Of a DNA stretch of 28,726 nucleotides, positions 1 to 28,726 are shown piece after piece. Below the pieces are notes generated by a model. That model searched no databases. It was not told where the DNA came from and worked only from the letters and a program-made list of their open reading frames with translations. Each line of letters starts with the position of its first letter. Within the stretch, counting starts at the first letter, position 1. The translations under genes were made by a program, and so were the position numbers. Origin of the DNA: a virus; IMG/VR virus record IMGVR_UViG_3300005077_000936, positions 1-28,726 of that record. The stretch is one strand, 5' to 3'.

Positions 1-1598
1 AAAGCACAAAGATGATGCTCAGAAGAACTAACAGGCATGTCTTCACTTCTTGTAATATTTACAACTTCATTGTTATAGTTCTTAATGGTTATTGGCTGCA
101 AAGCTGTACCATTTTTGTTTGCTATGTTGACAGCTGTAGTCAATTCATATGTACCTTCCCTAACATAGATTGTATCTCCTGCAACAGCATAAGATAATGC
201 TCTATTTATAGTAGCAAAAGGATAAAGAATTGTTCCTGACTGATCATCACTGCCATCAGCAGCAACATACCACTCACCTTCAGGTATATCCAAAACAAGA
301 ACTGTATGCTCTTGTGCAGTATAATACTTACCATCAGTAGCCTTTATAATGACTTCATAAGTATTATCACCATCAGCATCTTCAGGATTATCAGCATCAG
401 GTGCATTTAGTAGAAATTTAGAGGCATTAAATGACAGCACTCCAGAATTTTCATCAATAAGAAATTTATTCATATCAGCACCACCAACAATAGAGTATGA
501 TACATCCTGACTCTCAGGATCAGTGGCTACAACTGTATCAATAGCAGTATTATTTTCAAAAATTATGAATGATGACGTAGAGAATACAGGAGCTTCGTCA
601 ACATTAACAATATTTATTTCAATCACTTCATCATAGTCACCTGCTGCATTCGTAACTCTGATTTTAATATCATAGGTGTCTTTTGATTCATAATCAAATG
701 ATACTTCTGCAATAAGATAGGCTGTATATGTTTCAGCATTAGGATCAACATAAATACTAAAATCACCATTATCACCATATCCAATAGGTAAGGATATTCC
801 AACAACACGACTTTCAGAGATATAATTTATCCTTGCAACAGTATCACCAATAAGATTACCTTCAAATATCCAGTTCTTAAATAAACTGATTGATGTTGCT
901 ACTTCTGCTACATCAAGTATATTGATCACAAAAATCTTCTCAATGGAAATATTTCCATCACTGGCTTCAACTTTAATGGTATAGCTGTACTTTTCTTCAT
1001 AATTAAATATTTCATTTGTCAATAATTTATCATCCTCAATTGTAAATTTATCGTTATCAGTCCATATATCACTATCTATCAGGCTGTAAGTTACAGTACC
1101 TTTCTCTCCGAGTGAAGAAGAAAATTCTCCCACTACTGATCCTATTGGTAGACTTTCTTCAACATTAACACTGGTAAGCAGTAAAGTTGCAGGTAATGCA
1201 GGATTATCTTGTACTTCAATAATAAACTTTTTATTGGTGTAGACTCCTTCAGAATTTGTAGCCCTGATAATAACTTCATATTTATTGTCTTCACCAACAT
1301 CTACAGGATTGTCAAAATCAGTTATGATATTAAATGTTAATTCTCCTGTATTTTCATTAATTGAAACATGTTGGTAATCTACTCCTGAATAAATCGAATA
1401 GGTTATTTCTAATCCATTAGGGTCTACTGCTTCTATGATTGTTATGGCCTGAATAGCTTCTTCTACTTTTATTAAAGTAGGTGTAGTAAAGACAGGACTT
1501 CTCCCCCCTCTTATAACACTACTGCCATTAAAGTATCCATTAATAACTGGTGTACTTCCCAAATATATATTGAGAAGTTCTTTATCTCCTAATTTCAT
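1..1598 (-). CDS. Putative fibre/spike protein (3'-truncated by window): N-terminal docking motif, four cadherin-like repeats, then start of a right-handed beta-helix (pectate lyase-like/DUF1565-type) domain
   Basis: Absent from the ORF track because it runs off the window. Translated by hand from ATG 1598 with no stop (>530 aa): MKLGDKELLNIYLGSTPVINGYFNG... Cadherin motifs: DFDNPVDVGEDNKYEVIIRATN, FNYEEKYSYTIKVEASDG, FDYESKDTYDIKIRVTN, NVDEAPVF, DADGDNTYEVIIKATDG. Then WYVAADGSDDQSGTILYPFATINRALSYAVAGDTIYVREGTY. Confidence 0.85.
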   Translation of the reverse strand, partial: MKLGDKELLNIYLGSTPVINGYFNGSSVIRGGRSPVFTTPTLIKVEEAIQAITIIEAVDPNGLEITYSIYSGVDYQHVSINENTGELTFNIITDFDNPVDVGEDNKYEVIIRATNSEGVYTNKKFIIEVQDNPALPATLLLTSVNVEESLPIGSVVGEFSSSLGEKGTVTYSLIDSDIWTDNDKFTIEDDKLLTNEIFNYEEKYSYTIKVEASDGNISIEKIFVINILDVAEVATSISLFKNWIFEGNLIGDTVARINYISESRVVGISLPIGYGDNGDFSIYVDPNAETYTAYLIAEVSFDYESKDTYDIKIRVTNAAGDYDEVIEINIVNVDEAPVFSTSSFIIFENNTAIDTVVATDPESQDVSYSIVGGADMNKFLIDENSGVLSFNASKFLLNAPDADNPEDADGDNTYEVIIKATDGKYYTAQEHTVLVLDIPEGEWYVAADGSDDQSGTILYPFATINRALSYAVAGDTIYVREGTYELTTAVNIANKNGTALQPITIKNYNNEVVNITRSEDMPVSSSEHHLCA

Positions 1599-1609
1599 GG
1601 CTCTAAGAA

Positions 1610-1813
1610 TTAAAAGGTAAGATAAAGAGTATTGCTGTCAGCACTATCTCCAAGTTCTTCATACTCTTCTTGGGTGAGACAGACAATGTTTGTAGCTTTT
1701 GGAATAGAGGAAAAAGTATCAAACCTATTGGTAATGATATCACTTTTCTTCCTGTTAGTGATCATTTTTACTGTTTTGATCACTTCTGCAAATGTCATTA
1801 AGTATTTAGACAT
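1610..1813 (-). CDS. Small fibre adaptor protein (upper tail fibre C-terminal-type motif)
   Basis: 67 aa ending IVCLTQEEYEELGDSADSNTLYLTF, matching the LTQxEYxxL...DxNTLYxI motif that typically precedes genes with an IYLGST N-terminal motif, as the next gene has. Confidence 0.7.
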   Translation of the reverse strand: MSKYLMTFAEVIKTVKMITNRKKSDIITNRFDTFSSIPKATNIVCLTQEEYEELGDSADSNTLYLTF

Positions 1814-1850
1814 AGCGTTAGGATTTTAAGGTTAGTAAATTAAAGAACTA

Positions 1851-1858
1851 CAAATATA
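1851..1858 (-). promoter_or_regulatory. Bacteroidota sigma-70 -7 element (TATATTTG)
   Basis: Matches TAnnTTTG on the minus strand in the intergenic gap, ~40 nt upstream of ATG 1813. Confidence 0.6.
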
Positions 1859-1880
1859 AGCAAATTAAAACTTTTATTAG

Positions 1881-2567
1881 CTATTTAGGTTCAATATAAT
1901 AGCATCTTGCTCCTGTAACTAATTCTGACCATTCTGTGTCATCAATAACCTCAGGTATTAAATCACCATTTCGATATCTGGTTTCATTTAAATTACTTGC
2001 TAACCATACCTGAGTACCTATTTTGACAGTTAGATAAGACTTACCATCATTGCCTGTCATAATTCCTGTATCTGTATCATCATCTTTGACAAGTCTTACA
2101 GAAGAACCATCTTTTTTTTGTGTTATAGATGTTTCCAATGATTCAATAACTACGGAATCATATGCTATATTTACACATCGAGCAGAAGATTCAGCTGCTT
2201 CTGTTGCAGTCCAAAAAGCTCCATATTCTTTTAAAAAATCACATGATCCTTCACTGTCTCTATTTCCCCCTCCCCTTGCGTGGAATCCTACTTCATCTGT
2301 TGCACCTGTATTTGGTGGATCCCAATGTTCATTTCCAGTCTCCTTCAGTTTACCACCTGCTACAGTATTACCACCAAGATAGATCATTAATGTGTCCCAT
2401 TCTTCAGATGTTGGCACATGCCACCCTTCAGGAGCAATATTCCTTTCATCTGTAGCTGCATACCAATTATAAAATAATCCATAATCATGGGTTACAGGTG
2501 TAAATATACCTTCCTGCTTTCTATCAGAAAGGGCAAGAGATAATCTGTTATTTAATCCATGAGTCAT
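1881..2567 (-). CDS. FISUMP (Fibrobacter succinogenes major paralogous domain) protein, circularly permuted; putative head fibre
   Basis: Motifs YGLFYNWYAA, PEGWHVPTSEEW, AGGKLKETG..HW..PNTGAT, GSSVRLVKD and, after them, DGKSYLTVKIGTQVWLASNL..TRYRNGD.IP. Confidence 0.85.
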   Translation of the reverse strand: MTHGLNNRLSLALSDRKQEGIFTPVTHDYGLFYNWYAATDERNIAPEGWHVPTSEEWDTLMIYLGGNTVAGGKLKETGNEHWDPPNTGATDEVGFHARGGGNRDSEGSCDFLKEYGAFWTATEAAESSARCVNIAYDSVVIESLETSITQKKDGSSVRLVKDDDTDTGIMTGNDGKSYLTVKIGTQVWLASNLNETRYRNGDLIPEVIDDTEWSELVTGARCYYIEPK

Positions 2568-2568
2568 T

Positions 2569-2862
2569 TTACCAATAGATTATGATACCTGAAGCTGTTG
2601 TTGCATCATCAAAGATTTTTTTTACTCTGAATCTGCTGCAAACACCAGCAGTTACAGTAACAGTAATATCTTCACCATTTACAGTAGTGGCATGAACATC
2701 TCCATCTGATGCTACTTCAAAGTATCCGGGCTGTGGAAGATTAACATCATCAGCAGGAGTACAAATATAAGCACCATTGCATACAGCAGTACTTTGTTTG
2801 CGAAGAAGATTAATGATGGTTTTAATAAGTTTTTCCATTGGTGTAAGTATTAATTGTGACAT
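2569..2862 (-). CDS. Spike base protein, Rcc01079 (RcGTA head spike base)-like
   Basis: 97 aa with TPADDVNL..., GDVHATTVNG, AGV...RVKKI...TTASGII, the pattern recalled for the Rcc01079 family (TPSD..DL / GDV.V / AG..LP.RV.RV..TGTTA.GIV). Confidence 0.7.
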   Translation of the reverse strand: MSQLILTPMEKLIKTIINLLRKQSTAVCNGAYICTPADDVNLPQPGYFEVASDGDVHATTVNGEDITVTVTAGVCSRFRVKKIFDDATTASGIIIYW

Positions 2863-3146
2863 CCAAAAGGATCACTAACTGTAGATTGGTTAATAAATGT
2901 TGCAGTATTAAGATCAAGTCCTGTTTCTACAGATTTAATGTAGTTGTAAAACATCTCAAGCCTTATTTCAAAGGTATAATCATTCATAGTTTCAAGCTGA
3001 CTCTCTGTAACAGTGGGAAATATAGTGTCAGCATATACAAAGAGATTCATCCCATTATATGTCTTGGGATATCCTGTCATAATTACACCATCTCTGTATT
3101 TGTAGATAGTTATGACAAGTGATCTTTTTATTCCGTTATTTTCCAT
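2850..3146 (-). CDS. Hypothetical virion protein, paralogue of the N-terminal domain of 3146-3751
   Basis: Start likely ATG 3146 (MENNGIKRS, TAATG coupling); aligns with MSDNNGTKRS...GYPKTY.G of the upstream gene. Confidence 0.7.
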   Translation of the reverse strand: MENNGIKRSLVITIYKYRDGVIMTGYPKTYNGMNLFVYADTIFPTVTESQLETMNDYTFEIRLEMFYNYIKSVETGLDLNTATFINQSTVSDPFGCHN

Positions 3147-3751
3147 TATACCTTTTGACAAACATAGTTAGAGAATGCAATGCTGTAAGTAATCTCATAA
3201 GAGACACTGAATTCTGCAACAAGTTCAATATTCTTTGTTGCTGAGAAGGTATATATGGCACTGAGCTCCTGAGTAGGAGTTCCACCTTCTTCTGTTACTG
3301 TCCAGTAATCAAATTGTGCTCCTGATGCAGGAACTGCTCTTACAGTTACAGAATCATTTTCATATGCAATTGTAGAGCCATATACTGCCCCAAGTGCTTC
3401 GTTGTTTGATGTTACATCAACAACATAATAACTTGAAGGTAATGGACAACCTGTAAGGTCAACAATCTCTGCTTCTGAACCTGCAATAATATCAGTATCA
3501 AAGTCAAGACCTGATTCTTGTGACTCTACCCACAGGATAAAATCAGCAAGCCTTGCCTGATAAGTAACATCACTCATTTCTGCAAGCTGAGAGTCATTAA
3601 TAGCAGTATACTCTGTACCTGTCCAATCTGTCCATGTTGATGATGCTGTCATTCCATCATAAGTCTTAGGATAGCCTGATGCTATAACAGCTCCTTCATA
3701 TTTGGTAACTACTACCTTAAGTGATCTTTTTGTTCCATTATTATCTGACAT
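3146..3751 (-). CDS. Hypothetical virion protein with C-terminal InlB B-repeat/Flg_new-like domain
   Basis: 201 aa; VTVRAVPASGAQFDYW...YTF...NIELVAEF is typical of the divergent InlB B-repeat. Confidence 0.7.
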   Translation of the reverse strand: MSDNNGTKRSLKVVVTKYEGAVIASGYPKTYDGMTASSTWTDWTGTEYTAINDSQLAEMSDVTYQARLADFILWVESQESGLDFDTDIIAGSEAEIVDLTGCPLPSSYYVVDVTSNNEALGAVYGSTIAYENDSVTVRAVPASGAQFDYWTVTEEGGTPTQELSAIYTFSATKNIELVAEFSVSYEITYSIAFSNYVCQKV

Positions 3752-3762
3752 GGCAATTAGTA

Positions 3763-6045
3763 TTATGGTGTTGGTATTATTTGTATTCCCTCTTCTATTT
3801 CGTAGACAATCACATAGTCACCAGGATCTGTAAACATACATCCTGTAACAGGATCAAGCATATTTATGAGTCTCCAGTTATTCTCAGGATCAGCTGTATC
3901 AGTTATAACTACTCTGACATAGAACCTATAATATTTATCAAAATAAACATTGTAGAATGGATGTACATATCTGCACCATGAAGAATTATCAATGTCACAG
4001 ATATCCTTATGTACAGGTTGTGCCATTTCATGATAGAAGTAGAAATCACTTTGAGTATCATCATATGCTATAGCATAAATATACTCTATTCCTATTGGTT
4101 GTAAATATGATGCCTGAGTTGAGTAGCTAAAATTAGCAGTATCAATGGTAGCCTGATAATAAGAAATTCTTGTATCTGCCTGTGAATGGCTATCATTGCA
4201 CTCTACATCAGGAAGTCCATTTGTTGTATTAAGTAGTGATATAGTAAGCTTCTTCTCTGAATCATTCCAAGTTATGGTAGAAGAGAAATGTGCCCTTAAG
4301 TAGATAGTAGCTCCTACATCACTACATCCTGTAGCAACTTTTATGTTAAACAAGAAATTTCTGTAATGATTTATATTACTATTGAGTGGAGAATAGTTGG
4401 TATAATAGGTTGTTGCAATCAGAGCATTATAATTGTTTTTATACCTATCATAGTCAACAGTTTGTTCAAATATTAATGTTATTACATTTCCTACTTTGCT
4501 GATTGTAGCTGAACCTGTCTGATTTACACAAGATAGTGCAGTTCCATATGATCCAGCAGTACAAGCAGTTCTTTTCCTCATCTTTACTGTCTGAGTAAGT
4601 GCTCCTGTTGTAGTAACAGTACCATTTGAAGAGCCCATATAAGAACTGTGATACTTAAATAAATCACAGGTAGCATGATTAAAGGAAGCAAGCATATCAA
4701 ATGTTACCACATAATTACATGTAGCTTCATCCCAAACCATTACAGGAGTAGTATCATCAATTATATTTGCATCAGGATCAATGCAATCACATTCAAAAGT
4801 AGTGAGACATTTAAAGTATAAGCTCCAGCTTGTTGCAAGATTTTCTGGTTCCATTATTCTTGGAGTAACGTGAATCAGAAGATAATCTCCAAGAGTATAA
4901 GTAAATTCAGTTAAGTCACATACACATTGAATGCTTTGAGAACTGAACCTTTTTGGATTTGCATTATAATCTGTACTGTTCTGTTGTGATCCTATAATCC
5001 ATTCATCAATGACAACAGGATTTTCAGGATCAAGTACTGACACATAAGATATAGTTACTTTATCAGCAACTGCAAGTGCATAAAACCAATATGCAAAGTA
5101 ATTGGTACTTCCATCATCAGAAAGCATGAATACAAATTCTCTCTCTGCATCCTGAAGCGGATCTACATTTGCAGTAAAACTTACTACCATTGGATAGGTA
5201 GGATTTGTACCTTGTGTAGAAGAACAATTGATTTCATCTACTGTGATAAAATCAAGACATTCTATTAAATCAGGAGCATATCTTGAACCTTGTTCATAGG
5301 AAGATGTATACTTGTAGAAGTTAATCCAAATGTACTCTATGACAGGATAAAGGTCTCCTGACATTACAGGCTCATCAGTAAATGGATGAGTTGCCTGAAT
5401 AAGAGGGTCACTTCCCACTCCTGTTCTGAATACAATATCTCCATCAACACTTCCGAGATGCCAAGAAATAAGATAATCTCCTATTTCATTTCCTAATGAT
5501 ACAACCTCTCCTACACTAAAAAGACCTACTCCACCCTCATAAGATTCAAAAGCAAGACTAAAGTCATCACATGGAGTATAAGTAAGATAACATATTTCTT
5601 CATTTGTCACGCAAGGGACATAATCTTCATCTTCAGGAACATTTGGTTTTGTCTGCCCTGTAGGAAGATTAGTGGAAACATAATATTCTGTAAGAGTATT
5701 ACAGCAATACTGGCCCGTATTTTCCTCTTCTTCTGTTTCACATTCCCACTCTGAACACTCCCAATATGTTGCAGGTGGAGGTACTATAATTTCTTCTTCC
5801 TGACATACATGATCAATAAACTGTATTCTCATGTATTCTATAGGAACATCTTCTTCATCTGGGTCAATTACAACTGGAGGATCTGTACTGCAATCAACAT
5901 GACTTCTTACTTGAGCAAGATAGTATTTTGATATATCACAATATCTTACAGGATTACAAGCAACCCCATATTTTTTCTGTGATATAAAAAGATGTGCTAT
6001 ATCAAGCAGATCACAGCAATCTATGTTACAATCAATTGCAACCAC
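3763..6045 (-). CDS. Large Cys-rich putative virion structural protein
   Basis: 760-aa ORF (GTG start overlapping the upstream stop), beta-rich and acidic with many Cys pairs; lies in the structural operon. Confidence 0.7.
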   Translation of the reverse strand: MVAIDCNIDCCDLLDIAHLFISQKKYGVACNPVRYCDISKYYLAQVRSHVDCSTDPPVVIDPDEEDVPIEYMRIQFIDHVCQEEEIIVPPPATYWECSEWECETEEEENTGQYCCNTLTEYYVSTNLPTGQTKPNVPEDEDYVPCVTNEEICYLTYTPCDDFSLAFESYEGGVGLFSVGEVVSLGNEIGDYLISWHLGSVDGDIVFRTGVGSDPLIQATHPFTDEPVMSGDLYPVIEYIWINFYKYTSSYEQGSRYAPDLIECLDFITVDEINCSSTQGTNPTYPMVVSFTANVDPLQDAEREFVFMLSDDGSTNYFAYWFYALAVADKVTISYVSVLDPENPVVIDEWIIGSQQNSTDYNANPKRFSSQSIQCVCDLTEFTYTLGDYLLIHVTPRIMEPENLATSWSLYFKCLTTFECDCIDPDANIIDDTTPVMVWDEATCNYVVTFDMLASFNHATCDLFKYHSSYMGSSNGTVTTTGALTQTVKMRKRTACTAGSYGTALSCVNQTGSATISKVGNVITLIFEQTVDYDRYKNNYNALIATTYYTNYSPLNSNINHYRNFLFNIKVATGCSDVGATIYLRAHFSSTITWNDSEKKLTISLLNTTNGLPDVECNDSHSQADTRISYYQATIDTANFSYSTQASYLQPIGIEYIYAIAYDDTQSDFYFYHEMAQPVHKDICDIDNSSWCRYVHPFYNVYFDKYYRFYVRVVITDTADPENNWRLINMLDPVTGCMFTDPGDYVIVYEIEEGIQIIPTP

Positions 6046-6865
6046 AATCTTCTGTATTAGCGGTTAGTGGAAGTATCCTGTCAAGAAAGTTAAAGATATC
6101 AAGCATCTTGCTGCAATCACAGTTGCAGTTTGAAGCCTGAGTAAGAGAGTAATGAAGCATTAAATAATCAAGATATGATTTATCAGTTCCACACTCTATG
6201 TCATCATTAAGAATTAATCTGCACTTGAGGGATATATCAAGGAAGTAACATCCCTCTTCAGTCTGGTCAACTCCTCCCACAAGAGAAATAACAAGTTCAA
6301 TATTATATACCCCATCAACAAAAGCATCAAGACCGAAAAATGTAGGAGTAATGATAATACTATCCCCACCAAGTAAAAGACCTGTGTCATCATAAAGGGA
6401 AAAGTAAGCAATTTGATTTGAAGTTGAGTAAGTATACTCTGCTGTATACATAATGATATGTGCAGGAAGACCAGAAAGAGAATAATGTATCATTCCATTG
6501 GTAAGCCCAAGAGACTGAGAAACACCTGTTATCCCATACACTGCAAGTTGTGCAGTTACCTGATTCTGAACTACTGTTCCTGCTCCTACATTATCAAGAA
6601 CTATATCACCATTAAGAAGGTCAAATACCTGAGAAGTGATAATATTCTTGATATAGATATGATTCAACACTGTAAGGGAAGATAACGGAATTCCATCTAC
6701 CATATAGGTTCTTGGTGATGATACAGATGCAGTAACAGCTACAGGATCATTACCGTTGTAAGAAGCTGTAACTGTTACTGAACTGATTGAATTTGCTATG
6801 AGCCCTGCTTCATATTGAGAAGATTCAAGCACTATAAGCTTGCCTTCTATGTCTGAAATGGTCAT
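6032..6865 (-). CDS. Putative virion structural (tail/fibre-docking) protein
   Basis: 277 aa, beta-rich with a helical Cys-rich C-terminus (CNCDC...CGCN); follows the capsid module. Confidence 0.65.
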   Translation of the reverse strand: MTISDIEGKLIVLESSQYEAGLIANSISSVTVTASYNGNDPVAVTASVSSPRTYMVDGIPLSSLTVLNHIYIKNIITSQVFDLLNGDIVLDNVGAGTVVQNQVTAQLAVYGITGVSQSLGLTNGMIHYSLSGLPAHIIMYTAEYTYSTSNQIAYFSLYDDTGLLLGGDSIIITPTFFGLDAFVDGVYNIELVISLVGGVDQTEEGCYFLDISLKCRLILNDDIECGTDKSYLDYLMLHYSLTQASNCNCDCSKMLDIFNFLDRILPLTANTEDCGCN

Positions 6866-6884
6866 TGTAGACAGAATTAGAAAT

Positions 6885-6911
6885 TAAAGTAAAGGGGAGT
6901 GATACTCCCCT
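6885..6911 (-). terminator. Intrinsic terminator after 6924-7958
   Basis: AGGGGAGT-GAT-ACTCCCCT hairpin (6893-6911) followed by a T-rich tract on the minus strand. Confidence 0.75.
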
Positions 6912-6923
6912 CTACCATCATCT

Positions 6924-7958
6924 TTAAGAACCATAGTTGCTGATAGTACCTTGTGTCTGTTCCTGAGCAGTAACAAGGTAGGTCTGTGCCATAGTAACCA
7001 AAGTGTCAATCAATGTTTGATATTCTTCTTCGTCAGGGATGGCAACCAATGTTTCCATTTGGTTGGAATAGTTAAGGAATCCTCCTGAGGTTGACCTGAA
7101 ATTCCAATTCATCCACATTTGCCAGTAGGAGGTATTTGCATCAGCATCAGGTGTAAATCCTGAATTACGAAACAGACCATTAAGCTGTGAATCACGGTAA
7201 ATTCCTGTTTCACCCCAGCCTGCTGCTACATATTCATGTCTTTGGATGTCATATCCTGAACCTTCCTCAAATACAGGAGGAGTAACAGTAACAGTAATGT
7301 TTGCAATATCTGTTTCAAAGTCCCCTTTGAGACCAAGAGTGCAGGTAAACTGCCTGATAAAACTGTAACGGGGATTAATGCCTGCAAGACTTGCCTGCAA
7401 TGTTTCAGATCCAACAACAACAGTTACAGCAACATCACCAGTATTAGATGCTGTTAAAATTGCTTCATCATCGTTGTTAATTTCTGCTGCAACAAGATCA
7501 CAGAAATCAGCTAATGCATAACTTCCTGAACCATTGGATGGAACATCAACAGTAAAGGTTTTGGAAGGATTTTGAAATCCATTGAGGCTCATTGTTTGAC
7601 CACTCATGAATTCAAAGTGCAGAACATAACTTCCACCGTACTGGGGATCAAAGCTTGTCAAATCAATGTAAAAAGTTTGATCATCTGCCCCTACAGGAGC
7701 CATACTATCTATCCTGTTGATGAGAGTTTTGGGAATATATTGTCCTGCTGATTTTTTTACTTCCTGATTGCCATTGCCGTCAATTGCACCAACTGCAAGG
7801 TAAAACTTGTCAGGCAAAGTTGATCCTGTTACAGAGAGATTGGTTTCAGCATCAAAGATACCAAGTTGACCTGTATTAAGATCACTCAAAGTTTGACCTG
7901 CTCCAAGCAAGTCGGCATAAGAAACAACAAGAGCCTGAAAAATAGGGTTAGTGTTCAT
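6924..7958 (-). CDS. Putative auxiliary capsid (stabilising/decoration) protein
   Basis: 344 aa. Position three genes after MCP as in crAss-like capsid modules; GQLGIFD N-terminal pattern; followed by a terminator. Confidence 0.55.
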   Translation of the reverse strand: MNTNPIFQALVVSYADLLGAGQTLSDLNTGQLGIFDAETNLSVTGSTLPDKFYLAVGAIDGNGNQEVKKSAGQYIPKTLINRIDSMAPVGADDQTFYIDLTSFDPQYGGSYVLHFEFMSGQTMSLNGFQNPSKTFTVDVPSNGSGSYALADFCDLVAAEINNDDEAILTASNTGDVAVTVVVGSETLQASLAGINPRYSFIRQFTCTLGLKGDFETDIANITVTVTPPVFEEGSGYDIQRHEYVAAGWGETGIYRDSQLNGLFRNSGFTPDADANTSYWQMWMNWNFRSTSGGFLNYSNQMETLVAIPDEEEYQTLIDTLVTMAQTYLVTAQEQTQGTISNYGS

Positions 7959-7982
7959 GTGTATTAGTTTAAAGAGTTAGTA

Positions 7983-8735
7983 CTAATTATTCATTTTCAT
8001 TTTTGCCTGCTTAGCCTGAAAATCAGCAAGCAAATCACCTGTTGTTATGAGGACTGCCAAATCCACTATCTCCTTATGAAGGGTCTCAGGTAATTCACAA
8101 TTTTGGTATCCTGAGAGAACAGTTCCATCAGGAAGAGTGTAAGTGCCACCCACTGCATCATCAGCAGAATGAATGTACTTTGGTTTACGAAGGTAATTCA
8201 ACAGCATTGAACTAATTTCAAAGCTGTCATCAGTATAGGCATATATTACTGATAAATTAACAGAGGTTGGTGCATCAGGCAGAGGTATTGTTGTAATGGA
8301 AGAGAAGAGAATATTAACTTCTTCCCATTCAAAGGAACTTACCGTAAATGTATCAGTCTCAAATTCAGTTTCATGCCTTACTATATTTGACCTTATGTAC
8401 TTGCTACATTCTCCTTTTGTGCACAATATTTTCGAAGAAACATGATGCATATAGTCATTGGGGAGAGTAAACATATACCTATTGTCTACCTTCTGTGCAC
8501 TAAGACTTAAGTTATCAACCATGATAGTCCTTAAGTCATCAATACTTCTTTGGTTGACTTCAAAGCTTACTCCTTGAAATATTCTTGGAAAAGCTATAAG
8601 CCTGATCAATATATCCTGAGCTTCGTTAAGCTTCCAGTCTATTTCCGGCACACGGAAATTTCTATACTTCTGTGAATCAATCTTATTGATCTTCACCTTG
8701 AAGTCATAGTGCATATTTCGTGTCAGGTTTGCCAT
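7983..8735 (-). CDS. Putative tail ring / head-tail adaptor protein
   Basis: 250 aa: EIDWKLNEAQ, IDDLRTI, LPNDY, YLRKP, CELPETLHKEIVDLAV, as recalled for crAss-like ring proteins. Confidence 0.7.
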   Translation of the reverse strand: MANLTRNMHYDFKVKINKIDSQKYRNFRVPEIDWKLNEAQDILIRLIAFPRIFQGVSFEVNQRSIDDLRTIMVDNLSLSAQKVDNRYMFTLPNDYMHHVSSKILCTKGECSKYIRSNIVRHETEFETDTFTVSSFEWEEVNILFSSITTIPLPDAPTSVNLSVIYAYTDDSFEISSMLLNYLRKPKYIHSADDAVGGTYTLPDGTVLSGYQNCELPETLHKEIVDLAVLITTGDLLADFQAKQAKMKMNN

Positions 8736-8740
8736 AATAG

Positions 8741-9532
8741 TTACTTGTTAAGCTTTTCAAGTATACTGACCTTCATTTTTGAATTCTGTGGGTCTTTGAA
8801 CCAGTCTACTGCTGACTCATAATCATTTGCAATTCTTTCACCCATATAGAATATTGCACCTGCTTCTTTTGTGAGAACATTGCGTTGAAGTGCATCAAGA
8901 ATAGTGGCACGGATATTCATTTCCTGTTTATCCATTTTTGCTACTCTCATGAAGTCAGCAGGCTTTTCATCAATGATCTTGTCAATTTCAACATCAATAA
9001 AATCCTGACTTCTTCCTTTAACTGCTTTCTCACTGAGTATCTGCACAATGGCAGTTTTCTCATCAAGTGACATTTTAAGCACAAGCTTGGTGCATTCTCT
9101 CTTTCTCTGAATCTTGGTAGCATTTAGCTTTACCACTTCACTTTCATCAAAGATGACATGTGTTGCTTCAGGATAGAGACCCTTTTCATAATCCTGCATT
9201 GAGTTTGCCACATATTGACTTGCCTTAAGATTCTTAATCTTTACAAAGTCAGCTGGCTTCTCATCATCAAAGATTACTGTTTGGTTAGGAAGTTTTATTC
9301 TTGCTGATTGAGAGCTCCAGTAGGGATGAGGGGTAGTGGGATCAAATCTGTCTGAGAGATCAACTCCCATAAGTTTTCCATACTTTTCTGCCTCTTCTTC
9401 TGTTAACCCTGTAGCATATCTTCCTGTTTGGGTATTGTAAAGAACTTCAATTACTTTTGGTTGTGAGAAGGATTCTTTTCCTTCTTTTCCATGCCACGAC
9501 TTGCGTGTAATAGGTTTTACTTCGACTAACAT
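8741..9532 (-). CDS. Conserved crAss-like protein downstream of MCP
   Basis: Likely start ATG 9532 (MLVEVKPI), because the 9613 start runs through the MCP terminator. Contains YATGLT..E and ends WFKDPQN..MK..I.EKL. Confidence 0.7.
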   Translation of the reverse strand: MLVEVKPITRKSWHGKEGKESFSQPKVIEVLYNTQTGRYATGLTEEEAEKYGKLMGVDLSDRFDPTTPHPYWSSQSARIKLPNQTVIFDDEKPADFVKIKNLKASQYVANSMQDYEKGLYPEATHVIFDESEVVKLNATKIQRKRECTKLVLKMSLDEKTAIVQILSEKAVKGRSQDFIDVEIDKIIDEKPADFMRVAKMDKQEMNIRATILDALQRNVLTKEAGAIFYMGERIANDYESAVDWFKDPQNSKMKVSILEKLNK

Positions 9533-9558
9533 AAATAAGGGTTTAGGTTTGCTCTTAG

Positions 9559-9605
9559 AAAAAAAAAGGTCAGGAAAAGGGGAATGACTCCCCCTTTCCA
9601 TGACC
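9559..9605 (-). terminator. Intrinsic terminator after MCP
   Basis: GGTCA-GGAAAAGGGGA...TCCCCCTTTCC-A-TGACC hairpin followed by T9 on the minus strand. Confidence 0.8.
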
Positions 9606-9615
9606 AAGGGCAAAA

Positions 9616-11091
9616 CTATTGTTCCCCTCTTCCTCCTGTGTAGAACGAGTTACGGGAAAGAATGAGTTCACCACACTTGGTAACATCCTCAATATGCACA
9701 CCACATTGTTTTGCAACATGCATTTCATAGTAGTCACCTGAGTGGCTCATCATTCCTTTGGTATTGGGGCCATAAGGATTCTGAAGACCTGATACATAAC
9801 CAAGTTTGAAGCCATTTGCCTTATCAATCAACTGGATGTTAGCTCCAGAGCCACCTTCGGAGAAGTCAAGGAAGGTATATCTCATGGATTCCATGGGATA
9901 ACCTGTTACCGGATCAATCTCGAAATTGATTTCACGATCATCGTAAAGTGGCTGATGAATAAGTTCAAGTTCAGCTCCATTTGCCATGCGGTACTTCACA
10001 AACTGATAGCCAGCAGCGAGAGCATTAGAAGTGTAAGGAGACGAAGTTTTGTCCACGATGTACTGGTCAACAACGGCAATAAAGCCTTTCTTTGCTGCCC
10101 AATCCTGAACTGCCCTATGGAACAGGATCATTCCATATTCACCAGTAAAGGCTTTAATTTTCCTTCCTGATCCGGGCTTTACTCTTCCGTAGAAGATATC
10201 CATCAGATACTCCTCAATAAGAGTAGTTGACAGATGAGAATAACGATAAACATGTGCATCTTCAAGCATTTCCTGAATGCCGGGACCTGAATAAACAGGT
10301 CTTCCATTTGCACCAAGAACAGTGTCAGTACTTCTTGAGTACCAATAACCTCTTTCAAGTTCACGATACCACTGTTCCCAATATTCAACTTCTGCATACT
10401 TGATCCATGAATCATGGTAAGTACCTTTTTCATCAGGGATTTTAACAGCAAGAACTTCATTGGCAGCATCACCTGTCACTGAATACATCTTACGATATCT
10501 TCCCATCTTGTTCTGAAGTGAGAGAGGCAGAGAGTACTGAGTACTACCTGACTGTTCACCACCTTCTTCATACTGTGAGTACAGTTTTGCCCATGGAGTA
10601 CCAGCATAAAGATACTGGGGTGGAATGAAGAATGAGAAATCATCACTCATTGGTCTTACTGAATAGAGGAAGCCGTTTCCTCTTCTTCCTAAAACTTCCT
10701 GAATACGAACCTGATACTTCTTGTTAGATGTACCCGGATGGATAACATCACCTGCAAGATACCAGTTTTCATCAAGTTTCAGGTTGAAAGTAGTCTTACC
10801 AAGACCGGGGGTAGTGTTTCCCGGCTCTACATTTTCAACAACCACAAGAGGTCTTGTAGTGGCCCCTTTGAGGTTCCACTCCCAAGAAGTAGAATTGATA
10901 GTTTTGGAAGTAGTATGAAGCAATGCTGTGAGAGGATTGCCTGCATAACGGGTAGAGGTAAATAACTGTGTCATTTTCCCCTCAAATACATCAGGCTTGG
11001 CAATCAAAGCAGCACCAAGATGATTTCTCTCAGTCATGTTTGCATGCCAAGGCATTTGCCTGACGATTAATCTGTTCTGTACTTTACTCAT
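9616..11091 (-). CDS. Major capsid protein
   Basis: 491 aa; synteny TerL-portal-acidic protein-this gene; motifs RYRKMYSVTGDAA, GPGIQE, HQPLYDD; strong downstream terminator. Confidence 0.85.
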   Translation of the reverse strand: MSKVQNRLIVRQMPWHANMTERNHLGAALIAKPDVFEGKMTQLFTSTRYAGNPLTALLHTTSKTINSTSWEWNLKGATTRPLVVVENVEPGNTTPGLGKTTFNLKLDENWYLAGDVIHPGTSNKKYQVRIQEVLGRRGNGFLYSVRPMSDDFSFFIPPQYLYAGTPWAKLYSQYEEGGEQSGSTQYSLPLSLQNKMGRYRKMYSVTGDAANEVLAVKIPDEKGTYHDSWIKYAEVEYWEQWYRELERGYWYSRSTDTVLGANGRPVYSGPGIQEMLEDAHVYRYSHLSTTLIEEYLMDIFYGRVKPGSGRKIKAFTGEYGMILFHRAVQDWAAKKGFIAVVDQYIVDKTSSPYTSNALAAGYQFVKYRMANGAELELIHQPLYDDREINFEIDPVTGYPMESMRYTFLDFSEGGSGANIQLIDKANGFKLGYVSGLQNPYGPNTKGMMSHSGDYYEMHVAKQCGVHIEDVTKCGELILSRNSFYTGGRGEQ

Positions 11092-11120
11092 TTTCGTAGA
11101 TATTTTTTAGAGTTTACTAC

Positions 11121-12224
11121 TTAGAAGTAGTCAGAGAGACTTCTATTCCTTGAAGTGGTAGATGAAGCTGGTCTTATATTATCCTTTTGAGTTAACAGGT
11201 TAGACTTTGCGTCTTTAGTCACCTTTGTCTTTACTTCTTTAACTAAGTCAGTAAGATCAAAGTCAGATTTAAGAAGCTTGGCAAGTAGGAGAAGTTTTTG
11301 TTTATCAGCACTCTTGTAAAGATTATTAACTGCTTCATGCAAAGGGGTGTTCCCTCTTTCATTTACATCTGAAATAAATCCCACAAGTTCCTTTTTCTCA
11401 GCTTTGGTAAATGTAAATCCATTTACCTGATCTGTTGTATCAAGGGTTTCTTTTACTGTATTAACAAAAGCTTTGTGATTATTTTTTGCTGCTTCACGCT
11501 TTTTTGCTGCTTCCTCTTGGGCAAGCTGCTTAGCTTTCTTGTCAGCATCCATAATCTGCGTGTAATACTTTTCAGCATACTTTTTCTTTTTACCTGATTC
11601 CTCAAGCCAATCAAGTTTATCATTAATGTCTTCGGTATCAAGACCTTCAACATTACGATAATAGAATTTCAAGATTTCATCCTGATCTTCTGTATTTTCA
11701 AGATTGACTTCTGGTATCTGGCTACTCTGAATCATCATCCTGAAAAAGTCACGGGTCTTGCCACCAGCTTTAATGTATTCAAGATACGCTGCACCATCCT
11801 CACTTTTTACTTCTGCAATAAATGAGTTAATGGTTTCTTCAACCCTGTTCTCAATTTCTTCATCCTGTAATTCAAAGAACTTTTCTTCTGTTACTTCTTC
11901 ATTTTCCTTTAACGTGATTGATTTCAGAATTCCTTTCTCTTTAAGTTCACTTGTCAGAGTTGTAAAGAACTTGACATCACTATCATCGGGTTCTTCATCT
12001 TTCTCTTTAGGTGCATCTTTAAAAGGCTCAGGTTCTTCTTCATCAATCTTTTTTTCTGGGTCATCAACTTTTTCTGGTTTTTTCTCTTCTTCTTCTTCAG
12101 GATCAGGTTCTTCATCCTTTTCCTTTACTGGTTCAACATCAAAGAATTTTTCAGAGTTATCCCATACGAAGTCTTCCAGAGCAGGTGTTTCTTCTCCTGC
12201 TTTTTTACTGGCAGTGTTACTCAT
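11121..12224 (-). CDS. Acidic/coiled-coil protein, putative capsid scaffold
   Basis: 367 aa, E/D/K-rich low-complexity N-terminus, helical remainder, located between portal and MCP. Confidence 0.65.
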   Translation of the reverse strand: MSNTASKKAGEETPALEDFVWDNSEKFFDVEPVKEKDEEPDPEEEEEKKPEKVDDPEKKIDEEEPEPFKDAPKEKDEEPDDSDVKFFTTLTSELKEKGILKSITLKENEEVTEEKFFELQDEEIENRVEETINSFIAEVKSEDGAAYLEYIKAGGKTRDFFRMMIQSSQIPEVNLENTEDQDEILKFYYRNVEGLDTEDINDKLDWLEESGKKKKYAEKYYTQIMDADKKAKQLAQEEAAKKREAAKNNHKAFVNTVKETLDTTDQVNGFTFTKAEKKELVGFISDVNERGNTPLHEAVNNLYKSADKQKLLLLAKLLKSDFDLTDLVKEVKTKVTKDAKSNLLTQKDNIRPASSTTSRNRSLSDYF

Positions 12225-12231
12225 AACGTTG

Positions 12232-12239
12232 CAAATTTA
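12232..12239 (-). promoter_or_regulatory. Bacteroidota -7 element (TAAATTTG)
   Basis: TAnnTTTG just upstream of ATG 12224; spacing to the start is very short. Confidence 0.5.
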
Positions 12240-12301
12240 AGTTTAAAAATTAAGTAAAGTACAGTTTCAAAATGTAGTCTTTTAGAAAATGTTTATTAGT
12301 A

Positions 12302-14758
12302 TCATTTAGATTTAGGCTTTTGTGAAGCCTTCTTCTCATCAATCTTTAACTTCTTGTCTGCTTGTTCAGAAGCTTTTCTATCCATTTCCTGTTGATGCTG
12401 GAATTTTAATTCATCAAGTTTCTGCTTACGCATTTTAATGTCAGCATCTACACCCATCTTTGCTACTTCAAGAACATCAGGCTTTCCATCCTCATCCATG
12501 TCTTTATCTGTGTTAAAGCCCATTGAGAGAATAAGTTGTTTTTCAATTTCAGTCTTTCTTCTTTCTTCTTCCTTAAGTACTATCAGTTCTTTTTCCCTTT
12601 CAAAAGCAGTCTCTGCATACTGTTCCTGTTGTGCAAGCATATCCTGTTGTGCTTTTGACTGTTGCTGCTGTAGTTGCATTTCTCTCTCATGTGCTTTACC
12701 TTCAGCTACTGAGAGCAGTTCTTCAGCTTCCTGTACTGATTCAGATCTGATAATCTTTACAATATCAGAGAGTTCTGCTTTTTGATTCTGCATTGCAGCC
12801 TGAGAAAGTTGCTGAACTGCTTGTTTTGCTTCAGCAGCTTTTGATGAATTGCTTACAAACAGACCATATGTAGAGTTATCAAGTAATTCACTATTGATAT
12901 CCAACAGCTTCGTAGAAAAGTCATCTATTACATAGGAAAGTTTACTGACATTTCCTTTTGAATAGAATACTTTGGCAGTTTCAAGGAGTCCTTCAATAAG
13001 GTTCTTCTTGATCTGATTATGCAGTTCAAAGTAAGGTTCAATGATAAAAGATGACTGAGTATAGTTCATCTGGGAATTTGCAACTGCCCCCTGAGGAGGA
13101 GTTTGTCCTTCCATTTCCTTTGTGATACCTACAGAAGCACCACATCTCATTTCAATATACTCTGCCATGTTAATATACTTCTGAATATCAGAAGCAAGTG
13201 ACATATCAATCTCTTTTGCTGCATTGACAACATCAGACTGACCCCCACGATTTCCTTCCTCATTGGGATTGAGAAATCCTATATGAAGGGTTTCTGCATA
13301 GTAAGCAAACTTATTAATATTGATTCCTTGTGATTCAGGAAGCATATTCATATTGAGCAAAAGGAGCTTGCCCTTATCAGATGCCATAAGCATCTCTATA
13401 CGATACATTATGATATTGTAATAAAACTGATAACTCTTCATTCTATCCATTAAGGATGTAATCTCTGAGTTTGTATTGTCATAAGCTGCACCTTTGTAAG
13501 ATAATTTACAATGATAGAGATTGGTGATATCCTTATACTGACCCGGAACAGGTCTCATTCTCTTGTAAATAGTACCAATTTTGTATCCTTCATGTGCCTC
13601 TGGTATCCACTCCACTTCAATTTTTATATCACCATTCTCAGGATTAAACCTGTAATTTTCATCAACCATCATTTCATGAATCTTGCCTGTCTTTAAATCC
13701 ATATAAGTTAAGAAAACAACTTTCTTCAGGCTTTTAAAGTTTGCATGAAATACCCTGATATTATTTACAGACTGAATCCTATTCTCATTGAAGGAAAATT
13801 CAAGAAACCTTGCATCAGGCATTGGTGATTGATATAGGCTGTCATAAGGGGCCATTGAATATATCTGATCAATCTCTTTCTCTGTAAGTTCATTTCCAAA
13901 GAATGCAACTACCTGTGAAGGTGTCATGCTATATTCACAACAAGCCCACTCACCATCTTCAATGTATTTGATATCAGGAGACCTGTCATAGTCAAAGTGA
14001 AGAGGATTAATTACCCTGACATCAGGCATTCCTGCACCTTCACCTTCCCAATATACTTCAAGTCCTGATAGAAGTGCATGTTTCCATCCATCATTAAACT
14101 TATCACGAATCTCAACCTTTTCTATGAGATATTCAAGTAACTGATGTGCAAGAACTTCAGCAGGATCCTGATGCTTTCTTTCCATATACTTTCTTATCTC
14201 TTCAGGAGTAGCAGCAGCAACTTCCTGTTGCACCTGCTGTTCAAGCTGTTTTGCTTGTTCTTCTGTAAGCTGTTGCCCTTGTGTTTGCTCTAATGCTTTC
14301 TTTCTTATATCTGCAATCACAGGCCCAAGAACCTCTCCTACTACAAACTCCCTTATCCTGTTAAATTCTTCCTGTTCCTTTCTTGTTGTAGCTTCTTCAT
14401 TCACTGCCACCACTTTCCAAGAAAATGGTCTCTTCATCTCAATACCAAGAAGAACTTTAATCTTTCCTGATGTAATATCCCTATTAGTAAAGTCAGCAGG
14501 AAGCTCTCCCACTGCATCTCCATAAGGTCTGCATATGTATTCAAATTCAGATGGGTCTATGATATTATTATATAAATCATAGTTTGCCTGCATTCTTCGA
14601 TATTCTGATACACCACCAAAGCCAGATACATTAGCAAATGACATTGAATCAAGCAGATCAATATGATGCTTATACCAAGCATAATCATTTGCCTCTTTCT
14701 TCTTTTGTGTTTGTCTATGATGAAAGGGAGTCTTTATGACAGGAGTTGTAGTATCCAT
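12302..14758 (-). CDS. Portal protein
   Basis: 818 aa directly after TerL; ANYDLYNN, KVLLG.E.KRPF, SLMDRMKSYQ..YNI, Q-rich coiled-coil C-terminal barrel. Confidence 0.88.
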   Translation of the reverse strand: MDTTTPVIKTPFHHRQTQKKKEANDYAWYKHHIDLLDSMSFANVSGFGGVSEYRRMQANYDLYNNIIDPSEFEYICRPYGDAVGELPADFTNRDITSGKIKVLLGIEMKRPFSWKVVAVNEEATTRKEQEEFNRIREFVVGEVLGPVIADIRKKALEQTQGQQLTEEQAKQLEQQVQQEVAAATPEEIRKYMERKHQDPAEVLAHQLLEYLIEKVEIRDKFNDGWKHALLSGLEVYWEGEGAGMPDVRVINPLHFDYDRSPDIKYIEDGEWACCEYSMTPSQVVAFFGNELTEKEIDQIYSMAPYDSLYQSPMPDARFLEFSFNENRIQSVNNIRVFHANFKSLKKVVFLTYMDLKTGKIHEMMVDENYRFNPENGDIKIEVEWIPEAHEGYKIGTIYKRMRPVPGQYKDITNLYHCKLSYKGAAYDNTNSEITSLMDRMKSYQFYYNIIMYRIEMLMASDKGKLLLLNMNMLPESQGININKFAYYAETLHIGFLNPNEEGNRGGQSDVVNAAKEIDMSLASDIQKYINMAEYIEMRCGASVGITKEMEGQTPPQGAVANSQMNYTQSSFIIEPYFELHNQIKKNLIEGLLETAKVFYSKGNVSKLSYVIDDFSTKLLDINSELLDNSTYGLFVSNSSKAAEAKQAVQQLSQAAMQNQKAELSDIVKIIRSESVQEAEELLSVAEGKAHEREMQLQQQQSKAQQDMLAQQEQYAETAFEREKELIVLKEEERRKTEIEKQLILSMGFNTDKDMDEDGKPDVLEVAKMGVDADIKMRKQKLDELKFQHQQEMDRKASEQADKKLKIDEKKASQKPKSK

Positions 14759-14781
14759 AGCAATAGGTGTTTAGAGTTTGA

Positions 14782-14789
14782 CAAAGATA
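14782..14789 (-). promoter_or_regulatory. Bacteroidota -7 element (TATCTTTG)
   Basis: TAnnTTTG in the TerL-portal gap, ~24 nt upstream of the portal ATG. Confidence 0.6.
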
Positions 14790-14793
14790 ATTA

Positions 14794-16932
14794 CTATCTG
14801 CGTTTATACAGCACTTTTGAAAATTCTTCAATACTTTGTGCTATTGGTGTTTTTTCAGTAGACTCCTTATATACCATTGTATCTTCTTCAATAAACATCA
14901 TGAGTATCATTAATGCCATTACCCTGTCAAAGTTGCCTTTTCGATTATAGTACATTAATTCTTCAAGTAAACCGGGAGAATAAATAGTATGAAGATTAAG
15001 AATTATCTCTCCATCCTCATTAACTTCTCTCTCTGCAAGAAGCCATTTCTTAATGTACTTTTCTCCAGCATCTTTAAGCTTCTCAGACATGTGGATACCA
15101 TATACTCTTTTTACCTTGCTATCAAGAACATGGGTTGAGATAACATTATCAGGTTGTCTTGCAAGAAGATGAAGTTTCTTTCTCCTTTCAAAGTAACTAC
15201 GCACTTCAGTTACTTCATTCTCATATCCAATCTCAAGGTTATAGAGTTCAGCAAGCATCTCCATATTCCTGTTATAATCATCAGAAGTATTAGGTCTTCC
15301 TACATACTCTGCAACAATACAGTCCCTTGAAAAGCTGAACTGGTTAAAGCCTTTATAAATGTACATTGCACCCAGAGAAGGAGATGTAGGAGCCTGTTGT
15401 TGCCTGTAAGGGTCATGTCCTGCTTTATAAAGTCCTTTTGGTGCATTGGGAACAGGATATTCATAGATAACAACAGCACCCCTTATTGATTTGCTTACAT
15501 TATCACGAAACCATAATGGTTCAAGTACTCCTTCAAGATCAGGCTTAGCTCTTACCTTATTAAGGTCATCCCTGTACAAAGTTACAGGTTGTCCAAACTT
15601 AAGGTAAAGCTTTTCCCTCTGTACCCTATTAAGCTGATTACGAAGTTCTTCAATAGGAAAGTCATTATAGGAAACAGTAAGAAATGCTTCTGATGGTTTG
15701 ATAGGATATTCCTGAACTCTGCCTTGTATAGAGAGACTTGTTCCTGAATTCTCAACAATATCCTTTCTTGTATCAAGCTCAAACTGAAGTGCCCCTTGCT
15801 TGTCAGAATTACCTTCCTTATCATAGAAGCCTTCCATATTCCAGTATACAGGATGAAAGAATCCACACTTTGTATTCTCTGCATTCTCATCCCATACATT
15901 AACAAATGGCAAGAGATTGAATTCCTTAGGATTATAGAACATGTAAGCAAAGTCTACAGTATCCCTCTCCATATCACCACCAGTACCAAATATCACCATT
16001 TGTCCTGTTACATATCTACCTGCCATAAGTGATGGCTCAGTAGCCCTGTAAGATTGCTTAAGATTAGGAAACTTTCCAGCTTCCTCAAACATTACAAGCT
16101 TTCCATCTTTACCACGGGCTGCATCAGGATTATCCTTGAAAGTAACAGCTATGATCTCAGAATGATATCCTGACTCAATGGAAATGCCATTCACATCTTC
16201 CTTGAATGATGCTTTTCTATGCTCCTGTTTGTCAACATATTCCCTTGCCTTTGCCCATCCTGTATATTTGTTCAGCCAGTTAATATAATTAGTGACCATC
16301 CCCATTGTACCTGTGGGGAAAAGATACTTCTTCTCAAAAGCACCAATAACAGTAATAGACCTTTTGGCAGTATTAAAGATATTTGCAGCAACAGCAGCAT
16401 TCTTATAAGAGTATCCTTTTCTTCTTGATTTGCCAACTATCATATGATGCCCACCATGCATATCTTCAGGTGCAATATGAACATCAAGATAAAGATCCTT
16501 ATATCCTTCAAGAGTTATTCCTTTCCTTGCTATTTCAAGTGCCCAGAAATAATTAAAGTCACCATCCCAGAAATGAGGAAAGTCAGTCTGTTTATCAGCA
16601 AAGTTAAGTTCTGTAACAGAATTAAAGTCAGAATCAGGAAATACTTTAGCAAGCCCTTCATCTACATTGACAAGTTCAATATTACAGAAGTTCATATAAA
16701 AATAGTGATGACCTGTAACTTTCACCCCACCTGCTTCATAACCATGGATACATCTTTTAAGCTGAGTATCCCAATATTCATACCAAGCATGGCTTCCCCA
16801 AGGTTCAGGAGTATAATAGCCATACTTCATAAAATGATTGGCTTCTTCTCTGAATACAGAAGTATTTATCCAAATACCATCAGGATTTCTGACATAGTTA
16901 GTCTTGGGAAGTATAGTCTTCTTCTTAGCCAT
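14794..16932 (-). CDS. terL: Terminase large subunit
   Basis: 712 aa; Walker A-like VGKSRRKGYSY, Walker B LVMFEEAG, motif III FGTGG, nuclease motifs GHDPY, YENE, NFDRVMA. Confidence 0.93.
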   Translation of the reverse strand: MAKKKTILPKTNYVRNPDGIWINTSVFREEANHFMKYGYYTPEPWGSHAWYEYWDTQLKRCIHGYEAGGVKVTGHHYFYMNFCNIELVNVDEGLAKVFPDSDFNSVTELNFADKQTDFPHFWDGDFNYFWALEIARKGITLEGYKDLYLDVHIAPEDMHGGHHMIVGKSRRKGYSYKNAAVAANIFNTAKRSITVIGAFEKKYLFPTGTMGMVTNYINWLNKYTGWAKAREYVDKQEHRKASFKEDVNGISIESGYHSEIIAVTFKDNPDAARGKDGKLVMFEEAGKFPNLKQSYRATEPSLMAGRYVTGQMVIFGTGGDMERDTVDFAYMFYNPKEFNLLPFVNVWDENAENTKCGFFHPVYWNMEGFYDKEGNSDKQGALQFELDTRKDIVENSGTSLSIQGRVQEYPIKPSEAFLTVSYNDFPIEELRNQLNRVQREKLYLKFGQPVTLYRDDLNKVRAKPDLEGVLEPLWFRDNVSKSIRGAVVIYEYPVPNAPKGLYKAGHDPYRQQQAPTSPSLGAMYIYKGFNQFSFSRDCIVAEYVGRPNTSDDYNRNMEMLAELYNLEIGYENEVTEVRSYFERRKKLHLLARQPDNVISTHVLDSKVKRVYGIHMSEKLKDAGEKYIKKWLLAEREVNEDGEIILNLHTIYSPGLLEELMYYNRKGNFDRVMALMILMMFIEEDTMVYKESTEKTPIAQSIEEFSKVLYKRR

Positions 16933-17486
16933 TACCTTTCAAATGGATTAACAGTTCTGTTTGCTCTTGTCTTGTTAGATTCAAATAATTCCTGATTTAC
17001 CTTTTCTCTTAGTGATTCAAGATTCTGCAAGATAGCAGAAGTCTGTGTCAATGCCCTTGCTACATCAGATGGTTTATTCACAAGACTGCCCTGATTGGTT
17101 GTTTCAGTCATATCAAGAGTAGTAAAGTAATCCTGAAGTTTGGTAATTCCTTCAAGTGCAGCTTCATAAAACCTGAGAGAAGGAGAAGCTTCCTTTTGAA
17201 AATTCCTATATACTTCAATGGCTTCAAGAACAAGATCATCAGGAGCCCAGTCAGGATTTGCTTTAAACACACTTGCTTTTACCCTTTGTTCCTTCACTTC
17301 ATTCTTAAATCCTGAAAAAGGATTGGACTTTTTGTAGCTACATAAAAATTCTATATAAGTAAATTCCCTTATAGCATTATCTTTATGAGCAGTACTATCT
17401 CTTTCCCATATTTTATCAAAAGGAAAAATGAGAAGTGTTTCAGGAACAGGAGTAACTATTCCACTTTCTATTGTAAACAAATTCAT
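16932..17486 (-). CDS. Conserved protein upstream of TerL, putative terminase small subunit
   Basis: 184 aa, helical with a C-terminal coiled coil; coupled to TerL (TAATG); F.KIWERD motif. Confidence 0.55.
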   Translation of the reverse strand: MNLFTIESGIVTPVPETLLIFPFDKIWERDSTAHKDNAIREFTYIEFLCSYKKSNPFSGFKNEVKEQRVKASVFKANPDWAPDDLVLEAIEVYRNFQKEASPSLRFYEAALEGITKLQDYFTTLDMTETTNQGSLVNKPSDVARALTQTSAILQNLESLREKVNQELFESNKTRANRTVNPFER

Positions 17487-18040
17487 AATTCAACTCCTAT
17501 GCTATCAATATAAAGAGTGGGTTCAAGTGCAATCATTACAGGATTAATAAGATAAGGTTTTGGAAATACAGATGGATGAATAAGATTTTCACACATTGCT
17601 GTACTCTCAGAACAATATACCTTCATCTTTGCCTTATCTCCTTTGGGCCCTATCCATAATCCTGTCTTTACAAGAATCATCTGAAAGATAAAATTAGGAA
17701 CATCATAAGGTGTTCCATGGAGTGACATCTCAATGGCATACTCAGATACTTTTTTCTGTTCTTCTGCTGTATAAGGATAAACAGAACTCATGAGAACAAT
17801 TCTTGATTTCCATTCTTGCTTTGAGTATGCCTTAAGAAGAGGAGTTACCACATATCCTTCTTTAACTGCTTCTGCTACTCTCAATTCATTCTTGTACTCT
17901 ACAATAGTACCTGCATGAGTGGGAGTAGGATAAGGAAGTATAGCATTGTGCTTTTCCAGCTCTTCATCCATAAAGACTTTAATCCCTTTTGAGAGTAATG
18001 ACTTTCCTGAATGAACAAGTATAATATCTCCTACTTTCAT
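17483..18040 (-). CDS. Permuted papain-like NlpC/P60 amidase (YaeF/YiiX, C92-like)
   Basis: Start likely ATG 18040 (MKVGDIIL). GDII, THAG (His), AEA, PYD, YCSE (Cys) in the permuted His-before-Cys order. Confidence 0.8.
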   Translation of the reverse strand: MKVGDIILVHSGKSLLSKGIKVFMDEELEKHNAILPYPTPTHAGTIVEYKNELRVAEAVKEGYVVTPLLKAYSKQEWKSRIVLMSSVYPYTAEEQKKVSEYAIEMSLHGTPYDVPNFIFQMILVKTGLWIGPKGDKAKMKVYCSESTAMCENLIHPSVFPKPYLINPVMIALEPTLYIDSIGVEL

Positions 18041-18047
18041 AGCTTTT

Positions 18048-18347
18048 TTATTTAGGGTCATATTCAATGTGAATGTGGTCCTTCTCAAGTACCACATCAA
18101 ATTCAGAGTTAAGCGAATTCCTTAATTCATTCACTACCTGCTTAATCTCAGTAGGAAGGAAATAGTATGTACGAAGATCAACAGCAAGTCCATTATCATG
18201 AAGACTTGCTGTACCATGAGTGGAATCATCAACAGATGTAAGTACTAACTCATGGGAGTAACGCTTATATATATCATTTGCAATGATAATAGCTATAAGC
18301 AACTGAGGCTTAAGATCAGTTAATCTTACATTTGGCTTTAGTTTCAT
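18048..18347 (-). CDS. Zinc peptidase M15 (DD-peptidase/Hedgehog fold), possible endolysin
   Basis: 99 aa; SLHDNGLAVDLR (H-x6-D) and DHIHIEYD (HxH). Confidence 0.8.
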   Translation of the reverse strand: MKLKPNVRLTDLKPQLLIAIIIANDIYKRYSHELVLTSVDDSTHGTASLHDNGLAVDLRTYYFLPTEIKQVVNELRNSLNSEFDVVLEKDHIHIEYDPK

Positions 18348-18883
18348 TTCATTTTCTTTATTAGAATTTCTATATCATGTGGTGCAACAGACTCCCCACC
18401 AAAATAAGGGTACTGCTGAAATATCCAAAATCCGGGCTTGTTTGGCTGAGGCGTTACTGTAGAGAGTGAATTAATAGTTACCTTATAATTTCCATATTCC
18501 CATGTAAGCCATCCATGACCTTCTTCCATAACATCAAGGGTATCCATAGGCACTATAATTCTTTGAGAATTAACATAAACATAAGAGCCCACAATAAATT
18601 TAGAATTGTTCCAGCATCTCCATCCTATTCTTTCAGAATTAACATGATTTGATAACTGACCACTGCCCCATAATTTGTTCCAACCTGTTGAAGGTAACTG
18701 AGATTCATCATACAAACAGGACTGAGTAAACTTAAAGTATATCTCCTGTTTATAAGAAGAGAGAGCAAGTTTGTGCTCCTGACAGTAATGCTGTCCCTTC
18801 TTTATGTGATACGTTTTGTAAGACTGAGAAAAAGTGAGTAGGGAACAGAGGAAAAGGATGATGAGAAAAGATGTCTTTTTCAT
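18344..18883 (-). CDS. Secreted/periplasmic aromatic-rich beta protein
   Basis: Signal peptide MKKTSFLIILFLCSLLTFSQ; motifs WNKLWG, NSERIGWR, PYFGG..APHDI. Confidence 0.7.
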   Translation of the reverse strand: MKKTSFLIILFLCSLLTFSQSYKTYHIKKGQHYCQEHKLALSSYKQEIYFKFTQSCLYDESQLPSTGWNKLWGSGQLSNHVNSERIGWRCWNNSKFIVGSYVYVNSQRIIVPMDTLDVMEEGHGWLTWEYGNYKVTINSLSTVTPQPNKPGFWIFQQYPYFGGESVAPHDIEILIKKMK

Positions 18884-18894
18884 GGTAAAGAGTA

Positions 18895-19206
18895 TTAGTT
18901 ATAGACTACTGCTTCAAAGGTAAGTGTTTTTTCTTCTTCATGTGAAGGATACACTATAGTAAGATAAACATACTTAACAGTCTTATAGTGTCCTTGCTTG
19001 GAAAGATGTTTTGGAACTTTTCCGGGCTTATAGTCAAGCATAACAGTATCCACCTTATTCCATCTTGCACCTATGCACCCACAAGAAGTCTTTATCCTAA
19101 TATCCATAATATTAGGATTAACAGCATGATGGAATGAAACATGATAATTATGCCCTGCATTAATATTACCAAGATCCTTCCTATCCACGATCCATTTTGT
19201 AAACAT
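18895..19206 (-). CDS. DUF1573-like Ig-fold protein
   Basis: Start likely ATG 19206 (MFTKW..KDLGNI); DLG.I, KTSCGC and K.V motifs. Confidence 0.7.
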   Translation of the reverse strand: MFTKWIVDRKDLGNINAGHNYHVSFHHAVNPNIMDIRIKTSCGCIGARWNKVDTVMLDYKPGKVPKHLSKQGHYKTVKYVYLTIVYPSHEEEKTLTFEAVVYN

Positions 19207-19630
19207 TGACTGTGTATCGTTTATGTTCATTTTTTGAAAGTTCAATACTGCGAATGATTAAATTATCATCTTCCCTATAATATACTTCCCACCTTACTCC
19301 TGAGTATGTCATAGGATGACCATTAAGAAATCTTTCCCAATCCTGCTTTGACAGCATAGGTGGATAACAGGGTTTTTCACATGCTTTATCTGCCATCTGC
19401 AATGCAACAGTTTTGCAACCACATAATTTACAAGACCCGTTCTCATAACATTCACTATCCATTACTGCAACACGGAATGCAATCTGCTGACGAATATACC
19501 ATCTGACAAGAAAAGACAAAAAGGGAAATACCACAAGCACAAAGTACCTGTACTCTCCAAGAAGAAACTGATAATAGTCACTCTTGGAATAATCTCCATT
19601 GAATGCTTTTTTAAAGTGTATCTTCTTCAT
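19181..19630 (-). CDS. Cys-rich putative zinc-binding protein
   Basis: Start likely ATG 19630; ECYENGSCKLCGC...KACEKPCYPPM. Confidence 0.65.
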   Translation of the reverse strand: MKKIHFKKAFNGDYSKSDYYQFLLGEYRYFVLVVFPFLSFLVRWYIRQQIAFRVAVMDSECYENGSCKLCGCKTVALQMADKACEKPCYPPMLSKQDWERFLNGHPMTYSGVRWEVYYREDDNLIIRSIELSKNEHKRYTVNVYKMDRG

Positions 19631-19958
19631 CCTGAGGAATATTAACAAAGTTATTAACAGCTTGCTCAACAGCATCAAGATATTCTTTTTCTATTCTGTG
19701 ATTCGCAAAAAGAACCCTCATCTTATTAAGATATCCTATTGCCCTGCTTCTTGGCACATGGAAAATACCTAAATACTTAAACCTTACAGATCTAAGTGTA
19801 AACTTCTCCATTTCCCTGTGCAGCATAATAAACTGGTAGCGAATAATAGTATTCACATCCTGATCTGTGAGTGCAGGGAACAGGGAAGAAAAGTTATTGT
19901 GGAGATATTCAATATACTCCTTACTTAATTTTTCAGTGTCATAGGTAAACTTTCTCAT
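19611..19958 (-). CDS. HU/IHF-like DNA-binding protein
   Basis: 115 aa; helix-helix then SVRFKYLGIFHV beta hairpin typical of the HU/IHF fold. Confidence 0.55.
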   Translation of the reverse strand: MRKFTYDTEKLSKEYIEYLHNNFSSLFPALTDQDVNTIIRYQFIMLHREMEKFTLRSVRFKYLGIFHVPRSRAIGYLNKMRVLFANHRIEKEYLDAVEQAVNNFVNIPQDEEDTL

Positions 19959-20305
19959 TGCTTATTTATCAACTTTATCATATATTGCTGTTCTGTTGTT
20001 TCAGGATGGAGCAAAGGAAGAATAGTAAGAATGCCATTCTTCTCAAGAAGGAACTTCTTATCCAAAAGACTACGCATATAATTTGACAAACTCTGATGGG
20101 TAAGTGAAAGATTATCCCTTATGATCTTCCTTCCTGTAGAAGAAAACCTGTCATTGGCAAGTTCTCCTGAGAAGCTCATAAAGTAAGCAAGTATCTTTAT
20201 TTCCATGTTTGTCATCCTGACAGGTAAGAGGCAGTTGATAATAGAAAGATGAGTAATGTAGTAGTTTATTTTATCAAGAGAGAGTGTTTTTGCTATGGTC
20301 TTCAT
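19955..20305 (-). CDS. Winged helix-turn-helix DNA-binding protein
   Basis: 116 aa; TNMEIKIL...RKIIRDNLSLTHQSLSNYMRSLLDKKFL; first gene of the leftward operon. Confidence 0.65.
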   Translation of the reverse strand: MKTIAKTLSLDKINYYITHLSIINCLLPVRMTNMEIKILAYFMSFSGELANDRFSSTGRKIIRDNLSLTHQSLSNYMRSLLDKKFLLEKNGILTILPLLHPETTEQQYMIKLINKQ

Positions 20306-20323
20306 ACTACATTTTTATCTGTA

Positions 20324-20331
20324 CAAAGTTA
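20324..20331 (-). promoter_or_regulatory. Bacteroidota -7 element (TAACTTTG) driving the leftward operon
   Basis: TAnnTTTG 19 nt upstream of ATG 20305, with TTG ~22 nt further upstream. Confidence 0.65.
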
Positions 20332-20348
20332 AACACAAATCATCATAA

Positions 20349-20378
20349 TATCCCAACTATCCCAAAAAAATATCCCAA
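20349..20378. repeat. Three direct TATCCCAA repeats
   Basis: Exact copies at 20349, 20358 and 20371. Confidence 0.8.
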
Positions 20379-20584
20379 GTGAAAAAAATTAAAAATTAAG
20401 TGTTTCACCTATTGCTTTGTATTGTGAAAAGAATTAGCTTTGTGCACCCTAACAGGGCAACTTTTTTTTTATAAAGTAATATATAACCCCATAGAGAAAA
20501 AAAAAGTTTGGAGGTGCAGGAACCTTGTGAGGTTTCTGATAGTGCAAGGAACTAATGCAATCTTAAACATCAAATTGAAACATC

Positions 20585-20740
20585 ATGGAAATATGTTATG
20601 TTATAAGAGCAAAGTTAATGAATAGAACAAGATGGTTCTCAGTATTAGCAGATAATGATCAAGAAGCAATTAAAAAGTTTAATATAGCTTATCCCACCAT
20701 AGAAGTGATATATATAAGACAGTCACGATTATTAAGATAG
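20585..20740 (+). CDS. Small hypothetical protein (51 aa)
   Basis: Below the track cut-off: MEICYVIRAKLMNRTRWFSVLADNDQEAIKKFNIAYPTIEVIYIRQSRLLR; followed by a terminator. Confidence 0.6.
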   Translation: MEICYVIRAKLMNRTRWFSVLADNDQEAIKKFNIAYPTIEVIYIRQSRLLR

Positions 20741-20761
20741 CAAAGAAACAAGAAAGTATAT

Positions 20762-20787
20762 AGAGCCAGAGATGGCTCTTTTTTTTT
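20762..20787 (+). terminator. Intrinsic terminator
   Basis: AGAGCCA-GAGA-TGGCTCT followed by a T run. Confidence 0.8.
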
Positions 20788-21027
20788 GTAAAAAATTTTC
20801 TGGGTGATATTTCTAAAAATTTTATGAGAAATGCAGGTGGGTGATGGTAGTTGATTGATGACCCCAACATATTCTTGAGCAAGAGATGCCCCCCGGCATT
20901 GATTGGGGAAATCAAATGCTTTTTGGAGGGGACTTTTGTCCCATGACCCAAACTAATCATTGAGCCAATGGATACTGCTGGCTTGATGTGCAGTATCACT
21001 ATTCTATGCCATTCTAATCCCTAAATC

Positions 21028-21381
21028 ATGGCTAAGAAACAGTTCACAGTGGTTAGTGCTCAGGTCAATGAGCATGGCTACTTATTCAAACTGCAATGGA
21101 AGGTAGAATACCAAGCCCAGCTTGGTACACTACCAGCTCAAAGCAGGAAACAACAAGAGACCTACTTCTATGGCACATCAGCTACTCCAATTGAGAGATT
21201 GGAAGATGAGTCATTAGAGGCAGCTCTCATCAGGTTGTATGTTGGTAAGACAATGGAGTTTGACTTTGATAGTCCAGAGTCAAGCTTTGAAGTCTATCTC
21301 AAGGACTATGATCCAGAGGGTACTGGTGCATTCCAGACTAAGTGGATCAGAACCAAGAGAATAGGCAGACTTGCCAAGTAA
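21028..21381 (+). CDS. Hypothetical protein
   Basis: 117-aa ORF, A-rich leader, protein-like composition. Confidence 0.7.
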   Translation: MAKKQFTVVSAQVNEHGYLFKLQWKVEYQAQLGTLPAQSRKQQETYFYGTSATPIERLEDESLEAALIRLYVGKTMEFDFDSPESSFEVYLKDYDPEGTGAFQTKWIRTKRIGRLAK

Positions 21382-21522
21382 TTCTCAACAAACCCTGAGC
21401 TGTGAGGGTATCAAGGGCAGCACAATAGCTTAGTGAAAGCTGCCCTTTCCATTATGTTCCTTGGCTTGGATAATAGCCTAAATACAAGAGGTGCATGGTA
21501 GCTCAAACCTAAATCTTATCTG

Positions 21523-21918
21523 ATGAGAAAGAAAATTAACAGACACCACTTGGTGGCTGCTGAGAATCTGTTTCCCGGATTTGGTGGGTATAACACTGAT
21601 TTCTATGTTGATGACATGGGAGTAAGGATGACTATCTGTCTTCCTGTACCTATGCATTGTGTAGAAATTGTTGTGATACTTATGCCAATGGGGTATCAGA
21701 TTACACCACGCAGAACACCAAAAGCTAAAGCTGGAATTATCTCCATGCTTGCTACTACTATTGTGATCCCTTGGCAACAGGGGATGTCTACTAAACTCTT
21801 AATTGAGTATAATAAAACATTTGCAGAAATGAGGGCTATTGTAATCAAAGCACAAGCCAAATACTGGCAAAGTAGGGCTGATGCTTGCAAACCTTATGTG
21901 TACTATGAAGAAATATGA
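21523..21918 (+). CDS. Hypothetical protein
   Basis: 131-aa ORF overlapping the next gene. Confidence 0.65.
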   Translation: MRKKINRHHLVAAENLFPGFGGYNTDFYVDDMGVRMTICLPVPMHCVEIVVILMPMGYQITPRRTPKAKAGIISMLATTIVIPWQQGMSTKLLIEYNKTFAEMRAIVIKAQAKYWQSRADACKPYVYYEEI

Positions 21919-22105
21919 CAATGATGGTATAGTATGGGCATCATTCTGTATCATTATAGGTGTTCTATTCATCTTGGCAGGGATCAATGCTTGGGATATT
22001 ACCCATAATATTGAAAATCTTGTCTTTGCTGGGATTATGTCCTTCTTCTTCCTACTTATGGGTTCATTCATAATCATTGTCTTAATCAAAGATATGAAGT
22101 CATGA
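21905..22105 (+). CDS. Small two-TM membrane protein
   Basis: Start likely ATG 21905 (MKKYDND); two hydrophobic segments; ATGA coupling to the next ORF. Confidence 0.65.
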   Translation: MKKYDNDGIVWASFCIIIGVLFILAGINAWDITHNIENLVFAGIMSFFFLLMGSFIIIVLIKDMKS

Positions 22106-22275
22106 GTACCTATGCTGACCTTAGGAGTGAGTTCTTAGCAGGGCTCACTCCTGCTCAGGTTGATATGTTTAATCAACTTGAAAACTGGTTTACACCACAG
22201 GATGAAGACTGTGATGAAGATCCCTATTTTCCTAATGGATGTGATGATACTGAATATTTAAGAGACGCACTATAA
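22102..22275 (+). CDS. Small acidic protein (57 aa)
   Basis: Below the track cut-off: MSTYADLRSEFLAGLTPAQVDMFNQLENWFTPQDEDCDEDPYFPNGCDDTEYLRDAL; coupled on both sides (ATGA, TAATG). Confidence 0.7.
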   Translation: MSTYADLRSEFLAGLTPAQVDMFNQLENWFTPQDEDCDEDPYFPNGCDDTEYLRDAL

Positions 22276-22502
22276 TGGATGCTATGCTATTTATGATGCT
22301 GCATGTTAGAGTAACCATTGCAGATATCGGAGTAATCAAGTACTCCATCATTGAGGATCCATGGAGGTATAATAACTTCTGTGGAGCAGAGAAAGATAAA
22401 GATGGAAGTACTAAGTTTAACTTCGTTGATGAATCAGTTCTTGTACTAACAGGAACTGGTGCTTATGTTGGTGTGAAATCAAATGCAGCAATTCAAAACT
22501 AA
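22275..22502 (+). CDS. Hypothetical protein
   Basis: 75-aa ORF with TAATG coupling. Confidence 0.65.
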   Translation: MDAMLFMMLHVRVTIADIGVIKYSIIEDPWRYNNFCGAEKDKDGSTKFNFVDESVLVLTGTGAYVGVKSNAAIQN

Positions 22503-22514
22503 ATACTCGATGCT

Positions 22515-22697
22515 ATGTATATAGCTATTCTAACCACAGGCAAGATTCTCAACATTGATACTTGGGAACAAGCCAAAGCATTAAGACACTCAATTAAATT
22601 GTTACTCACCATTGAGAACAATAAGTGTCATTCAGTAAGAGTTTATGATTCCAGTATGGATGAATTAACTCATGCTGAGGATGAGTATCTTGTGTAG
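22515..22697 (+). CDS. Hypothetical protein
   Basis: 60-aa ORF followed by a terminator. Confidence 0.6.
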   Translation: MYIAILTTGKILNIDTWEQAKALRHSIKLLLTIENNKCHSVRVYDSSMDELTHAEDEYLV

Positions 22698-22702
22698 TAA
22701 CC

Positions 22703-22727
22703 AAGGGGCTTCGTGCCCCTTTTTTTT
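22703..22727 (+). terminator. Intrinsic terminator
   Basis: AAGGGGC-TTCGT-GCCCCTT plus T run; a second weaker hairpin with T run follows (22730-22750). Confidence 0.85.
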
Positions 22728-22768
22728 AAAGGCTTTTTTGCCTCTTTTTTATTTTAATGCTGATCAAC

Positions 22769-23077
22769 TTACTTAGTCCCTGACCCTAACCAAGCTTTGA
22801 CATACTGAGCTTAGTGATATTTCCTCACTAAGTTCCTTATTTTTTAAGCCTTTTTACTTCTAACTATTGACCTTTGGCATTTGGGTTTTTTAGTGGTTAC
22901 TTTATCCCTGACCCTAACTAATCTTTGATGCCAGAAAGCATTAGTGCTTTGTGGTAACAGGAAGAAAAGATGTGTTGGGGAAAAGTGTTGTTATATATAA
23001 TAAGGTATAGTCCCTTAAGGATTATACTGTAAAGGTATTTCTAACTTACTTTATCCCTGACCCTCACTTATTCTTGC
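22769..23077. repeat. Three ~32-nt direct repeats, consensus TTACTTtaTCCCTGACCCTaACtaatcTTTGa
   Basis: Copies at 22769-22800, 22897-22928 and 23046-23077, with an invariant TCCCTGACCCT core. Confidence 0.85.
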
Positions 23078-23111
23078 CTGCTCACGCAGTTTGATTTAGG
23101 GATTAGAATAT

Positions 23112-23243
23112 GGAAATACCAATTAGCTGGGAAATACAGCTGATTATTTGACAAATAAGGCTTCGCACTTGAAGTTTTACTTCAAATAATCGCTGTAAGT
23201 ACTTGCTGCACAGCACCAAGTGCCTATTCTGACTGGTATTTCC
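23112..23243 (+). ncRNA. Candidate multibranch structured RNA
   Basis: Closing stem GGAAATACCA/TGGTATTTCC enclosing ATTAGCTG/CAGCTGAT, TTGAAGT/ACTTCAA and GTACTTG/CAAGTGC hairpins; G-U pairs favour the plus strand. Confidence 0.5.
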
Positions 23244-23350
23244 TTTTCTTGATTTTCCAAAGATTAACATATTACGGTTTTCAAGACAGTTAGCTACAAA
23301 TACAGCTACTAAATCAACTATAATTAATTAACAACCAAAACAACTACAGC

Positions 23351-24025
23351 ATGAACAATGCCTTAAGCCAAAGGACACAGGCTTCAAAGATTGTCGTTGA
23401 GGAAATTCGTATCAGTGAATTCCAGAAGGAAGACACTGCTACAGCAGTACTCCGACAAATTGTGACCACATTCTCCAAGTATCAGGGAAAGAGGCAGAAT
23501 AACTCTTTCACTGACGCTATCTTTGCCAATGAAGAGTTTGGTGAAGAATTTCTCGAAAAAGAATACGAATCTGTTGAAAACAGAGTCGCATTCGTAAATG
23601 TTCCCCTCAATGCCACTGTAGAACAAGTGCAGAAGGCTATTGATGCAATACCCCGTGCAAGAATCTACAGAATTCTTGATAACCACCCCATCCTCAGTGA
23701 TGCTCAACTGTACTCTATCCGCATAGGACAGAGAACCAAAGACCAGTATGCTCTCAAGCAGGTTGCCAGATACGGAAAAGATACCAAAGACAAGATGGGA
23801 AATGACATCTCAGGTCAATTGGTAAAAGACTCCAACAGCAAGCTACAATACCGTGGCACATACTTCTCCAAGACAGGGAAGGCAGACATTGACAAAAGGA
23901 CTGTTGACCCTGAAGACCAGTACATCCCCGCAGAATTGGTCAATGAGCTCACTGACACAGTAGTGGAAGAAACTCTTGACCTCAGCATCACATCGGCAGT
24001 GGAATCCACAGGACAACAGGCATAG
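23351..24025 (+). CDS. Hypothetical protein with acidic C-terminal tail
   Basis: 224-aa ORF with A-rich leader; many C-ending codons, suggesting high expression. Confidence 0.8.
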   Translation: MNNALSQRTQASKIVVEEIRISEFQKEDTATAVLRQIVTTFSKYQGKRQNNSFTDAIFANEEFGEEFLEKEYESVENRVAFVNVPLNATVEQVQKAIDAIPRARIYRILDNHPILSDAQLYSIRIGQRTKDQYALKQVARYGKDTKDKMGNDISGQLVKDSNSKLQYRGTYFSKTGKADIDKRTVDPEDQYIPAELVNELTDTVVEETLDLSITSAVESTGQQA

Positions 24026-24038
24026 TGCCCTCTCCCTT

Positions 24039-24132
24039 ACCAAGTATGTAAAGTGAGTGAAACTCCAACTACAGGCTCAATCACAATTCAGTGATTGCGT
24101 TATGGAAAGGATTAATACATGCTCTACTTGGT
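24039..24132 (+). ncRNA. Candidate multibranch structured RNA in the 3' region of 23351-24025
   Basis: ACCAAGTA/TACTTGGT and ATGTA/TACAT closing stems; inner GAGT-GAA-ACTC and CAATCAC/GTGATTG hairpins. Confidence 0.45.
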
Positions 24133-24140
24133 GAAAAGAT

Positions 24141-24181
24141 ATGTGGGTGTTGTAGCAATACAGCACTCACATTCTTTTTTT
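24141..24181 (+). terminator. Intrinsic terminator
   Basis: 14-bp stem ATGTGGGTGTTGTA-GCAA-TACAGCACTCACAT plus T run. Confidence 0.85.
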
Positions 24182-24245
24182 GGGGAAATCCTCACGATTA
24201 AGAACTTTCAGTTTTTTTCTAACTCTTCAATAAAACAGACACCAA

Positions 24246-24530
24246 ATGAAGAAACACATCCCTGCACTCTCAGATGAAGATATTGCATTTTTAACTCAAA
24301 TGGAATCAGAACACTTTGAAATAGGTGAAAATGAATCCATTGAAGATGCAATAAAAAGATTCCAGTCATCTAAACCACCAAAGATGACTGGAATTTCTCA
24401 AACTTCAGAACCTGAACCACCAGCCCTTAATTGGGAAATCAACATAAAGTCCAATTATTTTTTAACACCCAAAAACCCATGTGTGGAATTCGTAACAGGG
24501 TACAGGTTGTACACAATGCAACAGTACTAA
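24246..24530 (+). CDS. Hypothetical protein
   Basis: 94-aa ORF preceded by the AAAACAGACACC leader. Confidence 0.65.
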   Translation: MKKHIPALSDEDIAFLTQMESEHFEIGENESIEDAIKRFQSSKPPKMTGISQTSEPEPPALNWEINIKSNYFLTPKNPCVEFVTGYRLYTMQQY

Positions 24531-24598
24531 GGACAATTCCCCAAACCAGCTCTTCACCAACAGAAGTTTATGAAGTACAGCCAGCAGGGGAAGAAACA

Positions 24599-24763
24599 AT
24601 GCACATCCTCAGACTAAAGGCAACAAAGCGTATTATATACAAAGGGCATTCCCGTGATGAATGTATTGCTATGGCAAAATCACATTTCTCGGCAGTAATC
24701 CCTTCTATTGAATATGCTGAAGTTTGCTTCGAAAACAGCTCAGCTCCAGCCTTAGTGGATTAA
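24599..24763 (+). CDS. Small hypothetical protein (54 aa)
   Basis: Likely start MHILRLKATKRIIYKG within track ORF 24431-24763; the longer start overlaps the previous gene by 100 nt. Confidence 0.5.
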   Translation: MHILRLKATKRIIYKGHSRDECIAMAKSHFSAVIPSIEYAEVCFENSSAPALVD

Positions 24764-24803
24764 TTTCCATACATACCCGAAGTGGATGATGAAGGAGCAC
24801 TAT

Positions 24804-24845
24804 GCAGGGAATTAGGATTTACTTTCTGATTCCCTGCTATTTTAC
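24804..24845 (+). terminator. Hairpin/terminator
   Basis: GCAGGGAATTAGG/TCTGATTCCCTGC stem followed by TATTTT. Confidence 0.65.
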
Positions 24846-24939
24846 TTGTATAACTATTTTTTTTACCTTGCAGGCTTTGAGATTTTTTTTAATGACCATT
24901 TTAATTCACTCAATACAAATCACTTAAAAACAGACACCA

Positions 24940-25395
24940 ATGAAAGTAGAAGAATTCACAGTCCTTTGTTCTATGTTCTCTGCAAGACTTGTAAGGGAAA
25001 TCATGAAAAATTTCGTTGAACAAGTAAAGCAGGGAAAAGAAGTCACTAATTCGGTAATGGCATCAATAATTGCTAATGCCATGAAGAATTACAGTAATAA
25101 CGTTGCTACATCAGGAGCATTAATACAATTTGGAACTCCCATCAAAATGATTGAACTTTTACTCATGTCAGGTGGGGATCTTAGTGGCTTAGTTCCTGAG
25201 TCTCTCAAAGGAGAAGAAGAAAACAAAGCAGGAGCAGAAATGGTATACAAATCAATGATGAAAATAGCAGGAGAAGGAAAAAATCCTGATGATTCTGATC
25301 CAGTCCCTGAAAACTCCTGTGATGACTGCCCTGTGCAGGAGAAATGCCCTTTTGATAATCGGAAACTCAAAGATGCAACAAAAAACTGTAATTAG
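24940..25395 (+). CDS. Hypothetical protein with C-terminal CxxCP-x4-CP motif
   Basis: 151 aa; SCDDCPVQEKCPF; AAAACAGACACC leader. Confidence 0.75.
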   Translation: MKVEEFTVLCSMFSARLVREIMKNFVEQVKQGKEVTNSVMASIIANAMKNYSNNVATSGALIQFGTPIKMIELLLMSGGDLSGLVPESLKGEEENKAGAEMVYKSMMKIAGEGKNPDDSDPVPENSCDDCPVQEKCPFDNRKLKDATKNCN

Positions 25396-25450
25396 TAACC
25401 GACATTAAAAACAATTCATTATTTTTGCCAACCCTTTTAATAACACTTTT

Positions 25451-25945
25451 ATGACAAAGATCAATTTCACACAGGAGCATCAGTGGAGACTCAGAGAGCT
25501 TGCCATGATACTCCTTTTTGATGCCATCAAAATTAAGGGATTGATGGGAACAGAGCTGAATGTATATCAGCTTCTCAATGAAACCAGTATTAATTCCCTT
25601 CAGAACTTGCTTGCCTCCCTCAAGAAAGAGATTTCCAAAATCTCTGAACTTGATATGTGGAGCCTCACCGAATATCAGCAGAATAAGCTGAAAGATCTCC
25701 AGAAGCAGTATGAGTTCATTAACCTCTGTATTGGCTACAAGAAGTATCTTGCTGAGAAGGAAGCCAATAATGAGCAGGTTAAACAGCTCAAAGCTACCCT
25801 CAAGGAATTGCAGGAATCTACCAAGACACCACAGCAGAGAATTGATGAGCTTACTGCCCAAATCAATGCTCTCACAGATGAGACAGCATCTGTTTCTCCT
25901 GTTCCTGTGCCACCTGCACCACCTTCAACAGAACCTGCCAAATAA
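25451..25945 (+). CDS. Coiled-coil hypothetical protein
   Basis: 164 aa, heptad pattern, Pro-rich tail. Confidence 0.8.
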   Translation: MTKINFTQEHQWRLRELAMILLFDAIKIKGLMGTELNVYQLLNETSINSLQNLLASLKKEISKISELDMWSLTEYQQNKLKDLQKQYEFINLCIGYKKYLAEKEANNEQVKQLKATLKELQESTKTPQQRIDELTAQINALTDETASVSPVPVPPAPPSTEPAK

Positions 25946-25982
25946 TATTGGAAGAGAGAAGGACACTTACAAGACATACTCT

Positions 25983-26059
25983 ATACATTTACCTCAGTTG
26001 GTTAGAGGATGAGCCTTCAGAGCCCAGTGTCCCCAGTTCAATTCTGGGAATGTAGTCCA
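25983..26059 (+). tRNA. tRNA with UCA anticodon (opal suppressor-type; amino acid identity unknown)
   Basis: Acceptor ATACATT/AATGTAG (1:72 mismatch), D arm CCTC-AGTTGGTTA-GAGG, anticodon arm TGAGC-CT[TCA]GA-GCCCA (one mismatch), 5-nt variable loop, T arm CCCAG-TTCAATT-CTGGG, discriminator T, encoded CCA. Confidence 0.8.
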
Positions 26060-26093
26060 AAGTGTCCTTCTCTTTTCATAATCTTTTAAGACT

Positions 26094-26606
26094 ATGAAAG
26101 AAAATACCAATGCATCAAGCAGGTTATACTACCACACCAAACAGGAATTCAGGTCTTATTTTGCTTCTTTACAGTACAAGCCTGCATATCCTGCACTTGT
26201 TGATACTGCAACAGGAAAGAAAAGACAGACTTTTACCACCAGTCCTACTGATCCTATTGTGGATGTATCAGAGATTACCAAAATTAGGCCAGTTCCAAGA
26301 ATCACTTTTTGTGGCTTGATAATACCTCAGCCCCATGATAATGCTGAAATCCATATTGGAGTAGCAATGCAGGGACATAAGGATAATTTTTCCAAAAAGA
26401 TAGGAAGAAGTATTAGCTCCAAAAGAGCATCATCTTGTCCTCTTGTAATTGTTAATTGCAAAATTGATGAGATCATTCCTGTCTTTCATGAAGCTGTAAA
26501 GCACATGATTCCTGAAATCCTTGATTTAAGGATAACACGCAAACAAAAAGCAGAAAGGCTTTATCTTTCAATGAATGACATTCTTGAAGAAAAATCTGCT
26601 GACTGA
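26094..26606 (+). CDS. Hypothetical protein with Gp49/gp66-like G.A...D.F.KKIGR.I...RA motif
   Basis: 170 aa; IGVAMQGHKDNFSKKIGRSISSKRA. Confidence 0.7.
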   Translation: MKENTNASSRLYYHTKQEFRSYFASLQYKPAYPALVDTATGKKRQTFTTSPTDPIVDVSEITKIRPVPRITFCGLIIPQPHDNAEIHIGVAMQGHKDNFSKKIGRSISSKRASSCPLVIVNCKIDEIIPVFHEAVKHMIPEILDLRITRKQKAERLYLSMNDILEEKSAD

Positions 26607-27070
26607 TGATCCATATTAAATCCGCAGATGCTATTCATCAGTATGATGAACAAGGCAGAGCCATTACTACATGGGATGATAAAAAATGTGCATGGATTGT
26701 TAATCCAGAATTTGAGAATCAGGAGATAGATTGGTGGGGAAATGACAACGATTTTCCTGCTGGTAAAACTCTTAAAGATTTTATTTCTTCTAACCCTACT
26801 TGGGACAAAAAACCTGATATTACTGTTAAATGGACTTGGAAAACAAAGCATGATATGATAGCTTGTCTTGGAGCTCCCACTTCTATACCTGAAAGAGAAT
26901 GGTATGATAAGACCATATTTCCTTTTTCTGATTCAAGAAGTTGGGGACATTTAGAATACAATAAGGAAGAAGCTATCATGTACTTAGGTAAATACTGTGG
27001 CTTTAACAAAAATTCCACAACAGTAGTAACATACAATAACGAAGTAATTTTTGAAGGAATCTTAGAATAA
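26606..27070 (+). CDS. Hypothetical Trp-rich protein
   Basis: 154-aa ORF, TGATG coupling. Confidence 0.75.
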   Translation: MIHIKSADAIHQYDEQGRAITTWDDKKCAWIVNPEFENQEIDWWGNDNDFPAGKTLKDFISSNPTWDKKPDITVKWTWKTKHDMIACLGAPTSIPEREWYDKTIFPFSDSRSWGHLEYNKEEAIMYLGKYCGFNKNSTTVVTYNNEVIFEGILE

Positions 27071-27076
27071 TAAAAT

Positions 27077-27183
27077 GGGGGAGCTGATAATAATAGTGTC
27101 ATCTGAACACTTACAAGCCAATTAAAGGTTAATCAATTAGAACTGAGATCTAATCAAAGTTGGTTCAAATCCAACCTCCCCCA
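27077..27183 (+). ncRNA. tRNA-like RNA with ~30-35 nt insertion
   Basis: Perfect acceptor GGGGGAG/CTCCCCC+A and T arm GTTGG-TTCAAAT-CCAAC; 107 nt; non-canonical D and anticodon regions. Confidence 0.65.
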
Positions 27184-27227
27184 CTTTTTTTAATTCACAT
27201 TTTTATTCATTTAACACCCTAAAAAAC

Positions 27228-27368
27228 ATGGGACATCCAGAAGGACAAAGCCTTGAGGAAGTAAAAAACCTTGAAGCTGAAGGCAACGCAGAAGCTGCAC
27301 AGGTAACAGAAGCAAAAAATGCTGAAGAACCTCAGGCAGATAATACTGCTGAAGAGCCAAAAGAGTAA
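27228..27368 (+). CDS. Small highly acidic protein (46 aa)
   Basis: Below the track cut-off: MGHPEGQSLEEVKNLEAEGNAEAAQVTEAKNAEEPQADNTAEEPKE; A-rich leader. Confidence 0.7.
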   Translation: MGHPEGQSLEEVKNLEAEGNAEAAQVTEAKNAEEPQADNTAEEPKE

Positions 27369-27385
27369 CCCCGATTACCCAAACT

Positions 27386-27455
27386 AAGCTACTTACAATA
27401 TCTTTTTATGGCTGATAACCATATCATGCTGCCATCATGTAAGATTAAGTAGCTT
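27386..27455 (+). other. Long irregular hairpin immediately 5' of tRNA-Glu
   Basis: Nested AAGCTACTTA/TAAGTAGCTT, ATCTT/AAGAT, ATGGC/GCCAT and TGATA/TATCA stems. Confidence 0.6.
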
Positions 27456-27460
27456 TCTTT

Positions 27461-27532
27461 GCCCCTTTCATCTAACGGTTAGGATACAAGATTTTCAGTC
27501 TTGTCATATGAGTTCGATTCTCATAGGGGGTA
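27461..27532 (+). tRNA. tRNA-Glu(TTC)
   Basis: Acceptor GCCCCTT/AGGGGGT, anticodon arm CAAGA-TT[TTC]AG-TCTTG, T arm ATGAG-TTCGATT-CTCAT; CCA not encoded (CAA). Confidence 0.9.
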
Positions 27533-27541
27533 CAAAGTAAA

Positions 27542-28060
27542 TTAACATCAGAGGCCGAGAGTTGAAGAGTTACTGTTGCAGGTTTATTTTCAATTCAATA
27601 ATGTGTGTCAAGAAGGCTATGGCCTGCACACCTGATGTTAAAAGAATCTCTAAGGTGTAGAATGGAGGATGCATCTGTACATGAATGCTGTTAGAAGTTG
27701 CTGGCAAAGCCGATAAATAATTCCTCAGTTTTGCAACTCTATTATGGTCATGGGAGATTCTGATCTTAGGTTAATGATGATTCCTTTGTAAGTATGGTCA
27801 CATAACAGTGAGGCTGATGTTCCAGAAAGCATAAAAATGATGGCAGTAATGTCATATGTACTGAACCCTTGAGAAAGGTTAACGAATTGGATAATGTTCC
27901 AACAGTGCAAGTCAGTTCTCGGCAAGATGATCATGTAAATCAATATCGCCATTGTAGAAATACATATAAGTGAATATCGGTGTTGATCATTGTGACCCTA
28001 CTCTTATGGTAGCTACCTCTATGGGGTAGCTGAACAATAAGAAAGAGGGTGCTAACTAAA
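27542..28060 (+). ncRNA. Candidate large ornate non-coding RNA
   Basis: No credible ORF. Nested long-range stems TTAACATCAG/CTGATGTTAA, AGAATCTC/GAGATTCT, GGTCACA/TGTGACC, GAGGCTGA/TCAGTTCTC, ATCAATATCG/CGGTGTTGAT, plus GNRA-capped hairpins. Confidence 0.65.
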
Positions 28061-28072
28061 CTGTTGTATTTT

Positions 28073-28125
28073 AAGCTCTGAAGAAAGCTCTCTTGATCCA
28101 GAGTGAGTACTCAGAGCTTGTTTTT
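28073..28125 (+). terminator. Hairpin/terminator-like element closing the ncRNA cluster
   Basis: AAGCTCTGA/TCAGAGCTT stem with inner GCTCT/AGAGT, followed by GTTTTT. Confidence 0.5.
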
Positions 28126-28145
28126 AACCTTAAAAAACAGACACC

Positions 28146-28493
28146 ATGAAATTAACACTATCTACTGTCCTTCCTTTTGGAAAGTATAAAGGGAAGTTAA
28201 TCAATGATCTCATTCCAGAACCAAGTACTACACTTGAAGCCAGAGAATTAAGGCAAATAGTAAGATATTTTGGTTGGATAAAAAAGGAAACTTCTTATGA
28301 GCTTTCCGAAGAAGTAGTTGATAGAATTAAAACTATCTTGAAAATGTCTGCTAAGATATCTTCTGATATTCCAAGCTATTCGAAAAGCTATTTAGGAAGA
28401 TATTCTAAAAAAGGAAGATTAGAGCATTGGAATGATATGGGGGCAATGAATGACATATCTTTTCAAGATTGTTATGGAGACTTTGGATACTAA
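28146..28493 (+). CDS. Protein with N-terminal LPFGKYKG (DUF3820/ExoX C-terminal-like) motif
   Basis: 115 aa; LPFGKYKGKLINDL...YFGW; AAAACAGACACC leader. Confidence 0.75.
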   Translation: MKLTLSTVLPFGKYKGKLINDLIPEPSTTLEARELRQIVRYFGWIKKETSYELSEEVVDRIKTILKMSAKISSDIPSYSKSYLGRYSKKGRLEHWNDMGAMNDISFQDCYGDFGY

Positions 28494-28522
28494 CAACTAA
28501 CCCTAAAAAAAAAACAGACATC

Positions 28523-28726
28523 ATGAAAACATTAGAAATCATTCTTGCAATAGTCACACTTGTGGGAGCAATAACTCTTATTGCTGTTGGTATAAGAGGT
28601 TGTAAAGCAGGTTTAGATGAACTTAATTCTCTTGACCAAGATATGAAAAATGCTATTGGAGATACTATTATTCTCCAGCAGGACACTCTCATTATCATTG
28701 ATTATTCATTATTCAATGAAAATTTC
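28523..28726 (+). CDS. Membrane-anchored protein or lipoprotein (3'-truncated by window)
   Basis: Hand translation MKTLEIILAIVTLVGAITLIAVGIRGCKAGLDE..., open to the window end; AAAACAGACATC leader. Confidence 0.7.
   Translation, partial: MKTLEIILAIVTLVGAITLIAVGIRGCKAGLDELNSLDQDMKNAIGDTIILQQDTLIIIDYSLFNENF

What the first reader, a model, noticed from the sequence alone, without database searches (positions are those of the whole stretch)
25983..26059. Opal (UCA) tRNA in a genome segment that still uses TGA as stop
Seen: a canonical-length tRNA with CCA and TCA anticodon and no Sec-type long arm. TGA terminates at least eight genes here (portal, 6032, 17483, 18344, 19955, 21918, 22105, 26606), several in ATGA/TGATG couplings, and TerL, portal and MCP have no in-frame TGA. 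Known: some Crassvirales recode TGA or TAG and carry suppressor tRNAs. Its features (A1.G72 mismatch, U73, G37) do not look like tRNA-Trp. Inference: a pre-recoding intermediate, recoding confined to another region, regulated readthrough, or sabotage of host termination.
Basis: partly seen in the sequence, partly recalled or inferred. Interest (0 to 1): 0.75.

Follow-up and report, generated by a model that had tools for sequence, protein, structure and literature searches.

The report
Conserved clamped opal tRNA, no recoding
A crAss-like phage that uses the normal genetic code carries a well-formed tRNA that reads the stop codon UGA; the same odd tRNA, held in the same RNA "clamp" near a Ro60-like gene, is kept in two other normal-code phages, so it is selected for something other than rewriting the code.

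Summary
Window 25983-26059 (+) is a real 77-nt tRNA with anticodon UCA. The complete 98.7-kb phage genome uses the standard code: about a quarter of its genes end in TGA, and no gene needs TGA read through.

New here: the tRNA is the cargo of a conserved RNA cassette. An 18-bp leader/trailer helix (the clamp) ends in the motif ACUUACAA (the handle) and encloses the tRNA. Homologous cassettes in related crAss-like phages carry other anticodons: UUG, UUC, UAU, UGU, AAU, CGU. Two further phages carry tRNA(UCA) with the identical loop CUUCAGA. One of these also shares the clamp words, the A1.G72 mismatch and U73, and differs from ours by 11 compensatory stem changes. All three phages use TGA as a stop wherever examined. 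All three place the cassette within 0.5-6.2 kb of a gene whose product (modelled only for this phage's copy; the others are 49-51% identical) has a Ro60-like fold.

So the tRNA is under selection, and it is neither a transient pre-recoding accident nor an anticodon sequencing error. Whether it decodes UGA weakly (my best guess, 0.45) or acts as a non-decoding Y-RNA-like partner (0.35) is open.

Suppressor tRNAs in standard-code crAss-like phages are published. This scan also noted opal tRNAs in standard-code phages on other DNA.

The parts
25951..25968 (+). 5' arm of the 18-bp clamp helix. Its last bases (...GGACACUU) are the paired part of the handle.
   Evidence: the repeat finder I1: 18-nt arms, 94% complementary, 91 nt apart. 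The fold of 25945-26085 has z = -5.2 against shuffles. In the 6-member alignment, 9 of the 18 clamp pairs show compensatory changes.
25965..25972 (+). Handle word ACTTACAA: ACUU is paired and ACAA is unpaired. It lies 10 nt upstream of the tRNA 5' end.
   Evidence: The word occurs 8 times on the + strand of the genome (3.6 expected). Seven of these lie in the RNA-rich stretch 25.9-34.3 kb. Across 10 related loci it occurs 60 times on the + strand, against 7 on the - strand in the nine oriented related loci (9 with own genome); the consensus is aGnYACTTACAAtaCnT.
25969..25982 (+). 14-nt single-stranded leader (ACAAGACAUACUCU) between the clamp and the tRNA. It is the presumed RNase P substrate leader.
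   Evidence: Read from the sequence and the fold. Homologous cassettes have leaders of 4-13 nt after the handle word. RNase P cleavage is inferred, not shown.
25983..26059 (+). tRNA(UCA), 77 nt including an encoded CCA, with A1.G72, U73 and loop CUUCAGA.
   Evidence: ARAGORN and Rfam at 50.8 bits. The ortholog in G006 differs by 11 compensatory stem pairs and shares A1.G72, U73, the anticodon loop and the T loop.
26017..26019 (+). Anticodon TCA, which reads UGA.
   Evidence: The identical loop CTTCAGA occurs in L103 and G006.
26060..26077 (+). 3' arm of the clamp. It starts immediately after the CCA.
27069..27190 (+). Context: a tRNA-like 'mimic' carrying the same handle as an internal hairpin (AGUGU-loop-ACACU-UACAAG).
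   Evidence: (I6). Covariance model R1 gives only a weak hit (18 bits).
27380..27460 (+). Context: a handle-bearing hairpin (AAGCUACUUACAAUA...) that ends where tRNA-Glu begins.
   Evidence: the repeat finder I4 and the fold.
27461..27533 (+). Context: an ordinary tRNA-Glu(UUC) without an encoded CCA.

Best explanation
The gene is a genuine, selection-maintained tRNA with anticodon UCA. It is the cargo of a conserved phage RNA cassette.

In the transcript, the 5' leader and 3' trailer pair into an 18-bp clamp. The inner end of the clamp carries the handle ACUUACAA. The same clamp-plus-handle encloses other tRNAs or tRNA-like RNAs in related crAss-like phages, always close to a gene for a Ro60-like (TROVE plus vWA fold) protein.

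Most likely mechanism: the cassette is co-transcribed with the neighbouring + strand genes, and the clamp and handle direct its recognition and maturation. By analogy with Rsr-assisted trimming of the leader/trailer helix of pre-23S rRNA, the Ro60-like protein and host nucleases would help here. RNase P would cut after the 14-nt leader, and the encoded CCA would be exposed once the 3' arm is removed. The released tRNA would then read UGA weakly, because it has G37 next to A36 and a weak 1:72 pair. That would give low-level read-through of UGA on host and phage messages, not a change of code.

Shown: the fold; the standard code of the whole genome; the cassette family and its covariation; three independent tRNA(UCA) copies with the identical loop; the Ro60-like fold of the neighbouring protein.

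Inferred: expression, processing, which amino acid is attached (Cys, Trp or Gly are possible), actual decoding, and any benefit to the phage.
For: Real tRNA with all tertiary positions intact.

Standard code:
- ORFs of at least 100 aa cover 0.90 of the genome under code 11.
- Stop use is TAA 63 / TGA 31 / TAG 18 in 112 genes, or 25 TGA in 98 genes of at least 60 aa.
- No same-strand ORF needs an internal TGA.

Cassette family:
- In alignment A2, 91.7% of cells are paired against 40-52% when partners are slid. 22 of 39 pairs show double changes, and 9 of the 18 clamp pairs are compensatory.
- Model R1 finds further members at 60-98 bits.

Selection on the UCA form:
- Own versus G006: 9 stem pairs identical, 11 compensatory, 0 one-sided. 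A1.G72, U73, the anticodon loop (7/7) and the T loop (7/7) are identical.
- The L103 tRNA is only 51% identical overall but has the same loop CUUCAGA and scores 57 bits in Rfam.
- Among the eight ARAGORN-called clamped tRNAs, only the three UCA ones have G37; the sense-anticodon ones have A37. The acceptor-less L096 and G006 cargos also have G37.

All three phages are standard code:
- G006: coverage 0.864 under code 11 against 0.872 under code 4; TGA ends 17 of 92 genes; the TerL frame is open.
- L103/L104: TerL (734 aa) and portal (930 aa) are open, and TGA ends 9 of 40 genes.

Ro60-like neighbour: the top 12 PDB matches of the model are all Ro60/Rsr/TROVE, E 2e-6. The gene is 49-52% identical in G006, L029 and L103. 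The cassette lies 0.5-6.2 kb from it on the same strand.

Published precedent for suppressors without recoding: Yutin 2021 (PMC7886860) and Borges 2021.
Against: There is no evidence of expression, processing or charging. Reads could not be examined.

No recognised identity set is present: G73 and G1-C72 are absent, and only U73 plus C35 A36 fit Cys (Mukai 2016). The phage encodes no TrpRS/TyrRS-class enzyme, CysRS, release factor or RNase III.

G37 after A36 is atypical for bacterial tRNAs that read U-starting codons (established knowledge). The top of the acceptor stem is weak across the family, with only 50% of cells paired at 1:72 and 2:71.

Some cassettes hold cargo that cannot be charged, or no cargo at all: the L096 cargo has its acceptor strand paired elsewhere, and one L100 clamp is empty.

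In G006, 17 ordinary tRNAs sit untagged in a separate array, while tRNA(UCA) sits among handles beside the Ro60-like gene. That favours a non-decoding role.

The genome shows no adaptation to suppression. TGA stops are not depleted, back-up stops are not significantly closer (p = 0.055, and the pattern is similar in a relative without any detected tRNA), and some read-through extensions would run 24-119 codons.
Confidence: 0.45

Rival explanations
1. Non-decoding Y-RNA-like partner. The clamped RNA is never released as a chargeable tRNA. The terminal 5'-3' helix plus handle binds the phage Ro60-like protein, as the terminal stem of a Y RNA binds Ro60. The tRNA body, including its conserved CUUCAGA loop, is an effector or bait surface, for example for a tRNA-binding host factor, a nuclease or the ribosome. 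On this reading the 'opal' anticodon is not used to insert an amino acid.
For: The architecture is that of a Y RNA: a terminal stem formed by both ends, with an internal module. Bacterial and phage Y RNAs mimic tRNA and lie within a few kb of Ro60 on the same strand (Chen 2014; phiLo Ro60).

The neighbouring protein has a Ro60-like fold.

The handle is shared with RNAs that cannot decode: the expanded tRNAs at 31.1 and 31.5 kb, the mimic, the L096 cargo without acceptor pairing and the empty clamp.

G006 separates 17 normal tRNAs from the tagged UCA one. The 1:72 mismatch is conserved. There is no client gene and no code change.
Against: The cargo keeps every feature of a decoding elongator tRNA, including U33, a purine at 37, a 7-nt loop and, in our phage, an encoded CCA right at the clamp junction.

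The published Ro60-binding motifs (GNCGAAN0-1G, CGAA) are absent, and the tRNA is not permuted as it is in YrlA. There is no YrlA hit in Rfam.

M. smegmatis YrlA can itself be cut by RNase P and receive CCA (section heading in PMC4201824), so tagging does not exclude maturation.
Confidence: 0.35
2. Pre-recoding intermediate. A suppressor has just arisen or been acquired, is nearly neutral, and opens the way to later TGA-to-sense recoding.
For: A suppressor tRNA without reassignment is described as 'pre-emergence' in crAss-like phages and in Agate phages. Homologous cassettes with sense anticodons exist.
Against: The same tRNA(UCA) is conserved in three standard-code phages whose TerL is only 25-28% identical to ours. 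Own and G006 copies differ by 11 compensatory changes, so the state is old and stable.

TGA stops are not depleted: 26% here, against 13% in G003 and 0 of 34 in Fpv2. That is the opposite of the Borges path.
Confidence: 0.08
3. Dedicated read-through of one or a few client genes. The tRNA exists to extend or complete particular phage proteins that end in, or are interrupted by, UGA.
For: This scan noted such a client in another standard-code phage (e1-5348623; not checked by me). 25-31 genes here end in TGA, and a few extensions would be long (24-119 codons).
Against: No ORF pair is joined in frame by a TGA, and no gap holds a TGA-containing ORF that looks coding. The one conserved protein tested ends at the TGA exactly where its homologue ends, and its G006 ortholog ends in TAG. 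The long extensions run through the next gene in another frame.
Confidence: 0.07
4. Decayed tRNA gene, or an assembly or sequencing error in the anticodon.
For: There are two stem mismatches (A1.G72 and A29.C41). I found no homologue in IMG/VR or JGI metagenomes with the first loop-only patterns.
Against: The loop CUUCAGA, A1.G72 and U73 recur in independent assemblies with compensatory stem changes. All tertiary positions are intact.
Confidence: 0.03

Closest known systems
Suppressor tRNAs in crAss-like phages without detectable codon reassignment ('suppressor pre-emergence', Yutin et al. 2021, PMC7886860; a standard-code Agate phage with a TGA suppressor, Borges et al. 2021, bioRxiv 10.1101/2021.08.26.457843)
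   Same: A crAss-like phage with a stop-anticodon tRNA and a genome that shows no reassignment of that stop.
   Different: The published cases are single genomes read as incipient code change, for example a one-base TTG-to-TTA mutation. Here the UCA tRNA is conserved across three distant standard-code phages. It has a fixed unusual loop (G37), a conserved A1.G72 mismatch and U73 (own and G006 copies only), and it sits in a clamp/handle cassette near a Ro60-like gene. TGA stops are not depleted.
tRNA(UCA) suppressors of TGA-recoded (code 4) phages: zeta and beta crAss-like, Agate, Jade
   Same: A phage-encoded tRNA with anticodon UCA and a normal 7/5 cloverleaf.
   Different: Those phages have in-frame TGA in late genes, read as Trp. 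This phage and its two UCA-bearing relatives have none in any gene examined, and the tRNA lacks the Trp identity element G73.
Ro60 (Rsr) with Y RNAs, including the tRNA-mimicking YrlA of bacteria and mycobacteriophages (Chen et al. 2014, PMC4201824) and Thermus phage phiLo Ro60 with Yrl1/2 (PMC12135203)
   Same: A Ro60-fold protein gene with several small structured RNAs nearby on the same strand. Each RNA is closed by a helix made of its two ends, followed by a conserved single-stranded motif, and it displays tRNA features.
   Different: The motif is ACUUACAA(U/G)AC, not GNCGAA or CGAA. The module is a complete, unpermuted tRNA with a canonical anticodon loop, in our phage with an encoded CCA. 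Pfam TROVE and DUF2828 do not match the protein, and Rfam YrlA does not match the RNA.
selC*-type tRNACys(UCA) opal tRNAs (Mukai et al. 2016, PMC5389517)
   Same: UCA anticodon with U73 and A at position 1. That paper shows that some CysRS forms can charge tRNA(UCA).
   Different: Those are 8/4 tRNAs of delta-proteobacteria linked to selB*/cysS*. This is a 7/5 tRNA in a phage with no synthetase gene.

Membership tests
Opal suppressor tRNA of TGA-recoded (code 4) phages | tRNA fold with anticodon UCA | tested here: met
   ARAGORN and Rfam, 50.8 bits.
Opal suppressor tRNA of TGA-recoded (code 4) phages | In-frame TGA in conserved (late) genes of the same genome | tested here: not met
   TerL, portal and MCP are open under code 11. 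No ORF anywhere in the genome needs a TGA.
Opal suppressor tRNA of TGA-recoded (code 4) phages | Trp-type identity (bacterial G73, with A1-U72 paired) | tested here: not met
   The tRNA has U73 and A1.G72. The rule is from established knowledge of TrpRS identity.
Suppressor tRNA in a standard-code phage ('pre-emergence') | Stop anticodon with no reassignment of that stop in the genome | tested here: met
Suppressor tRNA in a standard-code phage ('pre-emergence') | Recent, lineage-restricted origin from a sense tRNA by a point change | tested here: not met
   The UCA form is shared by three distant phages with 11 compensatory changes between the own and G006 copies. The nearest sense cargos (UUC, UUG) differ at two or more loop positions.
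tRNA-Sec | 8/5 acceptor/T branch and a long variable arm | tested here: not met
   7/5 architecture and a 5-nt variable loop. The ARAGORN label rests on the anticodon only.
Y RNA / YrlA with Ro60 | Ro60 ortholog encoded nearby on the same strand | tested here: met
   For the 616-aa protein at genome 32218-34068, the top 12 PDB fold matches are all Ro60/Rsr/TROVE. Pfam TROVE and DUF2828 do not match, so the relation is seen at fold level only.
Y RNA / YrlA with Ro60 | Terminal helix formed by the 5' and 3' ends of the RNA | tested here: met
   18-bp clamp with covariation. The true RNA ends are unknown.
Y RNA / YrlA with Ro60 | GNCGAAN0-1G / CGAA Ro60-binding motif, and a permuted tRNA-like domain with a closed acceptor hairpin | tested here: not met
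   The motif is absent from 25945-26085, and the tRNA has the normal order. There is no Rfam YrlA match.
Y RNA / YrlA with Ro60 | Physical binding to Ro60 | not testable with these tools
   Needs EMSA or pull-down experiments.
selC*-type tRNACys(UCA) | U73 with a UCA anticodon | tested here: met
   criteria from PMC5389517.
selC*-type tRNACys(UCA) | 8/4 structure and linkage to selB*/cysS* | tested here: not met
   7/5 structure. No CysRS domain in the genome.

The most novel reading that the evidence does not exclude
The clamp/handle cassettes are a family of 'anticodon-addressed' Y-like RNAs. A phage Ro60-like ring protein would be coupled through the handle to a complete tRNA whose anticodon is exchangeable between phages. 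The UCA version would direct the particle, or a weakly charged tRNA, to ribosomes waiting at UGA stop codons. This would let the phage interfere with RF2-dependent termination or ribosome rescue without changing its own code.
Probability: 0.12. Interest if true: 0.85.

Novelty: new variant of a known kind. Interest (0 to 1): 0.6.

Why it matters
Suppressor tRNAs in phages have been read either as the engine of stop-codon recoding or as its first accidental step. Here an opal tRNA with fixed, unusual features is kept by selection in three distant phages that still end a fifth to a quarter of their genes with TGA. It is packaged in a conserved leader/trailer clamp and linked to a Ro60-like gene.

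This gives a concrete, cloneable system for two questions. What does a stop-reading tRNA do for a virus that does not recode? What are Ro60-like proteins and their tRNA-shaped RNAs for in the very abundant crAss-like phages?

It also warns annotators that a tRNA(UCA) call is not, by itself, evidence of code 4.

Tried and rejected
- **Recoding elsewhere in the genome.** Code 4 and code 15 give no real gain. The extra 'ORFs' are antisense or off-frame.
- **Client gene.** No TGA-joined ORF pairs and no convincing TGA-bearing ORFs in gaps. The 616-aa protein stops where its homologue stops.
- **Adaptation of TGA stops by back-up stops.** Not significant (p = 0.055), with a similar pattern in G003, a relative in which no tRNA was detected.
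- **Phage release factor, TrpRS/TyrRS-class enzyme, CysRS, RNase III.** None found.
- **tRNA-Sec.** Rejected on structure.
- **Homologues by exact or loop-only patterns in IMG/VR and JGI metagenomes.** Only chance hits or unrelated giant-virus tRNA-Ile.
- **Neighbouring ORFs as probes.** The 170-aa product is an ORFan.
- **TerL relatives in IMG/VR.** Fragments, plus one 79.8-kb contig (G003), none with a detected tRNA.
- **Origin from a named bacterial isotype.** BLAST of the tRNA against phage records gives only generic tRNA similarity, so the ancestry by isotype is undetermined.
- **Clamp as terminal repeats of a mobile element.** The arm words are single-copy in the genome. The helix contains G.U pairs, and the model scores 130-140 bits on the + strand against about 26 on the - strand. 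An RNA helix is favoured.
- **Handle as a sigma-70-type promoter.** The consensus scan is not above shuffles and gives no hit at the handle. A phage-specific promoter role cannot be excluded, but covariation of the bases before UUACAA argues for structure.
- **Kissing interaction.** The anticodon loop (UCAGA) is complementary to the handle-hairpin loop of the mimic (UCUGA), but this is seen only in this genome and not in G006 or L103.
- **YrlA membership.** The motif and the permutation are absent.
- 'Relatives' are not available for virus records. Logan contigs cannot be searched whole.

Full report
**1. The observation**

ARAGORN finds two tRNAs in the window. One lies at 25983-26059 (+) with anticodon tca. 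A local Rfam scan scores it as tRNA at 50.8 bits, E 3e-10. The whole-window scan at gathering threshold missed it (I attribute this to the speed filters).

Read from the sequence, it is a 7/5 cloverleaf with a 5-nt variable loop. Its features are:
- anticodon loop CUUCAGA, with the anticodon at 26017-26019 and G37;
- mismatches A1.G72 and A29.C41;
- discriminator U73 and an encoded CCA;
- all usual tertiary positions: U8-A14, G15-C48, G18 G19, U54 U55 C56, A58.

It is not Sec-type; ARAGORN's 'SeC' label follows the anticodon only.

**2. Genome and genetic code**

The window is bases 1-28726 of a single 98,740-base IMG/VR record rated 100% complete.
- TerL, portal and MCP match crAss-type PHROG families.
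- The nearest cultured relatives are Flavobacterium phages of the Fpv/FpV4 group, with TerL 48% identical.
- ORFs of at least 100 aa cover 0.90 of the genome under code 11.
- A greedy gene set has 112 genes with stops TAA 63, TGA 31, TAG 18. Counting only genes of at least 60 aa gives 25 TGA in 98.
- Under code 4 the additional ORFs are antisense or off-frame. No same-strand ORF pair is joined by a TGA, and no gap hides a convincing TGA-bearing ORF.
- The one conserved TGA-terminated protein I tested ends exactly where its 52%-identical homologue ends.
- The genome has no release factor, class Ib synthetase (Trp/Tyr), CysRS or RNase III domain.
- TGA stops are not depleted. Relatives with lower GC content use fewer: 9 of 67 in G003 and 0 of 34 in Fpv2.
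- Back-up stops after TGA are not significantly closer than after other stops (p = 0.055).

**3. The clamp and the handle**

The tRNA lies inside an inverted repeat, 25951-25968 paired with 26060-26077: 18 nt, 94% complementary. The fold of 25945-26085 has z = -5.2. The 3' arm starts right after the CCA. The 5' arm is followed by a 14-nt leader.

The last bases of the 5' arm and the first bases of the leader spell ACTTACAA. This word occurs 8 times on the + strand of the genome (3.6 expected). Seven of these lie in non-coding, RNA-rich DNA between 25.9 and 34.3 kb:
- before the opal tRNA;
- inside the 'tRNA mimic' at 27.1 kb;
- in a hairpin that abuts tRNA-Glu;
- at 29.7 kb;
- in the two expanded tRNAs at 31.1 and 31.5 kb;
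- at 34.3 kb.

In every case ...ACU(U) is paired, in a hairpin or a long-range helix, and ACAA is unpaired.

**4. Relatives and the cassette family**

The immediate neighbour proteins are ORFans. Contigs found through a conserved 224-aa protein and through the 616-aa protein show the same cassette: clamp, handle, a short leader, then a tRNA.

A six-member alignment (A2) gives the following counts:
- 91.7% of cells paired, against 40-52% when the partners are slid;
- 22 of 39 pairs with changes on both sides;
- 9 of the 18 clamp pairs compensatory;
- only 50% pairing at 1:72 and 2:71.

A covariance model (R1) finds further members.

Cargo anticodons differ between phages:

| Phage / locus | Cargo |
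|---|---|
| This phage | UCA |
| L097 | UUG and UAU |
| L027 | UUC and UGU |
| L100 | AAU |
| L102 | CGU |
| L096 | GUG-like cargo whose acceptor strand pairs elsewhere |
| L100 (second clamp) | empty |
| G006 (second cassette) | tRNA-like cargo with a UUG-type loop and a non-canonical D arm |

The handle consensus is aGnYACTTACAAtaCnT. It occurs 60 times on the + strand of ten loci; on the - strand it occurs 7 times in the nine oriented related loci, 9 counting our own genome.

**5. Two more opal tRNAs**

L103 is a Logan contig of 87.9 kb. It carries a clamped, handle-led tRNA(UCA) that scores 57 bits in Rfam. It is only 51% identical to ours but has the same loop CUUCAGA.

A pattern scan of IMG/VR then found G006, a 71.8-kb contig. 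Its tRNA(UCA) has the same GGACACUU clamp words, the same A1.G72 mismatch, U73, and identical anticodon and T loops. Of the 21 stem pairs, 9 are identical to ours and 11 are changed on both sides while staying paired.

Among the eight ARAGORN-called clamped tRNAs, only the three UCA ones have G37; the sense-anticodon ones have A37. The acceptor-less L096 cargo and the G006 second cassette also have G37. An anticodon error is also very unlikely.

Both other phages use the standard code where I could look:
- G006: coverage 0.864 under code 11 against 0.872 under code 4; TGA ends 17 of 92 genes; the TerL frame is open.
- L103/L104: TerL and portal are open, and TGA ends 9 of 40 genes.

Their TerL proteins are only 25-28% identical to ours. 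The conservation therefore spans distant crAss-like lineages, or the module moves between them.

**6. The Ro60-like neighbour**

The 616-aa protein at genome 32218-34068, 6.2 kb downstream on the same strand, has no Pfam match. An AlphaFold model (pLDDT 82.8) finds Ro60, Rsr, TROVE and phage phiLo Ro60 as its top 12 PDB matches over the full length, E 2e-6. It also has a vWA MIDAS motif.

Homologues are common: 684 proteins. In G006 the opal cassette sits among eight handles 3.1 kb upstream of this gene, whose product is 49% identical to ours. The 17 ordinary tRNAs of that phage lie untagged in a separate array. In L103 the cassette is 0.5 kb downstream of the gene.

Published Y RNAs are closed by a 5'-3' stem, carry a conserved motif, often mimic tRNA and lie near Ro60. 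Here the motif differs, and the module is a complete, unpermuted tRNA.

**7. Interpretation**

Shown:
- a folded tRNA(UCA) under purifying selection;
- a conserved clamp/handle cassette;
- linkage to a Ro60-like gene;
- standard code in all three carriers.

Not shown: expression, processing, charging or decoding.

I rate a weakly decoding, matured tRNA at 0.45. A non-decoding Y-RNA-like role gets 0.35, a transient pre-recoding state 0.08, a dedicated client 0.07, and decay or error 0.03.

The amino-acid identity is open. U73 with C35 A36 fits Cys best. A1 with C35 A36 hints at Trp. U73 with C35 hints at Gly.

**8. What is known**

Suppressor tRNAs without reassignment are described in crAss-like and Agate phages. 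Earlier notes of this scan record opal tRNAs in standard-code phages and helix-plus-motif 'handles' with interchangeable tRNA cargo beside Ro60-like genes on other DNA.

I found no paper that describes a conserved, clamped tRNA(UCA) linked to a Ro60-like gene in standard-code phages.

Noticed in passing
window 27380-27460, next to tRNA-Glu at 27461-27533: A hairpin with 16-nt arms carrying the handle (AAGCUACUUACAAUA) ends exactly where tRNA-Glu begins. The same arm words recur at genome 29717-29842.
   Followed up: partly
window 27069-27190: A tRNA-like 'mimic' with perfect acceptor and T arms and a handle hairpin (AGUGU-CAUCUGA-ACACU-UACAAG) in its D region. Its hairpin loop UCUGA is complementary to UCAGA of the opal anticodon loop, but this is not seen in the other two UCA-bearing phages.
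   Followed up: partly
L029 11032-11479; L096 13967-14316; L097 12460-12816: Related crAss-like contigs carry tmRNA-like genes (Rfam tmRNA, 57-92 bits) a few kb from the Ro60-like gene. ARAGORN finds none in our genome.
   Followed up: no
L100 9889-9973: A GGACACUU clamp with handle that encloses only about 38 nt and no tRNA: an 'empty' cassette.
   Followed up: no
G006 (L148-L151): tRNAs at 46069-49872; handles at 2003-5199 (- strand): This phage keeps 17 ordinary untagged tRNAs in one array. Its tRNA(UCA) sits alone among eight handles beside the Ro60-like gene.
   Followed up: yes
own genome 62532-90403 (- strand), outside the window: Giant ORFs 85454-90403, 83954-85450 and 81548-83950 lie in one reading frame, separated only by TAA plus one codon. 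The same holds for 67839-81545 and 62532-67835.
   Followed up: no
window 12302, 6032, 18344, 623 (- strand gene ends): Four late genes, including portal, end TGA-NNN-TAA or TGA-NNN-NNN-TAA. Across the genome, the closeness of back-up stops is not significant.
   Followed up: yes
own genome 32218-34068 (L030 7219-9069), outside the window: A 616-aa protein with no Pfam match folds like Ro60 (TROVE ring plus vWA with DDSGSM). It has 684 homologues, mostly on crAss-sized contigs.
   Followed up: yes
alignment A1: Of the phage's three ordinary-length tRNAs, only the opal one has an encoded CCA. Among homologous cassettes, L097 tRNA(UAU) also ends U73-CCA directly before the 3' clamp arm.
   Followed up: partly

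What the first reader, a model, noticed from the sequence alone, without database searches (positions are those of the whole stretch)
27077..27183. tRNA mimic with perfect acceptor/T arms, an insertion and two alternative anticodon stems
Seen: fold A pairs TTAGA (27137-41) with TCTAA (27149-53), giving a 7-nt loop ACTGAGA and a normal 5-nt variable loop but a 53-nt D region containing two hairpins. Fold B pairs TCTGA (27102-06) with the same TTAGA, giving a normal D arm and a 30-nt anticodon loop. It lacks U8, the D-loop GG, U33 and G3.U70. Inference: intact outer arms argue against simple decay, so it may be a decoy for anticodon nucleases or uncharged-tRNA sensors, a processing tag, or a conformational switch.
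Basis: partly seen in the sequence, partly recalled or inferred. Interest (0 to 1): 0.7.

Follow-up and report, generated by a model that had tools for sequence, protein, structure and literature searches.

The report
Handle-tagged tRNA-shaped phage RNA
This is a real, conserved small RNA gene of a crAss-like gut phage: a tRNA cloverleaf with a short conserved hairpin "handle" grafted into its D loop, one of a large undescribed family that travels with a phage protein resembling the RNA-binding protein Ro60, and probably that protein's partner RNA rather than a working tRNA.

Summary
The correct fold is a full cloverleaf. A 4-bp D stem (27085-88/27132-35) closes a 43-nt D loop, which holds a hairpin plus UACAA (27095-27116) and the usual GG (27127-28).

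A covariance model built only from 13 such RNAs of other phages matches 27077-27183 end to end (61 bits, E about 1e-12). The nearest relative keeps every helix through compensatory changes and has a canonical Ile-type anticodon loop. Here that loop is shifted (C33).

The genome holds two more tagged tRNA-shaped RNAs, at 31082 and 31454. The 8-nt box ACTTACAA is found almost only beside a 616-aa gene (32218-34068). That gene encodes a helical-repeat plus vWA protein that resembles Ro60 by fold and language-model features, not by Pfam.

Fold B has about 1% ensemble probability, and the family's covarying hairpin argues against it.

Best reading (about 0.55): a non-decoding tRNA scaffold that carries the docking handle of the phage Ro60-like protein, a new form of Y RNA. 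The main rival is that the box is a promoter or processing signal.

This scan had already noted the same system in this genome and similar ones on other DNA. No paper I searched describes it.

The parts
27077..27083 (+). acceptor stem, 5' strand (GGGGGAG)
   Evidence: 7/7 Watson-Crick pairs with 27176-82. Acceptor pairs covary in the family. Aligned end to end by model R1.
27084..27084 (+). single-nucleotide linker (C) in place of U8-N9
   Evidence: R1 alignment shows one deleted position here.
27085..27088 (+). D stem, 5' strand (TGAT)
   Evidence: Pairs 4/4 with ATCA 27132-35. The D stem spanning the insert covaries in all four pairs in relatives.
27089..27131 (+). expanded 43-nt D loop carrying the handle; GG at 27127-28
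   Evidence: Same layout as 13 RNAs of other phages. GG aligned with high posterior probability.
27095..27116 (+). handle: hairpin AGTGT (27095-99), loop CATCTGA (27100-06), ACACT (27107-11), then single-stranded TACAA (27112-16)
   Evidence: One of exactly three AGT...ACT|TACAA hairpins in the 98.7-kb genome, all on the + strand inside tRNA-shaped bodies. In 61 distinct tags the stem covaries, with 18 G.U wobbles against 3 A.C pairs.
27132..27135 (+). D stem, 3' strand (ATCA)
27137..27153 (+). anticodon-like arm: TTAGA, loop ACTGAGA (C at position 33), TCTAA
   Evidence: 5/5 pairs. Pair probability 0.78-0.84. The nearest relative has TTAGA-CTGATAA-TCTGA, a canonical loop.
27154..27158 (+). 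5-nt variable loop (TCAAA)
27159..27175 (+). T arm GTTGG-TTCAAAT-CCAAC
   Evidence: Identical T arm plus acceptor strand occurs in real phage tRNAs.
27176..27183 (+). acceptor stem 3' strand (CTCCCCC) and discriminator A; no encoded CCA
   Evidence: Encoded CCA is rare in both the tagged RNAs and the ordinary tRNAs of these phages.
27185..27191 (+). run of seven T directly after the RNA (possible 3' end signal)
   Evidence: Sequence. The simple terminator scan does not call it.
25965..25972 (+). linear copy of the box ACTTACAA, 10 nt before tRNA(UCA)
27391..27398 (+). linear copy of the box (CTACTTACAAT), 62 nt before tRNA-Glu

Best explanation
The locus encodes a stable, about 107-nt, tRNA-derived small RNA. 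It is transcribed from the + strand and folds as a complete cloverleaf. An extra arm projects from the variable 5' part of the D loop.

That arm is a conserved 'handle': a short helix whose base is always AGU/ACU, followed by single-stranded UACAA. The same 8-nt box (ACUUACAA) marks two further tagged tRNA-shaped RNAs 4 kb downstream. It also occurs in the spacers and leaders of the neighbouring tRNAs. A permuted form lies in the leader of a 616-aa gene (genome 32218-34068), whose product has the architecture of Ro60: a helical-repeat domain plus a vWA domain with a MIDAS motif.

Inferred mechanism: the Ro60-like protein docks on the handle, and the tRNA body serves as the second, effector-binding module. 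The RNA would then work like a Y RNA (YrlA type), tethering or gating the ring protein. This copy does not decode, because its anticodon loop has slipped (C33) and U8 is lost.

Shown here: the structure, its conservation and covariation, the family, and its exclusive genomic linkage to the protein gene.

Inferred only: expression as a stable RNA, physical binding, and the downstream function.
For: 1. A covariance model built from 13 D-loop-tagged RNAs of other phages (alignment A3) matches 27077-27183 over all 124 model positions: 61.1 bits, E about 1e-12. Ordinary tRNAs reach at most 55.5 bits. In A3, 97% of cells pair, 20 of 28 pairs show changes on both sides, and 0 of 500 shuffles reach this.

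2. The nearest relative is L265:1684-1793, in a phage whose 616-aa protein is 55% identical. It has the same acceptor stem. Its D stem changed GCUU/AAGC against UGAU/AUCA, its T stem changed one pair on both sides, and its handle is AGUGGA/UUCACU. The flanking ORFs are not homologous.

3. Handle: 61 distinct copies with an invariant AGU...ACU|UACA, four variable stem positions that covary, and 18 G.U wobbles against 3 A.C pairs. This means the hairpin is selected on the + strand.

4. Linkage to the protein gene:
- 82 strict tags lie on the gene's strand and 6 on the other, in 1.06 Mb around 55 homologues.
- The box occurs 405 times on that strand and 48 on the other.
- All 17 tag-bearing loci from a blind IMG/VR pattern scan lie on contigs that carry the gene: 16 within the fetched flanks, and one found on the same contig by a later search. 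Loci with chance matches do not carry it.
- In whole genomes the boxes cluster only next to the gene, with one copy 25-35 nt before its start codon. Nine of ten phages of 80-112 kb without the gene show only scattered background copies; the tenth (G005) has an unexplained cluster of three boxes.

5. Protein:
- The top 13 Foldseek matches are all Ro60/TROVE structures (E about 2e-6).
- The VIA-align top 10 are all Ro60 (Z 11.2-13.1) and span both domains.
- 27 of the 30 nearest named ESM-Atlas clusters are TROVE plus vWA_Ro60 (score 0.97), and the structural TM-score to RO60 and to DUF2828 is 0.50.
- A DDSGSM MIDAS motif is present.

6. Non-decoding: 21 of 45 tagged RNAs have non-canonical anticodon loops, against 3 of 80 ordinary tRNAs. 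17 of 36 canonical tagged loops duplicate an ordinary tRNA in the same locus.

7. Precedent: Y RNAs with tRNA-like domains are encoded next to Ro60 in bacteria and phages (PMC4201824), and phage phiLo Ro60 binds two neighbouring Y-like RNAs (PMC12135203).
Against: - There is no expression or binding data.
- The protein has no Pfam TROVE hit, even at E = 10, and no sequence match in the PDB.
- Its N-terminal domain modelled alone gives only generic helical-repeat matches. The vWA domain alone already scores up to Z 11.0, so the Ro60 ranking exceeds vWA-only matches by only about 2 Z units.
- The handle has no GNCGAA or GGUCCGA motif, and the Rfam YrlA model does not match.
- The 302 linear boxes lie 4-14 nt before tRNA 5' ends, 8-10 nt after the preceding 3' ends, and before ORFs. 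That layout fits a promoter or processing signal as well as it fits a protein-binding site.
- This copy is an outlier: 5.0 kb from the gene, a 5-bp stem, a 7-nt loop, and the tail UACAAGC instead of UACAAUA.
- About half of the family keeps canonical anticodon loops, so some members may still decode.
Confidence: 0.55

Rival explanations
1. The box (G-N-Y-ACTTACAA) is a DNA-level promoter, or an RNA processing site, used only by the Ro60-like gene and its neighbouring small-RNA genes. The copy inside this tRNA-shaped gene would be such a signal embedded in, or mimicked by, the RNA. The upstream complement would exist only to keep the insert folded away.
For: - 302 distinct linear boxes lie in spacers, typically 4-14 nt before the next tRNA 5' end, 8-10 nt after the previous 3' end, and 20-35 nt before ORF starts, including the Ro60-like gene.
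- In this genome the boxes sit at the heads of apparent transcription units: 25965, 27391, 29726, 34299.
- The box resembles the -10/discriminator stretch of the T7 A1 promoter as printed in bioRxiv 10.1101/2020.03.07.982082.
Against: - The boxes are confined to the immediate neighbourhood of one gene rather than spread over the genome.
- There is no -35-like block or any conservation beyond about 14 nt.
- Acceptor and D stems that span the insert covary, so the full-length RNA containing the box is the selected molecule.
- An internal start would produce only a 3' tRNA fragment.
- The hairpin stems show the G.U bias expected for structure on the transcribed-sense strand.
- Bacteroidota promoters have a different consensus (my knowledge).
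Confidence: 0.2
2. It is a working tRNA. Either it tolerates a long D-loop arm, or the insert is removed by an unknown splicing step.
For: - The cloverleaf is perfect, with a 7-nt loop.
- The nearest relative has a canonical CUGAUAA loop.
- 24 of 45 tagged RNAs have canonical loops.
- The insertion sits in the structurally tolerant part of the D loop, 5' of G18-G19, or in the variable region in the sister RNAs.
Against: - This copy has C33, a single-nucleotide 8/9 linker and G37 after a UGA triplet in a type I body.
- ARAGORN with intron search does not call it.
- The insert is too short for a group I intron, and no Rfam intron model matches.
- What is conserved is the hairpin and UACAA, not the junctions.
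- Non-canonical loops are more than ten times as frequent as in ordinary tRNAs.
Confidence: 0.1
3. It is a decaying tRNA pseudogene, or a scar left by a mobile insertion, with no function.
For: - tRNA finders do not recognise it.
- The anticodon loop is degenerate.
Against: - All 26 of 26 helix pairs are Watson-Crick in a 36% G+C genome.
- The helices are kept by compensatory changes against a relative whose flanking genes differ.
- The same architecture recurs in many phages with covariation.
Confidence: 0.05
4. It is a two-state conformational switch between fold A and fold B.
For: The TCTGA/TTAGA and GATA/TGTC complementarity exists.
Against: - Fold B is 2.3 kcal/mol worse when enforced, and its pairs have probabilities of 0.04 or less.
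- It would destroy the covarying handle hairpin.
- Relatives have 3-4-nt handle loops that cannot supply the alternative strand.
Confidence: 0.03

Closest known systems
YrlA-type bacterial and phage Y RNAs bound by Ro60/Rsr (Chen et al. 2014, PMC4201824; Rfam RF02553)
   Same: - A small RNA encoded on the same strand, near a Ro60-type gene.
- It contains tRNA-like D and T arms.
- Several different partner RNAs occur per locus.
- It has a modular design: a protein-docking element plus a tRNA-like module.
   Different: - No match to the YrlA covariance model.
- The docking motif is a hairpin plus UACAA, not GNCGAAN0-1G.
- Opposite topology: here the acceptor stem is open and carries the RNA ends, and the handle is an internal graft in the D loop. 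In YrlA the ends lie in the Ro-binding stem and the acceptor-like arm is closed.
- The protein is not recognised by Pfam TROVE.
- The RNA lies 5.0 kb from the gene, against 4 kb or less.
Thermus phage phiLo Ro60 with Yrl1/Yrl2 (PMC12135203; PDB 9KOP, 9L5Y)
   Same: - A phage-encoded Ro60-type ring protein with its own neighbouring partner RNAs.
- The phiLo structures are among the top fold matches of the 616-aa protein.
   Different: - The phiLo RNAs were chosen by a CGAA motif and are not full tRNA cloverleaves.
- Binding, and a complex with host PNPase, were shown there. Nothing has been shown here.
Ordinary phage tRNA genes
   Same: - 7-bp acceptor stem, T arm with a TTCAAAT loop, 5-bp anticodon stem, 5-nt variable loop, discriminator A.
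- The T arm plus acceptor strand is identical to real phage tRNAs.
   Different: - A 43-nt D loop with an extra arm.
- No U8, and C33.
- Below the Rfam tRNA gathering score (17.9 against 29 bits) and not called by ARAGORN.
Archaeal tRNA genes with introns at non-canonical positions (for example D loop; PMC3241643)
   Same: Inserts of 30-50 nt at varied positions of tRNA genes (D loop, variable region, anticodon region).
   Different: - The host is a bacterium, with no splicing endonuclease.
- The conserved feature is an internal hairpin plus UACAA, not a bulge-helix-bulge at the junctions. I did not search formally for that motif.

Membership tests
Canonical tRNA (Rfam RF00005 / ARAGORN) | Scores above the family threshold with tRNA finders | tested here: not met
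   Rfam tRNA gives 17.9 bits against a gathering score of 29, covering only model positions 9-63. ARAGORN does not call it with or without intron search or at lowered thresholds.
Canonical tRNA (Rfam RF00005 / ARAGORN) | Cloverleaf: 7-bp acceptor, 3-4-bp D stem, 5-bp anticodon stem, 5-bp T stem with a 7-nt T loop | tested here: met
   All four helices are present and fully Watson-Crick.
Canonical tRNA (Rfam RF00005 / ARAGORN) | D loop of 7-11 nt, U8, U33 and a purine at position 37 in a 7-nt anticodon loop | tested here: not met
   The D loop is 43 nt. A single C is the 8/9 linker. The loop ACUGAGA has C at position 33.
YrlA / Y RNA (Rfam RF02553) | Match to the YrlA covariance model | tested here: not met
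   No match at E up to 10 in 25800-27700 or in the whole 98.7-kb genome.
YrlA / Y RNA (Rfam RF02553) | GNCGAAN0-1G (or GGUCCGA-like) Ro-binding motif near the 5' end (PMC4201824) | tested here: not met
   There is no CGAA anywhere in 27077-27183. The conserved element is AGU-stem-ACU|UACAA.
YrlA / Y RNA (Rfam RF02553) | Encoded within about 4 kb of a Ro60 orthologue, on the same strand | tested here: inconclusive
   It is on the same strand, but 5.0 kb upstream of the 616-aa gene. The two sister RNAs lie 0.6-1.1 kb upstream.
YrlA / Y RNA (Rfam RF02553) | tRNA-like D and T arms | tested here: met
YrlA / Y RNA (Rfam RF02553) | Bound by Ro60 in vivo or in vitro | not testable with these tools
   Needs RIP, EMSA or a structure. 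The complex predictor takes proteins only.
Handle-tagged tRNA-scaffold RNAs of phages with the 616-aa protein (unpublished family defined here and in earlier scan notes) | Handle: helix with an AGU/ACU base followed by UACAA, on the strand of the protein gene | tested here: met
   AGTGT-CATCTGA-ACACT|TACAA at 27095-27116. It is one of three such hairpins in the genome. The family handle is defined from 61 distinct copies.
Handle-tagged tRNA-scaffold RNAs of phages with the 616-aa protein (unpublished family defined here and in earlier scan notes) | Full-length match to a covariance model built without this sequence | tested here: met
   Model R1, 61.1 bits, E about 1e-12, model positions 1-124 of 124.
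Ro60 / TROVE proteins (for the 616-aa partner) | Pfam TROVE domain (PF05731) | tested here: not met
   No Pfam hit at E 0.01 or below. A six-frame search of the genome with PF05731 finds nothing at E up to 10, while the controls D. radiodurans and B. thetaiotaomicron do hit.
Ro60 / TROVE proteins (for the 616-aa partner) | Helical-repeat ring plus C-terminal vWA domain with MIDAS; overall fold like solved Ro60 | tested here: met
   DDSGSM motif. Foldseek top 13 are all Ro60/TROVE, E 2e-6 to 2e-4. VIA-align top 10 are all Ro60, Z 11.2-13.1, spanning residues 14-612. ESM-Atlas features and a TM-score of 0.50 to RO60.
Ro60 / TROVE proteins (for the 616-aa partner) | N-terminal domain on its own recognisable as TROVE | tested here: inconclusive
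   The model of residues 1-365 (pLDDT 80.6) gives only generic helical-repeat matches: Foldseek best E 0.1, VIA wide best Z 6.2.
tmRNA | tRNA-like domain plus tag reading frame | tested here: not met
   ARAGORN tmRNA search finds nothing, even at a lowered threshold. No Rfam tmRNA match at E up to 10.

The most novel reading that the evidence does not exclude
Phages of many lineages carry an undescribed ribonucleoprotein system. A divergent Ro60-like ring protein recognises a short helix-plus-UACAA handle, and that handle has been grafted repeatedly into structurally tolerant sites of complete, open-ended tRNAs (D loop, variable region, anticodon loop).

The tRNA body would then be a functional bait or adaptor. 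It could be CCA-tailed, or even charged, and could bring host tRNA-binding enzymes, defence nucleases or exoribonucleases to the ring. The same handle in tRNA spacers and in the protein's own mRNA leader would let the protein supervise maturation of the phage tRNA array and regulate itself.
Probability: 0.25. Interest if true: 0.8.

Novelty: new variant of a known kind. Interest (0 to 1): 0.6.

Why it matters
Why Ro60 partner RNAs mimic tRNA is an open question. Here the mimic is a whole tRNA cloverleaf with free ends, and the docking element is a small, portable graft.

That gives a clean natural experiment. The same handle sits on different tRNA bodies and at different sites, and the family grades from apparently functional to clearly non-decoding anticodon loops.

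The family is large: at least 684 protein clusters, and dozens of RNA variants. It is phage-specific and unannotated, and tRNA finders either miss the RNAs or mis-call them as intron-containing tRNAs. It therefore also affects how phage tRNA repertoires are annotated.

If the protein does bind the handle, the system offers a compact RNA tag and reader pair. It would also open a route to studying what phage Ro60 particles do during infection of gut Bacteroidota.

Tried and rejected
- **Anticodon kissing.** In this genome the UGA-like loop of the candidate is complementary to tRNA(UCA), and the GAA loop of the RNA at 31454 is complementary to tRNA-Glu(UUC). Across 55 loci, complementary pairs are no more frequent than in shuffles (5 of 36 against a mean of 4.7). 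Rejected.
- **CTTACAA as a Val-type anticodon loop.** The flanks do not pair, so the hairpin reading stands.
- **attP-like 3' tRNA half.** Rejected, because the 5' acceptor strand and the D stem are present and covary.
- **Close relatives by DNA or neighbouring protein.**
  - blastn against GenBank phages found none.
  - The 154-aa neighbour in IMG/VR gave none.
  - TerL gave only 6 relatives, mostly short fragments, too few for a presence/absence table.
  - tblastn of the 616-aa protein against GenBank phages found none.
  - P0002 contigs had no DNA on file.
- **Bacterial and archaeal species genomes.** Only 3 hits to the protein, all on short MAG contigs.
- **RtcB in this genome.** Absent.
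- **Profile search of the protein family against PDB sequences.** Only a chance CheY match.
- **N-terminal domain alone.** No specific fold match.
- **Simple sigma-70 promoter and terminator scan around the locus.** Nothing above shuffles.

Full report
**Setting.** The window is the first 28.7 kb of a complete 98,740-bp virus record. It has crAss-type portal, large terminase and major head proteins and a 4,568-aa giant ORF. All long genes are open under table 11. G+C is 36%.

**Observation.** The 108-nt stretch folds to -28.2 kcal/mol, with z = -3.2 against dinucleotide shuffles. ARAGORN and Rfam at gathering score find only tRNA(UCA) at 25983 and tRNA-Glu at 27461. A permissive Rfam scan gives a partial tRNA match of 17.9 bits over 27121-27175, and no Y RNA, YrlA, tmRNA or intron family. 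ARAGORN with introns, lowered thresholds or tmRNA mode does not recover the locus.

**Sister elements and a shared box.** ARAGORN's intron mode instead calls two 'intron tRNAs' at 31082-31204 and 31454-31575. Both have perfect acceptor and T arms and a 40-50-nt insert. All three inserts contain a hairpin whose base is AGT/ACT, followed by TACAA. A strict search finds exactly these three hairpins in the genome, all on the + strand. The bare 8-mer ACTTACAA also occurs 10 nt before tRNA(UCA), 62 nt before tRNA-Glu, and before two ORFs. A permuted version (ACACT-TACAC...AGTGT) lies in the leader of a 616-aa ORF at 32218-34068.

**A family in other phages.** Pattern scans of IMG/VR (box, then a gap of 20-50 nt, then a T loop) returned many 105-136-nt tRNA-shaped genes with the same handle.
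- In 61 distinct handles the AGT...ACT|TACA core is invariant.
- Stem positions 4-7 covary.
- Non-Watson-Crick pairs are mostly G.T (18) rather than A.C (3), so the hairpin is selected on the sense strand.
- The handle sits at different sites: inside the D loop, after the D arm, replacing the anticodon loop, or in the variable region.

**The D-loop class and the candidate.** Thirteen D-loop-tagged RNAs from nine phage loci align well (A3).
- Acceptor, handle, anticodon and T helices are predicted by RNAalifold.
- When the D stem that spans the insert is added, 97% of cells pair, 20 of 28 pairs change on both sides, and no shuffle or slid register comes close.
- A covariance model from these 13 sequences (R1) matches window 27077-27183 over its whole length at 61.1 bits.

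The R1 alignment fixes the fold:
- a one-nucleotide linker (C27084);
- D stem TGAT/ATCA;
- a 43-nt D loop with the handle and the conserved GG;
- A26;
- anticodon-like arm, 5-nt variable loop, T arm, and discriminator A.

Ordinary tRNAs reach at most 55.5 bits on R1, so the score alone is not decisive. The high-confidence alignment through the handle is what places the candidate in the class.

**Nearest relative.** The phage whose 616-aa protein is closest and has DNA available (55% identity, L265) carries a 110-nt RNA at 1684-1793, scoring 81 bits.
- It has the same acceptor stem and the same TTAGA anticodon stem strand.
- It shows compensatory changes in the D stem (three pairs), the T stem (one pair) and the handle.
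- The neighbouring ORFs are unrelated.
- Its loop is CUGAUAA (Ile type). The candidate's ACUGAGA looks like the same loop slipped by one nucleotide.

Across the family, 21 of 45 tagged RNAs have non-canonical loops, against 3 of 80 ordinary tRNAs in the same loci. 17 of 36 canonical tagged loops duplicate an ordinary tRNA nearby. Neither class usually encodes CCA.

**Fold B.** When enforced, it is 2.3 kcal/mol worse than the cloverleaf. In the ensemble its stems have probabilities of 0.04 or less, against 0.57-0.94 for the handle hairpin. It consumes the conserved hairpin, and relatives with 3-4-nt handle loops cannot form it. I reject the switch.

**Linkage to the 616-aa gene.**
- tblastn finds a 33-50% identical homologue in 16 of the 17 tag-bearing loci of the blind scan. 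The seventeenth lies on a contig where a later search found the gene. None of the loci with chance matches has one.
- Around 55 homologues (1.06 Mb), strict handles number 82 on the gene's strand and 6 on the other. They lie mostly within 0.2-2.5 kb of the gene.
- The bare box numbers 405 against 48.
- In four complete genomes with the gene, boxes cluster only beside it: 5-7 copies in the RNA array and one 25-35 nt before the start codon.
- Ten phage records of 80-112 kb without the gene show background counts. One of them (G005) has an unexplained cluster of three boxes.
- The protein family has at least 684 clusters, all unnamed and without Pfam domains.
- It is absent from GenBank phages.
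- It is almost absent from 185,000 bacterial and archaeal species genomes: 3 short MAG contigs.

**What the protein is.**
- There is no Pfam hit, no TROVE signal at E up to 10, and no PDB sequence match.
- The alignment shows a DDSGSM MIDAS motif.
- The AlphaFold model (pLDDT 76.8) has Ro60/TROVE structures as its top 13 Foldseek matches and as its top 10 VIA-align matches (Z 11.2-13.1, spanning both domains). vWA-only matches follow at Z 11.0 or below.
- ESM-Atlas features place it among TROVE plus vWA_Ro60 clusters (27 of 30, score 0.97), with TM 0.50 to RO60 and DUF2828 models.
- The N-terminal 365 residues modelled alone match only generic helical repeats.

I therefore call it Ro60-like in architecture and a probable distant relative, not a demonstrated TROVE member.

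**Interpretation.** Bacterial and phage Ro60 genes are flanked by Y RNAs with tRNA-like domains (PMC4201824). Phage phiLo Ro60 binds two neighbouring Y-like RNAs and recruits host PNPase (PMC12135203). By analogy, the handle is the docking site and the tRNA body is the second module. This copy has a slipped loop and no U8, so it is a non-decoding scaffold.

The differences from YrlA are real. The motif is different, the acceptor end is open, the handle is grafted internally, and the YrlA model does not match.

The main rival is that the box is a promoter or processing signal private to this gene module. The spacing of linear boxes between tRNAs and before ORFs fits that well. I could not obtain RNA data. 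Against it stand three points: the box is confined to one gene's neighbourhood, there is no second promoter block, and there is selection on the full-length RNA that contains the box.

**Relation to earlier scan notes.** I found the sister RNAs and the shared box before consulting the notes. The Ro60 lead came from them, and I tested it here. Notes on other genomes describe similar 'helix plus ACAGCAA' handles beside Ro60-like genes. One of these was later down-rated for its bold reading. I did not test them.

Noticed in passing
window 25983-26059, and box at 25965-25972: A canonical tRNA with anticodon UCA (reads UGA) lies in a genome whose long genes are all open under table 11. It is preceded, 10 nt upstream, by the same ACTTACAA box.
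   Followed up: partly
genome 32150-32195 (L209:3451-3496), just before the 616-aa ORF: A permuted handle. ACACT-TACAC is the 5' strand and loop, and AGTGT is the 3' strand of a hairpin in the mRNA leader. This suggests the protein may bind its own message. In relatives a linear box lies 25-35 nt before the start codon.
   Followed up: partly
genome 31082-31204 and 31454-31575 (L209:2383-2504, 2755-2875): ARAGORN's 'tRNA-Leu(tag) with 50-nt intron' and 'tRNA-Pyl(cta) with 29-nt intron' are mis-parsed handle-tagged RNAs, with the handle in the variable region.
   Followed up: partly
window 27531-27536: The last acceptor base, the discriminator and the 3' trailer of tRNA-Glu read T-ACAA-A. A helix followed by UACAA occurs here too. 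This may be chance.
   Followed up: no
G005 (record behind L025), 46442-47124: Three ACTTACAA boxes lie within 700 bp on one strand, in a complete 95-kb phage where tblastn finds no homologue of the 616-aa protein. This could be a divergent partner or a counter-example.
   Followed up: no
L003:4369-4393 (-) and L007:3595-3619: An isolated 3' tRNA half (T arm plus acceptor strand, identical to the candidate's) has no 5' acceptor strand. It is followed 13 nt later by a complete tRNA that starts GGGGGAG. It may be a duplication or the remnant of a cassette insertion.
   Followed up: no
L210-L264: The 55 loci around homologues of the 616-aa gene hold 603 ordinary tRNA genes by ARAGORN, so the gene usually sits inside or beside large phage tRNA arrays.
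   Followed up: no
L265:8395-9534; genome 34702-35994: An adenylosuccinate-synthetase-like gene recurs within a few kb of the Ro60-like gene, in this phage and in two relatives.
   Followed up: no
box consensus against the T7 A1 promoter: The spacer box (TAGGATACTTACAA in several phages) nearly equals the -10/discriminator stretch GGATACTTACAG of the T7 A1 promoter, as printed in bioRxiv 10.1101/2020.03.07.982082. It may be a coincidence, but it is a lead for the promoter rival.
   Followed up: no

Follow-up and report, generated by a model that had tools for sequence, protein, structure and literature searches.

Genomic context of the non-coding stretch

The window analysed in this work (28,726 nt) represents the first 28.7 kb of a 98.7-kb virus record, IMGVR_UViG_3300005077_000936, and it encodes crAss-like portal, large terminase, and major head proteins. 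The + strand carries the genes from approximately 23 kb onward, and the early region is loosely packed, holding a tRNA(UCA), a tRNA look-alike, a tRNA-Glu, and several structured gaps. The tRNA-Glu (anticodon UUC, 27461-27533, + strand) was called by ARAGORN and scored 54.3 bits on the Rfam tRNA model. Directly downstream of it, as stated in the first-pass annotation, lies a stretch (27542-28060) that was proposed there to be one ornate non-coding RNA of approximately 520 nt made of three closed domains. No open reading frame was found between 27534 and 28145 in any of the six frames, nor when TGA or TAG was read through. Coding under recoded stops was ruled out, as many stops break every frame on both strands. 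The next gene starts at 28146, approximately 90 nt past the conserved RNA described below. A scan of the stretch with the covariance models of Rfam 15, at E values up to 10 and with lax filters, gave no family match, including the models of GOLLD, ROOL, RNase P RNA, tmRNA, group I and group II introns, 6S, and SRP RNA. The sole signals were chance matches to snoRNA and miRNA models, far below their gathering scores.

Folding energy of the stretch and its parts

The minimum free energy of the whole region was -144.9 kcal/mol on the + strand (z -2.7) and -113 on the - strand (z -1.7). Among fourteen arbitrary coding windows of the same genome, z lay between 0 and -3.0 and two windows reached the value of the candidate, and after correction for composition the residual z was -0.17, at the 40th percentile of 656 windows. 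The whole-region value is ordinary for this genome, and the thermodynamic case for one ornate 520-nt fold is weak. By the same composition-corrected measure, the window at the tRNA-Glu (27461) is itself unremarkable. As a true tRNA does not stand out, folding energy neither proves nor disproves an RNA here.

The first proposed domain (27542-27641, + strand) folds as it had been drawn, into an orphan Y-shaped element with a closing stem of 9-10 bp and two arms. Its z was -4.0 (MFE frequency 0.30), none of 200 shuffles folded as well, and it ranks in the top 0.9% of the 100-nt windows of the genome. The second (27643-27761, + strand) could not be upheld as a closed domain: it folds no better than shuffles (z -1.1) and has no homologues, and nothing supports its loop-loop pseudoknot. 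In the third, the middle gave z +1.2 to -0.9 and the 3' hairpin (27985-28055) gave z -3.9. The expectation that the stretch folds better than shuffles was thus borne out for domain 1 and the 3' hairpin, but not for domain 2, and the value of the region as a whole is an ordinary one. Further downstream, a hairpin followed by a U run (28073-28126, + strand, z -2.7) is a possible terminator of the RNA's transcript; a simple terminator scan made no call there.

Relatives and distribution of the RNA

Neither a blastn comparison of the window region with 50,697 phage records (E 1e-5) nor searches of IMG/VR for the 3' half of the tRNA-Glu and for the Ro60-like gene of this genome returned a match. 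Synteny was followed through the downstream 115-aa gene, and the 560-720-nt gaps upstream of several of its relatives shared no sequence with the window and did not match R1, the covariance model of the RNA core described below. These gaps are unrelated in sequence and therefore gap synteny is not evidence; one of them contains an uncalled small membrane ORF. Relatives of the upstream 154-aa and 170-aa genes had no comparable gap, and the contigs reached through relatives of TerL proved either too distant or of insufficient length. The family is present on L190, a 97-kb contig that comes from the sample of one TerL relative; its copy is no closer to that of the window than other members are.

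Colinear conserved blocks are common to positions 27766-28056 of the window and bases 2911-3359 of phage phi14:2. An exact 18-mer of the 3' block was found on 94 IMG/VR contigs, approximately 88 of which show the same block order. A second, independent 18-mer from the middle of the RNA was found on at least 120 IMG/VR contigs, including 78 new loci. The 5' strand of the 3' helix was present within two changes in 48 of these 78 loci, and when 330 nt were searched, only 25 of them were seen to keep the 3' block with no more than three changes. How the first sample was collected thus accounts in part for the near-invariance of the 3' block there. In total, the family occurs on at least 170 distinct IMG/VR contigs, and their span of 4-373 kb implies that several phage types carry the RNA. 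Its members are 220-500 nt long, and their length varies through internal inserts only.

Among cultured phages, only Cellulophaga phages matched. The whole RNA is present in phi14:2, and the 145-kb phages phi4:1 and phi17:2 carry the 3' hairpin module alone, which means that this module can exist on its own. In phi4:1 (NC_021788) the module occupies 2510-2600, in a 143-nt gap bounded on one side by a homologue of phi14:2 g004 and on the other by the next annotated gene. Across 185,579 species genomes the 18-mer had 35 exact matches, 32 of them coding coincidences and three with the architecture of the RNA. All three are on MAG contigs, and therefore the RNA is phage-borne and not a copy of a host RNA.

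Architecture of the conserved RNA

The family alignments and the core covariance match place the whole conserved RNA of the window, a divergent member, at 27766-28056 on the + strand. The family core consists of a GUAA hairpin, a 7-bp long-range helix, a hairpin with the loop CUUGAGAAA, and then the GAGUUCUC block. The model R1 covers the 104 positions of this central core and was built from 34 other members, with the window left out. On R1 the window core (27831-27923) scored 67 bits (E 3.5e-11) over the full length, model positions 1-104, and all 17 modelled core pairs form. Most members score 75-105 bits, so the window has a divergent copy; the R1 scan found it only once in the 98.7-kb genome.

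At the 5' end, supported by the alignment and by covariation counts, is H1 (27768-27785, + strand), a hairpin with an AGG/CCU stem and a 12-nt loop. The family has a conserved loop of 12-13 nt here; in the window the stem forms and the loop departs from the consensus. The H2 position with its variable insert follows (27786-27830, + strand). H2 covaries in other members and is nearly lost in the window, where 3-4 of its seven pairs are possible. After a conserved single strand comes Hc (27840-27855, + strand), a 6-bp hairpin with a GUAA tetraloop, in which all six pairs have changed on both sides across the family. The 7-bp long-range helix (27857-27909, + strand) joins 27857-27863 with 27903-27909 and encloses Hd and a variable hairpin (27887-27902); 99.7% of its alignment cells are paired and six of seven pairs have changed on both sides. 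Hd (27864-27880, + strand) has a 4-bp stem, with three of four pairs changed on both sides, and the near-invariant 9-nt loop CUUGAGAAA.

Between the long-range helix and He lies a conserved block given as GAGUUCUCAGC. Its UUCUC(A/G)G part (27916-27922, + strand) is complementary over seven bases to the Hd loop (27869-27875), and 98.3% of cells can pair. The variation in these two segments is one-sided and wobble-compatible, with no double changes, which makes a pseudoknot plausible and unproven; judged from this complementarity, the invariant Hd loop probably pairs with the downstream block in this way. He (27926-27991, + strand) is an 8-bp helix of 27926-27933 with 27984-27991, paired in 92.8% of cells and with six of eight pairs changed on both sides. 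It surrounds a variable insert holding a GAAA-capped hairpin, and the shortest members do not have it. In the window He lies between the GAGUUCUC block and the 3' helix, as in the family, and pairs at 8/8 positions although five of the eight pairs depart from the consensus.

The RNA closes with a bipartite 3' helix (27995-28050, + strand; z -3.9), formed by 27995-27999 with 28046-28050 and by 28002-28007 with 28037-28042. Its stem is near-invariant and its apical hairpin (28010-28032) is variable across the family; the base of this variable insert covaries (alignment columns 403-405 with 478-480). The window has the exact 18-mer at 28038-28055 and its partner block at 27994-28007, so the 3' helix is present, and the 3' end of the RNA reads GCUAA. 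The sequences of Hc, the long-range helix, Hd, and He in the window differ from the consensus and all of them pair; helices that have changed and are still paired represent good evidence for the fold.

Five of the stems that had been drawn by eye in the third domain turned out to be the conserved ones, kept by compensatory changes: the GUAA hairpin, AACC/GGUU, UUGGA/UCCAA, UCUUAU/AUAAGA, and the hairpin at 28010-28032. On the other hand, relatives do not preserve the GGUCACA/UGUGACC stem spanning 190 nt or the GAGGCUGA/UCAGUUCUC stem. The variable H2 insert takes part in both of these stems, and the UUCUC block is instead complementary to the conserved loop at 27868-27876.

Covariation and the RNA strand

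By comparing 44 sequences, 95.4% of cells were paired in Hc, the long-range helix, Hd, and the candidate pseudoknot, versus 81.2% in shuffles and 36-47% when the strands were slid. In this set 15 of 24 core pairs had changed on both sides, and the covariation score of the core was 0.343 versus 0.089, with none of 500 shuffles as high. For the outer helices (H1, H2, He, and the 3' helix; n = 27) the corresponding paired fraction was 91.3% versus 85.1% in shuffles, and 16 pairs had changed on both sides where 6.0 were expected, again a value that none of 500 shuffles reached. Compensatory changes are present in six helices, so the covariation that was anticipated in viral-metagenome homologues was found, above the level of shuffles. 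Many pairs are G-U, one core pair being UG in 20 sequences, and this fixes the RNA strand as +. Positions 27766-28056 are therefore very likely a single-copy gene of a structured non-coding RNA of approximately 290 nt, a divergent member of a widespread phage family.

The phi14:2 homologue and its expression

The phi14:2 homologue (NC_021806) shares with the window's RNA the blocks, their order, and the helices, and its core scored 83.7 bits on R1. Like the window's RNA, it is located in the early region of a crAss-like phage of approximately 100 kb, in this case one of marine Flavobacteriia. The phi14:2 copy differs in its length of approximately 450 nt, with larger inserts, and in its position, which is after a protein gene and not a tRNA, and approximately 670-700 nt ahead of a tmRNA gene. 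By mapping of the record, it falls in the g004-g005 region; we infer that "g005" is the ORF 3590-3910 of NC_021806.

According to Drobysheva et al. (bioRxiv 10.1101/2020.03.07.982082), rightward transcription of the phi14:2 intergenic regions exceeds that of most genes from the first time point and persists, and the RNA level is uncoupled from that of early mRNAs. The same study names the g004-g005 and g005-g006 regions "long non-coding RNAs" without assigned function and gives their transcript level only, with no family, boundaries, or structure in the text consulted. The g005-g006 RNA is a tmRNA gene (4031-4500 by ARAGORN; tag peptide GSSVQKLAMVA), which scored 46.0 bits on Rfam RF00023 (gathering score 47; E 2.6e-16). 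By homology, the family of the window's RNA is what supplies the abundant, early, and persistent g004-g005 RNA described in that study. We hold it as virtually certain that the window contains a real conserved structured RNA of the phi14:2 g004-g005 type.

Boundaries and gene neighbourhood

The ends of the unit are marked by its neighbours. In one locus (L063) two copies stand head to tail and the second begins 5 nt after the first, in three others (L069, L076, and L109) only a few bases separate the end of a tRNA from the 5' end of the RNA, and a tmRNA gene lies 13-150 nt 3' of the RNA in 10 of the 93 loci scanned. Two more loci, phi14:2 included, have a tmRNA approximately 700 nt downstream. 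As tandem copies, abutting tRNAs, and nearby tmRNAs delimit it, the unit is the approximately 290 nt from 27766 to 28056. The claim of a 520-nt RNA consequently stands for an ORF-free, conserved multi-helix RNA near a tRNA, and not for its length. A single RNA from 27542 to 28060, with domains 1 and 2 as a lineage-specific 5' extension, would agree with a contiguous and ORF-free stretch on one strand, with the significant folding of domain 1 (z -4.0), and with the lack of any detected promoter or terminator between the domains. We nevertheless regard it as improbable. Neither domain 1 nor domain 2 (27542-27761) has a blastn match in 1.3 Mb of related family loci, domain 2 folds like shuffles, the 5' boundary of the family is sharp at the equivalent of 27766, and the other members, at 220-500 nt, vary by internal inserts alone. 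The 232 nt between the tRNA-Glu and 27766 are a lineage-specific spacer with one stable orphan hairpin structure, and domain 1, which thus did not hold as part of a larger RNA, could represent either a small RNA of this lineage or a hairpin used in processing.

Approximately one fifth of the loci adjoin tRNA or tmRNA genes, always on the same strand, and tRNA arrays flank some of them. ARAGORN detected no tRNA or tmRNA within 1.5-2 kb in approximately 75% of the loci, and proximity to translation RNAs is therefore a tendency rather than a general rule. Clustering of the neighbourhoods of 93 loci for a protein partner revealed no universal neighbour. The commonest, phrog_15656, occurs in 23 of the 93 and is absent from the window's genome, and no downstream gene is constant across the family loci.

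These neighbourhoods bear on a cis-acting role, in which the RNA or its 3' helix would be a leader controlling the translation or stability of the next gene, with the purine-rich 3' strand as a masked ribosome-binding region. The GA-rich 3' strand does pair with a pyrimidine-rich strand, in 24 of the 64 loci that have a downstream ORF of at least 45 aa this ORF begins 9-60 nt past the 3' end, and the lone 3' hairpin modules of phi4:1 and phi17:2 sit in a short gap before the next annotated gene. However, what follows the RNA varies between tmRNA, tRNA, a second copy of the RNA, and unrelated ORFs, and the other 40 of the 64 loci have more than 60 nt, up to 1.1 kb, between the RNA and the next ORF. 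In the window the distance to the next gene is 90 nt, with the terminator-like hairpin in between. Together with the uncoupling from early mRNAs in phi14:2, this makes a leader very unlikely.

It appears scarcely credible that the conservation stems from an element acting as DNA, for instance an origin of replication, a packaging site, or the target of a homing endonuclease. Homing endonuclease genes do occur nearby, GIY-YIG in eight loci and HNH in the window's genome, but they are more simply explained as settlers beside a conserved gene. The helices are kept by compensatory changes, and if the opposite strand were read, the many G-U pairs would turn into A-C mismatches. Moreover, the orientation always agrees with that of flanking tRNA and tmRNA genes, and the homologue in phi14:2 is an abundant transcript.

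Comparison with known RNAs

GOLLD and ROOL are large RNAs of phages and prophages, with lengths of about 580 and 800 nt. Like them, the present RNA is phage-borne, has a complex structure, often lies beside tRNA genes, and is highly expressed, here as the phi14:2 homologue. Unlike them, it is much smaller (220-500 nt) and has different conserved blocks. The GOLLD and ROOL covariance models matched neither the window nor L083 nor phi14:2 at E values up to 10, and the suggestion of a divergent GOLLD or ROOL member was therefore set aside. The likeness could still extend to function, in the form of a self-assembling RNA-only particle or scaffold in which GNRA tetraloops and conserved loops would make intermolecular contacts. 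The conserved GUAA and GAAA tetraloops, the variable peripheral inserts, and the ornate fold of a phage-borne RNA near tRNA genes, highly expressed in phi14:2, are consistent with this, and ROOL and GOLLD, which share this context, form homo-oligomers (PMC12286853). The lack of any sequence or model similarity to either RNA and the much smaller size speak against it, and we rate such assembly as unlikely.

The tmRNA (RF00023) is a frequent immediate neighbour of the present RNA on the same strand, and both are stable RNAs of phage translation-RNA islands. The present RNA differs from it in having no tRNA-like ends, no tag reading frame, and no match to RF00023. A Y RNA of the YrlA type comes to mind since the window's genome has a Ro60-like gene 4.2 kb downstream (ORF 32218-34068), but in the consensus structure the ends of the present RNA form no terminal stem, and its + strand does not contain the ACUUACAA tag. 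A single-sequence search, of limited reach, for the Ro-like protein in five other carrier genomes, phi14:2 among them, gave no match. An ACTTACA at 27787 on the - strand was discarded as chance, with 13 such sites on that strand in 98.7 kb.

The conserved blocks match no family of Rfam 15, and no paper containing them was found. The 10,006 viral candidate RNAs of a 2023 survey (PMC10690425) may include the family. We place it as a new family among the large structured RNAs of phages that have no assigned function. The earlier suggestion of a new class holds in substance, although the family is not wholly undescribed: the phi14:2 homologue was seen as a transcript by RNA-seq in 2020, and no follow-up of that observation was found in the literature.

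Proposed role

We tentatively hypothesize that the RNA is a stable trans-acting molecule, released from the precursors of stable RNAs, and that its binding partner is a conserved part of the host's translation or RNA-metabolism machinery; we consider this reading possible and short of probable. The RNA would be transcribed together with neighbouring tRNA and tmRNA genes, and host tRNA-processing nucleases would trim it out of the precursor. It could then persist in a compact form in which the invariant loops and the 3' helix would bind a conserved host component, and this binding may help the phage to keep or redirect protein synthesis. The hypothesis is suggested by the high, early, and lasting level in phi14:2, by the tRNA and tmRNA neighbours, and by the loops and 3' helix, which are extremely conserved among phages otherwise without DNA similarity. 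It is also suggested by inserts that are placed at fixed peripheral sites and by the lack of a constant protein neighbour or downstream gene.

A bolder and rather doubtful extension is that the family represents a new functional class, either a compact ribozyme or an RNA that docks on the ribosome or on an enzyme handling tRNA or tmRNA. The near-invariant blocks, the inserts at fixed sites, and the very high and persistent expression would thereby be explained. If this were true, a docking RNA would cooperate with the tmRNA and tRNAs of the phage, either to reprogram host translation or to protect it. A possible lead is a loose likeness of the 3' helix, with one pyrimidine-rich and one purine-rich strand, to the duplex that a Shine-Dalgarno sequence forms with the anti-Shine-Dalgarno 3' end of 16S rRNA.

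Whichever role applies, there are few large and strongly conserved bacterial or phage RNAs without an assigned function, and such RNAs have repeatedly opened up new biochemistry. An unexplained "lncRNA" remark now becomes a defined gene with boundaries, a secondary structure, and a core covariance model, which puts knock-outs, pull-downs, and cryo-EM within direct reach. Cellulophaga baltica with phi14:2 is a cultured and genetically tractable pair in which the RNA is among the most abundant phage transcripts. For annotators, the family explains recurrent "gaps" of 0.3-0.5 kb in marine phage genomes.

Other features of the early region

Several further elements were observed around the RNA gene. 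A tRNA of normal length with the anticodon UCA ("SeC" in ARAGORN) lies at 25951-26077, inside an 18-bp inverted repeat whose 5' arm carries ACTTACAA. The tRNA look-alike at 27077-27183, in which a long internal expansion accompanies perfect acceptor and T arms, also carries ACTTACAA; it was not called by ARAGORN and scored 17.9 bits on the Rfam tRNA model over a part only. Directly 5' of the tRNA-Glu, a long hairpin (27376-27465) is the best local fold of the region (z -4.85), and its 5' arm carries ACTTACAA too. Altogether, ACTTACAA occurs at eight non-coding sites on the + strand between 25.9 and 34.3 kb and may serve as a promoter, as a site of processing, or as a tag bound by a protein. 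Expanded tRNA-like elements with acceptor and T-arm signatures, missed by ARAGORN, are held by several ORF-free gaps of 0.5-1.4 kb in the related 112-118-kb phages that share the 115-aa gene (approximately 5560-5660 in L016; 2300-2340 and 4160-4287 in L017), and one of them scored 35.6 bits on the Rfam tRNA model.

TGA still terminates several genes in the window. In two Logan contigs (703-1170 in L031 and 3313-3834 in L034), relatives of the 154-aa protein translate only with TGA as Trp, and related phages therefore appear to use a recoded stop. An A-rich leader (ACCYTAAAAAA, then CAGACAYC before ATG) recurs ahead of early genes at 27216, 28127, and 28500; as it precedes the 46-aa ORF at 27228-27368, this ORF is probably real. 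A free-standing HNH endonuclease gene is located 0.7 kb downstream of the RNA (28783-29322 of the genome). Further on, at 34702-35994, the genome encodes a PurZ-like adenylosuccinate synthetase homologue (phrog_1211), hinting at modified adenine in the phage DNA. After correction for composition, the most over-folded windows of the genome cluster on the + strand at 21.0-24.3 kb (e.g. at approximately 21251, 22121, and 23131), at and near the switch region, where coding is sparse.
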